Origin: Bacteroidota bacterium
Lineage (GTDB): Bacteria; Bacteroidota; Bacteroidia; JABDFU01
NCBI GenBank assembly: GCA_013286805.1
Contig: JABDEY010000004.1
Location: 770-58,636 of the forward strand
Direction of reading: 5' to 3'
Length of the DNA stretch: 57,867 nt
This document shows positions 1-57,867 of this stretch, in pieces. The translations under genes were made by a program, and so were the position numbers. Under the pieces are notes generated by a model that saw only the letters and a program-made list of their open reading frames with translations, was not told the origin of the DNA and ran no database searches. Within the stretch, counting starts at the first letter, position 1; every line of letters starts with the position of its first letter.

Positions 1-723
1 CAGGAAGCTGTGTTTGTTCCCCTGGAAACGATCAAGGAAAGTTTACCTGACTTTTTTATTTTATTTCAGCCTAAGGATGTGGTCAGCGGCGATTTTTACT
101 GGGAGCACAAAAAAAACGGGAAAGTGGTTTTTGCTTTGGCTGACTGTACCGGACATGGTGTTCCCGGAGCCTTTATGTCTATCATTGGTTATAACCTGCT
201 TAATAATATTGTGAAGGACAAAGGGTTTACCACACCGTCCATAATCCTGGATGAGTTAAGCAAGGAAATTACAGAGACGCTGAATCCCAATTCGGATGGC
301 AGAAAAGTGAAGGACGGTATGGATATAGCTATCTGTGCGTACAATCCGGTTACTAAAATCCTGGAGTTTGCCGGGGCACATAATGCGATGTACCATGTTC
401 GCAAGGGTGAATTAAAGGAATACAAATCTGACAAGCAGCCTATAGGAAAAACGATTATGCATGATGCTGCCTTTAAGTTTACCAACTCCTTGATTAATAT
501 TGAGAGCGGTGATCTGATTTATTTATTCACGGATGGTTATGCAGATGCCATCGGCGGTCCGAAGCGGACCAAATTCTTCTACCCTCCTTTCCGCAAGCTA
601 TTATGCGAAATTTCCACTTTGCCGCTTGATCAGCAGCAAAAGAAACTGGATGAGACGATCAATGAATGGCTTGGTGAAAGAGATCAGGTGGATGATATTG
701 CTGTGATGGGTGTGAGGTTTTAG
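1..723 (+). CDS. SpoIIE/PP2C-family Ser/Thr phosphatase, C-terminal part (gene starts left of the window)
   Basis: Frame open from base 1. Motifs PKDVVSGDFYW, ADCTGHGVPGAFMS, DGMDIA, FTDGYAD and QVDDIAVMGV carry the metal-binding Asp residues. Confidence 0.93.
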   Translation, partial: QEAVFVPLETIKESLPDFFILFQPKDVVSGDFYWEHKKNGKVVFALADCTGHGVPGAFMSIIGYNLLNNIVKDKGFTTPSIILDELSKEITETLNPNSDGRKVKDGMDIAICAYNPVTKILEFAGAHNAMYHVRKGELKEYKSDKQPIGKTIMHDAAFKFTNSLINIESGDLIYLFTDGYADAIGGPKRTKFFYPPFRKLLCEISTLPLDQQQKKLDETINEWLGERDQVDDIAVMGVRF

Positions 724-760
724 TCTACTGCTCTGGAGACTATGTCTGTGGCCGGGCTTA

Positions 761-1504
761 TCAGGCTAGCTCCTCTATAACTGTTTCTATTACCCCGAGT
801 GTCCGATAGAGTTGTTCGTAGGATTGAATCACGAAATATTTTTGCTGTAGTATATCTGTCCGAAAGGAGGTGTGCATGATTTCCCTGATGTCGAAGTCAA
901 TCTGCTCTGGCTTTTCGCTCATGCAATTCTCTGTCTCACTGGATGAAGAAATTATACCGGCTCCGTATATTTTTACCTGCCCCTGTTCCCGGATCAGGCC
1001 AAATTCAATTGTGAACCAGTATACCCGCCCCAGCATTTCAATGACCCGCTGATCATTGATGTGTTTGAGTGCAATCCGGCTGATACCTTCAAAAAAAGAG
1101 GTATAATACTTATTGGCCAGTAAAGGTGCGTGGCCAAATACATCATGAAACATGTCAGGCTCTTCAAGGTAATCGAGTTGCTCCATCGAGCGCAGCCAAC
1201 ACGATGCTGTAAACTTTTTTTGTGACAGGAATGCGAAAAATTCCTTCTGAGGTGAAATGCAGGGCACTACGGTCAGACTCCAGCCAGTTAAAGGTTTCAG
1301 CCGCTTCTCAATTTCTTTGAAATCAGGTATTTTATCCGCTGTGAAGCCTATTTCTTTTAAGGCCCCAAGGTATTCCTGTGAAATTTTGGCTTTTAAATTA
1401 ACCTGTTGCCTGTTAAAAAGCAGCTTCCATACTTTGAAATCTTCTTCGGTGTAATTTTGATAAACCTGAGTTAATGGCCGCTGAACAGGTGATTTGAATT
1501 TCAT
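761..1504 (-). CDS. phhA: Phenylalanine 4-monooxygenase
   Basis: PDMFHDVFGHAPLL (two Fe-binding His), YWFTIEFGL and YGAGIISS are typical of aromatic amino-acid hydroxylases. Confidence 0.93.
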   Translation of the reverse strand: MKFKSPVQRPLTQVYQNYTEEDFKVWKLLFNRQQVNLKAKISQEYLGALKEIGFTADKIPDFKEIEKRLKPLTGWSLTVVPCISPQKEFFAFLSQKKFTASCWLRSMEQLDYLEEPDMFHDVFGHAPLLANKYYTSFFEGISRIALKHINDQRVIEMLGRVYWFTIEFGLIREQGQVKIYGAGIISSSSETENCMSEKPEQIDFDIREIMHTSFRTDILQQKYFVIQSYEQLYRTLGVIETVIEELA

Positions 1505-1561
1505 TATAAAACTATTTTAAATGCCCTTCGGGTACGAAAGTACTGTAAATTTACGCTCTGT

Positions 1562-2827
1562 ATGATGATTGGCAAAAAAACTGTTGTTGTTATCGGGGGC
1601 GGCGCCTCCGGTTTTTTTTGTGCGGTGAACTGTGCAAGGCTGAATCCGGAATTAAAGGTGACGCTGCTGGAGAGATCTTCTAAACTATTGGCTAAGGTGA
1701 GGGTGTCTGGTGGAGGAAGATGTAATGTCACGCATTCCTGTTTTGATAATCGGGAGTTGGTTAAAAATTATCCGCGTGGTCAAAAGGAATTGCTAAGCGC
1801 TTTCAATCGGTTTTCCGTTGCTGAGACTATTAAATGGTTTGAGGACAGGGGTGTGAAACTGAAAACGGAAGATGATGGAAGGATGTTTCCCATAAGCGAT
1901 AGTTCGGAGTCTGTTATCAGTTGCCTGATGGAGGAAGCCCGGAAATATGGGGTTGATATACGACTGAATTGTGATGTAATTCAGATTTCGCATAGCATTG
2001 CTGAAGCTGATCGTGCTGGGGGTAATGGTACTGAGAGTGTTTTTAAACTTTCATTGGTTCATGGAGAACCTGTTTCATGTGATGTGTTGGTGATAGCAAC
2101 AGGGGGGCGGCCAAAAGAAAGTGGATATGATTGGTTGCTTTCTTCCGGACACGGCATTGAGAAACCTGTTCCTTCTTTATTTACTTTCAATATTCCGGAT
2201 AAGGTGCTTATTGGTTTAATGGGTGTGTCTGTTCAGCACGCCAGGGTCAGAATAAAGGGCCACAAGCTGGAAAGCGAGGGGCCGCTGCTTATTACACACT
2301 GGGGTATGAGCGGGCCTGCTGTATTGAAATTATCAGCCTGGGGTGCCCGGTTGCTGAATGATCTGAATTATCACTTTACAATTCAAGTAAGCTGGCTGCC
2401 AAACTTTACGGAGGAAAAACTCCGGATTGATTTTGAGGGAAAGCGCAGGTTGAATGGTGCTAAACTTTTATCCAATATCCTGCCTGAAGGGATTCCCAGG
2501 AATCTATGGGAGTACCTGATTTCTAAGGCTGGAATAGCAGATGGACTGCGATCTGCGGACCTGACGAATAAACAAATGAATATGCTTATTAATGTTTTGC
2601 TAAACGATGAATATGTTGTTTCAGGTAAGACTACTTTCAAGGAGGAATTTGTTACTTGTGGTGGCGTTAAGCTGGGGGATATAGATTTTAAAACCATGCA
2701 GAGCAAAAAGATTCCGGGTCTCTATTTTACGGGTGAGGTTTTGGATATTGACGGGGTAACAGGGGGCTTTAATTTTCAGAATGCCTGGACTACGGGGTGG
2801 TTGGCGGCGATGGATATAGGAAGGTAA
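1562..2827 (+). CDS. HI0933/YhiN (BaiN-like) NAD(P)/FAD-dependent oxidoreductase
   Basis: GGGASG FAD motif, KVRVSGGGRCNVT, GPLLITHWGMSGPAVL, EEFVTCGGV, GEVLDIDGVTGGFNFQNAW. Confidence 0.92.
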   Translation: MMIGKKTVVVIGGGASGFFCAVNCARLNPELKVTLLERSSKLLAKVRVSGGGRCNVTHSCFDNRELVKNYPRGQKELLSAFNRFSVAETIKWFEDRGVKLKTEDDGRMFPISDSSESVISCLMEEARKYGVDIRLNCDVIQISHSIAEADRAGGNGTESVFKLSLVHGEPVSCDVLVIATGGRPKESGYDWLLSSGHGIEKPVPSLFTFNIPDKVLIGLMGVSVQHARVRIKGHKLESEGPLLITHWGMSGPAVLKLSAWGARLLNDLNYHFTIQVSWLPNFTEEKLRIDFEGKRRLNGAKLLSNILPEGIPRNLWEYLISKAGIADGLRSADLTNKQMNMLINVLLNDEYVVSGKTTFKEEFVTCGGVKLGDIDFKTMQSKKIPGLYFTGEVLDIDGVTGGFNFQNAWTTGWLAAMDIGR

Positions 2828-2943
2828 CTCTTCAATTGCATGCCTGCCAATAAATACAGCATTGTCAATAATTTGTGCTTTTTGTTTGCCCGGTCTGCAG
2901 TGAACTCCGATTTTCTTGTTTTGGCGCTTGGGTAGAGATACAT

Positions 2944-3110
2944 TTATCTGTAAACATCTTTTCGGTCGCCTATCTGCCGAATGTCTACTATTTTTATTTC
3001 ATCATCTATCGTATAAAGTATCCGGTATCTCCTACCCGGATTCGCCATAAATCTTCGTAAGTTGTGCCTTTTAGTTTTGTACATCCCAGGGGACGTGGGT
3101 TATTTGCCAA
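2944..3110 (-). pseudogene. RelE/StbE-family toxin remnant (no N-terminus, one frameshift)
   Basis: Hand translation of the minus strand gives LANNPRPLGCTKLKGTTYEDLWRIRVGD / RILYTIDDEIKIVDIRQIGDRKDVYR*, with a 1-nt deletion near 3026 in the GDYR motif. Not in the ORF track. Confidence 0.8.
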
Positions 3111-3270
3111 TTACAATAAAACAATAAGTCCTCCAATATTATTACCAAAGTTCTTTAAGCGTTAAGAAAAATTAAAAACTACACCGACACCATCACTTTT
3201 TTACTTAAAAAGCATGACGTCCGACGGAAATATGCTAAAACAGAACTAAAATGTTAAATTGCAGCATATT

Positions 3271-4242
3271 ATGAAAAATTCCAAAATACCAGAACCCGGA
3301 CAAACAGAGAGTGACCTGGGCTTTGGCGCAAAGGACCATGTAAAGGGCCGCAGGGGTCTCAATAAGGATGGCAGCTTTAACGTTATAAGGGAAGGAGTTC
3401 CGCTTGTGAATTCCTTTGAGACTTATCACAGGCTGATTTCCATGTCCTGGATGAAATTTAATGTTCTGGTACTGTCTTTTTATCTGGTTGCCAATTTGCT
3501 GTTTGCCTGCATTTATCTGTTAGTTGGCATGGACGGTCTTCAGGGAATCGTGGCCCATTCTTTCAAGGATAATTTTTATGAGGCATTTTTCTTCAGCGCG
3601 CAAACATTAACCACTGTCGGCTATGGCCGGATAAGCCCTATAGGTCATGCTGCAGGGGCGGTCGCTGCTGTTGAATCCATGATGGGCCTGCTGGGTTTTG
3701 CATTGGCAACGGGTGTGTTGTATGGACGGTTCTCCAGGCCGGAAGCAAGAATAAAATACAGCGAGAACGCACTGATTGCTCCGTATAAAAAAATAACTGC
3801 CCTTATGTTCCGCATTGTGAATGAGCGGAAAAATCAACTAATAGAGGTAGAATCAGCCCTTTCAATTTCCATGCGGGATGAAAGCAACCCTAAAAACAGA
3901 AAATTTTTTAACCTGAAACTCGAATTGACGAAAATCAACTTCTTTCCTCTGAGCTGGACCATTGTTCATCCAATTGACGAAAGTAGTCCCTTATGGGGTA
4001 TGACTGAGCTGGAATTTCAGAATAGTGATATTGAGTTAATTTCACTTATTAAGGCTTTTGACGATACCTTTTCACAAACTGTCTATGACAGAAGTTCCTA
4101 CAAATACCATGAATTGGTCTGGGGTGCTAAATTTATCCCGATGACAGAATTTACTGATAAAGGAACTATTCTGAGAATTGACAAAATAAATGCGTTTGAA
4201 AAGGTTCAATTACCTGTTGATCAACTACCGGTTATTGAATAG
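3271..4242 (+). CDS. Inward-rectifier potassium channel (KirBac-like)
   Basis: Two TM helices around the TTVGYG selectivity filter, RFSRPEARIKYSENALI, and a cytoplasmic domain with FFPLSWTIVHPIDESSPL. ATG at 3271 preferred over the TTG at 3259. Confidence 0.9.
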   Translation: MKNSKIPEPGQTESDLGFGAKDHVKGRRGLNKDGSFNVIREGVPLVNSFETYHRLISMSWMKFNVLVLSFYLVANLLFACIYLLVGMDGLQGIVAHSFKDNFYEAFFFSAQTLTTVGYGRISPIGHAAGAVAAVESMMGLLGFALATGVLYGRFSRPEARIKYSENALIAPYKKITALMFRIVNERKNQLIEVESALSISMRDESNPKNRKFFNLKLELTKINFFPLSWTIVHPIDESSPLWGMTELEFQNSDIELISLIKAFDDTFSQTVYDRSSYKYHELVWGAKFIPMTEFTDKGTILRIDKINAFEKVQLPVDQLPVIE

Positions 4243-4288
4243 TTTTTAATACTTTAGCTCAACAAAAAACCTCTTAAAATTTACTACT

Positions 4289-5233
4289 ATGAAAGTAACC
4301 GTTGTAGGTGCAGGCAATGTCGGAGCGACCTGTGCTGATGTTATTGCTCAGAAAGAATTAGCCAATGAAGTTATTTTGGTTGACATCAAGGAAAATTATG
4401 CCGAAGGTAAGGCCCTTGACATCTGGCAGACGGCTCCTGTAAAAATGTATGATACCCGTATCAAGGGTTCTACCAACGATTACAGTAAAACAGCAGACTC
4501 CGAAGTAGTCGTCATCACTTCCGGACTGCCCCGTAAACCGGGAATGAGCAGGGATGATCTTATTTCTACCAATGCCGGTATTGTTAAATCGGTGACTGAA
4601 AATATTATCCGCTACTCTCCAAAAGCCAAGATCATTGTTGTTTCAAACCCACTGGATGTAATGACTTATTGTGCTTATCTCGCGGCCAAAGTTGATTCGA
4701 AAAGGGTATTCGGCATGGCCGGCATACTTGATACAGCGAGGTACCGGGCGTTTCTGGCTGAGGCGCTGAATTGCTCTCCTAAAGATATTCAGGCTGTGTT
4801 AATGGGCGGTCACGGAGATACCATGGTTCCGCTTCCCCGCTATACTACTGTTGCCGGGATACCAGTAACTGAACTTATTGCAAAGGATAAACTGGACGCC
4901 ATCATTGAACGTACCAAGAAAGGCGGAGGTGAAATTGTAAATATGCTTGGCACTTCGGCCTGGTATGCTCCTGGTGCGTCGGCAGCTCAGATGGTGGAGG
5001 CAATTGTGCGGGATCAGAAACGCATTTTTCCTGTTTGTGCATTGCTGAACGGTGAATATGGACATAAGGGTATTTACCTGGGTGTGCCCGTTAAATTAGG
5101 GAAAAACGGCATTGAAGAAATCATTGAGTTAAAACTGAATGAAGAAGAGACGAAACTATTGAATGCTTCTGCTAAAGCGGTGAAGGAAGTGATGGATGTG
5201 CTGGATAATATGAATAAAGTGGTCGCTAAGTAG
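4289..5233 (+). CDS. mdh: Malate dehydrogenase (LDH-like)
   Basis: GAGNVG, RKPGMSRDDL substrate loop, VSNPLD, LDTARY, GGHGD. Confidence 0.95.
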   Translation: MKVTVVGAGNVGATCADVIAQKELANEVILVDIKENYAEGKALDIWQTAPVKMYDTRIKGSTNDYSKTADSEVVVITSGLPRKPGMSRDDLISTNAGIVKSVTENIIRYSPKAKIIVVSNPLDVMTYCAYLAAKVDSKRVFGMAGILDTARYRAFLAEALNCSPKDIQAVLMGGHGDTMVPLPRYTTVAGIPVTELIAKDKLDAIIERTKKGGGEIVNMLGTSAWYAPGASAAQMVEAIVRDQKRIFPVCALLNGEYGHKGIYLGVPVKLGKNGIEEIIELKLNEEETKLLNASAKAVKEVMDVLDNMNKVVAK

Positions 5234-5305
5234 GATACTTACGCACTACTGACGTTGGTTAATATCGTGTTCACCCAATGTTAATAACCGGATGCGTTAT
5301 TGCAT

Positions 5306-5313
5306 TACATTTG
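5306..5313 (+). promoter_or_regulatory. Bacteroidota primary-sigma -7 element (TACATTTG) for dnaB
   Basis: Matches TAnnTTTG, 22 nt upstream of the ATG. It lies inside a GGATGC...GCATCC inverted repeat. Confidence 0.6.
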
Positions 5314-5335
5314 CATCCCGTAAAAATTATTCCTA

Positions 5336-6871
5336 ATGACAGAAACTGACCTGAAAGATACCTCCCGCAGAAGAATTTCCAAACCAGGTCTGATCAGTCA
5401 GCAACTGAATGAAATTGGTAAAATGCCGCCCCAGGCGGTTGAACTGGAGGAGGCTGTTTTAGGGGCTCTGATGCTGGAGAAAGATGCCTTAACGAATGTC
5501 ATCGATATTTTAGTTCCCAAAAGTTTCTACAGGGAGTCGCACCAGAAAATATTTCAGGCTATACAGGATTTGTTTGGAAAGGGTGAACCTGTTGATATTC
5601 TTACGGTCACTCAGGAGCTGAAAAAAAAGGGGGAATTGGAGATTGCAGGCGGGGCCTTTTATATTTCCCAGCTCACCAACCGTGTGGCATCAGCTGCCAA
5701 TGCTGAATTTCATGCCCGTATAATTGCACAGAAATATATTCAACGGGAGTTGATACGTATTTCGTCTGATACTATTCGTGATGCTTACGAAGAAACATCG
5801 GATGTTTTCGACCTGCTGGATAAAGCAGAAGGTAACCTCTACTCTATTGTATCCGGAAATATCCGGAAGAATTATGACAAGATGAGCACCCTTATCGGGA
5901 AAGCCATCGTACAGATTGAAGCGGCACGTAACCAGAAAACAGGTGTGACCGGTATTGAAAGTGGGTTTACAGAACTCGACCGCCTGACTTCCGGGTGGCA
6001 AAAATCGGATCTTGTTATTATTGCTGCCCGCCCTGCCATGGGTAAAACTGCTTTCGTGATCTCTCTGGCCAGAAATGCGGCCGTTGATTTTGCAAGGCCT
6101 GTTGCCATTTTCTCTCTTGAGATGTCTTCTGTACAATTGGTTAACCGTCTCATTTCGAGTGAAGCTGAAATCCCTGCAGAAAAAATCAAGAAAGGTCAGA
6201 TGGAGGAGCATGAGTTCCAGCAGATGCATGCCCGGATTCCAAAATTGTCTGAAGCTCCTATATTTATTGATGATACTCCTGCTTTGTCCATATTTGAACT
6301 GCGTGCCAAAGCGAGAAGGTTAAAACAAAAAGATAATATCTGTCTTATAATTGTGGATTATTTACAGTTGATGCATGCGGGCGGTGATACCAAAGGCGGT
6401 AACAGGGAACAGGAAATCAGCGCTATTTCACGTTCGCTTAAAAGCCTTGCCAAAGAGCTGGAGATTCCGGTTCTTGCGCTCTCTCAGCTGAGTCGTGCAG
6501 TTGAAACCAGAGGCGGGGATAAAAAACCGCAATTGTCTGACCTACGTGAATCAGGTGCTATTGAACAGGACGCGGATATGGTGCTGTTTATTCACCGTCC
6601 CGAATATTATGGTTTGACGCAGGATGGGGAAGGGAACCCGACTAACGGGGTGGCTGAAATTATTATTGCCAAACACCGTAACGGTCCTACCGGTAGCGTG
6701 AAACTTAAATTCATTGACCGTTTTGCCAAGTTCACGGATATGGACAGCAGTAATTATAATTACAATGCTTCTGCGGGATTGGAACCTTCTTCTGACTTCA
6801 ACTCGCCTCCGCCTCCAAACACGATCACAAGGGGCTCGAAGATGAATGATATTGAGGAAGATCCTTTTTAG
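5336..6871 (+). CDS. dnaB: Replicative DNA helicase
   Basis: MPPQAVELEEAVLGALM, Walker A AARPAMGKT, IVDYLQLM, ALSQLSRAVE, DLRESGAIEQDAD, IIAKHRNGP. No intein. Confidence 0.97.
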   Translation: MTETDLKDTSRRRISKPGLISQQLNEIGKMPPQAVELEEAVLGALMLEKDALTNVIDILVPKSFYRESHQKIFQAIQDLFGKGEPVDILTVTQELKKKGELEIAGGAFYISQLTNRVASAANAEFHARIIAQKYIQRELIRISSDTIRDAYEETSDVFDLLDKAEGNLYSIVSGNIRKNYDKMSTLIGKAIVQIEAARNQKTGVTGIESGFTELDRLTSGWQKSDLVIIAARPAMGKTAFVISLARNAAVDFARPVAIFSLEMSSVQLVNRLISSEAEIPAEKIKKGQMEEHEFQQMHARIPKLSEAPIFIDDTPALSIFELRAKARRLKQKDNICLIIVDYLQLMHAGGDTKGGNREQEISAISRSLKSLAKELEIPVLALSQLSRAVETRGGDKKPQLSDLRESGAIEQDADMVLFIHRPEYYGLTQDGEGNPTNGVAEIIIAKHRNGPTGSVKLKFIDRFAKFTDMDSSNYNYNASAGLEPSSDFNSPPPPNTITRGSKMNDIEEDPF

Positions 6872-6986
6872 TCTGACTTATGCCCGAAGGGCGCTGGTAA
6901 GACTTGGTATCGCAGCTACTTAGTCGCTTTCGCACAGACTGGCTCAACCATCCACTGGCTGGTTGCCCTGCCCGAAGGGTGAAAAA

Positions 6987-8336
6987 TTATGTTGGACGGG
7001 ATTTATTTTCACGGAATCTGGAGAATGACACTGCAGCCATTATACAAAGCGTAGCCCCAAATACTCCGTTTAGCCTCAGACCAAAATCGTTATCCGGATC
7101 CTTGCCATAGAGCGTAAGCATGGCGAACAGGGAGATTCCAAAGGTTTGGCCGAGTTTTACAACAAAATATTTTACGGCAAAATATAAGCCCTCTTTATTT
7201 TCTCCGGTCCGTGTTGCATCCTGCTCAGCAATTTCCGCTAAAATAGCTGTTGGCAATATACCAAGGGAGGCTAATGGGAATCCTGCCAGTACTACCATAC
7301 TGTATATTTGCACAACTGGTGATACAGGAAGTTTGCCTAGAAAATAAATAAAAACAAAAATTCCGGATAGCATGACAAATGAGTAGAGCACAATATTTTT
7401 TTTACCAAATTTTGCAGCAAGCAGGTTGATGAGCGGATAAAACAGTAATGATACAGCAACCATAATACCCATCAGTATAACGCCCATTGATTCGGGCAGC
7501 CGGCACAAAACTGTTAAATAAAACAGCAGACCGCTTGTTATTATGTAAAGGGCCATATAATAGGAAAAATCAGCTAAAACATAATACCGGAAGTTCCGGC
7601 TCAGAAATGCCTGCTTCATGGCAGGGATGATTGGCGAGCCGGATGGTTGTGCTTTGCAGTATTTTCTTTCATTTATAAAAACGGCGGGAATAAACATCCC
7701 TGTTCCGGCAAGGGCAACTAAACTCCTGATTGCATATTGTACTGCTTCCATCCGATTTTCAACATGGAAAGTGTTTTGAAAAAAATCCGCAATATTATTC
7801 ACGGATGCGGCAAATACAATTCCAAGTGCAAATCCAACCTGTTGAAATGTTGATAGCCGCACTTTATCTGAAGAGGAATGGGCCAATTCAGGCATCAAGG
7901 CATTATAGGGAATAATGTACGTTGTTGCAGAAACAAAGAAAAGCAGGAGCGTGATGCTCAGCCACCAGGCATTTCCTGTATTCGCGGATCGGGTTATGGG
8001 AATAAAAACAAAGCAACAAAATAGTAAAGAGGGAATTACGCTTACTAACATAAATGGAATCCGTCTGCCCTTTTTGCTTTTTGTCCTGTCACTTAATTGA
8101 CCAATGAAGGGATCGTAAAAAGCATCAAACAGCCGGCCGGCCGAAGTAATAATAGCTAATAAGTTAAATACACCGAGTATAACAAACTGGGGCAGTAAAG
8201 GAATCAGGCCCGAATTGGAAGGAGGCAAATAAAAGTAAGGGAGTACAACTGCAATAATATTCACGAGCATGCTCCAACCCAGCATTCCGCACATATACGC
8301 TATTTGTAACCGGAGAGGAAATGGGGGCCGGTTCAC
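6987..8336 (-). CDS. MFS transporter, glycoside-pentoside-hexuronide (MelB/MFS_2) type
   Basis: About 12 hydrophobic segments, FDAFYDPFIGQLSDRT..GRRIPF, IPYNALMPEL, EGLYFA. Starts 6 nt after the phosphatase stop. Confidence 0.85.
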   Translation of the reverse strand: MNRPPFPLRLQIAYMCGMLGWSMLVNIIAVVLPYFYLPPSNSGLIPLLPQFVILGVFNLLAIITSAGRLFDAFYDPFIGQLSDRTKSKKGRRIPFMLVSVIPSLLFCCFVFIPITRSANTGNAWWLSITLLLFFVSATTYIIPYNALMPELAHSSSDKVRLSTFQQVGFALGIVFAASVNNIADFFQNTFHVENRMEAVQYAIRSLVALAGTGMFIPAVFINERKYCKAQPSGSPIIPAMKQAFLSRNFRYYVLADFSYYMALYIITSGLLFYLTVLCRLPESMGVILMGIMVAVSLLFYPLINLLAAKFGKKNIVLYSFVMLSGIFVFIYFLGKLPVSPVVQIYSMVVLAGFPLASLGILPTAILAEIAEQDATRTGENKEGLYFAVKYFVVKLGQTFGISLFAMLTLYGKDPDNDFGLRLNGVFGATLCIMAAVSFSRFRENKSRPT

Positions 8337-8342
8337 CGGTTA

Positions 8343-10130
8343 CTATATTCTTACGCCAATAACCAGTATATCATCTACCTGTTCATGGCTTCCTTTCCAT
8401 TCATCCAGCGCCTTTTCCAGCATTACTTTTTGTTCCTCCATAGAGAAGCTGTGAATTTTCAGGATCAGCTCATCAAATTTCTTGACCATGAATTTTTTAC
8501 CAACCGGGCCGCCAAACTGATCAGAAAAGCCATCAGAGAAAATATAAACGGAATCTCCTTTTTTCAATTGTATCTTATGATTGGTAAATTTCTTTTTGTC
8601 CTCATCTACAAAAAATCCAATCGGAAATTTATTGGCTTTGGTTTGCTGCATAACCCCATCCCGTACAATGTACATTGGATTAAATGCACCTGAATACTGC
8701 AATTCCAGCGTTTTGTAATCAATGGCGCAAAGGGCGATATCCATTCCGTCCTTAGTAGAGGATTCATCAATGCCCTGATGCAGGGTTTCTGCAACACCTT
8801 TGTTTACCTGATCGAGAATAGCTGCAGGCTCTATATTCGGGGTGTTGTTAAGTACATGTTTCAGTAAATTATGTCCCACAATGGACATAAAGGCACCGGG
8901 TACTCCATGCCCGGTACAATCGACAGCCGCAAAAATGGTTTTTCCCTCTTTTTGGGACACCCAGTAAAAGTCACCACTGACAATGTCCTTGGGCTTGAAC
9001 AGGACAAAGGAATCGGGCAATACTTTCTTAACATAACTGGCAGGAGGCAAAATAGCATCCTGTAAGCGTTTAGCATACCGTATACTGTCTGTTACATGTT
9101 TGTAAAGAACTTCCAGTTTTTCATTTTGCTTGCCAATCTTTTCCTTTTGCCGAACCACCTCTTCTGTCCGTTCTATTACTTTGGCTTCCAGAATTTGCTC
9201 GTTGGTGTGTAAATCCGAACGCATCTTCAGCAAAGCCCGGCCCAATGAATCTTCTTCGCTCAGAGGTTTATATTCTGAAAAGAAATTACCGCTACCTACT
9301 TCCTTTGCAAATTGCGTGGTGCCTTCCAACCCGTCAATCAGGTTATTGAGGGCGTCCGACATTTCCCCGATTTCGTCATTGCGCTGTTTGATTCTAAAAA
9401 GGGGCAATACTCCATGCCCCATGGATAGCAGCATACTTTTTAGTTCATGAATAGGTCGCACAATGGAGCGAACCGTAAAGAATGCGATTAATACTCCTCC
9501 TACTAGTAAAGTGATCGCTACCCAACGTACAATGGTCTGAAGAAGATTGAATGAACTCAACATTTCGTCGCTGATCTTTACAGAATTCTTCTGCTGTATA
9601 TCAATAAGTTTCGAAAGCTCCGTCAGGGCTTTTTTTGTTCCCTGATCAATTTCATTTTCATCCACCGAATTAACTGCCAGCAACATAATGCTTGGATCTC
9701 CATAGGAATCAAAGGAATTGACACTGTGAATGATTTCTTCGTGTTTGGAGAACAGATCATCCGTTATTTCAAAAATACGGGAAGCTGCATCCTGTTCTTC
9801 TTTGGACCATTGCCTGGCAATCGTGAGGATTTCTTTTTTAAGCTTTGGATAATCATTGTATATCAATAAACGCAGTTCCTTCTTCTCAGGCAATCCATCA
9901 TTACTCTGAAAGTAAACCCATTTCAGGATTAGCATTTTTGACCGGACCAACATCAGGTTGAAGTTCTCTAATTTGCTTACCGAAGGAGCATATACCTCAT
10001 TTATCTTGTCATTGATTGCCCGGCTTCGGTCAATGGTAGACTGGGTGACGATAAAGGAGCTTATCGTGAGCAAAATAAGTATAGCGAACCCTACACCAAT
10101 TTTTCTGCCAATCGAGAATCTAAATTTCAT
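8343..10130 (-). CDS. Membrane sensor phosphatase (TM - 4HB-like periplasmic domain - TM - HAMP(s) - coiled coil - PP2C/SpoIIE), SiaA-like
   Basis: Two TM segments, HAMP (RSIVRPIHEL...DEIGEMSDALNNL), a second HAMP-like unit (EVGSGNF...LGRALLKMR), then PKDIVSGDFYW, DCTGHG, DGMDI, SDG and QVDD. Confidence 0.9.
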   Translation of the reverse strand: MKFRFSIGRKIGVGFAILILLTISSFIVTQSTIDRSRAINDKINEVYAPSVSKLENFNLMLVRSKMLILKWVYFQSNDGLPEKKELRLLIYNDYPKLKKEILTIARQWSKEEQDAASRIFEITDDLFSKHEEIIHSVNSFDSYGDPSIMLLAVNSVDENEIDQGTKKALTELSKLIDIQQKNSVKISDEMLSSFNLLQTIVRWVAITLLVGGVLIAFFTVRSIVRPIHELKSMLLSMGHGVLPLFRIKQRNDEIGEMSDALNNLIDGLEGTTQFAKEVGSGNFFSEYKPLSEEDSLGRALLKMRSDLHTNEQILEAKVIERTEEVVRQKEKIGKQNEKLEVLYKHVTDSIRYAKRLQDAILPPASYVKKVLPDSFVLFKPKDIVSGDFYWVSQKEGKTIFAAVDCTGHGVPGAFMSIVGHNLLKHVLNNTPNIEPAAILDQVNKGVAETLHQGIDESSTKDGMDIALCAIDYKTLELQYSGAFNPMYIVRDGVMQQTKANKFPIGFFVDEDKKKFTNHKIQLKKGDSVYIFSDGFSDQFGGPVGKKFMVKKFDELILKIHSFSMEEQKVMLEKALDEWKGSHEQVDDILVIGVRI

Positions 10131-10149
10131 ACGGCTAAAATTAACAAAA

Positions 10150-11088
10150 TTAGTGGTTCCCTTTATCTATCTCCTTCTGATTGTCTTTTTTTTCTATTTG
10201 TCCGTCCATGTCCTGGGAAAGTTTCTGGAACTGCTGTGATTTGTCATTTTCATGAAGACTGTAGTAAATTCCGGATAACCCAATGAGTGTTTCTTTACGC
10301 CGGGGATTTAACTGATAGGCCTTTTCCATATAGGGGAGGGATTTCTTAAACCAGGAGAGTGCTTCGTCCTGTATGTCATTCAGAGTAGCCAGATCAAAGT
10401 CGTAATCGAGTTTATTCATGATTAAGCTCACCGCCTGATTATAATAAATAATTCCCATGTTATAATTGGCCGAAATGTTTTTGGGTTCCAGTATCAGCAC
10501 TTTATTATAGGCCTCCTCCGCGAGATTAATAAACTTAGTGTTCTTTTTTGGGTTTTTTTCATAAATCATCTGAAAATAGGATCCCATAATACCTTCATAA
10601 TTAACTTCTATGGAATCCATACTCGCAGCTGGCTTCAGAAATTTAACGAGCTTCTTTTGAAGAGCAAGGCATTCAAGGGCTTTGGGATAATTGATCGTAT
10701 CCAGCGTCTCTCCAAATGTATTGTTTGAAAGGGCAGATAAACTTTTGATGATTTGCACGTTATTGGCCTTGTTATCCGCTGTAGAATCCAACTCAATTGA
10801 TTTCCTGCAGGATTTGAATGCCTCTTCTGCATTTTTAGCTTCCCGGCTTGCTGCCTGCTTTCTTTTAAATAATTCCTTGTAAATAAATCCCCTGAAATAC
10901 CAGGTTTGGGCATCATTCATTGTTTCAGGAAAAACACTTGCTTCGTTAATCAATATTCTGGCACTGTCTAAATTTAGTTTATCCTGTTGCGTGGTAAAAA
11001 TATAAGCTGCCCTCAGCTTATCCAGCTGGGCATAAATTACCCCCGTAAAAAGCGACAGTAAAAGAAAGACAACAATTTTTTTATACAT
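10150..11088 (-). CDS. Exported tetratricopeptide-repeat protein
   Basis: Signal peptide from MYKKIVVFLL (start 11088; the track start at 11118 is also possible). TPR-like AQTWYFRGFIY, AYNKVLILEPKNISANYNMGIIY and AYQLNP motifs. Confidence 0.8.
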   Translation of the reverse strand: MYKKIVVFLLLSLFTGVIYAQLDKLRAAYIFTTQQDKLNLDSARILINEASVFPETMNDAQTWYFRGFIYKELFKRKQAASREAKNAEEAFKSCRKSIELDSTADNKANNVQIIKSLSALSNNTFGETLDTINYPKALECLALQKKLVKFLKPAASMDSIEVNYEGIMGSYFQMIYEKNPKKNTKFINLAEEAYNKVLILEPKNISANYNMGIIYYNQAVSLIMNKLDYDFDLATLNDIQDEALSWFKKSLPYMEKAYQLNPRRKETLIGLSGIYYSLHENDKSQQFQKLSQDMDGQIEKKDNQKEIDKGNH

Positions 11089-11110
11089 GTTATGTCCGTT
11101 TAAAGTACTG

Positions 11111-11632
11111 TTATTCAATTAAAGTAGCAAGCTTAACCAGGTTAGAACTTACTTTCAATTTATAATGCTCCGCGTTTGCCTTATTTAATTCAAATGCCTG
11201 TTTATTGTCCTTTACTATAAAATTAATAGCGGCACCTTGTTTCGTCAGGCCTTGCTTCTCTGTAACAATCAGTGTACTGTTTCCCTTTATCTTACTGATA
11301 ACTTCGTTTAACTGACCTGAATTCTCAAAGGGAATAAAAATAATATGTGATTTTTCCAGAGCGCCGGCAGAGGAAATACTCTTCACACTGATCTCCTGAT
11401 TACCCAATTTCTTCAGGGAAGCCATTTTATCCAACTCAGTAAGTAATGAGCTGTTTGCTCCAAGAACTGTCACTACAAAACTTCCGCTCTTGTAATCTTC
11501 AGGCCAATCAATGTATTTGGAAAAATTATAGAGGTAAACTGCTTTGATTTTTGCCTTGGTATCATCCTTGGGATCAATTTTATGCGCAGATAAAAAAAGA
11601 AGCGAAAAAACCACCAGAACAATATGCTTCAT
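11111..11632 (-). CDS. YfiR-family (DUF4154) exported protein
   Basis: Signal peptide, KAVYLYNFSKYIDWP, HIIFI, GAAINF, FELN..A...LKVSSNLVKLA. Likely ATG at 11632 (MKHIV). Confidence 0.88.
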   Translation of the reverse strand: MKHIVLVVFSLLFLSAHKIDPKDDTKAKIKAVYLYNFSKYIDWPEDYKSGSFVVTVLGANSSLLTELDKMASLKKLGNQEISVKSISSAGALEKSHIIFIPFENSGQLNEVISKIKGNSTLIVTEKQGLTKQGAAINFIVKDNKQAFELNKANAEHYKLKVSSNLVKLATLIE

Positions 11633-11764
11633 GCTTCTAATTGACAGATTTCCTTTCAAAATGCTAAATGCTTATTATTGAGCCCAATATATAAGCCAAA
11701 TATAGGAATTTTGAGTTGTTTTAACAGAAAAAATATGAAATTCCGGAGGCGTGTATATAAAAAC

Positions 11765-11795
11765 AAAACAGGCCGTTTTTCGAACGACCTGTTTT
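11765..11795 (-). terminator. Intrinsic terminator after the siaC-like gene
   Basis: Minus-strand RNA AAAACAGGUCGUU-CGAAA-AACGGCCUGUUUU. The central mismatch reads as a U-G pair only on the minus strand, and the hairpin ends in a U run. Confidence 0.7.
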
Positions 11796-11814
11796 AAAAA
11801 TTCTCCCTGAAATA

Positions 11815-12192
11815 CTATTCCATTTGTATCATTTTAAAAGGCACATTGATGATTGCCTGATAATCTTCTCCTGCTTCAAGCATGTCCTCATCATCCTCTT
11901 CATAATGCCAGTTGATCGTAACGGGACTGCCACCTTTGTGAATGGCCTCTAATTTCTTAAACACGTCCAATATGCATTTGGAGGAGCTTGTATTGAAGTA
12001 CTCCAATTGAATGTTCACATTGGTTGCAGATTGCGGCTTGCTTGCATACTTTTCCAGGGAATCAACCAAAGGTTTATAGAACTCAATTGAGTTTTCCGGT
12101 ATAGACCGGCCTTTAATTTCCAGAAAACCCTTATCGGTATCAAAATTAATTGTTGGGGTTTTGGGGCTTCCTTCGATAGCTATTTTTTCCAT
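11815..12192 (-). CDS. siaC: SiaC-family (DUF1987) partner-switch protein
   Basis: TPTINFD, GRSIPENSIEFYKP, LEYFNTSSSK (Thr at residue 68), WHYEEDDEDMLEAGEDY. Confidence 0.9.
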   Translation of the reverse strand: MEKIAIEGSPKTPTINFDTDKGFLEIKGRSIPENSIEFYKPLVDSLEKYASKPQSATNVNIQLEYFNTSSSKCILDVFKKLEAIHKGGSPVTINWHYEEDDEDMLEAGEDYQAIINVPFKMIQME

Positions 12193-12208
12193 AAGTGCTA
12201 AGATTATT

Positions 12209-12760
12209 CTATGATTGTGCTATTTTAATATTTAACGTAAAAAATGAAAGGGCATCGTCCACAGGCATAAAATTATAGTTCAGTTTTTGTCCTGTTTTGC
12301 GGGCAATATCAATCATTCCTAATCCTCCTCCGCCTTTATCTGACATCATTCCATTGTCCAATACCTGTTTGTAATAATCTTTTAATTCTTCTTTGGATAA
12401 TGTATTAATGTGATCCAATCTGGATTTCAACCCGGCCACATTGGGATTTTGAATGTAGTTACCTGTGATTATATTGTATTGGCTGTCAACTTTTCCTATC
12501 ATAAAAATGGCTGCCCGGATGCGGTTAGTGTTATCCGTTGTTTGCTGCTCATCCATGTGGTGATACAAATTCTGAAGACATTCAACCAACACATTGTAGA
12601 CCTTTTTCTTGATCTTTGGCTCCTCCTGCATGTTGTCCAGTTTGGATTCCATGATCTGCAGAATAGAGGTAAGTAACTCTGATGTAATATCACCCTTAAA
12701 TGACAGCATAATATTATTACGCTCCATCCGGTTGTAAAAATCATAAATATCTAACATCAT
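12209..12760 (-). CDS. siaB: SiaB-family (DUF6272) GHKL-type protein kinase
   Basis: LSFKGDITSELL, N-box VECLQNLYHH, TGNYI, G-box KGGGGLGMIDIARKTG. Adjacent to the siaC-like gene. Confidence 0.88.
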   Translation of the reverse strand: MMLDIYDFYNRMERNNIMLSFKGDITSELLTSILQIMESKLDNMQEEPKIKKKVYNVLVECLQNLYHHMDEQQTTDNTNRIRAAIFMIGKVDSQYNIITGNYIQNPNVAGLKSRLDHINTLSKEELKDYYKQVLDNGMMSDKGGGGLGMIDIARKTGQKLNYNFMPVDDALSFFTLNIKIAQS

Positions 12761-12788
12761 AACTTTAGAAACTTACCTGAAAACAGGA

Positions 12789-12796
12789 CAAATATA
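12789..12796 (-). promoter_or_regulatory. -7 element (TATATTTG) for siaB-siaC
   Basis: Perfect TAnnTTTG on the minus strand, 28 nt upstream of the siaB-like start. Confidence 0.65.
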
Positions 12797-12868
12797 TAAA
12801 AGGTTATAATAATAACAATAAAAAAATCAATTTAACACAAAACGCATTGTTATACCTACCTTGCACGT

Positions 12869-13612
12869 ATGAAAGACGGTGTTAATTCCGAATGGTTTAC
12901 GGATTGGTTCGACAGTCCGTTTTACCATGCTTTGTATAAAAAGCGGAACGAATCGGAAGCCGGCTTCTTTATTGATAACCTGCTGGAAAGATTAAAACTC
13001 CCTGCCGGCAGTAAAATTGCGGATATTGCCTGCGGTAAAGGCCGGCATGCAATTTACCTGAATAAAAAGGGTTTTGATGTGACTGGTATTGATATTTCGG
13101 AAAGCAGTATAATAGCTGCAAAAAAACAGGAGAATGAAACCCTGCATTTCGCGCTGCATGATATGCGCAGTACTTTTATTACCAATTATTTTGATGCTGC
13201 CCTGAACCTCTTTACAAGTTTTGGTTATTTTAAAACGGAACATGAAAATGAACTGGCCGTACGAACGCTTGCCCTGGCGGTTAAAAAAAACGGAATCGTG
13301 GTCATTGATTTTTTAAATGCAACTACCGTATTAAAGAACCTGGTAAACCTGGAAGAAAAATGTATTGAAGGGATTACCTTTAAGATAAAAAAGCTGGTTG
13401 CAGGTAAGAGACTGGTCAAGGAGATCGATTTCCAGTCCGAAGGCAGGCCGTTCCATTTTGTTGAGAGTGTCCAGCTGCTAAACCTTATTGATTTTGAGAA
13501 CTACTTTAAGCACACGGGACTGAAAACAGTCCACCTTTTTGGGGACTATTCGCTTCAGCCCTTTCAGCCGGAATTCTCTGACAGGTTGATTATTGTTGGG
13601 CAAAAGCTGTAA
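12869..13612 (+). CDS. Class I SAM-dependent methyltransferase
   Basis: DIACGKGRH motif I, GIDIS, HDMR, NLFTSFGYF, IDFLN. Confidence 0.88.
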   Translation: MKDGVNSEWFTDWFDSPFYHALYKKRNESEAGFFIDNLLERLKLPAGSKIADIACGKGRHAIYLNKKGFDVTGIDISESSIIAAKKQENETLHFALHDMRSTFITNYFDAALNLFTSFGYFKTEHENELAVRTLALAVKKNGIVVIDFLNATTVLKNLVNLEEKCIEGITFKIKKLVAGKRLVKEIDFQSEGRPFHFVESVQLLNLIDFENYFKHTGLKTVHLFGDYSLQPFQPEFSDRLIIVGQKL

Positions 13613-13693
13613 AATTACGGAAGATTTATTATTTTAGTCCCCTATGAACTAAATGATCCTACACTTTAAATAAACTTAATAAAAAACAAAAAA

Positions 13694-14329
13694 ATGATGA
13701 CAACATTAGTTGGAAAACAAGCTCCCTCTTTTAAAGCAGATGCAGTTATAAACGGAGGTGAATTCATTAAGAACTTTTCGTTAGAGCAATACATCGGAAA
13801 GAAATATGTGGTGTTTTTCTTTTATCCTAAAGATTTCACCTTTGTTTGCCCTACGGAGCTTTTCGCATTCCAGGAAAAACTGGCAGAGTTTGAAAAACGG
13901 AATACAGTGGTAGTCGCCTGCTCTACGGACACTGAACAAAGCCACTGGGGCTGGTTGCAAATGCCTAAAAAAATGGGCGGAATACAGGGAATTACTTATC
14001 CGATTGTTGCAGACACGAGCAAAACGATTGCTGCCAATTATGGAGTGCTTACGGGAGATTACTTTACAGACGAAAACGGTTCTTTATGTACCACCGGCTC
14101 CATGATCGCTTACCGTGGACTATTTATCATTGATAAAAAGGGTGCTGTACGCCATTTATTAGTCAATGATTTGCCTTTGGGACGAAATGTGGATGAGGCG
14201 GTTCGTATGGTCGATGCGATTCAGTTCAGCGAAGAAAACGGGGAGGTTTGTCCTGCCAACTGGACCAAAGGAAAAGAGGCGATGAAAGGTACGCATGAGG
14301 GCGTGGCCAGCTATCTGGCCAAGCATTAA
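13694..14329 (+). CDS. ahpC: 2-Cys peroxiredoxin (AhpC/TSA)
   Basis: FFYPKDFTFVCPTE peroxidatic Cys and GEVCPANW resolving Cys. Confidence 0.94.
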   Translation: MMTTLVGKQAPSFKADAVINGGEFIKNFSLEQYIGKKYVVFFFYPKDFTFVCPTELFAFQEKLAEFEKRNTVVVACSTDTEQSHWGWLQMPKKMGGIQGITYPIVADTSKTIAANYGVLTGDYFTDENGSLCTTGSMIAYRGLFIIDKKGAVRHLLVNDLPLGRNVDEAVRMVDAIQFSEENGEVCPANWTKGKEAMKGTHEGVASYLAKH

Positions 14330-14342
14330 ACCCTGTTGTTTT

Positions 14343-15209
14343 TCAAAATTGCTTAAAGAACTGCAGCACCGCGTCTGTTTCTGAATCCCAGTAGGTATAG
14401 TTATGTCCGTTGTCCGGACTTAAATGCAGTACATGGGCTATTTTATCATCTGACTTCCTTATTGCGAGGTAAAACAACCTGGTCTGTTCTGAGGGAACTA
14501 TATTGTCTTTCAGTGAATGCCCAAGGTAGATGGGAACCTGCACCTTTGACGCATTCATAAGGGCATTGTCTTCTCCTTCCCACCTTGATTTAAATTGGGA
14601 AAAGGGGCCATAAAAGCCCCGCATCAGATTATCCTGAGGTGAGCGCGTCTGATCAAAATCGCCTGACAGGGATGCTCCTGCCTTAAACAATTTTCCGCTG
14701 TGTTCAAGGAGCAGTGCAACTCCCCTGCCCCCGGTCGAAATTCCAAAAACCAGATTGTCCTGACCTGGCCTGAACAGACCGGCTTTTGTCTGAATAAAGG
14801 GCAATAATGTATCGCACAGCCATTTTAACTGAGGAAAGCGGGACCAATCTTTACGCGTTTCCGGGTAAACAGCTGCTGCATAAATACTTTTTCCCATTTC
14901 AGGCATAAGCAATACATATCCCTGTTCCAGGGCCTTTCTGCAAAAGGATGATTCCGTGCAGCATTTTTCAGAAGCATAATTCCATCCCGGTAAAACCAGA
15001 ATCTGCCCTTTAATTCGAACGGACGGATACAAAACATGAACCGTATCTCCATGCAGGACGAAGGTGGTATCCGACGTGATGGAAAGTTTTTCTGTCTGCC
15101 GTAAAACGTTGGCTTCTGGTTCTGATGCCTGAATTGTTCCGGAATGATAATCACTTAAACCGGAGTTGAAAATAAGTACAACAAACCAGAACAATCTATA
15201 ACAATACAT
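14343..15209 (-). CDS. Exported alpha/beta-hydrolase (esterase family)
   Basis: Signal peptide, nucleophile elbow GISTGG, D in DNIVP, and GHNYTYW His motif. Confidence 0.75.
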   Translation of the reverse strand: MYCYRLFWFVVLIFNSGLSDYHSGTIQASEPEANVLRQTEKLSITSDTTFVLHGDTVHVLYPSVRIKGQILVLPGWNYASEKCCTESSFCRKALEQGYVLLMPEMGKSIYAAAVYPETRKDWSRFPQLKWLCDTLLPFIQTKAGLFRPGQDNLVFGISTGGRGVALLLEHSGKLFKAGASLSGDFDQTRSPQDNLMRGFYGPFSQFKSRWEGEDNALMNASKVQVPIYLGHSLKDNIVPSEQTRLFYLAIRKSDDKIAHVLHLSPDNGHNYTYWDSETDAVLQFFKQF

Positions 15210-15274
15210 AAAGTAAATCTAAGAATAAGTCCCGTTTTAATTCTAACTTTATCGCTTCTTAAAATTCCTTTTTT

Positions 15275-16219
15275 ATGAGCGAACCGGTTGAACATGTGAG
15301 TTGTCTGATAATCGGCAGCGGACCTGCGGGCTATTCGGCTGCCATCTATGCTGCACGTGCTGCTCTGAAACCTGTGATGGTTCAGGGACTTCAGCCTGGA
15401 GGGCAGTTAACAATTACAACGGAAGTGGAAAACTATCCTGGCTATCCGAAAGGAACTCAGGGTCCTGAGATGATGGAAGATTTCAAAGCCCAGGCAGAGC
15501 GTTTCGGGACTGATGTACGCTGGGGTATGGCGACCAAGGTTGATTTTACGGGCCCTGTTCATAAGGTAACCATTGATGATACCAAAGAAATCCATGCAGA
15601 TACAGTTATCATTGCTACGGGCGCTTCGGCCCGATGGCTGGGGCTGGATTCAGAACAGAAATATAACGGATTTGGGGTTTCTGCATGTGCAGTTTGCGAT
15701 GGATTCTTCTTCAAGGGTCAGGATGTGGCAATTGTAGGAGCGGGAGATACTGCTGCGGAAGAAGCCACTTACCTGGCAAAAATCTGCAGAAAGGTTTACA
15801 TGATTGTGCGTAAAGGGGAAATGCGGGCTTCGAAAGCGATGCAGGAACGTGTGCTGAAGACAGCCAATATTGAGTTGATCTGGAACAGTGAAACAAAGGA
15901 AATTATTGGCGATAAGGGAGTTACCGGTGCAATTATCCGTAATTTAAAAACCCAGGAAGAGCGCTCGCTGACGATTACCGGATTTTTTGTCGCGATTGGT
16001 CATAAGCCCAATACGGACATTTTCGGCAAATGGCTTAGTCTGGACGAAACAGGGTATATTAAAACAGTTCCCGGAACCAGTAAAACAACAATTCCCGGTG
16101 TATTTGCTGTGGGAGATGTCCAGGATAAAGTCTACCGTCAGGCCGTTACGGCTGCAGGAAGCGGCTGCATGGGAGCGCTTGATGCGGAACGATATCTTGC
16201 TGATAAGAAAACACATTAA
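15275..16219 (+). CDS. trxB: Thioredoxin reductase
   Basis: GSGPAG, GGQLTITTEVENYPG, CAVCDG redox motif, GAGDTA, GDVQD. Confidence 0.96.
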   Translation: MSEPVEHVSCLIIGSGPAGYSAAIYAARAALKPVMVQGLQPGGQLTITTEVENYPGYPKGTQGPEMMEDFKAQAERFGTDVRWGMATKVDFTGPVHKVTIDDTKEIHADTVIIATGASARWLGLDSEQKYNGFGVSACAVCDGFFFKGQDVAIVGAGDTAAEEATYLAKICRKVYMIVRKGEMRASKAMQERVLKTANIELIWNSETKEIIGDKGVTGAIIRNLKTQEERSLTITGFFVAIGHKPNTDIFGKWLSLDETGYIKTVPGTSKTTIPGVFAVGDVQDKVYRQAVTAAGSGCMGALDAERYLADKKTH

Positions 16220-16252
16220 CTTTATTTTCATAGTTTTGCATTCCTTTTTAAC

Positions 16253-17005
16253 ATGCAGAAATTTATAATAGCTCTTTTCATTTCGTCCCTGGCCCTGGTT
16301 GATTCCGGTTCCCTGAATGCCCAGCAAACTATTTTTGGGGAGAGCAAGCCTTCGAAAACCTACGAGGAAAAAAATATTCTTGATCCGGAATATGGGATTA
16401 ATAAATATGATAAGTTAAACCCAATGGTTGGGGGTGATTCCATACGAAACGCATCCAAGGGCTATGCACTTCAGGGATGGAAAGAGGACTATTATTCGAA
16501 TGGCAAACTACTTCACAAAGGGTTTTATACCGAAGGCCAAACCAAACTGTATAAAAACTACTACGACAACGGTCAACTGGAAAGAGATTTTACCGTGACG
16601 GACATGAAGCGCTCCAAAATGAAAATCTATTACAAAGACGGAAAACTGAAAGCAGATATTGAGTATTGTGATGGAAACACCATAAAAGAACAGGATTTTT
16701 ATTCCAGCGGGCAGCTAAAGTATTCGGAAGAGCATTCCGGTAATATGGAATATCTGTTGCAACTGAATTCCTATGCAGAAAACGGGAAACCTCAGTCATT
16801 ATTCGAAATAACGGATAAGAAGAAAAAAATTTATTACAAAAAGGAGTTTTCTGAGAAAGGAGTTATCAAGGAAGAAGGACCTATGCGATTTAGCAAGGAC
16901 TTACTGGATTATCAGAAAAACGGCACCTGGAAGATCTACGACGAAAATGGCAATCTCAAGAGCACGGATAACTTCGTGAACGGGCAGGGCGGGAACGCCA
17001 ATTAA
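16253..17005 (+). CDS. Exported MORN-variant repeat protein (often auto-annotated YwqK family)
   Basis: Signal peptide and repeated Y-x-N/D-G-x-L units (YYSNGKL, YYDNGQL, YYKDGKL, FYSSGQL), ending in GTWKIYDENG. Confidence 0.8.
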   Translation: MQKFIIALFISSLALVDSGSLNAQQTIFGESKPSKTYEEKNILDPEYGINKYDKLNPMVGGDSIRNASKGYALQGWKEDYYSNGKLLHKGFYTEGQTKLYKNYYDNGQLERDFTVTDMKRSKMKIYYKDGKLKADIEYCDGNTIKEQDFYSSGQLKYSEEHSGNMEYLLQLNSYAENGKPQSLFEITDKKKKIYYKKEFSEKGVIKEEGPMRFSKDLLDYQKNGTWKIYDENGNLKSTDNFVNGQGGNAN

Positions 17006-17916
17006 TCCGACTTATAAAACGTCTTACTGTCCCGGTCCTTTGACTTGTCCTGAGGATCCTTGTATTTATTATCTTTTGAATTTTTCTTATTCCGTGCATC
17101 AATATCCTGAATGTAATTCCATTGCCCTTTTTTAAATTCAAATCCGTCTAAACTAAAATCGGGCCCGTAATATTGAAACTGGCCCTGTAAACCCGGATGA
17201 GGGGGTGACAAATGATCGAGCACAATCATTTTACTGCTTTCATTGTATTTTAAAGACATCACTACCAGAGCAGAATATTCAAAAATCATACGCTTGGGGA
17301 ATTTTTTTTCTACCCTGAACAGGTCCGCCCCAAATTTCGGGCTTCCGTCCGGGCCAAAGTAGAGTATATCAATTATCTTTTTGGATGTTAGTTTGTCATT
17401 GCCGTTAAAACCCAGCAGGGTATAATAGTATTTGCGTTTAACCTGAACCGGAATTATTTTATAATAGAGCATCCCGTACCACTTGCCGGCATCACCTGAA
17501 TAATTTTCCGCATTTTTTATTTCAGATGATCTGTCAGTCAGTGAAAACAACTGATACGATTTGTGTTTGGAATTGCGCGTTTGAATAAAGCCATAATAAT
17601 TATGTGTCCCGTCAGTGTGTGGCAAATCCCAGCTGATAATGCGAAAACTTTTATCAGGGGAATAGATCCTGCCAAACTCCTTTAAAGAATCAAATGAATA
17701 GTCAAATGATAAATCCGATTTCAATGCCCGTTCAAAGGTGGCTTTCAGCCTGCTGTTTATCTCCATTTTCTCCTTGTCGGAATTAGCTGAATAGAGCTGT
17801 TTTTGAAAACTGCTCAGGCTGTCCTCGAATTGGGGAAGAATGGACTGCGCGTTTACGCTAAATGTCAAAAAAACGCTTGAAAAAAAAAGCAGGTGTCTGG
17901 AGAACGCCTTACACAC
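17002..17916 (-). CDS. Exported hypothetical protein
   Basis: Long ORF. An in-frame GTG at 17916, just after the ferredoxin stop, gives a signal peptide ending NAQ. The track start at 17982 overlaps the ferredoxin. Confidence 0.7.
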   Translation of the reverse strand: MCKAFSRHLLFFSSVFLTFSVNAQSILPQFEDSLSSFQKQLYSANSDKEKMEINSRLKATFERALKSDLSFDYSFDSLKEFGRIYSPDKSFRIISWDLPHTDGTHNYYGFIQTRNSKHKSYQLFSLTDRSSEIKNAENYSGDAGKWYGMLYYKIIPVQVKRKYYYTLLGFNGNDKLTSKKIIDILYFGPDGSPKFGADLFRVEKKFPKRMIFEYSALVVMSLKYNESSKMIVLDHLSPPHPGLQGQFQYYGPDFSLDGFEFKKGQWNYIQDIDARNKKNSKDNKYKDPQDKSKDRDSKTFYKSD

Positions 17917-17917
17917 T

Positions 17918-18268
17918 TTAAAGGTGCAGGGATTCCTTCTTCGCAAGCAGGGCTTCTTTCGTCTCGACATTGTTTTCATCACTTACACAACAATCGACCG
18001 GACATACAGCTGCGCACTGTGGTTCATCGTGAAAGCCGGTACATTCGGTACATTTATCTGCTGAAATATAATAGAGATCCATAGAAACCGGGGGCTGCGG
18101 GTCACCTGCATCCGTCGTAAGCCCTGTACTCTTTCCTGTATAAGAACCTTTTAAGGATGTCCCGTCCGCAAAGCGCCATTCTGCTCCGCCTTCATAAATA
18201 GCATTGTTTGGGCACTCCGGCTCACAGGCTCCGCAATTTATGCACTCATCTGTAATTTTAATAGCCAT
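17918..18268 (-). CDS. YfhL-family 2[4Fe-4S] ferredoxin (116 aa)
   Basis: MAIKITDECINCGACEPECPNNAI and KCTECTGFHDEPQCAAVCPVDCC. The real start is the ATG at 18268 inside the 246-aa track ORF. Confidence 0.92.
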   Translation of the reverse strand: MAIKITDECINCGACEPECPNNAIYEGGAEWRFADGTSLKGSYTGKSTGLTTDAGDPQPPVSMDLYYISADKCTECTGFHDEPQCAAVCPVDCCVSDENNVETKEALLAKKESLHL

Positions 18269-18275
18269 AGCTGTA

Positions 18276-18294
18276 TATCTTTGGCGTAAAGATA
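18276..18294. promoter_or_regulatory. Overlapping divergent -7 elements forming a palindrome
   Basis: TATCTTT-GGCGT-AAAGATA gives TATCTTTG on + and TATCTTTA on -, within the 33-nt gap between divergent starts. Confidence 0.6.
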
Positions 18295-18301
18295 CGTAAT
18301 C

Positions 18302-19378
18302 ATGACGCTGGAACAAAGAATTTCTGCTTTTGAAAAACTGGGATGCCTCTTTCGTGAAACGGCAGGTGCGGGAGGTTCTGCTTCTGAAAAGCAGGAAACG
18401 GAGGGGCTTGCAGAACACATTGCACGGCTCAAGAATCTTGCCGGTACGGTTCACATCTATAATGGATGGTTTACAAAAGATAATGTGCTGCTGGCCATTC
18501 GATCCTGGGGGCAGGCACTGCGAAAGGAAAATCTGGAACAATGGGTAGATCGATATATCATCAGGGAGCAGGTGCCTAAAAAAATTGGCCTGATCATGGC
18601 AGGGAATATTCCCCTGGTAGGTTTCCACGATATGCTTTGTGTACTTATCAGCGGCCATTCTGTTGTCGCCAAAAGATCAGGTGGGGATGACCAACTCCCG
18701 GAGTTTGTTGCAGCGTTTCTTATTTCCATTGAACCTGCATTTAAAGAACGGATTCATTTTACGGATGGCCTGCTGAAAGAAATGGATGCTGTGATTGCCA
18801 CAGGAAATAACAATTCTTCCCGTTATTTTGATTATTACTTTGGAAAGTATCCCCATATTATCCGTAAGAACCGCAATTCTGTTGCGGTGCTGAATGGAAC
18901 TGAGACCAATGAAGAACTTGTTTTATTGGGCGAGGATATTTTCAATTATTTCGGATTGGGCTGCAGAAGTGTTTCTAAACTATTTATTCCTGAAAAATAC
19001 GATCTGAACAATTTATTCCGGGCTGTTTATTCTCATCAGTCTGTTTTGCAGAATAACAAGTATGCCAATAATTATGAGTACACTAAAACTGTTTACCTGA
19101 TGAATGGTATATCCCTTCTGGAAAATGGATTTTTACTGCTCAAGGAAGACATTGGCCTTGCCTCTCCGGTAGCTGTAGTGTATTATGAATACTATAAAAA
19201 TGAAGCGGAAGTCCTGAACAGACTTCGTATGGATGCTGTAAATATCCAATGTGTTGTTTCTAAAGTAAAAAGCATCAAAAACGCTACTGAGTTTGGCCGG
19301 ACCCAGCATCCGCAACTTTGGGATTATAGTGACGGGGTTAACACCATGGAGTTTCTGGGAACACTATTGAATGCTTAG
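18302..19378 (+). CDS. Acyl-CoA reductase, LuxC-like (ALDH superfamily)
   Basis: IMAGNIPLVGFHD, VIATGNNNS, YFGLGCRSVSK with the catalytic Cys, GRTQHPQLWDYSDG. Confidence 0.88.
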   Translation: MTLEQRISAFEKLGCLFRETAGAGGSASEKQETEGLAEHIARLKNLAGTVHIYNGWFTKDNVLLAIRSWGQALRKENLEQWVDRYIIREQVPKKIGLIMAGNIPLVGFHDMLCVLISGHSVVAKRSGGDDQLPEFVAAFLISIEPAFKERIHFTDGLLKEMDAVIATGNNNSSRYFDYYFGKYPHIIRKNRNSVAVLNGTETNEELVLLGEDIFNYFGLGCRSVSKLFIPEKYDLNNLFRAVYSHQSVLQNNKYANNYEYTKTVYLMNGISLLENGFLLLKEDIGLASPVAVVYYEYYKNEAEVLNRLRMDAVNIQCVVSKVKSIKNATEFGRTQHPQLWDYSDGVNTMEFLGTLLNA

Positions 19379-19602
19379 GAATAGAGTCCCGTTCTCCTGT
19401 ATCTGCGCATCCTTCTTCTCATTTCCCGTCGGGCAGCCCGCTCACCTCTTCGGGTCCAGGTCTTATTCTCCTTGTTAATCATGTCACTTGGCTTCCAGCC
19501 TGAATCACGGGTTGCATTGACCGGAATCCCCCCGTTACTGCGGCAGGAGTAAAAGGAAGAAAAAATACAGACCAGCAGCAGCACTGTCAATAATTTGCAC
19601 AT
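19375..19602 (-). CDS. Small Arg-rich lipoprotein, hypothetical
   Basis: Hydrophobic leader ending SSFYSC (lipobox-like) and a basic C-terminal helix. Confidence 0.55.
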   Translation of the reverse strand: MCKLLTVLLLVCIFSSFYSCRSNGGIPVNATRDSGWKPSDMINKENKTWTRRGERAARREMRRRMRRYRRTGLYS

Positions 19603-19644
19603 TGCATTAATAAAAGTTTGCTTAAAACTTTACTAAAATACCTT

Positions 19645-19652
19645 TAACTTTG
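19645..19652 (+). promoter_or_regulatory. -7 element (TAACTTTG) for dapA
   Basis: TAnnTTTG 23 nt upstream of the TTG start. Confidence 0.6.
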
Positions 19653-19675
19653 CAGGATTACTAATCGAGCAAACA

Positions 19676-20575
19676 TTGAAAGCAACCAGCATTTTCAAAG
19701 GAACAGGTGTAGCCCTTGTCACGCCGTTTACAAAATCGGGGAAAGTCGATTTTAAAAGTCTGACTAAACTGGTGAATCATGTCATTAAAGGTAAAGTGGA
19801 CTATCTTGTTGCGCTTGGGACAACAGGAGAAACTGCGACACTCATGTCACAGGAGAAGAAAGATATTCTTGCCTGTATACTGGCTTCTGGAGCAGGCCGG
19901 GTGCCTGTTGTACTTGGGCTGGGAGGAAACAGCACTTATGGGTTGGTGAAGGAATTTGAAATGATTGATTTTAAAGGTATTTCTGCGGTTTTATCTGTTT
20001 CCCCATATTATAATAAGCCCAGTCAGCAGGGAATTTTTGAACATTATAAGGTGATTGCCAAGGAGTCGCCGCGGCCGGTTATTTTGTACAATGTCCCCGG
20101 CCGGACTGCTTCCAATATCAGTGCTGAAACTACTCTTAAAATTGCCAATGAAATTAAAAATGTGATTGGTATCAAAGAGGCCTCCGGCAATATCGAGCAA
20201 TGTATGCGTATCATTCAACACAAGCCAACAGACTTTTTGCTGATCTCCGGAGACGATGCATTGACATTACCTGTCATCGCTTGCGGTGGAGAGGGCGTAA
20301 TATCTGTGGTTGCCAACGCCTTTCCTGCCGGATTTTCAGAAATGGTCCGGCTGGCCCTGAAAGGAGATTGCAAAAAAGCCCAACTATTGCATTATAAACA
20401 TCTCGAAATTATTGAGCAAATGTTCGCCGATGGAAATCCGGGAGGCGTGAAAGAATTTTTAGCTCAGCTGAACATCTGCGGGACAGACATGCGCCTGCCT
20501 TTGGTGCGGGTAAACAAAAAGGTTCAGACAACTATTCGCTTCCTGACAAAAAAGTATTCCGTTACTCTTTCTTAG
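19676..20575 (+). CDS. dapA: 4-hydroxy-tetrahydrodipicolinate synthase
   Basis: ALVTPF, LGTTGE, PYYNKPSQQG, LYNVPGRT, GIKEASG (Schiff-base Lys), SGDD. Confidence 0.95.
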   Translation: MKATSIFKGTGVALVTPFTKSGKVDFKSLTKLVNHVIKGKVDYLVALGTTGETATLMSQEKKDILACILASGAGRVPVVLGLGGNSTYGLVKEFEMIDFKGISAVLSVSPYYNKPSQQGIFEHYKVIAKESPRPVILYNVPGRTASNISAETTLKIANEIKNVIGIKEASGNIEQCMRIIQHKPTDFLLISGDDALTLPVIACGGEGVISVVANAFPAGFSEMVRLALKGDCKKAQLLHYKHLEIIEQMFADGNPGGVKEFLAQLNICGTDMRLPLVRVNKKVQTTIRFLTKKYSVTLS

Positions 20576-21002
20576 GCTTCTTCCCTTTGATCATTCCACT
20601 GAACGTGTAGGACTCCTTTACTTTGCCCTTCTTGGTCAGCGTAGCAGTGCCTTCGATGTCATCGCCGGTGATGGTACCTTCCCATTTATAAACTACATCC
20701 TTATCTCCCTGCGGTTCTGAAGTAAATGCACATGTAATAGGGTTGGCTGTAGAATCATAGGTGGCTTCGTAGGCTGCTGGCTTGTATTCCCCATCTTGTA
20801 TCATGGTGGACCAGCTAAATTTCCCGGCGGCAAACTTAAGGTCTTCCTTTTCAGGGGTGCCTTTCTTTTTACCATCCTTCACCCGTTCTACGGCAAACGT
20901 TTTTTTGTCAAGCGGACCCGGTGGAATTTTCTCTTTTTTCTGTGCTAACGCAGTAGTTGCCACAAAAGCAAGGCCTGCGGCAATAAAAATTATCTTTTTC
21001 AT
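20562..21002 (-). CDS. Exported hypothetical protein (beta-rich)
   Basis: Signal peptide ending ALAQ, followed by alternating beta-strand-like segments. Confidence 0.7.
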   Translation of the reverse strand: MKKIIFIAAGLAFVATTALAQKKEKIPPGPLDKKTFAVERVKDGKKKGTPEKEDLKFAAGKFSWSTMIQDGEYKPAAYEATYDSTANPITCAFTSEPQGDKDVVYKWEGTITGDDIEGTATLTKKGKVKESYTFSGMIKGKKPKKE

Positions 21003-21013
21003 AATCGCGCGGT

Positions 21014-21193
21014 TTATTTTTTTTCTTTGTTTTTCATTTCCTGAACTTCAATCCTGAATTCCTGAGCAGCTTTTTTCAACTCCTGCAATGCTTTTCTCAC
21101 GCGGGTTCCTGCCGCGGCATTACCATTGTAAAATTTCTGCACTTCCGTTTCCATACCTGCTACAATGCTTTTAATGTTTTCGTATTTTTCCAT
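21014..21193 (-). CDS. Histone H1-like (Hc1-family) small basic protein, 59 aa
   Basis: Hand translation MEKYENIKSIVAGMETEVQKFYNGNAAAGTRVRKALQELKKAAQEFRIEVQEMKNKEKK*. Contains the GN.AAGTR.RK motif. Shorter than any ORF in the track. Confidence 0.85.
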   Translation of the reverse strand: MEKYENIKSIVAGMETEVQKFYNGNAAAGTRVRKALQELKKAAQEFRIEVQEMKNKEKK

Positions 21194-21244
21194 GTTTTCT
21201 TTTTTTTAGGGTTTGGGTTTATTCTTATTTTCTTATAGTTCTGT

Positions 21245-22489
21245 TTAAACTGCTGCAATTTTATCGGCCTGGTATTTTCCTGACTTCAACTTACCCACTA
21301 TTTTTGAGAAAGCGTCAATGGTGTATTTAACATCTTCCAGCGTGTGAACCGCTGTAGGTATCAACCTCAGGATAATAATCCCTTTGGGTACAACCGGATA
21401 TACCACCATGGAACAAAATATGTTGAAATTTTCCCGCAGATCGAAAATCAGGTTGGTGGCTTCCGGAATTGATCCATTCAGAAATACAGGTGTAACAGGG
21501 GATTGCGTTACGCCGATATCAAATCCGGCCTTTTTCAGTCCATCCTGAAGTGCATGGGTTATTTTCCAAAGGTTGGCCCTGAACTGATGCTGGGTGCGAA
21601 TCAGCTCCAGACGTTTTAAAGCGCCTTTAACCAGCGCCAATGGAAGTGCCTTGGCAAATATCTGGGAACGCATATTGTAACGCAGGTATTCAACTACCTG
21701 CTCATCGGCAGCAATAAATCCTCCAATCAGGGCGAATGATTTGGCAAATGTGCCGAAGTACAAATCAATCTCCTCTTGCACGTCCTGCTCTTCTCCTGTG
21801 CCGGCACCCGTTCTGCCCATCACTCCTATTCCATGTGCATCATCCACAAATAAGCGGAATGAATAGTGCTTTTTAAGCGCTGCTATTTCTTTTAATTTAC
21901 CCTGATCACCCCGCATACCAAAAACGCCTTCCGTTATTACGAGAATGGAGCCATCCGTTTCTTTGATCAGGTTCACCGCCCGGTCGAGCTGCTTTTGAAG
22001 AGAAACAATATCGTTGTGGGGATAAACAAACCTTTTCCCCATATGTAACCGAACTCCATCAAGTATGCAGGCATGTGCCTCTGCATCATAAATGATGACA
22101 TCGTGGCGATCCACCAGGCAATCGATTGCCGAAACCATCCCCTGATAACCGAAGTTCACAAGTATTGCGTCCTGCTTCTGAACAAAAGAGGCCAGTTCAG
22201 CTTCCAGTTGTTCGTGTGCATTGGAATTGCCGGACATCATGCGTGCTCCCATCGGCAATGCAAACCCATAATCCGCTGCTGCCCTCGCATCTGTGGCCCT
22301 CACTTCCGGGTGATTGGCCAATCCGAGGTAATTATTCAGGCTCCAGTTCAAGCGTTCTTTGCCCCTGAAAACCATCCTGGGTCCTATTTCTCCCTCGAGC
22401 TTAGGAAAAGTGAAATAACCATGCGACTCTTTCGCATGCTGCCCGATCGGGCCACGGTTAGTTCTGAGCTTTTCAAATAAGTCTTTCAT
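21245..22489 (-). CDS. PLP-dependent alpha-oxoamine synthase, probably cysteate acyltransferase of sulfonolipid (capnine) synthesis (SulA/CapB-like)
   Basis: NNYLGLANHP, MGARMMSG, VDDAHG, TFAKS (PLP Lys250), RSQIFAK (Lys280). The N-terminal GPIGQ...FPKLEGEIGP matches my recollection of the SulA subfamily. Confidence 0.72.
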   Translation of the reverse strand: MKDLFEKLRTNRGPIGQHAKESHGYFTFPKLEGEIGPRMVFRGKERLNWSLNNYLGLANHPEVRATDARAAADYGFALPMGARMMSGNSNAHEQLEAELASFVQKQDAILVNFGYQGMVSAIDCLVDRHDVIIYDAEAHACILDGVRLHMGKRFVYPHNDIVSLQKQLDRAVNLIKETDGSILVITEGVFGMRGDQGKLKEIAALKKHYSFRLFVDDAHGIGVMGRTGAGTGEEQDVQEEIDLYFGTFAKSFALIGGFIAADEQVVEYLRYNMRSQIFAKALPLALVKGALKRLELIRTQHQFRANLWKITHALQDGLKKAGFDIGVTQSPVTPVFLNGSIPEATNLIFDLRENFNIFCSMVVYPVVPKGIIILRLIPTAVHTLEDVKYTIDAFSKIVGKLKSGKYQADKIAAV

Positions 22490-22594
22490 TTCCGCAATAA
22501 TATGTATTTTTGGCCAAATTAAGCGGTTTTAGGGGTAAAATCATACCATAAGATATTAACAGAAACTAAAGGGGAGATTTATCACTAAATTGAT

Positions 22595-22602
22595 TACCTT
22601 TG
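22595..22602 (+). promoter_or_regulatory. -7 element (TACCTTTG) for the bamD-rpoZ-coaBC operon
   Basis: TAnnTTTG 10 nt upstream of the bamD ATG. Confidence 0.6.
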
Positions 22603-22612
22603 CAGGCTGAAA

Positions 22613-23434
22613 ATGACTTTAACTAAAGGACTAAAATTTCTTACCGTATCAGGGATTCTTCTGAGTTTGTTATCCTCCTGTGATAACTATACAAAAATTG
22701 CCAAGAGGGCTTCCATTGAACAAAAGTATCAATATGCCATTACGGCGTTTGAAAAAGGTCAGTATAACCGTGCTCTTCCGATTCTGGAAGAACTGATTAC
22801 TGTTTACCGGGGAACTGCAAACTGGGAAAAGGTATTGTATTACTACGCCTATTGCAACTACAATACCAATGATTTTATTCTGGCAGCTTACCATTTCAAA
22901 AGTTTTGTGAAACAGTTTCCCACGAGTGCGAAAGCGGAAGAATGTGCCTACATGAATGCTTACTGTTATTACCTGACTTCTCCTGCCTATAGCCTTGACC
23001 AAACGGATACCAAGCTGGCTTTGAAGGAACTTCAGAATTTTGTAAACCTTTACCCTAAAAGTTCACGTCTGGAAGAAGCCAACTCCATTGTCACTAAACT
23101 CAGGGCCAAACTGGAGCTAAAAGCCTGTGAAATTGCCCGCCAATACTATTCCATGTATAATTACAAATCGGCGATCGTTTCGATTGGGAATTTCGTTAAG
23201 GATTTTCCTGATTCAAAATATGTGGAGGAAATGAATTTTGTTTTGTTTAAGGCCCATTATTCCTTGACGATAAACAGTATTGATTCAAAAAGGCCGGAAC
23301 GTTTAAAACTGACCATTGAGGCGTATCTGAGATTTATTGACAAATACCCTCAGAGCCCCTGGCTGAAGGATGCGGAAGTGCTTTACAATCTGGCTTTAAA
23401 AATGAAGGATAAATATAAAATTACACTAAGCTGA
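22613..23434 (+). CDS. bamD: Outer-membrane assembly lipoprotein BamD
   Basis: Lipobox LSSC, TPR helices, YSLDQTDT..A...LQNFVNLYPKS. Upstream of rpoZ, as is usual in Bacteroidota. Confidence 0.9.
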   Translation: MTLTKGLKFLTVSGILLSLLSSCDNYTKIAKRASIEQKYQYAITAFEKGQYNRALPILEELITVYRGTANWEKVLYYYAYCNYNTNDFILAAYHFKSFVKQFPTSAKAEECAYMNAYCYYLTSPAYSLDQTDTKLALKELQNFVNLYPKSSRLEEANSIVTKLRAKLELKACEIARQYYSMYNYKSAIVSIGNFVKDFPDSKYVEEMNFVLFKAHYSLTINSIDSKRPERLKLTIEAYLRFIDKYPQSPWLKDAEVLYNLALKMKDKYKITLS

Positions 23435-23439
23435 TAAAC

Positions 23440-23769
23440 ATGGACTACAAAAAAACAAATGCCGAAAGTACTACCGTTACACGTGATTTGAGATTAATGG
23501 AAGACAAGACGAACAACTTGTATGAATCCATTTCTATTATTTCAAAACGTGCCAACCAGATCGGTGCAGAAATTAAGGAAGAACTGACAGGTAAGCTGGC
23601 TGAGTTCGCGTCTCACACGGATAACCTCGAGGAAGTGTTTGAAAACAGGGAGCAGATTGAGATTTCACGGTTTTACGAACGCCTGCCTAAACCTTCGGAT
23701 ATTGCGGTTCACGAGTTCCTGGATGACAAAGTGTATTACAGAAAGCCGGTTGTGGATCCTATTGTTTAA
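23440..23769 (+). CDS. rpoZ: RNA polymerase omega subunit (Bacteroidota type)
   Basis: NLYESISIISKRANQI, LEEVFENREQIEISRFYERLPKP. Confidence 0.88.
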   Translation: MDYKKTNAESTTVTRDLRLMEDKTNNLYESISIISKRANQIGAEIKEELTGKLAEFASHTDNLEEVFENREQIEISRFYERLPKPSDIAVHEFLDDKVYYRKPVVDPIV

Positions 23770-23777
23770 ATAATACT

Positions 23778-24988
23778 GTGTTACGGGGAAAGAAAATACT
23801 TTTAGGGATAACCGGAAGTATTGCGGCTTATAAATCAGCCGTATTGACCCGTTTATTAGTTAAACAGGGTGCTGAAGTCAGAGTTATGCTGACGGAATCA
23901 GCGAAAGATTTTATTACTCCTCTTACTCTTTCTACCCTGTCTAAAAACCCGGTTCATTCCGGGTTTTTTAATGCCGGTGACGGATCCTGGAACAATCATG
24001 TGGAGACTGGATTATGGGCGGATTTTATTGTCATCGCGCCTGCTTCGGCTCACACGATCGGGAAAATGGCCAATGGACTATGTGATAATCTGCTGCTGGC
24101 AACCTGCCTTTCAGCGAGATGTCCTGTTTATGTGGCTCCCGCAATGGATCTGGATATGTTTAAACATCCTTCCGTAGTAAGTAATTTAAAGCGCCTCGAA
24201 TCCTTTGGAATCCGATGCATTCCTCCTGGAACAGGAGAGTTGGCAAGTGGACTGATCGGGGAAGGCCGAATGGCCGAGCCCGAAGAAATTATTGGATTTT
24301 TAGCGAACCCGGCATTAAAAAAAAAACGCCATTAAGCGGTAAAACAGTTCTTGTTACTGCCGGACCCACTTTTGAGGCCATAGATCCTGTCCGCTTTATC
24401 GGGAATCACTCTTCCGGAAAGATGGGTTTCGCTATTGCAGATGAATTGGCCCGGCATGGGGCTGAGGTTATTCTGATCTGCGGCCCGACTACCTTAACGC
24501 CGGACGAGAAACCGGCACATCAACTGATCAGGCGAATTGATGTTACTACGTCGGAGGAAATGCGGGCTGCCTGCATACGCTATTTTGATAAAAGTTTCAT
24601 TACTGTGATGGCAGCAGCTGTTGCGGATTATAAACCGGCTCAGTTTTCCGGACAAAAAATAAAAAAGAAAAATGCAGGACTGCTGCTTGAACTGGTACCT
24701 ACTGCCGATATACTCGCGGAACTGGGAAGGAAAAAGAGGGGCAAACAACTGCTTGTTGGATTTGCGCTGGAGACTACAGATGGCCTGAGGTATGCAAAGG
24801 AGAAGCTTAAAAGGAAGAACCTGGATCTGATCGTTTTAAATTCCCTTCAGGATAAAGGTGCCGGTTTTAAAGGTGATACAAACAAGGTTACCTTTGTTGA
24901 CAGAAACAATAAAACGGCTAAATTTGAGTTGAAAGACAAGAAGGATGTAGCGGTTGACATAGTTAATAAAATACTGGAGTTGCTTTAA
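23778..24988 (+). CDS. coaBC: Bifunctional PPC decarboxylase/PPC synthetase, broken into two frames at an A10 run (24317-24326)
   Basis: ORF 23778-24335 is CoaC (GITGSIAAYK, PASAHTIGKMANG, APAMD, GELASGLIGEGRM). The -1 frame continues as CoaB (VTAGPTFEAIDPVRFIGNHSSGKMG, AAVADY, VGFALET). Confidence 0.9.
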
Positions 24989-25894
24989 ATGAAAAATAGT
25001 TTATCCCTTCTTTTTGTTTTTTTCTGCGGGTTTGCCCTTGGACAGGAGTTGAACTGTGCGGTTCAGGTTAATTCATCTCAGTTATCAGGCGATAAAAGGA
25101 TTTACGAAACCCTTCAAAAGGCAATTGTGGAGTTTATGAATAACAGAAACTGGACCAACGACACCTACAAAAATGAGGAAAGGATTGTCTGCAGCATATT
25201 GATTACCGTGAGTGACCATACGAATGACGCTTTTAAAGCCACCATTCAGGTTCAATCGAGCCGTCCTACCTATAAGTCGTCCTACAACTCCCCGCTGATC
25301 AACTACAATGATCAGGATTTCCAGTTTTCCTATGTGGAATTTCAGCCCCTTGATTTCAGTGAAGGTGCATACCTGTCGAATCTGACTTCTGTGCTTGCTT
25401 TTTATGCTAACATGTTCGTTGCACTGGATTATGATTCTTACTCACTTTACGGTGGAACCGCGTACTACCAGAAAGCTGCTACAATTGGCAATAATGCGCA
25501 GAATGACCAAAGCGTAAAGGGATGGAATTCGTTCGACAGCCAGCGTAACCGGTATTGGATGGTGAATAATATGCTGGATCCTGTTTATGCCCCAATTCGT
25601 GAATACCTGTACAAATTCCACCGGCTCGGGCTGGATGTGATGTCTGTCAATAAGGATCAGGGTAAAACGGTTATTGTAGAGAATTTAAGTTTACTGCAAA
25701 AAACTTCCCATGACAGGCCCTCTTCCTTTAGTCTGACTTTATTTTTCAATGCCAAAGCGGATGAACTGGTGAATATTTTCGGTGGCGCCACAACGGATGA
25801 AAAGAATAAAGTCATTCCTATCCTGAATGAAATTGATCCCGCCAACAGTAATAAGTACCAAAAGATTATGACCCAGAATAACAACAACAACTGA
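24989..25894 (+). CDS. porD: DUF4835 protein (T9SS component PorD-like)
   Basis: Signal peptide, QELNCAVQVNS, FMNNRNWT, NLTSVLAFYA, NRYWMVNN. Follows coaBC. Confidence 0.8.
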   Translation: MKNSLSLLFVFFCGFALGQELNCAVQVNSSQLSGDKRIYETLQKAIVEFMNNRNWTNDTYKNEERIVCSILITVSDHTNDAFKATIQVQSSRPTYKSSYNSPLINYNDQDFQFSYVEFQPLDFSEGAYLSNLTSVLAFYANMFVALDYDSYSLYGGTAYYQKAATIGNNAQNDQSVKGWNSFDSQRNRYWMVNNMLDPVYAPIREYLYKFHRLGLDVMSVNKDQGKTVIVENLSLLQKTSHDRPSSFSLTLFFNAKADELVNIFGGATTDEKNKVIPILNEIDPANSNKYQKIMTQNNNNN

Positions 25895-25900
25895 TACTGT

Positions 25901-26569
25901 TTGAGCCGGCAGGAAGTAATGATAAGGGCAAAGAACATCCGAAAGTCATATGGCTCCCTGGATGTATTGAAAGGTATTGACATTGAAATTAGTAAGGGGG
26001 AAATTGTTTCAATTGTTGGAGCTTCCGGAGCAGGCAAGACTACACTGCTCCATATCCTGGGAACCCTCGATAAACCGGACGAAGGGGAAGTTGAAATAAA
26101 TGACGTTGCGATAACCGGCTGGAGCAGCCGGAAACTGGCAACTTTCAGAAATAGAAATATTGGATTTGTATTTCAGTTTCACCACCTTTTGCCTGAATTC
26201 ACTGCACTTGAAAATGTATGTATTCCTTCTTTTATTGCCGGTGTCTCCCAAAAAGAGGCAGAGGCAAATGCAAAACAATTATTGGATTTTCTGGGTTTAA
26301 AAGACCGGCTGGAACATAAACCGAATGAACTCTCCGGAGGAGAACAACAGCGTGTTGCAGTGGCGAGGGCTTTGATCAACAAACCTGCTATTATTCTTGC
26401 GGATGAACCTTCCGGCAACCTGGATTCAGCTACAGCAAAGGAGTTACATCAATTGTTTTTTACGTTGAGGGATCAGATGCAGCAGACCTTTATCATCGTT
26501 ACACACAATGAAGAACTTGCCCAGCTTTCTGACCGCCGTTTTATCCTAAAGGACGGCAAACACATCTGA
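25901..26569 (+). CDS. lolD: ABC ATP-binding protein, LolD-like
   Basis: [53 protein letters not shown]. Confidence 0.82.
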
Positions 26570-26575
26570 TTTTTT

Positions 26576-27814
26576 GTGGAGAACAAACCGGATCCATTTG
26601 GGGCACTAAGGATACGGGATTTCAGCTTTTATGTTTTAGCGCGGTTTTCATTAACCATTGGCGTGCTTATTCAGAGTGTTATAGTGGAATGGCAAATATA
26701 CGCCATTACCAAAGATGCCCTGCAGCTTGGACTGATAGGCCTGGCTGAAGCCCTTCCCTTTATTTGCATCGCTTTGTTCGCAGGACACATTGCGGATATT
26801 GTCAGCCGGAAAAAAATAATTATCCTGGCTACATTGTTTTTGATCAGTGGTACGTTGTTTCTTTTTTATTTTTCTTCGGACCTGAACGTGCATATTCTGA
26901 AATGGGGTGTCTGGCCAATTTATATAGCTATTGCCATTACCGGCCTGTCGCGTGGATTTATTGGTCCCTCTTACTTCGCATTTTTAACCCAGCTTGTTCC
27001 AAAGGACTTGATTGCAAATGCTGCTACCTGGAACAGTTCAACCTGGCAGATTGGGGCCGTGGCGGGTCCGGCGATTGCAGGAGTTATGTATGGATTCTTT
27101 GGCCCTGCCACTTCTTATGCAATTGATGCGCTGGTGATTCTGGCTTCCCTGCTTTTTATATTATTTATTCCGGCCAGAGAGGCTGGTAAAAAAGACCGAA
27201 CTGAATCGGTAAAAAACAGCATCCGGGCCGGTATCAGATTTGTTTTCTCCAATCAGATTGTTCTTGGGGCGCTTTCACTGGATCTCTTTGCCGTTCTGTT
27301 CGGAGGAGCAGTGGCTTTGCTGCCTATCTTTTCTGATAAGATTTTGCATGCGGGCCCTCAGGGGCTGGGGTTTTTAAGAGCCGCTCCCGCTATTGGTGCG
27401 GTGATTGTTGCACTCCTGCTCGTTTATAATCCGGTTCGGAAAAAAGCCGGGGTGCTGTTGCTTTGGTGCGTTGCTCTTTTTGGTGTATTTACAATTGCCT
27501 TTTCCTTGTCTACCAATTTTTATTTGTCTTTTCTGCTGCTGGCCATTATCGGAGGTGTGGACAATGTCAGTGTGGTTATCCGTTCAACCATTTTACAACT
27601 GAAGACTCCCAATGAAATGCGTGGCCGTGTTTCTTCTGTGAATAGCGTGTTCATTGGATCCTCGAATGAAATCGGAGCCTTTGAATCCGGTACTGCTGCT
27701 AAGTTGATGGGGCTGGTACCTTCGGTCATTTTTGGAGGTATTATGACGATCGTTGTCGTGCTGACTACCTCTCAGGTGGCGCCGGAGTTAAGGAAGATGG
27801 ATAAGCTGGGGTGA
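26576..27814 (+). CDS. MFS transporter (EntS/DHA3-like)
   Basis: LFAGHIADIVSRKK, LDLFAVLFGGAVALLP, MRGRVSSVNSVFIGSSNEIGAFESG. Confidence 0.88.
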   Translation: MENKPDPFGALRIRDFSFYVLARFSLTIGVLIQSVIVEWQIYAITKDALQLGLIGLAEALPFICIALFAGHIADIVSRKKIIILATLFLISGTLFLFYFSSDLNVHILKWGVWPIYIAIAITGLSRGFIGPSYFAFLTQLVPKDLIANAATWNSSTWQIGAVAGPAIAGVMYGFFGPATSYAIDALVILASLLFILFIPAREAGKKDRTESVKNSIRAGIRFVFSNQIVLGALSLDLFAVLFGGAVALLPIFSDKILHAGPQGLGFLRAAPAIGAVIVALLLVYNPVRKKAGVLLLWCVALFGVFTIAFSLSTNFYLSFLLLAIIGGVDNVSVVIRSTILQLKTPNEMRGRVSSVNSVFIGSSNEIGAFESGTAAKLMGLVPSVIFGGIMTIVVVLTTSQVAPELRKMDKLG

Positions 27815-27886
27815 GACTAATTCAGTATACAGCAATCAGCTATTTATATACGAACTGATCTGATTCTGCTACATCCTATATGTTAG

Positions 27887-27960
27887 ATCGAGTTGGAAGA
27901 TAGCCATTTGGTTGACTATCGGTCCTCTTACACCACCGGACGTTTAAAGTGCATACGCAA
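27887..27960 (-). mobile_element. Degenerate 3' end (domain V/VI) of a group II intron, IIC-like
   Basis: Minus strand ACGTCCGGTGGTGTAAGAGGACC-GATAGTC-AACCAAAT-GGCTATC-TTCCAACTCGAT resembles the IIC consensus ACGTACGGTGGTGTGAGAGGAC...CCTACTCGAT. The domain VI stem pairs. No RT ORF nearby. Confidence 0.65.
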
Positions 27961-28029
27961 AAAAATCACTTTGTTACAACCAGTCTCGCAGTTGACACTT
28001 GTCCATCGGCAGTCAGTCTGACCATGTAA

Positions 28030-30600
28030 TTACCTGACGATAACTAACCGCTTATGAATCCTTCTTTCGCTTCCCGATACACAGACATTATAAACCCCCT
28101 GGGCGAGATTTTGGCTGTCGATGGTTGCTTTTGATGAGTTGAGTATCTGTGTGAGGACCAGTTTGCCTGTGACGTCAAAAATTTGCAAGGTTTGTCTTTC
28201 GGTTGAATTGGATTGCACATTGAAATTTTTGTCTGCCGGGTTCGGATAAATACTCAGGTCCGGTGAATTCTTCTTCACCGGATTTATTCCGGACGGTATT
28301 GAAAGGAAATAATTCTTGCTGGTATTGGTAACTACAGGTGCATTGTAATCGAAATAAATAAATGCCGTATTATCGATCACCGTTCCTGAGTTAAGGTTGG
28401 CCAGGGGTTTTATTCTATATTGGAAAAAACCTTTTGAGCCTTGAGAACTTACATTACTGTCAGGTAATTGAATATTGGGAAAACTAACTGAAAGCCGGTT
28501 ATGAATCAGCATTACGGTACATTGATTACTGTAATTACTCATCCGAAATGTTTTCAGGTCCAATCGGCTATCCAGCGAATCTATCACGCGAATATTTTGG
28601 GCAGCGGCAGTTCCTGTATTCTGGAAATGAACTGTATAAGTAAACCAATCCTGAAATCCCGGAGCAACATTCACTGGAATAGTTTCCTTGAAATTAGGAT
28701 CATGAGAGACCTTCACCGGGTAGCAGGCCTGAAAAGTATTGTTGCCAGGATTAATATCTCCTGTAGTCGGAGAAACTGAAATTGAAATGCAGATGGAATC
28801 TCCTTGCTGGGCAGTTGTATCCGTCAAAAGTATCAGGTTAAAAGCGGTTCTATTATTAATGGCTCCAAAGTCCGCAATTGCATAGGTCAACACCTGACCC
28901 GCCACCGCAGGAGTTAATGCTCCTGATGCCGGCCCCACAAATGTAACAGGCCCGCTCAGGCTGATCTGTACCTGCCCGCTGATACCACTTGCACAGTTCA
29001 GTTTATATTGTTGTGTCATGTCCCCGGCAACAATATTCCAGGAAGATTGAAAACCCGGGAACAGCATATTCGTTATTACAATTGACTGAAATCCTACATC
29101 AAACCCCGGCTTACACTTGATTGAAAAATTAATATTCGTATCCAGCAAGCTTGCTGGGACTGTAAAGGCAGAGTCTAATCCCGGATGCGCACACTGAATC
29201 ATAAAATCCATTCCTGTAGTATCAATTCCAACCGTATATGAAGTAGCCGAATCCGGAAAATCATATACCCCATTCAAAGCCGAATAGGTAAGTGCCAAAG
29301 GAGCCATCGTATTTGAAAATAACTGTATTGGGACATTACTCAGTCCAATATCGGGACTGTCTTTTATGCAGTTGCTGTTATTGTCTCTGAATGTAAAGCC
29401 AATTATTCCGGTAGCAATTGGACAACCCCTTGAATTTCCTGCAGAACACAAAGGGAATGCAAGAGTGGCATTATTCATTCCCGGAACATAGCTTGGAAGA
29501 CAGGTAAAAGGGTTATTGGAAATATCAAAATAGTTAGAATCAATCAGGGAATTTGGGAAACGGGGAAAACAGGAAATATTATTATTTTGACAATTTAAAT
29601 ACTGCAAATTGTTTGGCAATGCCGGGAGAGTGGTCAGCTGATTGCTAAAGCATTGAAGGAAACCAAGTGCAGATGGAAGTGCAGGCAATGAGGTTAATTG
29701 ATTATTGAAACAACTCAGTGCACCCAATGAATTTGGCAAAGAAGTCAGAACCGTTAGCAGGTTATTATCGCAATCTAAGTTATTAAGTAAAGGAGGCAAA
29801 GCGGGGAGATTTGTCAACTGATTTGATCCACAGTCTAAATAGTCTAAGGTATCAGGTAATACAGGCAGACTTGTAATTTGATTACCATAACAACTCAGGG
29901 ATTGAAGAAACAAGGGTAAATTAGGCAAATTGGACAATCCATCTTCATCACAATACAGCGTTTGCAGGGAATCAGGCAGCGCTGGAAGGGTAGCTAAATT
30001 ATTACCGGAACATTCCAGATACTGCAAGGAGGATGGAAGGACGGGAAGGTTAGCTAAATTATTTGACATACAATTTAGAAAACTGAGTTTATTCGGCAAA
30101 GCAGGCAAATTCTGTAATTGATTGTAGTCACAATCTAAATGTCTGAGCGAATCCGGCAAAACCGGCAGGCTATCCAGTCGGTTATTATAACATGCTAAAT
30201 ATTGTAAAGTTATTGGCAGAGCAGGTAAACTACTTATTTGATTATTTCCGCAAATTAACGTGTCAAGATTGACCGGAAGAACTGTAAATCCCAAACCTGT
30301 CAATGAGTTGGAGATCGTAGTGGTATCTCCATTGCCACAATCCAAAGTGGTAAGTCCGGTAAAATATTGAATTCCCGTCAGCGATTTAATAGCCTTGTTT
30401 TCAACACGAATTATCCGCAGAGCTTTAACAACAGGATTGGTAGTATCCAATTGATTACCCACCATTGCTGAAGGCACTGTCGTATCCAAATAAGCCGCAA
30501 AATTCGTATCCGGGATCCTAAAGTATTGAGCCTTGCTTGTTGATATTGCACCCAGGCAAATAAGGATGGCTATGAAACCATTAATAGTATATTTTCTCAT
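28030..30600 (-). CDS. T9SS-secreted leucine-rich-repeat protein with Ig-like/DUF11-like domains and a type A CTD
   Basis: Signal peptide, 12 short LRRs, SHDPNFK and YTVHFQNTGTA..GFFQYRIKP modules, C-terminal IYPNPA...IFDVTGKLV...KRLVIVR. Confidence 0.88.
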   Translation of the reverse strand: MRKYTINGFIAILICLGAISTSKAQYFRIPDTNFAAYLDTTVPSAMVGNQLDTTNPVVKALRIIRVENKAIKSLTGIQYFTGLTTLDCGNGDTTTISNSLTGLGFTVLPVNLDTLICGNNQISSLPALPITLQYLACYNNRLDSLPVLPDSLRHLDCDYNQLQNLPALPNKLSFLNCMSNNLANLPVLPSSLQYLECSGNNLATLPALPDSLQTLYCDEDGLSNLPNLPLFLQSLSCYGNQITSLPVLPDTLDYLDCGSNQLTNLPALPPLLNNLDCDNNLLTVLTSLPNSLGALSCFNNQLTSLPALPSALGFLQCFSNQLTTLPALPNNLQYLNCQNNNISCFPRFPNSLIDSNYFDISNNPFTCLPSYVPGMNNATLAFPLCSAGNSRGCPIATGIIGFTFRDNNSNCIKDSPDIGLSNVPIQLFSNTMAPLALTYSALNGVYDFPDSATSYTVGIDTTGMDFMIQCAHPGLDSAFTVPASLLDTNINFSIKCKPGFDVGFQSIVITNMLFPGFQSSWNIVAGDMTQQYKLNCASGISGQVQISLSGPVTFVGPASGALTPAVAGQVLTYAIADFGAINNRTAFNLILLTDTTAQQGDSICISISVSPTTGDINPGNNTFQACYPVKVSHDPNFKETIPVNVAPGFQDWFTYTVHFQNTGTAAAQNIRVIDSLDSRLDLKTFRMSNYSNQCTVMLIHNRLSVSFPNIQLPDSNVSSQGSKGFFQYRIKPLANLNSGTVIDNTAFIYFDYNAPVVTNTSKNYFLSIPSGINPVKKNSPDLSIYPNPADKNFNVQSNSTERQTLQIFDVTGKLVLTQILNSSKATIDSQNLAQGVYNVCVSGSERRIHKRLVIVR
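29563..30282 (-). repeat. Twelve tandem 20-aa (60-bp) LRR units
   Basis: Consensus xLPxxLxxLxCxxNxLxxLP, residues 107-346. Confidence 0.9.
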
Positions 30601-30739
30601 AAGAAGGGGGTATAAAAAGTTTCATCTGATGCTATAAATTATTTCCAAAAAAATTGATTGCTGTAAAGTAACAGCTTGTTTCAGCGTTTGAAATGCTAAC
30701 TTATTGAGTGGCGGTTTTTACGTGTTGAACGGTACTTCT

Positions 30740-31357
30740 TTAACCTAATTTCTTTTTAGGTGGTATCTTATAACCGATTTTCTTTCTATTAGTATATGTC
30801 GGAGCTAAGGCGTCAATTTTTTCTAAAAGGTACTGGAAAGCTTTATTGAGCTTAGTGTCCAGCGCAACTATTTCCTTTTTCATTTCTTTATTTTCAAGTA
30901 TTAATGATCGATATCGGGCAAAGGCTCTCATTATTTCAATGTTAATTTTAACTGCCTTTTCAGAATTTAAAACCGATGAAAGCATTGACACGCCTTGTTC
31001 TGTAAAAACCATTGGGTTTACAGATGAATGTTTCAAATTTGATAACCGGGGCGCCATTTCTATTAAATTTTCCTTTTCTTCTTTGGTTAATTCAAACATG
31101 AAATCTTCAGGAAAACGACTCCTGTTTCTTTTAACTTGCTCTTTTAATCGTTTGGTTTCAGTTTCATACATGGCCGACAAATCAACATCAATCATTACTT
31201 TTACCTCCCTGAATTCAAAAATCAGACTTTCAAATCCTCTAACTGGCAGTAGCTCTTTCATAGTATTATTGGGGCTTTCAGAACTGGTCGCAAATTGCGA
31301 CCAGTTACTATTAGCATTTTTATCGCTGGATTCAAACAAACCTAATATAATTTTCAT
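30740..31357 (-). CDS. ORF6N-domain DNA-binding protein
   Basis: KVMIDVDLSAMYETETKRLKEQVKRNRSRFPEDFMFELT, FTEQGVSMLSSVLNSEKAVKINIEIMRAF, C-terminal RKKIGY. Confidence 0.88.
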   Translation of the reverse strand: MKIILGLFESSDKNANSNWSQFATSSESPNNTMKELLPVRGFESLIFEFREVKVMIDVDLSAMYETETKRLKEQVKRNRSRFPEDFMFELTKEEKENLIEMAPRLSNLKHSSVNPMVFTEQGVSMLSSVLNSEKAVKINIEIMRAFARYRSLILENKEMKKEIVALDTKLNKAFQYLLEKIDALAPTYTNRKKIGYKIPPKKKLG

Positions 31358-31427
31358 TTAACCTTTCTATGTGAATACACTTAGGTGTAACAATGATTGA
31401 AAAGCTTTTCATTACCTTCGTTCCTGT

Positions 31428-33527
31428 ATGCAGTTTATAAATCCTTCCTTTTTATATGCACTGTTTGCGATTGCGATCCCCATCAGTATCCACCTTTTTA
31501 ATTTCAGGCGTTACAAAACAGTTTACTTCACCAATGTCCGTTTTTTAAAGGAGGTTCAGCTTGAAACGAAGTCCAGGTCAAGGCTGAAACATTTGCTGGT
31601 GCTGCTGGCACGTATTCTGGCAATCTGCGCCCTGGTTTTTGCTTTCGCCCAACCATACCTGCCTTCTGATAATAAAAAGATTCTTTCCGGAGAGCAAGTT
31701 GTGAGTATCTATATCGATAATTCTTTCAGCATGGATGCCATTGGCAAAGGTGGACGTTTACTGGACGAAGCAAAGAAAATGGCGGCCGAAATTGCGGGTT
31801 CTCATCGTCAGGGCACACGTTTCCAATTGCTTACGAATGATTTCGAGGGAAAACATCAGCGGCTGGTAAGCAAAGAGGAATTTCTTCAGCTTCTGGAAGA
31901 GCTTAAATTATCTCCTGCCTTTCGAACGATTCAGGAGGTGATTTCCAGACAGGCGGATATACTGAATACTTCGGGGTCTAAAAATAAAACGGCATTTGTT
32001 ATTTCTGATTTTCAGAAAAACATGTTTGCGCTCACGTCTGCTAAAATGGATACCAGTATTAAAATCAATCTGCTCCCTTTGCCAGCTGAGGAACGAAATA
32101 ATCTAAGCATTGATTCCTGCTGGTTTTCGTCTCCTGTCAGAAAAAGAAATCAGATTGAACAATTGTATGTTCGGATAAAAAACTTTTCAGATAAAGATTA
32201 TGAAAATATTCCTGTGAAGCTGTTTATCAATGAGCATCAGAAAACTCCTGCCAGTTTTAATATTAAGGCAAATTCACAGGCGGATATTATGCTGTCCTTT
32301 TCCTTAGCCGAAAGTGGCATTCAAAATGCGCGAATAGAACTGAATGATTTTCCGGTCACGTTTGATGACAAGCTTTATTTTTCCTATTCCATTTTAAAGC
32401 AGATTCCAATACTCACTATTTATGGAGCTGCCAAACCGACAAACGGCATTAAGAGCGGAACGAATGGCGGAGCAAAAGAAACCTCCAATTCTTACCTGAA
32501 TTCCCTGTTTGGAAAGGATTCAGTGATTCAGCTCAGTAATGCAGATGAGAAGCACATCGACTATTCTGCATTGGGTCATTACAGTCTTATTATCCTGAAT
32601 GATATGGAAGCCGTTTCCTCCGGCCTGGCACAGGAACTGAATAAGTTTGTTACAAATGGCGGCAATCTCATCGTATTCCCTGCCGAGCATTCGGATTTGA
32701 ATTCCTACAGGGAATTTTTAGGGGGATTCAACAGCAATTTCTATGAACAAAAAGACACGATACGTACAAAAGTAGGCCAGCTGAATTATGCAGCCAACAT
32801 CTACAGGGATGTATTTGAAAGGAAAACAGAGAACATTGATTTACCGATGGTATTCGCTCATTATGTAATCAGCCGGAATTCAAGGTCTGCGGGTGAAGCT
32901 TTACTTAAGCTCCAGGATGGAAACAGCTTTCTTGAAAGATCTGCTTACGGTAAAGGGCAGCTGTATCTTTTCGCTGTTCCGCTGAACAGTACCTGGAGTA
33001 ATTTTACCAGGCATGCTGTTTTCGTGCCCACGCTGTATCAGGCTGCCCTTTTCAGTCAGCCTCAATTCCAGTTATTCTATCTCATCGGAAGCAATGAGCT
33101 GGCAGAGATAAATGCAACAGCTACCGGTGATGGAGTATTTAAATTGAATCCGGCCGGCGGCAATAAACTGGAGATTATTCCTGAACACAGGGTTGTAGAT
33201 TCCGGGACAACACTTTTTTTTCATGAGCAGGTAAAAGAACCCGGAAATTATGTACTCAGCCTTGACAAAGAAACCCTGATGGGGATTTCCTTTAATTATA
33301 ACAGAAAGGAATCCGATCTGTCTGTATACGGTAAAACGGATTTGGAAAAGCTCATTAGGTCTGCAGGCTGGCCTAATTTCAGAATACTGGATGGAACAAA
33401 TAAAAATTTCAGCACTGTATTGAGTGAACTGGATGAGGGTAAAAAGCTTTGGAAACTTTGTATTATATTAGCATTGATTTTTTTGGCAGCAGAGACAATT
33501 TTGCTTAGGATAAAACCCGGAATTTAG
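31428..33527 (+). CDS. BatA N-terminal-domain / vWA membrane protein
   Basis: FINPSFLYALFAIAIPISIHLFNFRR..FTNVRFL, YIDNSFSM vWA motif, C-terminal TM LWKLCIILALIFLAAE. Confidence 0.87.
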   Translation: MQFINPSFLYALFAIAIPISIHLFNFRRYKTVYFTNVRFLKEVQLETKSRSRLKHLLVLLARILAICALVFAFAQPYLPSDNKKILSGEQVVSIYIDNSFSMDAIGKGGRLLDEAKKMAAEIAGSHRQGTRFQLLTNDFEGKHQRLVSKEEFLQLLEELKLSPAFRTIQEVISRQADILNTSGSKNKTAFVISDFQKNMFALTSAKMDTSIKINLLPLPAEERNNLSIDSCWFSSPVRKRNQIEQLYVRIKNFSDKDYENIPVKLFINEHQKTPASFNIKANSQADIMLSFSLAESGIQNARIELNDFPVTFDDKLYFSYSILKQIPILTIYGAAKPTNGIKSGTNGGAKETSNSYLNSLFGKDSVIQLSNADEKHIDYSALGHYSLIILNDMEAVSSGLAQELNKFVTNGGNLIVFPAEHSDLNSYREFLGGFNSNFYEQKDTIRTKVGQLNYAANIYRDVFERKTENIDLPMVFAHYVISRNSRSAGEALLKLQDGNSFLERSAYGKGQLYLFAVPLNSTWSNFTRHAVFVPTLYQAALFSQPQFQLFYLIGSNELAEINATATGDGVFKLNPAGGNKLEIIPEHRVVDSGTTLFFHEQVKEPGNYVLSLDKETLMGISFNYNRKESDLSVYGKTDLEKLIRSAGWPNFRILDGTNKNFSTVLSELDEGKKLWKLCIILALIFLAAETILLRIKPGI

Positions 33528-33539
33528 ATTTAAATTCAG

Positions 33540-34817
33540 ATGAACGTACTGATTAAAGCAGCCACAGTTGTTGATCCTGGATCACCTTACAACGGGAAAA
33601 CAGTGGATATTCTGATTGAAGATGGATTTATTCAATCCATTGAGAAAACAATTTCGAAAAAGGGTATTCAGGTTGTTGAATCGAAGAACCTTCATGTTTC
33701 TCCGGGATGGTTCGATATGCAGGTGAATCTGTGTGATCCCGGTTTTGAATATAAGGAAGACCTGCATTCGGGAACACAGGCTGCTGCATTTGGCGGATTT
33801 ACAGCTGTTGCCTGCCTCCCCTCAACCCATCCTCCCATTCATACCAAATCGGAGGTGGAGTATGTGATTAATAAAGTAAAAGGACTGAGGAAAAACAGTG
33901 TGGATGTTTTTCCTATTGGTGCGCTCTCCTATGATTTGATGGGCAAAGACATTGCCGAATTGTATGATATGCATTTATCCGGTGCAATCGCCTTTACGGA
34001 TGGGAAAAATACGGACTCCAATGCCGGACTCTTGCTAAGAGGATTACTTTATGCGAAGAATTTCAACGGACTTGTTCTGACTTTCTGTGAGGAACGAAGT
34101 ATTTCACAAGGAGGTGTGATGAATGAAGGCCCTGCCAGTACTAGGCTTGGCTTAAAAGGCATTCCGGCCTTGGCGGAGGAATTGATGGTTGCCCGCAATA
34201 TTTCCATTGCGGAATATACGGAATGTTATATCCATATAGCTTCGGTTTCCACCTCTAAGTCTGTCGATCTTATCCGAAGGGCCAAGTCAAAAAACCTGAA
34301 CATTACGGCCTCTGTTAACGCCTATAGCCTGACACTGGATGACTCTTTGCTGAACACTTTCGAAACCAATTACAAAGTGAGTCCCCCGCTTCGTTCCAAA
34401 ACAGATATAGCTGCTTTAAGGAAGGGGCTGAATGATGGGACCATCGATTGTATCACCTCTGACCATTCCCCTGAAAACATTGAAAATAAATTAATTGAAT
34501 TTGAGCATGCCGCAAACGGAGTTATTGGTCTTGAAACCATGTATGCATTGTTAAATACCCGTTTGGGGAAATCATTGAACACAGAAAAACTGATTGAAAA
34601 GATTGCCATCAATCCACGCAAGTTGTTTCATCTGGAAGTACCCAAAATTAATAAAGAAGAAAGGGCTAATCTGACCTTATTTAACCCTGCACTTGAATGG
34701 ACATTTCAGGATCAGCACGTCCATTCTAAATCGAAGAATACGCCATTACTTGGAACCAAATTTACGGGGAAAGCACTTGGAATTTACAATAATAAAGTAT
34801 TGACTTTATCTACGTAA
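33540..34817 (+). CDS. pyrC: Dihydroorotase-family amidohydrolase
   Basis: PGWFDMQV, AAAFGGFT, NYKVSPPLR, TSDHSP, GLET. The His-x-His site reads DMQV, so metal binding and activity are uncertain. Confidence 0.72.
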   Translation: MNVLIKAATVVDPGSPYNGKTVDILIEDGFIQSIEKTISKKGIQVVESKNLHVSPGWFDMQVNLCDPGFEYKEDLHSGTQAAAFGGFTAVACLPSTHPPIHTKSEVEYVINKVKGLRKNSVDVFPIGALSYDLMGKDIAELYDMHLSGAIAFTDGKNTDSNAGLLLRGLLYAKNFNGLVLTFCEERSISQGGVMNEGPASTRLGLKGIPALAEELMVARNISIAEYTECYIHIASVSTSKSVDLIRRAKSKNLNITASVNAYSLTLDDSLLNTFETNYKVSPPLRSKTDIAALRKGLNDGTIDCITSDHSPENIENKLIEFEHAANGVIGLETMYALLNTRLGKSLNTEKLIEKIAINPRKLFHLEVPKINKEERANLTLFNPALEWTFQDQHVHSKSKNTPLLGTKFTGKALGIYNNKVLTLST

Positions 34818-34869
34818 TCGCTTCGCCGATAACCGTTTACCGATAACCTATCCCCCTTTACCGATTACC

Positions 34870-35610
34870 TTACTTCTTCCCTTCCAGATTTTTAGCTTCG
34901 GACAATGTTATAGGCTTGTTATTATAATAGGCAACTACCACAGCTCCCTGATAGCCACTCTTACTGAGCATATCCTGATTCGCTGAAGCTTCTTCAGGAG
35001 ATTGGTACTGACCGATCAGGTATTTATTCATTCCACTCTCCTTCTCCACATTTACAGCTTCTGATATCTTGAAATTCTTTGAGAAATAGTCCTGAGGCAA
35101 GATGTCTTTTGTTGCAATCAACTGCAGTCTGTAAACAACCACAGATTTTGGTCCAAGCAACTGGGAAAAAATTATTTTGTTTACTTTTCCGGCCACACCT
35201 TTGCTGTTAATATTGAATAAACTTGGAGCAATATCAAAGTTCTCGGTCTTTTCCCCATCCACATAGGAGAATTTTCCGGAAATTGCATAATCACCTTGTT
35301 TTAAAGATTCTGTTTTGACAATATAAGTGACTGTAACTACGCCTTTTTTAGGAAGTACCAACCAGATGAATTTTAATTTGTTACTCTGAATATCAAATGT
35401 ACCCCCTTCTGCTTTTGCATATTTAATTTCAGATCCTTCCGGAATTAATTCTGACAACCGTGCAAAACCCGCTACATCATCTTTGTTGATGGTAATCTCC
35501 ACTTTTACTTCCTTGGCTGAGATTGCCTTGATTGTCCGCTGACAGTCAAGTGCCATCATACTTCCTGTTGCTACTGTAAGAATCAGTGCTGATGCAATTA
35601 TCTTTTTCAT
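34870..35610 (-). CDS. Exported protein with a beta-sandwich domain and a C-terminal SPOR-like domain
   Basis: Signal peptide. C-terminal YRLQLIA...KYLIGQY...A....L..SGYQGAVVVAYYN resembles SPOR. Confidence 0.68.
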   Translation of the reverse strand: MKKIIASALILTVATGSMMALDCQRTIKAISAKEVKVEITINKDDVAGFARLSELIPEGSEIKYAKAEGGTFDIQSNKLKFIWLVLPKKGVVTVTYIVKTESLKQGDYAISGKFSYVDGEKTENFDIAPSLFNINSKGVAGKVNKIIFSQLLGPKSVVVYRLQLIATKDILPQDYFSKNFKISEAVNVEKESGMNKYLIGQYQSPEEASANQDMLSKSGYQGAVVVAYYNNKPITLSEAKNLEGKK

Positions 35611-35679
35611 GGGCCTGGGGTTTTGATTACGTCTAAAGTAATAAAATAAATCGGATTTGCAAATGATTTTGACAGGAAC

Positions 35680-36612
35680 TTATTGCATTCTTGTGCGCTT
35701 CAATAAATAAGGCATTAAAACCTGTTCAAAACCCTGATTTATATCTGCTTCAATGAAATCAATCCTGTACTGACTGCAATGCAGTTTTAGATTACGTTCA
35801 AACTGGCCCATTGCCTGAATGTAATTTTCTTTTACTTCGGTTGGATTCACCTTCAGCTCCTCCCCTGTTTCCAGGTCCACAAACCGATAGGGCCTGTTAT
35901 CGAAATTGAAATCAACTTCCTTGCTCTTATCGACCACGTGGAAAAGGATTACTTCGTGTTTATTGTGCCTGAGATGCTGCAGGGCGGAAAACAGGTCGTC
36001 TGAAGAAAGCCGGGCATCCATCATATCGCTGAAAATAATTACCAGCGATCTTTTATGAATGGCTTCGGCTATCTGATGAAGTGATTCAACGGCAAATGTC
36101 TTTTTTATTTCCCTGACCGGACGATATTGTATCAGCTGTTCCAGCTCATGCAGGATCATTTTCAGATGCACAGGACTTGATTTGGCCGGTGTGTGCATTT
36201 CCAGTTTTTCAGCAAAGACGCTAAGTCCTATGGCATCCCGCTGACGTTTCAATAACTCCATAAGGGCAGCCGCACAATACGCGGAAAAGGTGATTTTATT
36301 CTGCTGTTCTTTCCTCTTTTTCTCATCCACCGGAAAGTACATGGAGGAGGAGTTGTCGATTATGATCTGACAACGGAGATTCGTCTCTTCCTCGAAACGC
36401 TTTACAAATAATTTATCGCTGCGTCCGTATAGCTTCCAGTCGATGTATCTGGTTGACTCCCCTTTGTTATATAACCGGTGTTCAGCAAACTCTACCGAAA
36501 ATCCATGAAACGGGCTCTTATGCAGTCCCGTAATAAACCCTTCAACAACCTGCCTGGCAATAAACTCAAGATGGGAGAATTGCTGAACCTTTTGGGAATC
36601 AAACGTATTCAA
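35680..36612 (-). CDS. DUF58 family protein
   Basis: GLHKSPFHGFSVEFAEHRLY, IDWKLYGRSDK, FEEETNL, IDNSSSM, IFSD. Confidence 0.92.
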   Translation of the reverse strand: MNTFDSQKVQQFSHLEFIARQVVEGFITGLHKSPFHGFSVEFAEHRLYNKGESTRYIDWKLYGRSDKLFVKRFEEETNLRCQIIIDNSSSMYFPVDEKKRKEQQNKITFSAYCAAALMELLKRQRDAIGLSVFAEKLEMHTPAKSSPVHLKMILHELEQLIQYRPVREIKKTFAVESLHQIAEAIHKRSLVIIFSDMMDARLSSDDLFSALQHLRHNKHEVILFHVVDKSKEVDFNFDNRPYRFVDLETGEELKVNPTEVKENYIQAMGQFERNLKLHCSQYRIDFIEADINQGFEQVLMPYLLKRTRMQ

Positions 36613-36616
36613 AATT

Positions 36617-36934
36617 TCAGAGTTGCGCTTTCAGCTTCCCGTCAAGTACGTTCTTTGGTACCGCTCCAACCTGCTTGTCAACGATCTGACCATTTTTGAA
36701 CAACAGCAGAGTTGGTATATTACGAACTCCGAATTGCGCAGAAACAGCCGGATTATTATCTACATTTAGTTTTCCAATAACCGCTTTACCGTCATACTCT
36801 TTAGCGAGCTCTTCTACTACAGGACCCACCATGCGGCAGGGCCCGCACCATTCTGCCCAAAAGTCTACCAATACCGGTTTGTCTGATTTTAATACCAACT
36901 GATCAAAGTTAGCGTCCGTGAATTCTACAGCCAT
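36617..36934 (-). CDS. trxA: Thioredoxin
   Basis: [20 protein letters not shown]. Confidence 0.96.
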
Positions 36935-36988
36935 AATTTTTTTTATTAAAGTTAAGCTTTTTTTTCAAATTTCCAACCTTGGTTTTAC

Positions 36989-37032
36989 AAGTAACCTGGA
37001 AGTAATCTGTTAAAATTGATGCAAGTAATCTG
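36989..37032 (+). promoter_or_regulatory. Three AAGTAAYCTG direct repeats in the trxA / caspase divergent region
   Basis: Copies start at 36989, 37000 and 37023. A -7 element TACATTTG follows at 37066-37073. Confidence 0.45.
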
Positions 37033-37104
37033 CTGAAAGTGTTGTCAGTTATACACTAAAAAAACTACATTTGCTATGGATTTATAAACTGAAAACCAGA
37101 AATC

Positions 37105-39663
37105 ATGGTAAAACATTTTGCAAGTGCTCTTTCGCTGTTTCTTGCCGGAGCAACTATCAACTCTCAGGAATTAACGAAAAGCAAAGACAATGCGCACGAA
37201 GGTGGAGCAAACGCAGTTGCTATAAGCAATGACGGGAGTATGATCCTTACCGGAGGAAATGACATGAAATCTTATTTATGGAATTCCAAAACCCTCGACA
37301 AGCTGAAAGGCGGTCTCAAGCACAATGAAAAGGTGACTGCGGTAGCCATTAATTCAAACAACAAATATTATGCAACTGGCTGTACCGATATGAAGACCCG
37401 TATTATGGACATTGAACAAGGTCTTCCGGTACGCATATTATCGGAACATACCGGAGCCATTTCCGCCGTTATCTATAACCCCGTGACGGATTTTATCGCC
37501 ACTGCTTCCGCTGATAATACAGTAAAAATATGGGACAATAACTTAAAGAACAAAACTTCCCTTTTTACCTTAAAGGGACATACCAAGGAAGTGAAAGCTA
37601 TTGTGTTCAGCCCGGATGGGAAAAACCTGGCTTCCGGCGCTCTTGACAACTCCATTAAAATCTGGGATGTTTCCACGGGCGCGTTGAAAAACACCCTTGA
37701 TGGTGGATCCAAATCCATTACCTCACTGGCTTTTGGCTCGGACGGAAAATATCTTTTGAGCGGAAGCACGAATGGCAGTGTAACCATTTGGGACCCTTAT
37801 GCAGGAACAATCATGTCTGAATTAACGGGATGCAAATATCAGATCAACTCGGTTGCGTTCAGCCCGGATTGTCAGTATGCTGCCGCAGCGGGGAACAATA
37901 AAAAAATAACAATCTGGAAAGTTGAAACAGGTAAACTGGAAAAAGAATTTGTTGCGCATGAAGGAGGTAATATCAATGGAATTGCATTCAGCGATAAAGG
38001 AGATGTACTGGTTTCCGTCAGCGGAGACGGGAGCATGAAAATATGGGATGTAAGCGCGCTTAAAATAGGCGGCAAAAAATTCGTCAAATCGGGAGCCGGA
38101 CCTGCTCTCAGCTGCAGCACACTAACACTCAAGGATGCTAACAGCAATGGTATCCTCGAAGGGGGTGAAAAAGCGAACCTTGCTTTCACCATTAAAAACA
38201 AAGGTAGCGGAGCGGCCTTTAATATTTTGGTCCGGACTACACTTGAAACACCTGTTTCACAAATTACGTTTGATAAGGAAGTAGCAATTGGGAACCTCGA
38301 AGCAGGCAAAAGTCAGGCAGTAACTATTCCTTTAACAGTTGCCGAAGATCTGGAAGGTGGACGAAACGTTTTCAATGTGGAAATTGTTGAAGCAAATGGG
38401 TTCAACCCTTCTCCCCTGACACTGGGTTTTCAGACAGGGGCGCTGGGCAGTTATAATTACATTATGATTTCAGGAAATGCTTATTCTTCTGCTACCGGAA
38501 AGGCTGAAATTGGCGCTCCTATTACGCTCAAACTGAAGGTAAAGAACCTGACGAAAGGTGAAGCCAAAAATATTAAGGTAAAGTTCCTGTTGCCGGATCA
38601 TGTACTTGCCGTGAGCAAACTTTCTGAACTTATCCCAAGTATGGCCGCAGGAGAAGAAAAGGAAATAACAATGGATTTTTATGCAGACAAAAATTTCACC
38701 CAGCCCGAAATTAAGATGGGCCTCGATATTGACGGAGCTGCCTTCACGAATGCCAAGGATATGGTTTTAAGGGTAAAGATGAATGACAAACTTCCTACCA
38801 ATGAAGATTTCAGCAGTGACATCGTTGCACAGGCAGCCAAAATTGAAGAACAGCCTTTGACGGAAAGTCATCCTCAGATGCGGGGTGGCGGAGATCCCCT
38901 GAAAGGAATCAACGTGGCCTCTTCCAAGTCCATGATCATCGGCAATTATTATCTGCTGGTAATAGGTATTGACAAATATAAAGGTCAATGGCCCCAATTG
39001 ACGAATGCTGTAAATGATGCCAAAGCTGTTGAAAAATCGATGAAACTGAGTTATAAATTCGACCAGATTCATGCACTGTATAATGAACAGGCCACCCGTG
39101 ATAATATTATCAAAGAAATGGAATGGTTAGTTGCTACTGTAAAGGAGCAGGATAATGTATTTATCTATTATTCAGGACATGGTGAATACAAAAAGGAATT
39201 GAGCAAGGGTTTCTGGGTTCCGGTTGATGCGGAGTCCGAAAGCACCTCCAAATTTATTTCCAATTCTGATCTTCAGACGTACGTAAGCGGTATTAAATCC
39301 AAACATACCTTGCTTATTGCAGATGCCTGTTTCAGCGGAGATATTTTCAGAGGAAATACGATAACTGTGCCATTTGAAGAATCTGAGAAGTATTACCGGG
39401 AGGTGAACAGCCTTGCTTCGAGACAGGCTTTGACTTCTGGAGGAATTGAGCCGGTGATGGATGGAGGAAAAGAAGGGCACTCGGTATTTGCTTATTATTT
39501 ATTAAAAACACTTGCTGACAATCAAAGCAAATATTTTGATGCGGGCCAGCTCTTCAGTAAAGTAAAGATTCCTGTGATCAACAATTCGGAGCAGACTCCG
39601 AAATTTTCTCCAATCAAGAATGCAGGTGATGAAGGTGGGCAGTTTATTTTTATTAAGAAGTAA
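37105..39663 (+). CDS. Exported WD40 - Ig-like - caspase (peptidase C14) protein
   Basis: Signal peptide, seven WD40 blades, CARDB-like domains, LLVIGIDKY, catalytic YYSGHG and ADACFSG. Confidence 0.9.
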   Translation: MVKHFASALSLFLAGATINSQELTKSKDNAHEGGANAVAISNDGSMILTGGNDMKSYLWNSKTLDKLKGGLKHNEKVTAVAINSNNKYYATGCTDMKTRIMDIEQGLPVRILSEHTGAISAVIYNPVTDFIATASADNTVKIWDNNLKNKTSLFTLKGHTKEVKAIVFSPDGKNLASGALDNSIKIWDVSTGALKNTLDGGSKSITSLAFGSDGKYLLSGSTNGSVTIWDPYAGTIMSELTGCKYQINSVAFSPDCQYAAAAGNNKKITIWKVETGKLEKEFVAHEGGNINGIAFSDKGDVLVSVSGDGSMKIWDVSALKIGGKKFVKSGAGPALSCSTLTLKDANSNGILEGGEKANLAFTIKNKGSGAAFNILVRTTLETPVSQITFDKEVAIGNLEAGKSQAVTIPLTVAEDLEGGRNVFNVEIVEANGFNPSPLTLGFQTGALGSYNYIMISGNAYSSATGKAEIGAPITLKLKVKNLTKGEAKNIKVKFLLPDHVLAVSKLSELIPSMAAGEEKEITMDFYADKNFTQPEIKMGLDIDGAAFTNAKDMVLRVKMNDKLPTNEDFSSDIVAQAAKIEEQPLTESHPQMRGGGDPLKGINVASSKSMIIGNYYLLVIGIDKYKGQWPQLTNAVNDAKAVEKSMKLSYKFDQIHALYNEQATRDNIIKEMEWLVATVKEQDNVFIYYSGHGEYKKELSKGFWVPVDAESESTSKFISNSDLQTYVSGIKSKHTLLIADACFSGDIFRGNTITVPFEESEKYYREVNSLASRQALTSGGIEPVMDGGKEGHSVFAYYLLKTLADNQSKYFDAGQLFSKVKIPVINNSEQTPKFSPIKNAGDEGGQFIFIKK

Positions 39664-39748
39664 TAAGAACGTTGTTCTTCTGGTTTCTAAAAATGGATCA
39701 TTTAGCAGATCCGGACAGGAGAACAATGGAAAGTATAAACTATTCTGA

Positions 39749-42700
39749 ATGAAAAACAACTTCATTAAATCTAAATTCTGTTCCCTTTTTCTTTTTTACC
39801 TCTTCCCTGCCCTTCTCCTTTCTCAAAACAATAATTTCCGTCAATGGAGCAGTAAGGAAGGCTTGCCCCAATCTGATATTCATTGTATAAAGCAGGACAA
39901 AAGAGGATATATCTGGCTTGGTACGGGCGAAGGTATCTGCCAGTTCGACGGAAAGAAATTTAAATCCTATTCAAAAAAAGAAGGGTTCAATGGCAACTCT
40001 GTCCGGTGCATAATGGAAGACCACCTTGGCCGGCTTTGGTTTGGTTCTGACCAGGGAATTGAGGTATATGATGGCTATAAATTCAAAACAATTGGAAAAT
40101 CCCAGGGACTGGCCGGCAGTTCTGTACTCTGCCTTTTGGAGGATGACTTAAAAAATGTCTGGGCAGGGACTGATGACGGGGGGCTGAACCAAATAATTTC
40201 TTTGGGTAAAGATTCATTTAAAGTAACGGATGCAGGTAAAAAACTGGGATTGGACAAGGCTCCTGTTTTTGATTTATTGGAGGATGGTAACAAAAAAATA
40301 TGGGTTGCAACATTTGCAGGTATTGCTATACTTACGCCTAAAGGGGATACATGTGATGTTCAAAACCTGAGCGGATCCTCTACTCTGCCAAGCGACCGCA
40401 TTCTCTGTATTGCTAAAGATGCCAAAGGCTTTTTGTGGTTTGGGACGTATGATGCGGGTATTTTCAGGCTTAATGCAGATGGCACTGGTATTGTTAAATA
40501 CAATAAGGAAAATGGATTGAGCGGCAATTCGGTCTGGAAAATTATCTTTTCAAGTAAAGGGGAAGGCTGGATAGCTACTTCCGAAAACGGCATCAACCGT
40601 ATGATTCCGGGCAGGGAGAAAATGGAATATTATACTTCCAGGCAGGGTTTGGCAAGTAATCAGATCCTCTGCCTGCTGGAAGATACGGAAGGTGATATCT
40701 GGATTGGAACCAATGGTGATGGATTGTGTGAGCTGCCGGGTGACCGCTTTTCACATTTTTCAGAAAAGGATGGATTACCTGCAAATAAAATAACCGGTAT
40801 CGATCAGGATGCAGAGGGGAATTTATGGGTGTCCTCTGACGGTGGTGGTTTATCCATGATCAATTTTACTACCGGCCTGCCCGCGGTAAAAACGTTTAAC
40901 GCGAAGGATGGGTTGAGCAGCAATTTCATAAGTACGATTGCGATTGGTAAGTCAAACAATTCAAATATCTGGATCGGAACCACGAATCAGGGTATTATGA
41001 AATACGACGGTCATCATTTTAAAACTTTTAAGGAAGCGGATGGGCTGTTGAATGACCGGATCAATAAAATAATGGTTGACTCCAAGGGAATTGTCTGGTG
41101 CGGGACTGGTGACGGCATAAGCAGGTTTGATGGTGTCCGCTTTTTGAATTCGAGTACCAGTACCATGAAAATGGAAAATTACGGAGTAAAAACCATGATA
41201 GAAGATAAAAAAGGGAATACATGGTTTGGAACTGCGGGAGGATTGGCAAGGTATACCGGAGATGGTATTATCAGGACTTTTGACGAAGCAGAAGGATTAA
41301 AACAAAAAGACGTAAACGCTATTGCCGAGGGACCTGATGGTAACATCTGGATTGGGACAAATACCGGAGGATTGTATAAATACAATGCACAGAAGCCTGA
41401 CAGCATTGCTATTGAGTTTGTGGCAGACGACAGTTTGCTTGCATCCAATTCCATCCATATGCTTTTGTTCCAGGATAACCAGACGCTGATTGCGGGCACC
41501 AATAAGGGATTTGATAAAATAAATCTGGATGCAAATGGTAAAATCCTGAAAGTTCAGAATTATAATTCAACGGATGGATTTACCGGACTTGAATGCAACG
41601 ACAATGCAATTTATAAGGACAAACAGGGGGCTATTTGGTTTGGAACGGTAAAGGGCTTAACAAAGTATTCTCCATCCCTGGATTTTTCCTCTAAAATCCC
41701 GCCGCTGGTGCATGTGTCAGACCTGCAGTTGTTTTATAAAAAGGTCGACTGGTCTGCCAAATCGGATAGCGTGTTGCCCTGGTCCAGGTTACCGGCCTCT
41801 CTGACACTTAAGTATGATGAAAATAATCTGACCTTTTATTTTTCAGCCATCTCCTTAAATAATCCTGAGAAAATAAGGTACAGATATAAATTAGAGGGAA
41901 GAGAAAAGGAATGGACCCCTCCCCGAACAGAAGACAGGGCCAACTTTTCCGGTCTTTCTGAAGGAAAATACACCTTTAAAGTGATGGCCTGTGATGCCAG
42001 CGGGAACTGGTCCGAGCCTTCTGAATTCAGTTTCATCATTTCCCCTCCCTGGTACAGAACGATCTGGTTTTACCTGATATGCCTGATTATCATAGTTTCC
42101 TCTACTTACGCTTATATACGTTACAGGGAAAAGGCTTTGAAAGAAGAAAAAAGAATTCTTGAAAATATTGTGGTGGAGCGCACGAAAGTTATCTCCGAAC
42201 AGAAAGATCACCTCGCTGAAAAAAACAGGGAAATTTTAGACAGTATTACCTATGCGAAGCGAATTCAGAATTCGATTCTTCCACCTAAAGAAACGATAAA
42301 AGCTGCCTTTCAGGAATCCTTTGTCCTTTATAAACCTAAGGATATAGTCAGCGGAGATTTATACTGGTTTCATAAAACTGCTAAAGGTTTTCTCCTTGCA
42401 GCAGCTGACTGTACCGGCCATGGGATCCCCGGTGCATTTATGAGCATAGTGGCCTATGAGAAATTAACAGAGGCTGCCTTGTTTACTTCTGATGTAAGTG
42501 AATTACTAAGTTTACTGAACAAGGGTGTAAAGAGGTCTCTCAGGCAATCGGATCATGAAGGTTCTACACGGGATGGGATGGACATTGCTGTCTGTCATTT
42601 CGATCTGAAAACCAGGATTGTGGAATATGCAGCCGCCAATCGTCCATTATGGATAGTGAAAAAGGGAGGAACTGAAGTTGTTGAAATTAAAGCAACAAAA

Positions 42701-42982
42701 AATGCCATTGGAGGACTTACCAAAGATGATCAGCAATATCAGAAACACGTGATTGAGTTGCTGGAAGGAGATACTGTTTACATGTCCAGTGATGGCTATG
42801 CAGATCAATTCGGGCATAATAATAAGAAAATGATGACTAAGCGGTTCAGAGAAGTGATCATGTCAATTCAGGATCGCTCTATGGAAGATCAGTGCAGTTA
42901 CCTGGATGAATTCTACGATAAGTGGAAAGGGAAGTTTGAACAGATTGATGATGTGCTGGTGGTTGGGGTGAAGTTGGTTTAA
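39749..42982 (+). CDS. Sensor phosphatase (two-component-regulator beta-propellers - Y_Y_Y - TM - PP2C/SpoIIE)
   Basis: Many D..G..W.GT..G repeats, YRYKLEG..GKYTFKV Y_Y_Y domain, TM after PPWYRTIWF, then PKDIVSGD, DCTGHG, DGMDI, SDG and QIDD. Confidence 0.92.
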   Translation: MKNNFIKSKFCSLFLFYLFPALLLSQNNNFRQWSSKEGLPQSDIHCIKQDKRGYIWLGTGEGICQFDGKKFKSYSKKEGFNGNSVRCIMEDHLGRLWFGSDQGIEVYDGYKFKTIGKSQGLAGSSVLCLLEDDLKNVWAGTDDGGLNQIISLGKDSFKVTDAGKKLGLDKAPVFDLLEDGNKKIWVATFAGIAILTPKGDTCDVQNLSGSSTLPSDRILCIAKDAKGFLWFGTYDAGIFRLNADGTGIVKYNKENGLSGNSVWKIIFSSKGEGWIATSENGINRMIPGREKMEYYTSRQGLASNQILCLLEDTEGDIWIGTNGDGLCELPGDRFSHFSEKDGLPANKITGIDQDAEGNLWVSSDGGGLSMINFTTGLPAVKTFNAKDGLSSNFISTIAIGKSNNSNIWIGTTNQGIMKYDGHHFKTFKEADGLLNDRINKIMVDSKGIVWCGTGDGISRFDGVRFLNSSTSTMKMENYGVKTMIEDKKGNTWFGTAGGLARYTGDGIIRTFDEAEGLKQKDVNAIAEGPDGNIWIGTNTGGLYKYNAQKPDSIAIEFVADDSLLASNSIHMLLFQDNQTLIAGTNKGFDKINLDANGKILKVQNYNSTDGFTGLECNDNAIYKDKQGAIWFGTVKGLTKYSPSLDFSSKIPPLVHVSDLQLFYKKVDWSAKSDSVLPWSRLPASLTLKYDENNLTFYFSAISLNNPEKIRYRYKLEGREKEWTPPRTEDRANFSGLSEGKYTFKVMACDASGNWSEPSEFSFIISPPWYRTIWFYLICLIIIVSSTYAYIRYREKALKEEKRILENIVVERTKVISEQKDHLAEKNREILDSITYAKRIQNSILPPKETIKAAFQESFVLYKPKDIVSGDLYWFHKTAKGFLLAAADCTGHGIPGAFMSIVAYEKLTEAALFTSDVSELLSLLNKGVKRSLRQSDHEGSTRDGMDIAVCHFDLKTRIVEYAAANRPLWIVKKGGTEVVEIKATKNAIGGLTKDDQQYQKHVIELLEGDTVYMSSDGYADQFGHNNKKMMTKRFREVIMSIQDRSMEDQCSYLDEFYDKWKGKFEQIDDVLVVGVKLV

Positions 42983-43173
42983 TAATTCCATTACCGAAAA
43001 ATCAAACGGAATGCTTTACCGATTTATTTGCAGATTCGAACGCTGCTTATTTTGTCAAAAGGTTCTCTTCCTGTTCTCAATACATTCAAAAAAAGCGGCG
43101 CGCAAATCTATTGCATTGTAAACAGACACTGGTATCCGCTTTTGTACTTATGAAATTCACTTTTTTACCTGAT

Positions 43174-43181
43174 TATATTTG
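43174..43181 (+). promoter_or_regulatory. -7 element (TATATTTG) upstream of the repeat array and Xre pseudogene
   Basis: Perfect TAnnTTTG about 220 nt upstream of the ATG at 43400. Confidence 0.45.
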
Positions 43182-43280
43182 CGCAAAGAAACTTTCGGTA
43201 AGAAAACTGTTCGTTTTTGGAGTGCTTTTATAGGTCTAGCGTAGTAAACCTATGGAGGCTAATAGGTTCAGTAAAATGAA

Positions 43281-43419
43281 CTTATGAGAGCATCAAAAAA
43301 CTGCTTATGAGAGCATCAAAAAACTGCTTATGAGGGCATCAAAAAAAGGAGTTATGAAAACATCCAAAGAGGACTTGTGAGGGCATAAAAAAAGGACATA
43401 TGAGTACAAACAAAATCGA
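43281..43419 (+). repeat. Tandem array of six 23-24-bp units
   Basis: CTTATGAGAGCATCAAAAAACTG twice (identical), then CTTATGAGGGCATCAAAAAAAGGA, GTTATGAAAACATCCAAAGAGGA, CTTGTGAGGGCATAAAAAAAGGA and CATATGAGTACAAACAAAATCGA. Confidence 0.9.
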
Positions 43420-43797
43420 CTTTTCCTTTACTGGATCTGAAGTATTAGCTACCCTTGGAGAAAATATTAAACTGGCCCGCATAGGCAGGAGGCTCACTGT
43501 TTATGGGGTTTCAAAAATGGCGGGATCAGCCGCTCGACATTATGGCAGGTTGAAAAGGGATCACGGAAAGTTGCGATGGGGACATATTATGATGTATTGT
43601 TTTTTCTCGGTTTGGCAAATGACTTGTTAAAAGTTGCGGCCGAGGATCTGCAAGGCAGGAAATCAAAGGATTTCGGCTTGCTGATTAGAAAAACATCACG
43701 TCAAATTAAAGGAGAGGATAAGCTATTAAATATCCGGAAAAATAAATATGCAAAGAATGCTGTGCCCTTTCTGGAAGATCTGATGAGAAAAAAGTAA
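43400..43797 (+). pseudogene. Frameshifted Xre/HTH (HipB-like antitoxin-type) gene
   Basis: LGENIKLARIGRRL...MAG joins, across a 1-nt deletion at GGG 43522-43524, to ISRSTLWQVEKGSRKVAMGTYYDVLFFLGLANDLLKVAAEDLQGRK. Confidence 0.78.
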
Positions 43798-43853
43798 CAG
43801 CAGTAAGTTCTTCAGTTGACAGAAACTGAAATCAAGGATAATTACCCGAAGGC

Positions 43854-45947
43854 CTATTGCAACACAGTGATTTCAACCCGGCGGTTCATCTTCCGGTTTT
43901 CATCCGTATCATTTGGAGTTTTTGGAGCGAGAGGACCTCTTCCATAGCATAACAGGCGATCAGTTGAAATATTATACCGGATTAAAAAATCCCTCACCTG
44001 TTGCGCCCTTCTTTCTGACAAAACAACATTGTATTTCCATGCACCTTTTATATCCGTGTGTCCAACAATTTCCAGTCTCGATTCCGGATGCCTTTTAAGC
44101 TGATCTATGAGCGGCTTAAGTTCTTTCAATGAACTTTGAGACAAATCGCTTTTATCAAAATCAAAATAGATGGTCTCGAACATTTTTAATTCGGCCTCTT
44201 TAACGGGTATGTCGGCCTTTGAGTTGTCCGCATTAGCTTTTGCACGCTCTTCCGTTTTAGCTGTTTTGTCATCCACCTTAGCGCCTGTTCCGGCAGAAGC
44301 AGTTTCATCGGTTTTTCCGGCAGCAGTCCCGGCAGCTTTTCCTGCAGTAGTATCGGCAGCCATTCCTGTGGCAGTTGCAGCGCTGTCCGGTTTAGGCGTC
44401 TTACGGTCCACCTCTACTTCAAGGGTCTTGATAACTTCAACCTCCTTTTCCACCTGTACTTCTGTTTCAACTGCCTGCACTACATCCACTTCTTTCTGCA
44501 CTTCCTTTTCCGTTTCCACAACCTGCGTAACGTTCATTTCCTTGGTTACTGTCACTACTTCCGTACCGGCGGCTACATTATCAAAATCAAAACCACCACC
44601 TTCAATTTCAAATAAATCGTAACTCTTACCTTCGTTTATACGGGAATAGTAGCGCCTGCCCTCACCTGCACTGTAAAAATTAATATCATCTCTTGTAGTA
44701 TTAATCGGATACCCCATATTCTGGGGTTCTGACCATTTATTCGAGGGGCTCTGAAATTCACTGTAATAAATGTCCTGCCCCCCTAATCCACTATTGGAAT
44801 TACCGTCTGTAGAGAAAAACAAAGTTTTTCCATCTGCATTCAGATTGGGAGCAACTTCATTTAAGGGGGTATTAATTGGGAATCCAAGATTCTCCGGGGT
44901 GCCCCATTTCCCATTCGCTGCCTGAACACATTTGTAGATATCATACCCGCCTAAGCCCCCTGGCCTATCGCTGGAAAAATAAAGGCTTTTGCCATCGCTC
45001 GTAAAGGTCAATCCGATTTCATTCGACTTTGAATTGATTTCTGTAAAGGGTTCAGGAGTGTTCCATACCCCGTCCTTAAATTTGCTGATATAAATATCAT
45101 CGTTGTGATTCCGGTATCGTCTGAAATACAGCGTCAGACCATCCGTTGAAATACACAGGGGAGCCTCATCAAATTTTGTATTGAACCTGAAAGGGACCGG
45201 TTCCCCCCATTTACCTGATGCATCTTTTGTTGAATAGTAAATATGTTCTGAAAGTTCATTGCCTGCTTTGCCCGTATCTCCTTGTACCGGCCTTCTGGAG
45301 CTAAAGAACAGCATACTGTTGTCAAGCTTAACAACAGGGTTTGTTTCCGCATATTCCGAATTCAGGCTTGTAAGATTGACAACCTTTACATTCCGGGGAT
45401 TTTTCATGCTGTTCTTTGCATTGATGCACATAAAGGATTCCCTGTCAGGGTTCATTGGCGGAACCTGATACTGATTTTTGTAAAGTGTGAAGTATTTAAG
45501 TGCACTGTCAGGCTGGTTATTTTCGATAAAAGCTTCTGCCAAAAAGTACAATGCGTAGGCAGGTGCTTTTCCTGTGCTGGCCCTGAACGAATAAGTCGTG
45601 CTCATGTTTTTGCTTGCGAGCATAAGAAAAGGAAGCGCCTTTGCCTTTTCATCGTATGAAATCAAATAACACAAGCCAAGTTTAAAATTGACATCTGCAT
45701 TGGTTGGATCCTTCCCGAGCAGCTGCTTCCAGATAGCACGCGCTTCTTTTATACTTGGATTCTTTATATGCCCGTTACTCTTATCCTGCACATCACCTAA
45801 GCTGGTATTATCTGTATTGGAAAATCCTTTCATCATCAATTCATTTCCTTTGACAAATAAGGCACTGGTAGTGTTCTCCTGCCCTGCTGATGGAAGGGAA
45901 AATAATCCCAGCATTCCTGTCAGCATAATAATTACAGGTTTAATCAT
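43854..45947 (-). CDS. OmpA-family protein with TPR and PD40 beta-propeller (PorE-like architecture)
   Basis: Signal peptide, TPR, PD40 repeats (LFFSSRR, LYFSSDRPGGLGGYDIY), C-terminal IYFDFDK...GHTD...LSERRA...NRRVEI. Confidence 0.9.
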   Translation of the reverse strand: MIKPVIIMLTGMLGLFSLPSAGQENTTSALFVKGNELMMKGFSNTDNTSLGDVQDKSNGHIKNPSIKEARAIWKQLLGKDPTNADVNFKLGLCYLISYDEKAKALPFLMLASKNMSTTYSFRASTGKAPAYALYFLAEAFIENNQPDSALKYFTLYKNQYQVPPMNPDRESFMCINAKNSMKNPRNVKVVNLTSLNSEYAETNPVVKLDNSMLFFSSRRPVQGDTGKAGNELSEHIYYSTKDASGKWGEPVPFRFNTKFDEAPLCISTDGLTLYFRRYRNHNDDIYISKFKDGVWNTPEPFTEINSKSNEIGLTFTSDGKSLYFSSDRPGGLGGYDIYKCVQAANGKWGTPENLGFPINTPLNEVAPNLNADGKTLFFSTDGNSNSGLGGQDIYYSEFQSPSNKWSEPQNMGYPINTTRDDINFYSAGEGRRYYSRINEGKSYDLFEIEGGGFDFDNVAAGTEVVTVTKEMNVTQVVETEKEVQKEVDVVQAVETEVQVEKEVEVIKTLEVEVDRKTPKPDSAATATGMAADTTAGKAAGTAAGKTDETASAGTGAKVDDKTAKTEERAKANADNSKADIPVKEAELKMFETIYFDFDKSDLSQSSLKELKPLIDQLKRHPESRLEIVGHTDIKGAWKYNVVLSERRAQQVRDFLIRYNISTDRLLCYGRGPLAPKTPNDTDENRKMNRRVEITVLQ

Positions 45948-46438
45948 GGCATTACGATTAGTTTAGACGAACAGAAACATCCGTTTGCATAAGTAATTTT
46001 AAGAACGTATTGCCCTGCAGGTAAATCTCTTGCGGATAATACCTGACTCTCCAGCAGCAAATGGTCTTTTAAAAGGACCACCTTCCCAAGTACATCGGCA
46101 ATAATTAAGGAATATTCTTCTGTTACCGGTGGAATCTGCAATACTGATTCTGATTTTAAGGGGTTTGGATACAAAAGAATATTACAGACAGGACAACCAT
46201 TTTTAGCGTAAGCTGCAGCAACAGGCTGTTCAAAACCCTGGCGAAGCGTGAGCTTATCTCCTGTAAAAAGCTCCGTATTGGAAGATTGACCGATTGTTTG
46301 TTTCAGGTAATACCCATCTCCATAGCCAGTAGAACCCATGGCATTGATGGATTCTCTTTTAAGAGACTGGGCCGGAGCGTAAAAGAAATTTATCAGCGCC
46401 AAAATCAGCGCTGAAAGTATCTTGTATCTGTTTTTCAA
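45944..46438 (-). CDS. Small T9SS type A CTD protein
   Basis: Signal peptide, QTIGQ...QGFEQP, then LYPNPL...DVLGKVV...GQYVLKI...KLIVMP. Stop overlaps the OmpA gene start. Confidence 0.8.
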   Translation of the reverse strand: MKNRYKILSALILALINFFYAPAQSLKRESINAMGSTGYGDGYYLKQTIGQSSNTELFTGDKLTLRQGFEQPVAAAYAKNGCPVCNILLYPNPLKSESVLQIPPVTEEYSLIIADVLGKVVLLKDHLLLESQVLSARDLPAGQYVLKITYANGCFCSSKLIVMP

Positions 46439-46626
46439 ATTTTACCCTCCAAATAGTTAAACCATTAGTACACAGGCAATCAGACACGTAAATTTAGCCA
46501 AATAAATTAAATCTGCAATTTTTTTCAACGATTAATTAGACTTGCTTTGCAAAAGCAAAACTTAGTCTAGCTCGCCCACATACTGGCTCAAATAGACGCA
46601 GGCTATTTGCCCTACCCGGCAGGGTG

Positions 46627-47406
46627 CTAATTATGAGTATTTATCCTGACTTCATATTTAAGAGTTCCTGCAATACTGTCTCTTTGGAGAATAGGAGTCT
46701 GTCCATTCCAAATAGTAGATCTTTCATCAATGACATCTATAACCTCCTTATAGATAAGGCCAATATTAGCAGCATATTTTTCCAGATAATATTTTTTGGA
46801 GATAACGGATGTACAATCAACCTGCAGCACTGTAAGAACAGAATCGAATTGTGATGTTGCAACAGCCGGAGGGCATAAGGTCCCAGCGACAGGATAAGCT
46901 GTATCAATGACAGCCTGTGGCTGATTAACGATGGTATAGTTGTAATCCCATTCTCCAAGTGTATTATCGGCATTCCCATTCCAGGTTGCATTTGCCTTGA
47001 CCGGAAAAGTAAGCTTTACATACCGTACATTGCTTTCGACTTTTTCAGCATCTGTAACTGTCCTGTTGGCAGTCCAGATGTTCTTGAGGGTCCAAAGTGC
47101 ATCGTATTTGCAGGAATCCTTGTGAAAGTTCCGTATATACCGCTCTATCCGCATGGTAGGGCGATTGGAATTATCCATAAAAATGGATTGCACCAGCTCT
47201 TTCAGCTGGTAGCTGAAGGTATCGACTTTATAATCCAGGCTGCTGCAGACAATGGAATCCACATCATATATAATATATTTGCCAACTGTGTTGGGGAAAT
47301 AATCATATCCCAAAAAGAGTTTCGGGGCGGCGTCCTTTTTGCAGGAAAAAAATCCTGCTGTTATACTAAATAAAATCAAAAAGGCTGGCAGAATAAGACG
47401 TTTCAT
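46627..47406 (-). CDS. Hypothetical lipoprotein
   Basis: Lipobox FFSC, DYFPNTVGKYIIY, EKYAANIGLIYKE. Confidence 0.75.
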   Translation of the reverse strand: MKRLILPAFLILFSITAGFFSCKKDAAPKLFLGYDYFPNTVGKYIIYDVDSIVCSSLDYKVDTFSYQLKELVQSIFMDNSNRPTMRIERYIRNFHKDSCKYDALWTLKNIWTANRTVTDAEKVESNVRYVKLTFPVKANATWNGNADNTLGEWDYNYTIVNQPQAVIDTAYPVAGTLCPPAVATSQFDSVLTVLQVDCTSVISKKYYLEKYAANIGLIYKEVIDVIDERSTIWNGQTPILQRDSIAGTLKYEVRINTHN

Positions 47407-47446
47407 CTGAATAAAAAAATTACATGCGTATTTTCCTTATTGAAAC

Positions 47447-48580
47447 TCATCCCAAAACTCTTGCCTTCCTTGTTATAAATCCTCCTCCAATGAGGTCATT
47501 CCCTTCATAAAACACAGCAGACTGTCCTGGAGCAATAGCAGAAACCTTCGTGTGGAACAATACTTTTATTTGTCCGTCTTCCATTGTGAGCGTGGACATC
47601 GCACCTGGATCCTTATACCGGATTTTGGTTAATGCTTCGAACTGAGCAGGTAATTCAGCATATTTTATCAGATTAAAATTGCGAACAAGCATCTCCCGTT
47701 TTTCGAGTTCGTCTTTGGTTCCAAGCACAACCGTATTGGTTTCCGGAACAATCTCCAGTACATGCATAGGCTCTCCCATCGCCAGTTCGAGTCCCTTGCG
47801 TTGCCCTACAGTATAAAACGGATAACCCTTGTGCTGACCCAAAACTGTCCCATCTGTTAAAACGAAATTACCCCCATCTACCCGCTCTTCCAGGCCTTCC
47901 ACCCTGCGCTTTAAAAAACCTCTGTAATCGTTATCCGGCACAAAACAAATTTCATAACTCTCACTTTTATTGGCCAACTCGGTATAACCGCGATCTATGG
48001 CCAGTTGTTTGATCTCTGTTTTTCGCATCGCTCCCAAGGGGAAAATTGTCCGTCGGAGGCTTTCCTGACTCAAGCCCCAAAGCACATAACTCTGGTCTTT
48101 GTTTTCATCCAGCCCTTTTGAAATAACATATCGGTCTGCTTCCGAAGCAGACCTCCCGGGCTCTTTGCGTACCTGTGCATAATGCCCGGTAGCTATAAAA
48201 TCACATCCCAGCATATTGGCCCTTTTCAGCAAGGCTTCCCACTTGATATGTGTATTGCACAGCACACAGGGATTCGGGGTACGGCCTGCCAGGTATTCAT
48301 CCACAAAATTATCAATGATAAAATCCCCGAATTCTTCCCGTATATCCAGGATGTAGTGCGGAAAACCATGTTTGACAGCCATCATCCGCGCATCATTAAT
48401 GGAATCAAGACTGCAACACCCTGTTTCTTTTTTTGATCCCCCGGCAGATGCATAATCCCAGGTCTTCATGGTGATCCCTATCACCTCGTAGCCTTGTTCA
48501 TGCAGAAGCATAGCTGCTATAGAACTGTCAATGCCTCCTGACATGGCGACCAGTACTTTACCTTTGGACATTAATTCCAT
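47447..48580 (-). CDS. mnmA: tRNA-specific 2-thiouridylase
   Basis: AMSGGIDSS PP-loop, GRTPNPCVLCN, ATGHYA, KDQSYVL, ESYEICF, TVGQRKGL, PGQSAVFY. Confidence 0.96.
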   Translation of the reverse strand: MELMSKGKVLVAMSGGIDSSIAAMLLHEQGYEVIGITMKTWDYASAGGSKKETGCCSLDSINDARMMAVKHGFPHYILDIREEFGDFIIDNFVDEYLAGRTPNPCVLCNTHIKWEALLKRANMLGCDFIATGHYAQVRKEPGRSASEADRYVISKGLDENKDQSYVLWGLSQESLRRTIFPLGAMRKTEIKQLAIDRGYTELANKSESYEICFVPDNDYRGFLKRRVEGLEERVDGGNFVLTDGTVLGQHKGYPFYTVGQRKGLELAMGEPMHVLEIVPETNTVVLGTKDELEKREMLVRNFNLIKYAELPAQFEALTKIRYKDPGAMSTLTMEDGQIKVLFHTKVSAIAPGQSAVFYEGNDLIGGGFITRKARVLG

Positions 48581-49493
48581 TTTTATACATTTCCTCTTTT
48601 TCTATAGTTCCATCTTCCTTGTAATACGTTATTTTGCCCTCCAGCTTATCATTCAGGTAAGTCCCTGTACGGCTGATTTTCTGGCCCTTGATTGTTTCTT
48701 GTTTCTCTTCAGGATACCCGTCTTTCGGTGGGACGGTTTCAATGATTAATCCTCCCAGGTCATAGTACTCTGTAAAGCTGCCATTTTTCAATCCATTTTT
48801 ATAAGTGATTTTTGATTTTGGAATGTTCGTTGGATAGGTAAGCTCTTCCACTCCATTGAAGCGGGTTGATTTTACATTCGCCCCTTTCTTGTACATGACC
48901 TGCCAGTCCAGGGTTCCATCCTCCTCATAATAGTTCCATTTTCCATCCTCCAGATCATTCAGGTAATTGCCTTCTGAATTCAGGGTGCCTGTTGGGAAAT
49001 AGAATTTCGCTTTCCCGTTGCGCAGACCATTCGCGTATAAAATTTCCCAACGTGTTTTCCCATTTGCAAAATAGGTCACAAACAAACCCTGCTTCTGCCC
49101 AAGGCTATAATTTTCGATAGCCGCCACTGTGTCTTTTCCGGCAAAAAAGGTCCAGGTACTATCTTTCTTCTCCCCAATTATTTTCCCCTGAGAAACTTTT
49201 TTTCCGTCTGAATTAAACAAAATTGTATAAGCCTGATCCTTTTTCAGGTAAAAAGTGGTGATGGATTTTACTGTACCCGTTGGATAATAATAGGTGAATG
49301 TCCCAACCGGATAATTATTTAAAAATGCCCCTTCATAAATGAGTTTTCCCTGTTCGTCCTTTTTTATCCATTTCCCCTGACGTAACCCATTTTTGTCCAT
49401 CTGATTGATGGGATCATCAACCTGAGCAAATGAAATTAGAAAACCAGTAAAAAGAATAAGGCACAGAAGTGTATATCTTAACATGAGCAACAT
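48558..49493 (-). CDS. Exported MORN-variant repeat protein
   Basis: Signal peptide ending SFAQ, and repeated G-x-W/F-x-x-Y-Y-x-x-G units. Confidence 0.82.
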   Translation of the reverse strand: MLLMLRYTLLCLILFTGFLISFAQVDDPINQMDKNGLRQGKWIKKDEQGKLIYEGAFLNNYPVGTFTYYYPTGTVKSITTFYLKKDQAYTILFNSDGKKVSQGKIIGEKKDSTWTFFAGKDTVAAIENYSLGQKQGLFVTYFANGKTRWEILYANGLRNGKAKFYFPTGTLNSEGNYLNDLEDGKWNYYEEDGTLDWQVMYKKGANVKSTRFNGVEELTYPTNIPKSKITYKNGLKNGSFTEYYDLGGLIIETVPPKDGYPEEKQETIKGQKISRTGTYLNDKLEGKITYYKEDGTIEKEEMYKNGINVQR

Positions 49494-49642
49494 TTAACAT
49501 GTGCGATATAAAGATAGCAATTGCAAAGCAATCTTGAGCACCTAAGAAAGACAAGGATCGAATTACGGAACGTAGTGAAGTAATCATGAACCCAAAGAAC
49601 TAAAAATTGAGTGAATAATAAATTGCTATGGGAAAATCAGTT

Positions 49643-49685
49643 CAATTCCTGAAAGAGGTCAAGACACCAATTCCTGAAAGAGGTC
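49643..49685. repeat. 18-bp direct repeat at the 3' end of the GT4 gene
   Basis: CAATTCCTGAAAGAGGTC at 49643-49660 and 49668-49685, separated by AAGACAC. Confidence 0.85.
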
Positions 49686-50810
49686 GTTGACTCCCTCAAC
49701 AAAAGTACTCCAAAGAAAGCGCTTCTTTTCAACGGCAATATTGGCAGAGAATTCAGGTCCAAGGTTATGGGTGTAAAAATGTACGATTGCATCAGCTATG
49801 GCCTTTGAATCGGGTTGCACAACATAACCTACCTTTAGATGAGGCACGATCTCCGCCAGTCCACCTACATCCGTTACCAGCATGGGACGTTCAAAATGAT
49901 AGGCAATCTGGGTCACTCCGCTTTGCGTGGCACTTCGGTATGGCTGAACAACCAGATCGGCCGCACCAAAATAGTTTTTTACTTCGGAGGCCGGAATATA
50001 ATCCGCTTTCAGGATCACCTGCCCTTCTACTTCGTGCTCTTTAATAATATTTGTATAGAAAGTCATGTCCTCATAACATTCGCCTGCTACAAGAAGTTTC
50101 AGGTTCATCTCCCGGATACGCTTGTCGGACATGGCATGAAGCAAAAGGTCAAGTCCTTTATATTTACGGATAAATCCAAAAAACAGAATATACCGGTAAC
50201 TCTGTCTTAGATTGAGCTGCTGCAAAGACTCCTCCCGTGTGTGTTTTTCTCCAAACGTATCATAAATGGGATGGGGCAGAAATGCAAATTTAGGATTGGG
50301 CAAAAATTGTTTTAGGTCCTCCACCACACTTTTTGACATCACAACAAAAGCATCACAGGATTTTACGAAGTACCTGGTCAGCACCCGGTCTGCAAAATGC
50401 TTTTCATGGGGCAATACATTGTCGGCAAGGGCAATCACCTTAATTTTGGTTCCGCGTTTTACAAGGCGGGCGATACTGCCCAGACAAGGTGCCATAAAAG
50501 GAAGCCAATAGCGTATGATGATGTAATCTGGATTCCCTTCTTTTATTCTTCTGGCTGTTTTTATCCAGGTCAGGGGATTCACTGAATTGATTAATTCTTC
50601 GACTTTAAATTCAGTAGGTTTTGAGCCCCTGTCAAACTGGGTTTTACCCGGGAAAAGGAAATCAGGGTATTGCAACGTAAAGGAAATAATCCTGGACTGC
50701 ACGCCGGCTTTATTAAATGCAATGCAAAGTGCCTCATTGAAATTGGCAATCCCACCCCGCAAAGGATGGGCCGGACCGACAATAAAATTTTTCACCTGCT
50801 TAAGCTCCAC
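49659..50810 (-). CDS. Glycosyltransferase family 4 (GT-B)
   Basis: GPAHPLRGGI, FFGFIRKYKGLD, PYRSATQSGV, TDVGGLAEIV. Confidence 0.92.
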   Translation of the reverse strand: MELKQVKNFIVGPAHPLRGGIANFNEALCIAFNKAGVQSRIISFTLQYPDFLFPGKTQFDRGSKPTEFKVEELINSVNPLTWIKTARRIKEGNPDYIIIRYWLPFMAPCLGSIARLVKRGTKIKVIALADNVLPHEKHFADRVLTRYFVKSCDAFVVMSKSVVEDLKQFLPNPKFAFLPHPIYDTFGEKHTREESLQQLNLRQSYRYILFFGFIRKYKGLDLLLHAMSDKRIREMNLKLLVAGECYEDMTFYTNIIKEHEVEGQVILKADYIPASEVKNYFGAADLVVQPYRSATQSGVTQIAYHFERPMLVTDVGGLAEIVPHLKVGYVVQPDSKAIADAIVHFYTHNLGPEFSANIAVEKKRFLWSTFVEGVNDLFQELVS

Positions 50811-50825
50811 AACAAAGGGTGCTGA

Positions 50826-51782
50826 TTAATTAACTCCAAGTTTTCTTTCAGTAAGGTAGTTATTCCGGATGGATGAATTGCGGGAGATAAGTTCACCGAT
50901 AAATCCGGCTAAAAACAACATGGACCCAATCACCATTGTTGTCAGGGCAATAAAAAAGGAGGGGCGTTGCGTCAGGAGCCTTGCTGATAAATGATGATAC
51001 ACATGGTATAATTTTTCCATACCCAGCCAGGCAGCAGTCACAAAGCCAATAAAAAAGACGATCGTTCCCAATAAGCCGAAAAAGTGCATGGGGCGTTTTC
51101 CAAATCTGGATACAAACGTAATGGTCATCAGGTCAAGGAAACCGTTTACAAAACGTTCCATGCCGAATTTGCTCGAGCCAAATTTACGCTCCTGATGCTG
51201 TACTTCCCGCTCCCCGATTCTTGTAAAGCCGGCCCATTTGGCTATTACCGGTATATAACGGTGCATCTCGCCATACACTTCAATGCTTTTGATTACCTCC
51301 CTTTTGTAGGCCTTTAATCCGCAGTTAAAATCATGCAGTTTAATTCCGGAAATCCTTCGGGTAACCCCGTTAAATATTTTAGTAGGTATCGTTTTGCTCA
51401 TGGGATCATACCGCTTTTTCTTCCATCCCGATACCAGATCAAAATTCCCCTCCATAATCATTTTATACAAACCAGGCAACTCATCCGGGCTATCCTGCAA
51501 ATCAGCATCCATTGTAATGACAACCTCTCCCTGAGTTGCTTCGAAGGCCACATTTAGCGCAGCTGATTTACCATAATTCCTCCTGAATTTGACTCCTTTA
51601 ACGGCAGGGTTGGCACTTGCGAGTGTTTCAATCACCTTCCAGGAGCCATCCGTACTTCCATCATCTACAAAAATAATTTCGTAAGAATACCCTGCTGAAC
51701 TCAATACCTGCGTAATGCGGGTACATAATTCCGGCAAGGATTCTTCTTCGTTCAATAAGGGTATTACAACGGAAATGTTCAT
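50826..51782 (-). CDS. Glycosyltransferase family 2 (ArnC/polyprenol-phosphate type)
   Basis: VIPLLNEEES, VDDGSTDGS, RRNYGKSAAL, MDADLQD, GEMHRYIP, two C-terminal TMs. Confidence 0.92.
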   Translation of the reverse strand: MNISVVIPLLNEEESLPELCTRITQVLSSAGYSYEIIFVDDGSTDGSWKVIETLASANPAVKGVKFRRNYGKSAALNVAFEATQGEVVITMDADLQDSPDELPGLYKMIMEGNFDLVSGWKKKRYDPMSKTIPTKIFNGVTRRISGIKLHDFNCGLKAYKREVIKSIEVYGEMHRYIPVIAKWAGFTRIGEREVQHQERKFGSSKFGMERFVNGFLDLMTITFVSRFGKRPMHFFGLLGTIVFFIGFVTAAWLGMEKLYHVYHHLSARLLTQRPSFFIALTTMVIGSMLFLAGFIGELISRNSSIRNNYLTERKLGVN

Positions 51783-51794
51783 CTGTTTTTTAAT

Positions 51795-52331
51795 TCAGGT
51801 CTTATTAACTGAATCTTCCATAAACGGGCGGATTTTTTTTATGGAAGCCGCCATTATCAGGGCGAATACAGCATAAAACAGAACGCCATAAAAAAAACTT
51901 TTTACCTGGGAAACAACGGAGAAATTATCGGTAGTCTTCATTTTTTCAGTCACCTCATCTATCTTTTCCGTTGGTGCTCCCATATTCTCCATCATTGTGG
52001 ATGTTTTTTCCACCAGGGCCTCCTGAAACTTCTTAGGAAACCCAGAATCAATCACATGGAACAACAGCATTCCAAACAGGGTGCTCAGAATTCCTGCCAC
52101 TAAACACATGAGGAAGATTTTCACAAAGGCCTCCTTAAAGGTAATGAACCCTTCCTGTTCCTTTCTGATTCTAAGGCTCAGCACAATGTAGGTACACAGC
52201 AGGGCAAGCAGGATGAGGATGCCAACCCACCAGGTAGCCATAAAACCGACACCCATGGAATAGGTGAACGTCTGTAACAGAATGCCAATAAATCCTGCAA
52301 GCAGGCCGTATTTCAGAGAGGGATTTTTCAT
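51795..52331 (-). CDS. DUF4199 membrane protein
   Basis: KYGLLAG, four TMs, ITFKEAF. Sits upstream of the GT2 gene. Confidence 0.78.
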   Translation of the reverse strand: MKNPSLKYGLLAGFIGILLQTFTYSMGVGFMATWWVGILILLALLCTYIVLSLRIRKEQEGFITFKEAFVKIFLMCLVAGILSTLFGMLLFHVIDSGFPKKFQEALVEKTSTMMENMGAPTEKIDEVTEKMKTTDNFSVVSQVKSFFYGVLFYAVFALIMAASIKKIRPFMEDSVNKT

Positions 52332-52386
52332 GGTATAATTTTTATTTTTTTCGTCTACGAAGATAAGATTATTAAATAGTATTTAG

Positions 52387-52394
52387 TAGTTTTG
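52387..52394 (+). promoter_or_regulatory. -7 element (TAGTTTTG) for the SRP RNA
   Basis: TAnnTTTG 4 nt before the 5' GGGCAAG of the RNA. Confidence 0.6.
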
Positions 52395-52398
52395 TTGC

Positions 52399-52494
52399 GG
52401 GCAAGTCTTATACGACCAGCTCCTGCTGAACTCCCCCAGGCGGGGAACCGAGCAAGGGTAGGTGGTTGAGCGGTGCGATATAAGTAGCTTGCCC
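52399..52494 (+). ncRNA. ffs: Small SRP RNA (4.5S)
   Basis: Terminal helix GGGCAAG/CTTGCCC followed by a T run. Ffh-binding helix CAGG-CGG-GGAA-CCG-AGCA with a GNRA tetraloop. Confidence 0.9.
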
Positions 52495-52514
52495 TTTTTT
52501 TCTCTTTCCGGAAA

Positions 52515-53006
52515 TTACACTACGGGTGAAATCCTAAGCATCATCCAGCTCTCTTTCAGCGGTATTTGCCAGTTGGATGTAAGATCTGCTTTCGTGCTGA
52601 CAAGGTTATTAAATACAATCGTCTGGTCGTTTACCTGCTTCGTATTATACCGTTTTTCCAATTCGGGCAGGGAACAACCGATTACCTGGTCCCCTGTCTT
52701 GTAAGCTACCTGCATCCGGTCAAGCAGGGAGATGCCCATTTGCTTTTCCAGATCCTGAATAAACCTGAGTGATTTATCTATTCCGCATCCGCTTGCCGGA
52801 GCTGTATTCTCATCCACTGCCAGTAGTATAAAACGGTTGTAAAGAATTGCTACTGCAGCATCCATTTTATTTTCATGAGAAGTCCAGGAAGAAAGAAATT
52901 CATTCGATTTGTGTTCAAGCAATTCCAACTCCTTCCCGGAAAATTCTGCTGAAGCCTGATAGATCCATACTCTGGAATGTTCTGGTAATTCATTCAGTTT
53001 TTTCAT
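52515..53006 (-). CDS. Conserved hypothetical protein
   Basis: SRVWIYQA, WTSHE, ASGCGIDKS, FNNLVSTK...W.IPL.ESW. No Walker A motif. Confidence 0.78.
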   Translation of the reverse strand: MKKLNELPEHSRVWIYQASAEFSGKELELLEHKSNEFLSSWTSHENKMDAAVAILYNRFILLAVDENTAPASGCGIDKSLRFIQDLEKQMGISLLDRMQVAYKTGDQVIGCSLPELEKRYNTKQVNDQTIVFNNLVSTKADLTSNWQIPLKESWMMLRISPVV

Positions 53007-53041
53007 ATTTGCTGTTGTTTTAGTCTACCTGATACTTTCAT

Positions 53042-54712
53042 TTAGTCCTTGATTAACTTTCTGAAAAAACGATCAGAGGAACCTGCAATTTTCAGAATGT
53101 ACATACCACGCTCAAGTCCCTCCATTCCATTCATGCTGAAATCGTTTACACTGTTCGCATTTACCTGTTCTGTTTCTTCCTGAATTTTTCTCCCGCTGAC
53201 ATCGAATAATTGTATGGAAAGTGTCTGGGCAGTCAACGAATAAAAAGTAAGACGGAAGGAATTCCGGAAAGGGTTGGGGTAAGATAAAACGATATTATCG
53301 GATTGAAACAATACAGGTGAAATTCCGCTAAGTAACATGTTGGCAACACACATATTCGGAATACCATAACCCAACAGCGAATCCGGCTTGGCATACTGAG
53401 TTCCGGATTTCACGATGGCATCGATCACCTGCATATTTGTTCTTCCGGAATTGGCCTGCCAGAGACAGGCCGCTGTTCCTGCAGCTATAGGAGTTGAAAA
53501 GGACGTTCCCGAAGCGCCTGAAATACCACCTGAAACGGATGCGACGATGCTGTTCTCTCCCTGAGCTGCTATGGTTGGTTTTATTCTCCCGTCAGCAGAA
53601 GGTCCCGTAGAGCTGAAGGATGCATAGAACCCATTCTGATCAACTGCCCCAAGTGTTAAAATACTATCTGCATCAGCAGGCGACCCAATATGCTGCCAGG
53701 CTGTCCCTCCGTCATTCCCCGCGGCAACGACAACAAGCATTCCTTTTTCAGCTGCAGTGACTGCTGCTATGGTACTCATGGCCGTTCTTCCATTCATTTC
53801 AGCATACGTTTGATTTTGGGCCGGATTGTCGAAGGTTGAATAGCCCAGTGAAGAGCTGATTATATCTGCACCAACACTGTCAGCAAATTCCGCCGCTGAG
53901 GCCCAGTTAAATTCCTCAATTATATTCTCAGTTAGAACGACTTCTGAGCGAAGCAGCCAATAATTTGCTTTTGGAGCGGTGCCAATCAACTGTCCGTTGA
54001 GGTACCCCCCCATCGTGGAAAGTACTTCCATCCCATGCGCCGTTGAATTATCAAATACATTTCCGCTCTGGTTGGAAAAATCCCGGGATCCAAGTATTTG
54101 ATTATTGATCCATAGACTGTCAAAAGCAGGAAGGACATCCGCCATATAAAAGCCTCCGTCCAGAATGGCAATAACCATCCCTTCACCCCTGAATCCCAGA
54201 TTCTGAAGGCAATCATCGCCGATCATAGTGGCCTGATTAAAAGACGAGCCGAAATTGGCAGCTGAAAAGGAGAAAATGGCCCCCTGAGTGCCAAACTTAT
54301 TCCGGTTGTGCCTTGCATGGGCAGAATTGACGGAGTCCCCCTTCTCTCTTCCGACATTTTTATAGCTTGCAACAAATGGCCAGGACTGTATTGCACTGAG
54401 CGCCTTTGGATGACCGGTCGTGTCAATGGCAATGGCATTCAGCCATTTTGAAACATTCAGAATCCGGACACCTGTTTTAGCTACGCTGTCAATATAGGAT
54501 GGATTAACAGGAAGGTCATTTTGTTTTATACTTATGGATTGTTGAGTCCGGCGATTGATGGCCCGGGCAGATAAAAAGGCGGAAGGGTTGCTGACAGTAT
54601 AAGGGCTTCCGTTTCTATCAGAAAAGGTAATTACAAACCTGGATCCATCCTGTGCTTTATATAAAGGAGCGCAGCAGAAAAGCACCAACAAAAGAAACAG
54701 ATTCCTGTACAT
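53042..54712 (-). CDS. Subtilisin-like S8 serine peptidase with T9SS CTD
   Basis: Catalytic triad motifs ILDGGF, HGMEVLS and GTSFSTP, oxyanion AAGN, CTD SYPNPF...FDVSGRK...GMYILKI...KLIKD. Confidence 0.92.
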   Translation of the reverse strand: MYRNLFLLLVLFCCAPLYKAQDGSRFVITFSDRNGSPYTVSNPSAFLSARAINRRTQQSISIKQNDLPVNPSYIDSVAKTGVRILNVSKWLNAIAIDTTGHPKALSAIQSWPFVASYKNVGREKGDSVNSAHARHNRNKFGTQGAIFSFSAANFGSSFNQATMIGDDCLQNLGFRGEGMVIAILDGGFYMADVLPAFDSLWINNQILGSRDFSNQSGNVFDNSTAHGMEVLSTMGGYLNGQLIGTAPKANYWLLRSEVVLTENIIEEFNWASAAEFADSVGADIISSSLGYSTFDNPAQNQTYAEMNGRTAMSTIAAVTAAEKGMLVVVAAGNDGGTAWQHIGSPADADSILTLGAVDQNGFYASFSSTGPSADGRIKPTIAAQGENSIVASVSGGISGASGTSFSTPIAAGTAACLWQANSGRTNMQVIDAIVKSGTQYAKPDSLLGYGIPNMCVANMLLSGISPVLFQSDNIVLSYPNPFRNSFRLTFYSLTAQTLSIQLFDVSGRKIQEETEQVNANSVNDFSMNGMEGLERGMYILKIAGSSDRFFRKLIKD

Positions 54713-54780
54713 GATACTAAAGCTAAGGAAAATTATACTGATTTGTTGAAGAGTGCAGCCTAAATGAACTATTCAGCGCA

Positions 54781-56169
54781 TTACAAATGAATCACTTCTC
54801 CATAAGCCGCCGCCGCCGCCTCCATAATTGCTTCGCTCATTGTTGGGTGAGGATGAACGGTTTTAATCAGCTCATGCCCCGTTGTCTCTAATTTGCGAAC
54901 AGCAACAATTTCTGCAATCATTTCAGTTACATTAGCCCCTATCATATGAGCTCCTAATACTTCCCCATATTTTGCATCGAAGATCAGCTTGACAAACCCT
55001 TCACTTTGACCGGAAGTTTTTGCTTTGCCGCTGGCGGAGAAAGGGAATTTTCCGATTTTGATTTCAAACCCTTTTTCTCTGGCAGCCTTTTCAGTGTAAC
55101 CAACAGATGCTATTTCAGGCTGGCAATAGGTACAGCCCGGAATATTATTGTAATCAAGAGGTTCCGGGTTTTTCCCTGCTATTTTTTCCACACATATAAT
55201 TCCTTCAGCACTGGCAACGTGCGCGAGCGCCTGTCCTGCGACGCAATCTCCAATTGCAAAATAACCCGGCATATTGGTTTGATAAAACGAATTGGTCATG
55301 ATTTTTCCCTTATCGGTTACAATTCCCACTTCTTCAAGTCCAACACCTTCGAGGTTGGCCTGTATGCCAATGGCTGAAAGTACAATATCACATTCAAGTA
55401 CTTCTACCCCTTTTTTTGTTTTAATACTTACCTTGCATCCTGCGCTTTTGGTGTCAACCGACTCAACGCTGGCGTCTGTCAGGACAGTGATACCCATTTT
55501 CTTAAATGATCGTTCCAGTTGTTTTGATACTTCTTCGTCCTCCACCGGAACGATAGCCGGAAGCATTTCCACGACTGTCACTTTACTTCCCAGACTGGCA
55601 TAGAAATAAGCAAACTCAGATCCAATAGCACCTGACCCAACAACTACCATTGATTTGGGTTGTTTGGGCAAATTCATCGCTTCCCGGTAGCCAATTATTT
55701 TTTTCCCATCCTGAGGCAGATTGGGCACCTGTCTGGAGCGCGCACCAAGTGCCAGAATGATGTTTTTTGCTTCGAAAATACTGACTTGTCCATCCGGACC
55801 ATTTACTTCCACCTTTTTTCCGGCTTTAATTTTTCCGAAACCGGTAATCACGTCAATCTTATTTTTTTTCATCAGAAATTGTACTCCTTTACTCATCCCA
55901 TCCGCAATATCCCTGGAGCGTTTAATAACGGCTGCAAAATCCACCTTTGCATCCGCACAACTCACCCCAAATTCAGCTGCATGATTCAGGTACTCAAATA
56001 CCTGCGCACTTTTTAACAGGGCTTTGGTTGGAATGCAGCCCCAGTTGAGACAGATACCACCTAAATTCTCCTTCTCAACAATGGCCGTTTTTAGTCCCAA
56101 TTGGGAAGCCCTGATAGCAGCCACATACCCACCAGGGCCGCTGCCAATAACAATCAAATCGTAGTTCAT
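54781..56169 (-). CDS. lpdA: Dihydrolipoamide dehydrogenase
   Basis: GSGPGG, GGICLNWGCIPTK, GSGAIG, HPHPTMSE. Confidence 0.96.
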   Translation of the reverse strand: MNYDLIVIGSGPGGYVAAIRASQLGLKTAIVEKENLGGICLNWGCIPTKALLKSAQVFEYLNHAAEFGVSCADAKVDFAAVIKRSRDIADGMSKGVQFLMKKNKIDVITGFGKIKAGKKVEVNGPDGQVSIFEAKNIILALGARSRQVPNLPQDGKKIIGYREAMNLPKQPKSMVVVGSGAIGSEFAYFYASLGSKVTVVEMLPAIVPVEDEEVSKQLERSFKKMGITVLTDASVESVDTKSAGCKVSIKTKKGVEVLECDIVLSAIGIQANLEGVGLEEVGIVTDKGKIMTNSFYQTNMPGYFAIGDCVAGQALAHVASAEGIICVEKIAGKNPEPLDYNNIPGCTYCQPEIASVGYTEKAAREKGFEIKIGKFPFSASGKAKTSGQSEGFVKLIFDAKYGEVLGAHMIGANVTEMIAEIVAVRKLETTGHELIKTVHPHPTMSEAIMEAAAAAYGEVIHL

Positions 56170-56191
56170 CTCATAAAAGTAATTAAAAAAA

Positions 56192-56572
56192 TCAGTCGAT
56201 CGCTATCACACTGATCTCTATGTTCACTCCTTTTGGAAGTCCTGAAACAGCTACCGTTTCGCGGGCAGGGAAATCCTTCATAAAACAGGTGGCATAGACT
56301 TCGTTGACAGCAGCAAAGTTATTCATGTCAGTCAGGAAAATACTTGATTTAACAATATTTCCAAAATCCATTCCCGCTTCTTTCAGAATGGCCAGAATGT
56401 TATCCATTACCTGTTTGGTTTCTGCTTTAATATCCGAGGTTACCAGTCCACCTGTCGAAGGAATAATGGGCACCTGCCCGGAAACATACAGGGTATTTCC
56501 AACTTTCACAGCCTGGCTGTATGGCCCGATTGGAGCAGGGGCCTTCGATGTGCAAATTATTTTTTTATTCAT
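56192..56572 (-). CDS. ridA: RidA-family enamine deaminase
   Basis: APAPIGPYSQA, VSGQVP, FPARETV, LPKGVNIEI. ATG at 56572. Confidence 0.93.
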   Translation of the reverse strand: MNKKIICTSKAPAPIGPYSQAVKVGNTLYVSGQVPIIPSTGGLVTSDIKAETKQVMDNILAILKEAGMDFGNIVKSSIFLTDMNNFAAVNEVYATCFMKDFPARETVAVSGLPKGVNIEISVIAID

Positions 56573-56600
56573 TCTTTTGTTCTTTTTAAGGTTAGCGGAA

Positions 56601-57867
56601 CTATTGATAATCATACCAATCTCTCTTTCTGGACAGCTTCAGATCCTGTAATACAGCTGATTTTACATTGATTGTAAGCATATAGCTTTCACGCGGACCA
56701 AAGGGCACCCATGTTATTTTCATTTCCCAGCAATGCAGGTCACGGTATATATTGAATTGGGTAAATGTCAGTTGCTTTGCAGTGAGGTCAAATCCGGAGG
56801 TATATGTTATTTTCCATTTTTTAGTCACGCCTACATCACCGTTAAAAGTAATGGATTGAGTAGGCTTTACAGCGGCAAGGCCGGGTTTGGAAAAAACAAA
56901 ATTGTAGTTGAACGTCAGTTTCCAGGGAATATTGAAGTTGGCATAATCAAATGGATTGGTATTCTGTAAAGCCGATGTGTTCGGATTAGCCTTTGGATTG
57001 GCAGGCGGAATCTGACCCTGAGGTATCTGATTCGGAATATTCCCTGAGTTTGTGGCAGGAGATGTGGAATTCGCTTTGCTGCCCAGACTGCTGCTAAGGG
57101 CCACACTATAGTTGGTCAGCCTTCCAAAATCCAGATATTTATTATCAAATTCAAGCTCGTTAATCCGGTTTCCCTCCGCATTCAATTTATAAGGGTCGAG
57201 GGTACCATTATAGTTGACGTCAAGGTGTTTAAACAATTTGGTTCTTCCGGTCATACTGATTACATTCATTCTGAAAGAGTCCGCAGCTGCGTTATAGGAA
57301 GAAGAAATTGTAAACATATCAATAATGCTGATTTTTCGCTCGTGGTGAACGGTATCTTTCGCATCATACACTTTCGCTTCGAGTGTATTGTTGATTGACC
57401 AGGTTATCAGATTGGCCAGCCCGGGAGCCGGTCCGGGTCCGTACAGGCTGTTCTGAAACTTTGAATAGGTATGATTTACACCATTGGAATCTTTCACATT
57501 GCCATAGTACCCCCAATAAGCTTTACTGAAATCAGGAATATAGGTAAAGCCAATGGTTGGAGTAACCAGATGACGTATCTGTTTTACATAGGCCTTTCTG
57601 AATTGATAATTTCCGTATAGTTTAGTGCTTAAATTAGCAGAGAAACTAAAATCATTTTCCATGGCGGAATGACTGTCTGTCTCAACCGAATCATGTTTGG
57701 ATTTTAAGATGTAATTCTCCCTGGTCGTCTGGTAATAGGAGTTCGAATTGAAATTGGCAGAAGGCGTCAGGATAAAATATTTAAAGATATTGATCGATTC
57801 GCTGATGGGTATATTTTGATGCAAACCATTCTTGATGGCCTTGAACATGGCTGGCTTTAAAAATATG
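56601..57867 (-). CDS. lptD: LPS-assembly protein LptD, C-terminal part (starts right of the window)
   Basis: Frame open to the window edge. IRHLVTPTIGFTY.PDFS, PWKLTFNY, RDLHCWEM..W.PFG...Y..TI.VKSAVLQDLK are typical of the Bacteroidota LptD barrel end. Confidence 0.85.
   Translation of the reverse strand, partial: IFLKPAMFKAIKNGLHQNIPISESINIFKYFILTPSANFNSNSYYQTTRENYILKSKHDSVETDSHSAMENDFSFSANLSTKLYGNYQFRKAYVKQIRHLVTPTIGFTYIPDFSKAYWGYYGNVKDSNGVNHTYSKFQNSLYGPGPAPGLANLITWSINNTLEAKVYDAKDTVHHERKISIIDMFTISSSYNAAADSFRMNVISMTGRTKLFKHLDVNYNGTLDPYKLNAEGNRINELEFDNKYLDFGRLTNYSVALSSSLGSKANSTSPATNSGNIPNQIPQGQIPPANPKANPNTSALQNTNPFDYANFNIPWKLTFNYNFVFSKPGLAAVKPTQSITFNGDVGVTKKWKITYTSGFDLTAKQLTFTQFNIYRDLHCWEMKITWVPFGPRESYMLTINVKSAVLQDLKLSRKRDWYDYQ

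Follow-up and report, generated by a model that had tools for sequence, protein, structure and literature searches.

A Sia-type kinase and phosphoprotein pair beside a YfiR-like/TPR/HAMP-PP2C sensor module in a Bacteroidota lineage without detected c-di-GMP genes

Our study identified, in a 57,867-nt stretch of DNA (the window) from an uncultured Bacteroidota bacterium whose MAG is 56% complete, a region that is best explained as two transcription units set side by side in this lineage. The first unit is siaB-siaC; the second, best explained as an envelope-sensing input module, comprises genes for a YfiR-like protein, a TPR protein and a 4HB-HAMP-PP2C phosphatase (hereafter the trio), to which an MFS gene has been added here. 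We consider it moderately probable that the phosphatase of the trio serves as an envelope-sensing input to the SiaB/SiaC switch and that the output of this switch is something other than c-di-GMP. All six genes lie on the minus strand, at exactly the positions first claimed from the sequence, and the claimed gaps of 16, 182, 22, 19 and 6 nt were recovered using the ATG starts at 11632 (yfiR-like) and 11088 (TPR), both of which are backed by orthologues. The features are as follows.

12209..12760, minus strand: siaB-like GHKL-type protein kinase, 183 aa (DUF6272, NF038262, alignment to PDB 6KKO_A)
11815..12192, minus strand: siaC-like phosphoprotein, 125 aa, Thr68 in LEYFNTSS (PF09345, PDB 6KKO_C/6K4F)
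11764..11796, minus strand: intrinsic-terminator-like hairpin, then a T-run, 19 nt past the siaC stop
11697..11704, minus strand: TATATTTG, putative match to a -7 promoter motif, 65 nt 5' of the yfiR-like ATG
11111..11632, minus strand: YfiR-like (DUF4154) exported protein, signal peptide, Cys-free (DUF4154, NF053591)
10150..11088, minus strand: exported TPR solenoid protein (weak Pfam TPR matches, AlphaFold)
8343..10130, minus strand: membrane sensor phosphatase, 595 aa (HAMP, SpoIIE, NF038263 SiaA, PDB 6K4E)
6987..8336, minus strand: MFS_2/GPH-family transporter (MFS_2, 167 bits), beginning 6 nt 3' of the PP2C gene

Judged by homology, siaB-siaC encodes the centre of a Sia-type partner switch, a kinase together with the small phosphoprotein that it modifies at Thr68, and the phosphatase is a SiaA-family member, with the SiaA, SiaB and SiaC scores all lying under the NCBIfam equivalog cut-offs. 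In domain profile searches, the SiaB-like protein matched DUF6272 with 150.6 bits and NF038262 (SiaB_fam_kinase) with 175 bits, above the cut-off of 85, and Pseudomonas aeruginosa SiaB (PDB 6KKO_A) aligns to it over its full length (E 6.9e-14). The N- and G-boxes of the kinase had been described as intact, and this alignment agrees: both the E..QN box (VECLQN, residues 59-64) and the ATP-lid (GGGGLGMIDIARK, residues 143-155, GGGLG retained) are present. The SiaC-like protein matched PF09345 with 152.6 bits and PDB 6KKO_C/6K4F with an E of 1.8e-22, and its Thr68, to which the sequence-only reading had pointed, pairs with Thr68 of P. aeruginosa SiaC (LLYLNTSS; PDB 6KKO/6K4F). Twenty other genomes carry orthologues with 73-90% identity to it, and the window's own genome has four or five SiaC loci.

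The phosphatase scored 76 bits for SpoIIE and 32 bits for HAMP, while its residues 268-595 scored 223 bits for NF038263 (SiaA); SiaA-PP2C (PDB 6K4E) matches it by sequence (E 3.2e-36) and is the top fold match of its AlphaFold model (pLDDT 79.7, TM 0.89). Residues D387, D404, G407, D461, D464, D533, G534 and D586/D587 correspond to those of 6K4E, and all of them, including the metal-binding Asp residues earlier reported as retained, are invariant in 43 orthologues. The predicted order of its parts is TM1, periplasmic four-helix bundle, TM2, HAMP, coiled coil and SiaA-type PP2C. The earlier label "4HB" holds as regards the model, in which four long periplasmic helices (pLDDT 80-94) lie between TM 9-34 and TM 196-227, but it finds no counterpart in Pfam, where 4HB_MCP_1 gave no significant match to the sensor domain (E 1.5).

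The YfiR-like protein has a hydrophobic N-terminus and, on its profile scores, is a remote DUF4154 member: it reached 112.9 bits for DUF4154 and 111 bits for NF053591, below the cut-off of 125. Its identity as a YfiR orthologue was rejected because it scored only 20 bits for NF053586, far below the cut-off of 85, has no Cys, and its family profile matched PDB YfiR with an E of 0.07 at best. Without cysteines, disulfide redox sensing of the YfiR/HmsC type is impossible. A second DUF4154 gene in the genome adjoins a CHASE8-HAMP-PAS histidine kinase, so that both DUF4154 genes directly flank HAMP-containing membrane sensors. To assign YfiR to the YfiBNR system alone, as had been done, is therefore too narrow, since the YfiR/YfiN-sensor core has been described as a module joined to histidine-kinase, GGDEF, GGDEF-EAL, HPT and MCP outputs (Malone et al. 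2012, PMC3375315). The TPR protein carries a signal peptide ending in ...IYAQ, without a lipobox, and shows weak Pfam TPR matches; its AlphaFold model (pLDDT 94.1), an all-alpha fold of 13 helices, drew no more than generic TPR matches from the PDB.

The six genes had been read as one "hybrid locus"; that they form a single conserved operon is contradicted by a strong terminator after siaC and by the separate conservation of each unit. The terminator hairpin, 19 nt past the siaC stop, has a 14-bp stem followed by GTTTTTAT; it folds with -17.9 kcal/mol (z -4.26), which none of 200 shuffled sequences equalled. Downstream, TATATTTG, read by eye, fits TAnnTTTG, which we take, from Bacteroides promoters, to be the Bacteroidetes -7 promoter motif and which falls outside the coverage of the scan tool. 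We surveyed 80 related loci with PP2C identities of 42-84% and found the PP2C cluster in all of them, the TPR gene in 77 and the yfiR-like gene in 76, the shortfalls being loci cut by contig ends plus one locus (L035) without a detected TPR gene. In each of the 76 loci with sufficient upstream sequence the yfiR-like gene lies 5' of the TPR gene, which itself sits between the yfiR-like and PP2C genes in 77 loci. This order and the short gaps are retained in about 76 loci, down to 42% PP2C identity, while the flanking genes all vary: the next two clusters after the trio are shadow ORFs within the PP2C gene, and no other gene is common to more than 36 of the 80 loci. As for the MFS gene, only L006 and L008, the closest relatives, have it 3' of the PP2C gene, which marks it as a lineage-specific passenger.

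The orthologous siaB-siaC pair, in turn, is separate from the trio in all 20 trio-bearing related genomes, usually close to the methyltransferase gene that also lies near it in the window. Only in the window and in L007 and L008, its two nearest relatives, do siaBC and the trio adjoin; gene order is thus not kept across relatives, an outcome that the sequence-only reading had itself regarded as telling against its proposal. In many genomes (L118, L119, L121-123, L129, L136-141 and L150), SiaA-type PP2C genes with other sensor types adjoin siaBC. Of the earlier suggestion that a YfiR input is joined to the Sia switch, the single hybrid locus has to be abandoned, while a functional link between the trio phosphatase and siaBC stays plausible, given the SiaA-type sequence of the phosphatase and the co-occurrence of SiaA and SiaC.

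With respect to the output, the sequence-only reading had noted that no GGDEF or EAL protein is encoded in the window, and no GGDEF was found genome-wide in the window's assembly. GGDEF was likewise absent from 50 of 50 trio-bearing genomes, one of them a complete 3.2-Mb chromosome; GGDEF, EAL and PilZ were all absent from seven of seven class-level SiaC-positive relatives at 100% completeness, and EAL and PilZ from the 13 genomes searched, while identical searches do find these families in control genomes. It is important to consider that a SiaD-like cyclase could be encoded in the 44% of the MAG that is missing, or that its GGDEF domain could be too divergent to detect, and canonical siaA-B-C-D with a GGDEF gene does occur in a different class of Bacteroidota (G143, G231 and G243); the uniform absences just given nevertheless bring a c-di-GMP output close to being refuted. 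The canonical operon in that class means that the cyclase-less state is best read as derived, and in a lineage without c-di-GMP enzymes or receptors the target would not be a diguanylate cyclase, in agreement with the output proposed earlier. The best positional candidate for the output in the group is an operon for a TerB-like ABCG exporter and a lipoprotein.

Because the genome contains at least 17 SiaA-type PP2C paralogues and four or five SiaC loci, a chance pairing of one of each would be no great surprise; we roughly estimate its probability as low but not negligible. An incidental juxtaposition, which we regard as unlikely but with a real chance of being correct, would make the trio a self-contained sensor whose phosphatase acts on a STAS anti-sigma antagonist, on another SiaC paralogue or on a non-switch protein, siaBC being served by other PP2C paralogues. 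This would agree with the restricted adjacency, the terminator and the number of paralogues, but the PP2C is specifically SiaA-like (223 bits for the SiaA model versus 76 for generic SpoIIE), with 6K4E as top match by sequence and by fold. Small stand-alone STAS proteins, possible alternative substrates, occur in the genome and its relatives, yet STAS also occurs in genomes without SiaA-type PP2C, as in the B. thetaiotaomicron control, which shows no SiaC. The flanks of the trio also fit a separate role, with a co-oriented T9SS type-B cargo or collagen-repeat surface protein gene directly 3' of the PP2C gene in about 30 of 80 loci and a divergent upstream ECF sigma gene in about 12; against this, SiaC is carried by all 50 trio genomes, and the profiles of SiaA-type PP2C and SiaC are identical. 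Among 300 Bacteroidota genomes at least 90% complete, SiaC was found in 18, exactly the 18 with a best SiaA-model match of E <= 1e-38, and the remaining 282 had no SiaC and no SiaA-model match better than about 1e-28 (18/18 versus 0/282).

The four-helix bundle is a classic direct ligand-binding fold, as in chemoreceptors. It could sense a small ligand directly, with the YfiR-like and TPR proteins as co-transcribed periplasmic proteins that have their own job, such as envelope or T9SS-cargo handling. The bundle in place of YfiN's CHASE8/PAS domain, the remote relationship to YfiR and the generic TPR matches are compatible with this explanation, which we consider very improbable in view of the retained order and gaps of the trio amid changing flanks, the position of both DUF4154 genes beside HAMP sensors, and published genetics in which YfiR acts on the adjoining sensor (PMC3375315).

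In the reading that we prefer, with the trio phosphatase as input to SiaB/SiaC, the exported YfiR-like protein and the TPR scaffold would set the state of the periplasmic bundle, perhaps in the manner of YfiR/YfiN/YfiB, in which the repressor in the periplasm becomes bound or sequestered. The HAMP domain and coiled coil would relay the signal to the cytoplasmic PP2C domain, which would take off the phosphate placed by SiaB on Thr68 of SiaC, and unphosphorylated SiaC would then engage its target.

The closest known system is SiaABCD of P. aeruginosa (PA0172-PA0169; PMC7647112 / bioRxiv 10.1101/674879, PMC8457831; PDB 6K4E, 6K4F, 6KKO, 7E6G). Both have a SiaB-family kinase, a SiaC/DUF1987 protein with Thr68 in NTSS and a SiaA-type HAMP-PP2C, all with catalytic residues kept, and presumably the same phospho-switch chemistry. 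The lineage studied here differs in lacking SiaD or any c-di-GMP gene, in its order (siaB-siaC, terminator, yfiR-like, TPR, siaA-like, instead of one siaABCD operon), in the different periplasmic sensor of its phosphatase and the two exported proteins dedicated to that enzyme, and in having at least 17 SiaA-type phosphatases and at least 5 SiaC paralogues rather than one of each. Comparison with YfiBNR (TpbB)/HmsCDE and the modular YfiR-YfiN[PAS/HAMP] core (PMC3375315) shows likewise an exported DUF4154 gene directly adjoining a transmembrane HAMP sensor gene, in an operon that includes a further gene for an exported protein as its third component. In our case, however, the output is a PP2C, absent from the outputs named in that work, the sensor is a four-helix bundle and not CHASE8/PAS, the known binding partner of YfiR, the place of the OmpA/Pal-like lipoprotein YfiB is taken by a soluble TPR protein without a lipobox, and the DUF4154 protein, unlike YfiR/HmsC, has no cysteines. 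That the YfiR/sensor pair is modular was known from the literature; the PP2C output, the four-helix-bundle sensor and the TPR partner are new.

As in RsbU/RsbP-RsbV-RsbW and SpoIIE-SpoIIAA-SpoIIAB, a PPM/PP2C phosphatase would counteract a kinase of the GHKL type that modifies a small single-domain phosphoprotein, and several sensor phosphatases would feed one switch. Here, in contrast, the phosphoprotein is SiaC/DUF1987, related to STAS by structure only (PMC8457831), the kinase is of the SiaB/DUF6272 family, and the locus encodes no sigma/anti-sigma pair. Given the number of such phosphatases encoded here, the YfiR-like/TPR module would be one of many inputs onto few SiaB/SiaC pairs, and the known Sia switch seems to have been re-used with a new input and a non-c-di-GMP output.

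Six co-oriented genes occupy positions 6987-12760 on the minus strand, where the sequence-only reading had placed them, and the gaps of 16, 182, 22, 19 and 6 nt that it gave between them are reproduced with ATG starts at 11632 for the yfiR-like gene and 11088 for the TPR gene, both of which are backed by orthologues. The products of the six genes are as follows.

Within 6987-12760, minus strand: SiaB-family kinase (DUF6272, 150.6 bits; NF038262, 175 bits against a cut-off of 85)
Within 6987-12760, minus strand: SiaC-family phosphoprotein (PF09345, 152.6 bits)
ATG at 11632, minus strand: DUF4154 "YfiR/HmsC-like" protein (112.9 bits)
ATG at 11088, minus strand: TPR protein (weak TPR matches)
Within 6987-12760, minus strand: HAMP and SpoIIE/PP2C protein (HAMP, 32 bits; NCBIfam SiaA model NF038263, 223 bits across linker and PP2C, under its equivalog cut-off of 700)
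Last of the six genes, minus strand: MFS_2/GPH transporter (domain search)

The residues on which a Sia-type phospho-switch depends had been described as intact, and structure-based alignments agree: the LEYFNTSS motif of the SiaC homologue aligns with LLYLNTSS, which carries Thr68 of Pseudomonas aeruginosa SiaC (PDB 6KKO_C/6K4F), the E..QN box and GGGLG lid of the kinase align to PDB 6KKO_A, and the phosphatase keeps all the metal-binding Asp residues of SiaA-PP2C (6K4E), with D387, D404, D461, D464, D533 and D586/D587 invariant across 43 orthologues. The SiaC-like protein scores 99.8 against an NCBIfam equivalog cut-off of 150 and is consequently treated here as a family member and not as an orthologue. 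The PP2C protein, which scores 223 bits with the SiaA model versus 76 bits with the generic SpoIIE model, matches 6K4E both by sequence (E 3.2e-36) and by fold (TM 0.89, its best PDB fold match); by homology, its catalytic module is specifically SiaA-like. The SiaC with its Thr68 NTSS motif, the SiaB-type kinase and the membrane HAMP-PP2C protein of the P. aeruginosa SiaABCD system are all matched in the window, but the P. aeruginosa operon also has the GGDEF protein SiaD as its output, of which the window lineage has none, and its genes form a single operon, siaA-siaB-siaC-siaD, whereas the order in the window is siaB-siaC, a terminator, and then the yfiR-like, TPR and PP2C genes.

That terminator is a GC-containing hairpin with a 14-bp stem and a T-run behind it, starting 19 nt past the siaC stop codon (11796..11764, minus strand), with a folding energy of -17.9 kcal/mol and a z-score of -4.26; none of 200 shuffled sequences folds as well. 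A TATATTTG box, which we take to be a promoter from the Bacteroides TAnnTTTG consensus, precedes the yfiR-like ATG by 65 nt. Scanning one genome per species, we collected 80 loci that encode a full-length phosphatase relative (identity 42-84%); the source in every case is a Bacteroidota MAG or genome bearing the label Bacteroidia, Flavobacteriales, Vicingaceae or Salibacteraceae. Clustering of their ORFs gave exactly three widely common families: the phosphatase in all 80 loci, the TPR protein in 77 and the YfiR-like protein in 76. Contig ends that truncate loci account for the lower counts, along with one locus in which no TPR gene was detected; the next commonest real neighbour occurs in just 25 of the 80. 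Carriers of the trio include several complete, isolate-grade genomes of the same class, such as G152 and G156. According to BLAST and purpose-built HMMs, siaB and siaC lie within 10 kb of this trio in only two loci (L007 and L008), from the two relatives whose phosphatases are more than 83% identical, and the HMM search added a distant, opposite-strand SiaC in L036. The MFS gene adjoins the trio in L006 and L008 only. Each of the 20 trio-bearing genomes examined has its orthologous siaB-siaC pair at another site, as a unit of two genes, and SiaC is 73-90% identical where the phosphatase is just 43-59% identical. The gene order is therefore not kept in relatives, an outcome that the sequence-only reading had itself named as refuting it, and a conserved six-gene operon is rejected. 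Since the adjacency is limited to the closest relatives and the pair stands apart in 20 of 20 genomes, the six-gene arrangement is a recent juxtaposition of two separate units, which makes it less remarkable than first thought; as judged from these neighbourhoods, the conserved unit is the three-gene trio, which is robust and widespread. The syntenic neighbour most often kept by the orthologous siaB-siaC pair (14 of 21 loci) is a SAM-dependent methyltransferase gene (Methyltransf_25/TehB-like), found in the window at 12869-13612 on the plus strand, divergent from siaB.

It is important to consider that the pairing of a YfiR-like protein with a HAMP sensor is not in itself new. YfiR had been assigned to a separate system, but the YfiR/YfiN[PAS-HAMP] core has been published as an ancient module that combines with various outputs (histidine kinase, GGDEF-EAL, HPT, MCP) and from which YfiB is often missing (Malone et al. 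2012, PMC3375315). The source genome carries a second DUF4154 gene (144 bits) between genes for a TonB-dependent receptor and a CHASE8-HAMP-PAS histidine kinase (contig C16:15381-20195), a classical YfiR/YfiN-like pairing with kinase output that lies beside a receiver-domain gene cluster. Given the published core and this second pair, a DUF4154 protein beside a HAMP sensor is a known design, and the 76 loci in which DUF4154, TPR and HAMP-PP2C genes occur together would be a further instance of the modular concept of Malone et al. What is new in the trio is the PP2C output, the predicted four-helix-bundle sensor, and a soluble TPR partner that replaces the OmpA-like lipoprotein.

The AlphaFold model of the phosphatase, built on 43 sequences (pLDDT 79.7), places a periplasmic bundle of four long helices between TM1 and TM2, after which come HAMP, a coiled coil and PP2C, with sensor-region helices at 7-73, 81-105, 110-136/140-156 and 160-238 (pLDDT 80-94). 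The earlier "4HB" label rests on this model, in which the sensor is a putative four-helix bundle; the Pfam 4HB_MCP_1 match spans the whole sensor domain and is not significant (E 1.5). A CHASE8/YfiN-type sensor was also considered for this protein and gave no match even at E <= 5. The TPR protein, modelled as an all-alpha solenoid (pLDDT 94.1) with only generic TPR matches in the PDB, and the YfiR-like protein both have N-terminal signal peptides, that of the TPR protein being type-I-like, ending in ...AQ, with no lipobox Cys. The YfiR-like protein reaches 20 bits against a cut-off of 85 with NF053586 (sequest_YfiR); a PDB search with its single sequence returned no YfiR match, and its family profile reaches PDB YfiR at E 0.07 only. 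It is a clear DUF4154 family member but, by these profile comparisons, a remote relative of YfiR proper. Compared with YfiBNR/HmsCDE, the differences concern every partner: YfiR has redox-sensitive disulfides, whereas the sub-equivalog window protein contains no Cys; YfiN consists of a CHASE8/PAS sensor, HAMP and GGDEF, whereas the window protein consists of a modelled four-helix bundle, HAMP and PP2C; and YfiB is an OmpA/Pal-like outer-membrane lipoprotein that sequesters YfiR, whereas the third partner in the window is a TPR solenoid.

The window had been noted to encode no GGDEF protein. The observation extends to the whole source genome (56% complete), where a search found none, and GGDEF domains were likewise absent from all 50 trio-bearing genomes searched, among them one complete 3.2-Mb chromosome, and from the seven genomes in the same class that are SiaC-positive and fully complete; EAL and PilZ were found in none of 13 genomes. 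The same searches detected the GGDEF, EAL and PilZ families in control genomes. The earlier proposal that the output goes elsewhere than to c-di-GMP synthesis agrees with these absences in the lineage genomes searched. Among SiaC-positive genomes of other Bacteroidota classes, GGDEF is present in 11 of 11, and the canonical order of siaA-like, siaB, siaC and a 250-aa GGDEF gene is found in one family (G143:C21, G231:C66 and G243:C18). The cyclase-less state of Bacteroidia is best read, from these gene contents, as one in which the output was lost and the switch retained. With the switch chemistry retained and no c-di-GMP genes at all, SiaC must have another partner.

Whether the trio's phosphatase is still linked to SiaC once the shared operon is set aside was judged from comparative data. 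In 300 Bacteroidota genomes at least 90% complete, SiaC is present in 18, which are exactly those with a SiaA-model match at E <= 1e-38; the other 282 are without SiaC, and their best SiaA-model match is no better than about 1e-28. SiaC is present in 50 of 50 trio-bearing genomes tested, in 1 to 26 copies each, and SiaA-type phosphatases with other sensors directly adjoin the siaB-siaC pair in many genomes, some in siaA-siaB-siaC order. The incomplete source genome itself encodes at least 17 SiaA-type phosphatases (279-1217 aa; 273-441 bits with the orthologue HMM) and at least five SiaC paralogues, and small STAS proteins are also present. With so many phosphatases, SiaC paralogues and STAS proteins, the single adjacency in the window could be due to chance; by our rough estimate, one such chance adjacency is unlikely in this genome, though not very unlikely. 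Several lines of comparative evidence make it plausible that the phosphatase is still linked to SiaC, and the arrangement that fits best is one in which many sensor phosphatases, the trio's among them, converge on few SiaB/SiaC pairs.

Two further SiaA-type phosphatases lie within the window (1-723 and 39749-42982, both plus strand), and others are on contigs C1, C3, C8, C10, C11, C12, C18, C23, C37, C50, C57 and C72 of the source genome; their sensor parts differ, being beta-propeller/Y_Y_Y-like, TPR or HAMP. SiaC paralogues occur in odd gene orders, such as siaC-siaB-siaC (C46:273-1629) and siaB-siaC after trmD (C24:13006-13989) in the source genome, and a solo siaC between pseudouridine synthase and RNase R genes in close relatives (L158:5944-8622), and they carry FNSTS or FSSSS instead of FNTSS.

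As for the output, one positional candidate is the operon of a TerB-like ABCG exporter, an ABC-ATPase/ABC-2 protein of ~1,030 aa with a weak TerB-like N-terminal head, encoded together with a conserved lipoprotein.

Contigs C95:1-4200 and C102:2734-5808 of the source genome, and siaBC loci L120, L123, L136, L137, L142, L148 and L149: exporter operon

The two genes adjoin siaC, co-oriented or convergent, in 7 of 35 siaBC loci examined and lie within 8 kb in an eighth, against a chance expectation that we estimate at about 1% per locus; on contig C95, the lipoprotein and exporter genes come after a fragment of SiaC. Pfam finds no FHA domain in the exporter head, where the only match is a weak, below-cut-off one to TerB (E 4.3e-4). 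In other genomes (G248, G264, G039 and G094), two-TM "hairpin" proteins and a histidine kinase are encoded directly after siaC, and these hairpin proteins and the stalk-histidine kinase carry an ITRxSDxxQKKL-type stalk motif, as does a SiaD homologue. This shared motif suggests interchangeable outputs on one putative SiaC-docking helix. Stalk-motif proteins right after siaC are found at L141:9105-9626, L143:6967-7536, L160:7316-7855, L144:6908-7897 and L150:5979-6725, and such coiled-coil stalk proteins end variously in a two-TM hairpin, a HisKA-HATPase kinase or GGDEF (the SiaD homologue). The hairpin protein was rejected as the output here, being found neither in the source genome, nor in the close relatives G001 and G002, nor in 52 of the 58 genomes that were searched. 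A gene conserved behind the orthologous siaB-siaC pair was rejected as well, as none is common to more than a subset of 21 loci.

The surroundings of the trio were recorded as well. In some 30 of the 80 trio loci (among L009-L085), the co-oriented gene just past the phosphatase encodes a T9SS type-B (CHU_C) cargo or collagen-repeat surface protein, often followed by PorP/SprF and OmpA/PD40 genes; about 12 of the 80 have an ECF sigma factor gene divergent and upstream of the yfiR-like gene, and about 10 have a convergent universal stress protein gene downstream.

Our literature search found SiaABCD described for Pseudomonas only, and neither a Bacteroidota Sia switch nor any YfiR-like/PP2C pair; the arrangement, of which no description had been known, was not found in this search either, which was partly swamped by "hMSC" stem-cell papers. 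Work on the Pseudomonas SiaABCD system has noted that the DUF1987 family is widespread, with a probable role in modulating adjacent proteins (PMC8457831). Of the hybrid that was proposed, the cyclase-less Sia-type switch and the YfiR-type sensor module are real, but they do not form one conserved six-gene operon; what the locus brings together, as far as homology can tell, is a Sia-type switch without a cyclase and a YfiR-type sensor module with PP2C output. We tentatively propose, as a possibility that we hold to be less probable than its opposite, that in c-di-GMP-less Bacteroidia SiaB/SiaC may be a conserved hub which receives dozens of SiaA-type phosphatases, including an undescribed YfiR-like/TPR/four-helix-bundle envelope input, and which would drive a non-nucleotide output, for example the gating of the TerB-like ABCG exporter.

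If true, a hub with many phosphatase inputs would constitute an unstudied signalling network on the scale of a phylum. The Sia switch, known only as a regulator of a Pseudomonas diguanylate cyclase, has been kept here and much expanded on its phosphatase side. The trio adds to the published YfiR/sensor module a serine/threonine phosphatase as output, a predicted four-helix bundle as sensor and a TPR protein as partner, and it offers a concrete, testable route by which signals at the cell envelope of Bacteroidota would reach a cytoplasmic phospho-switch. To our knowledge, little has been done to characterise how environmental Flavobacteriales-like lineages transduce signals, and a defined input, a switch and candidate outputs give work on their signalling a starting point.
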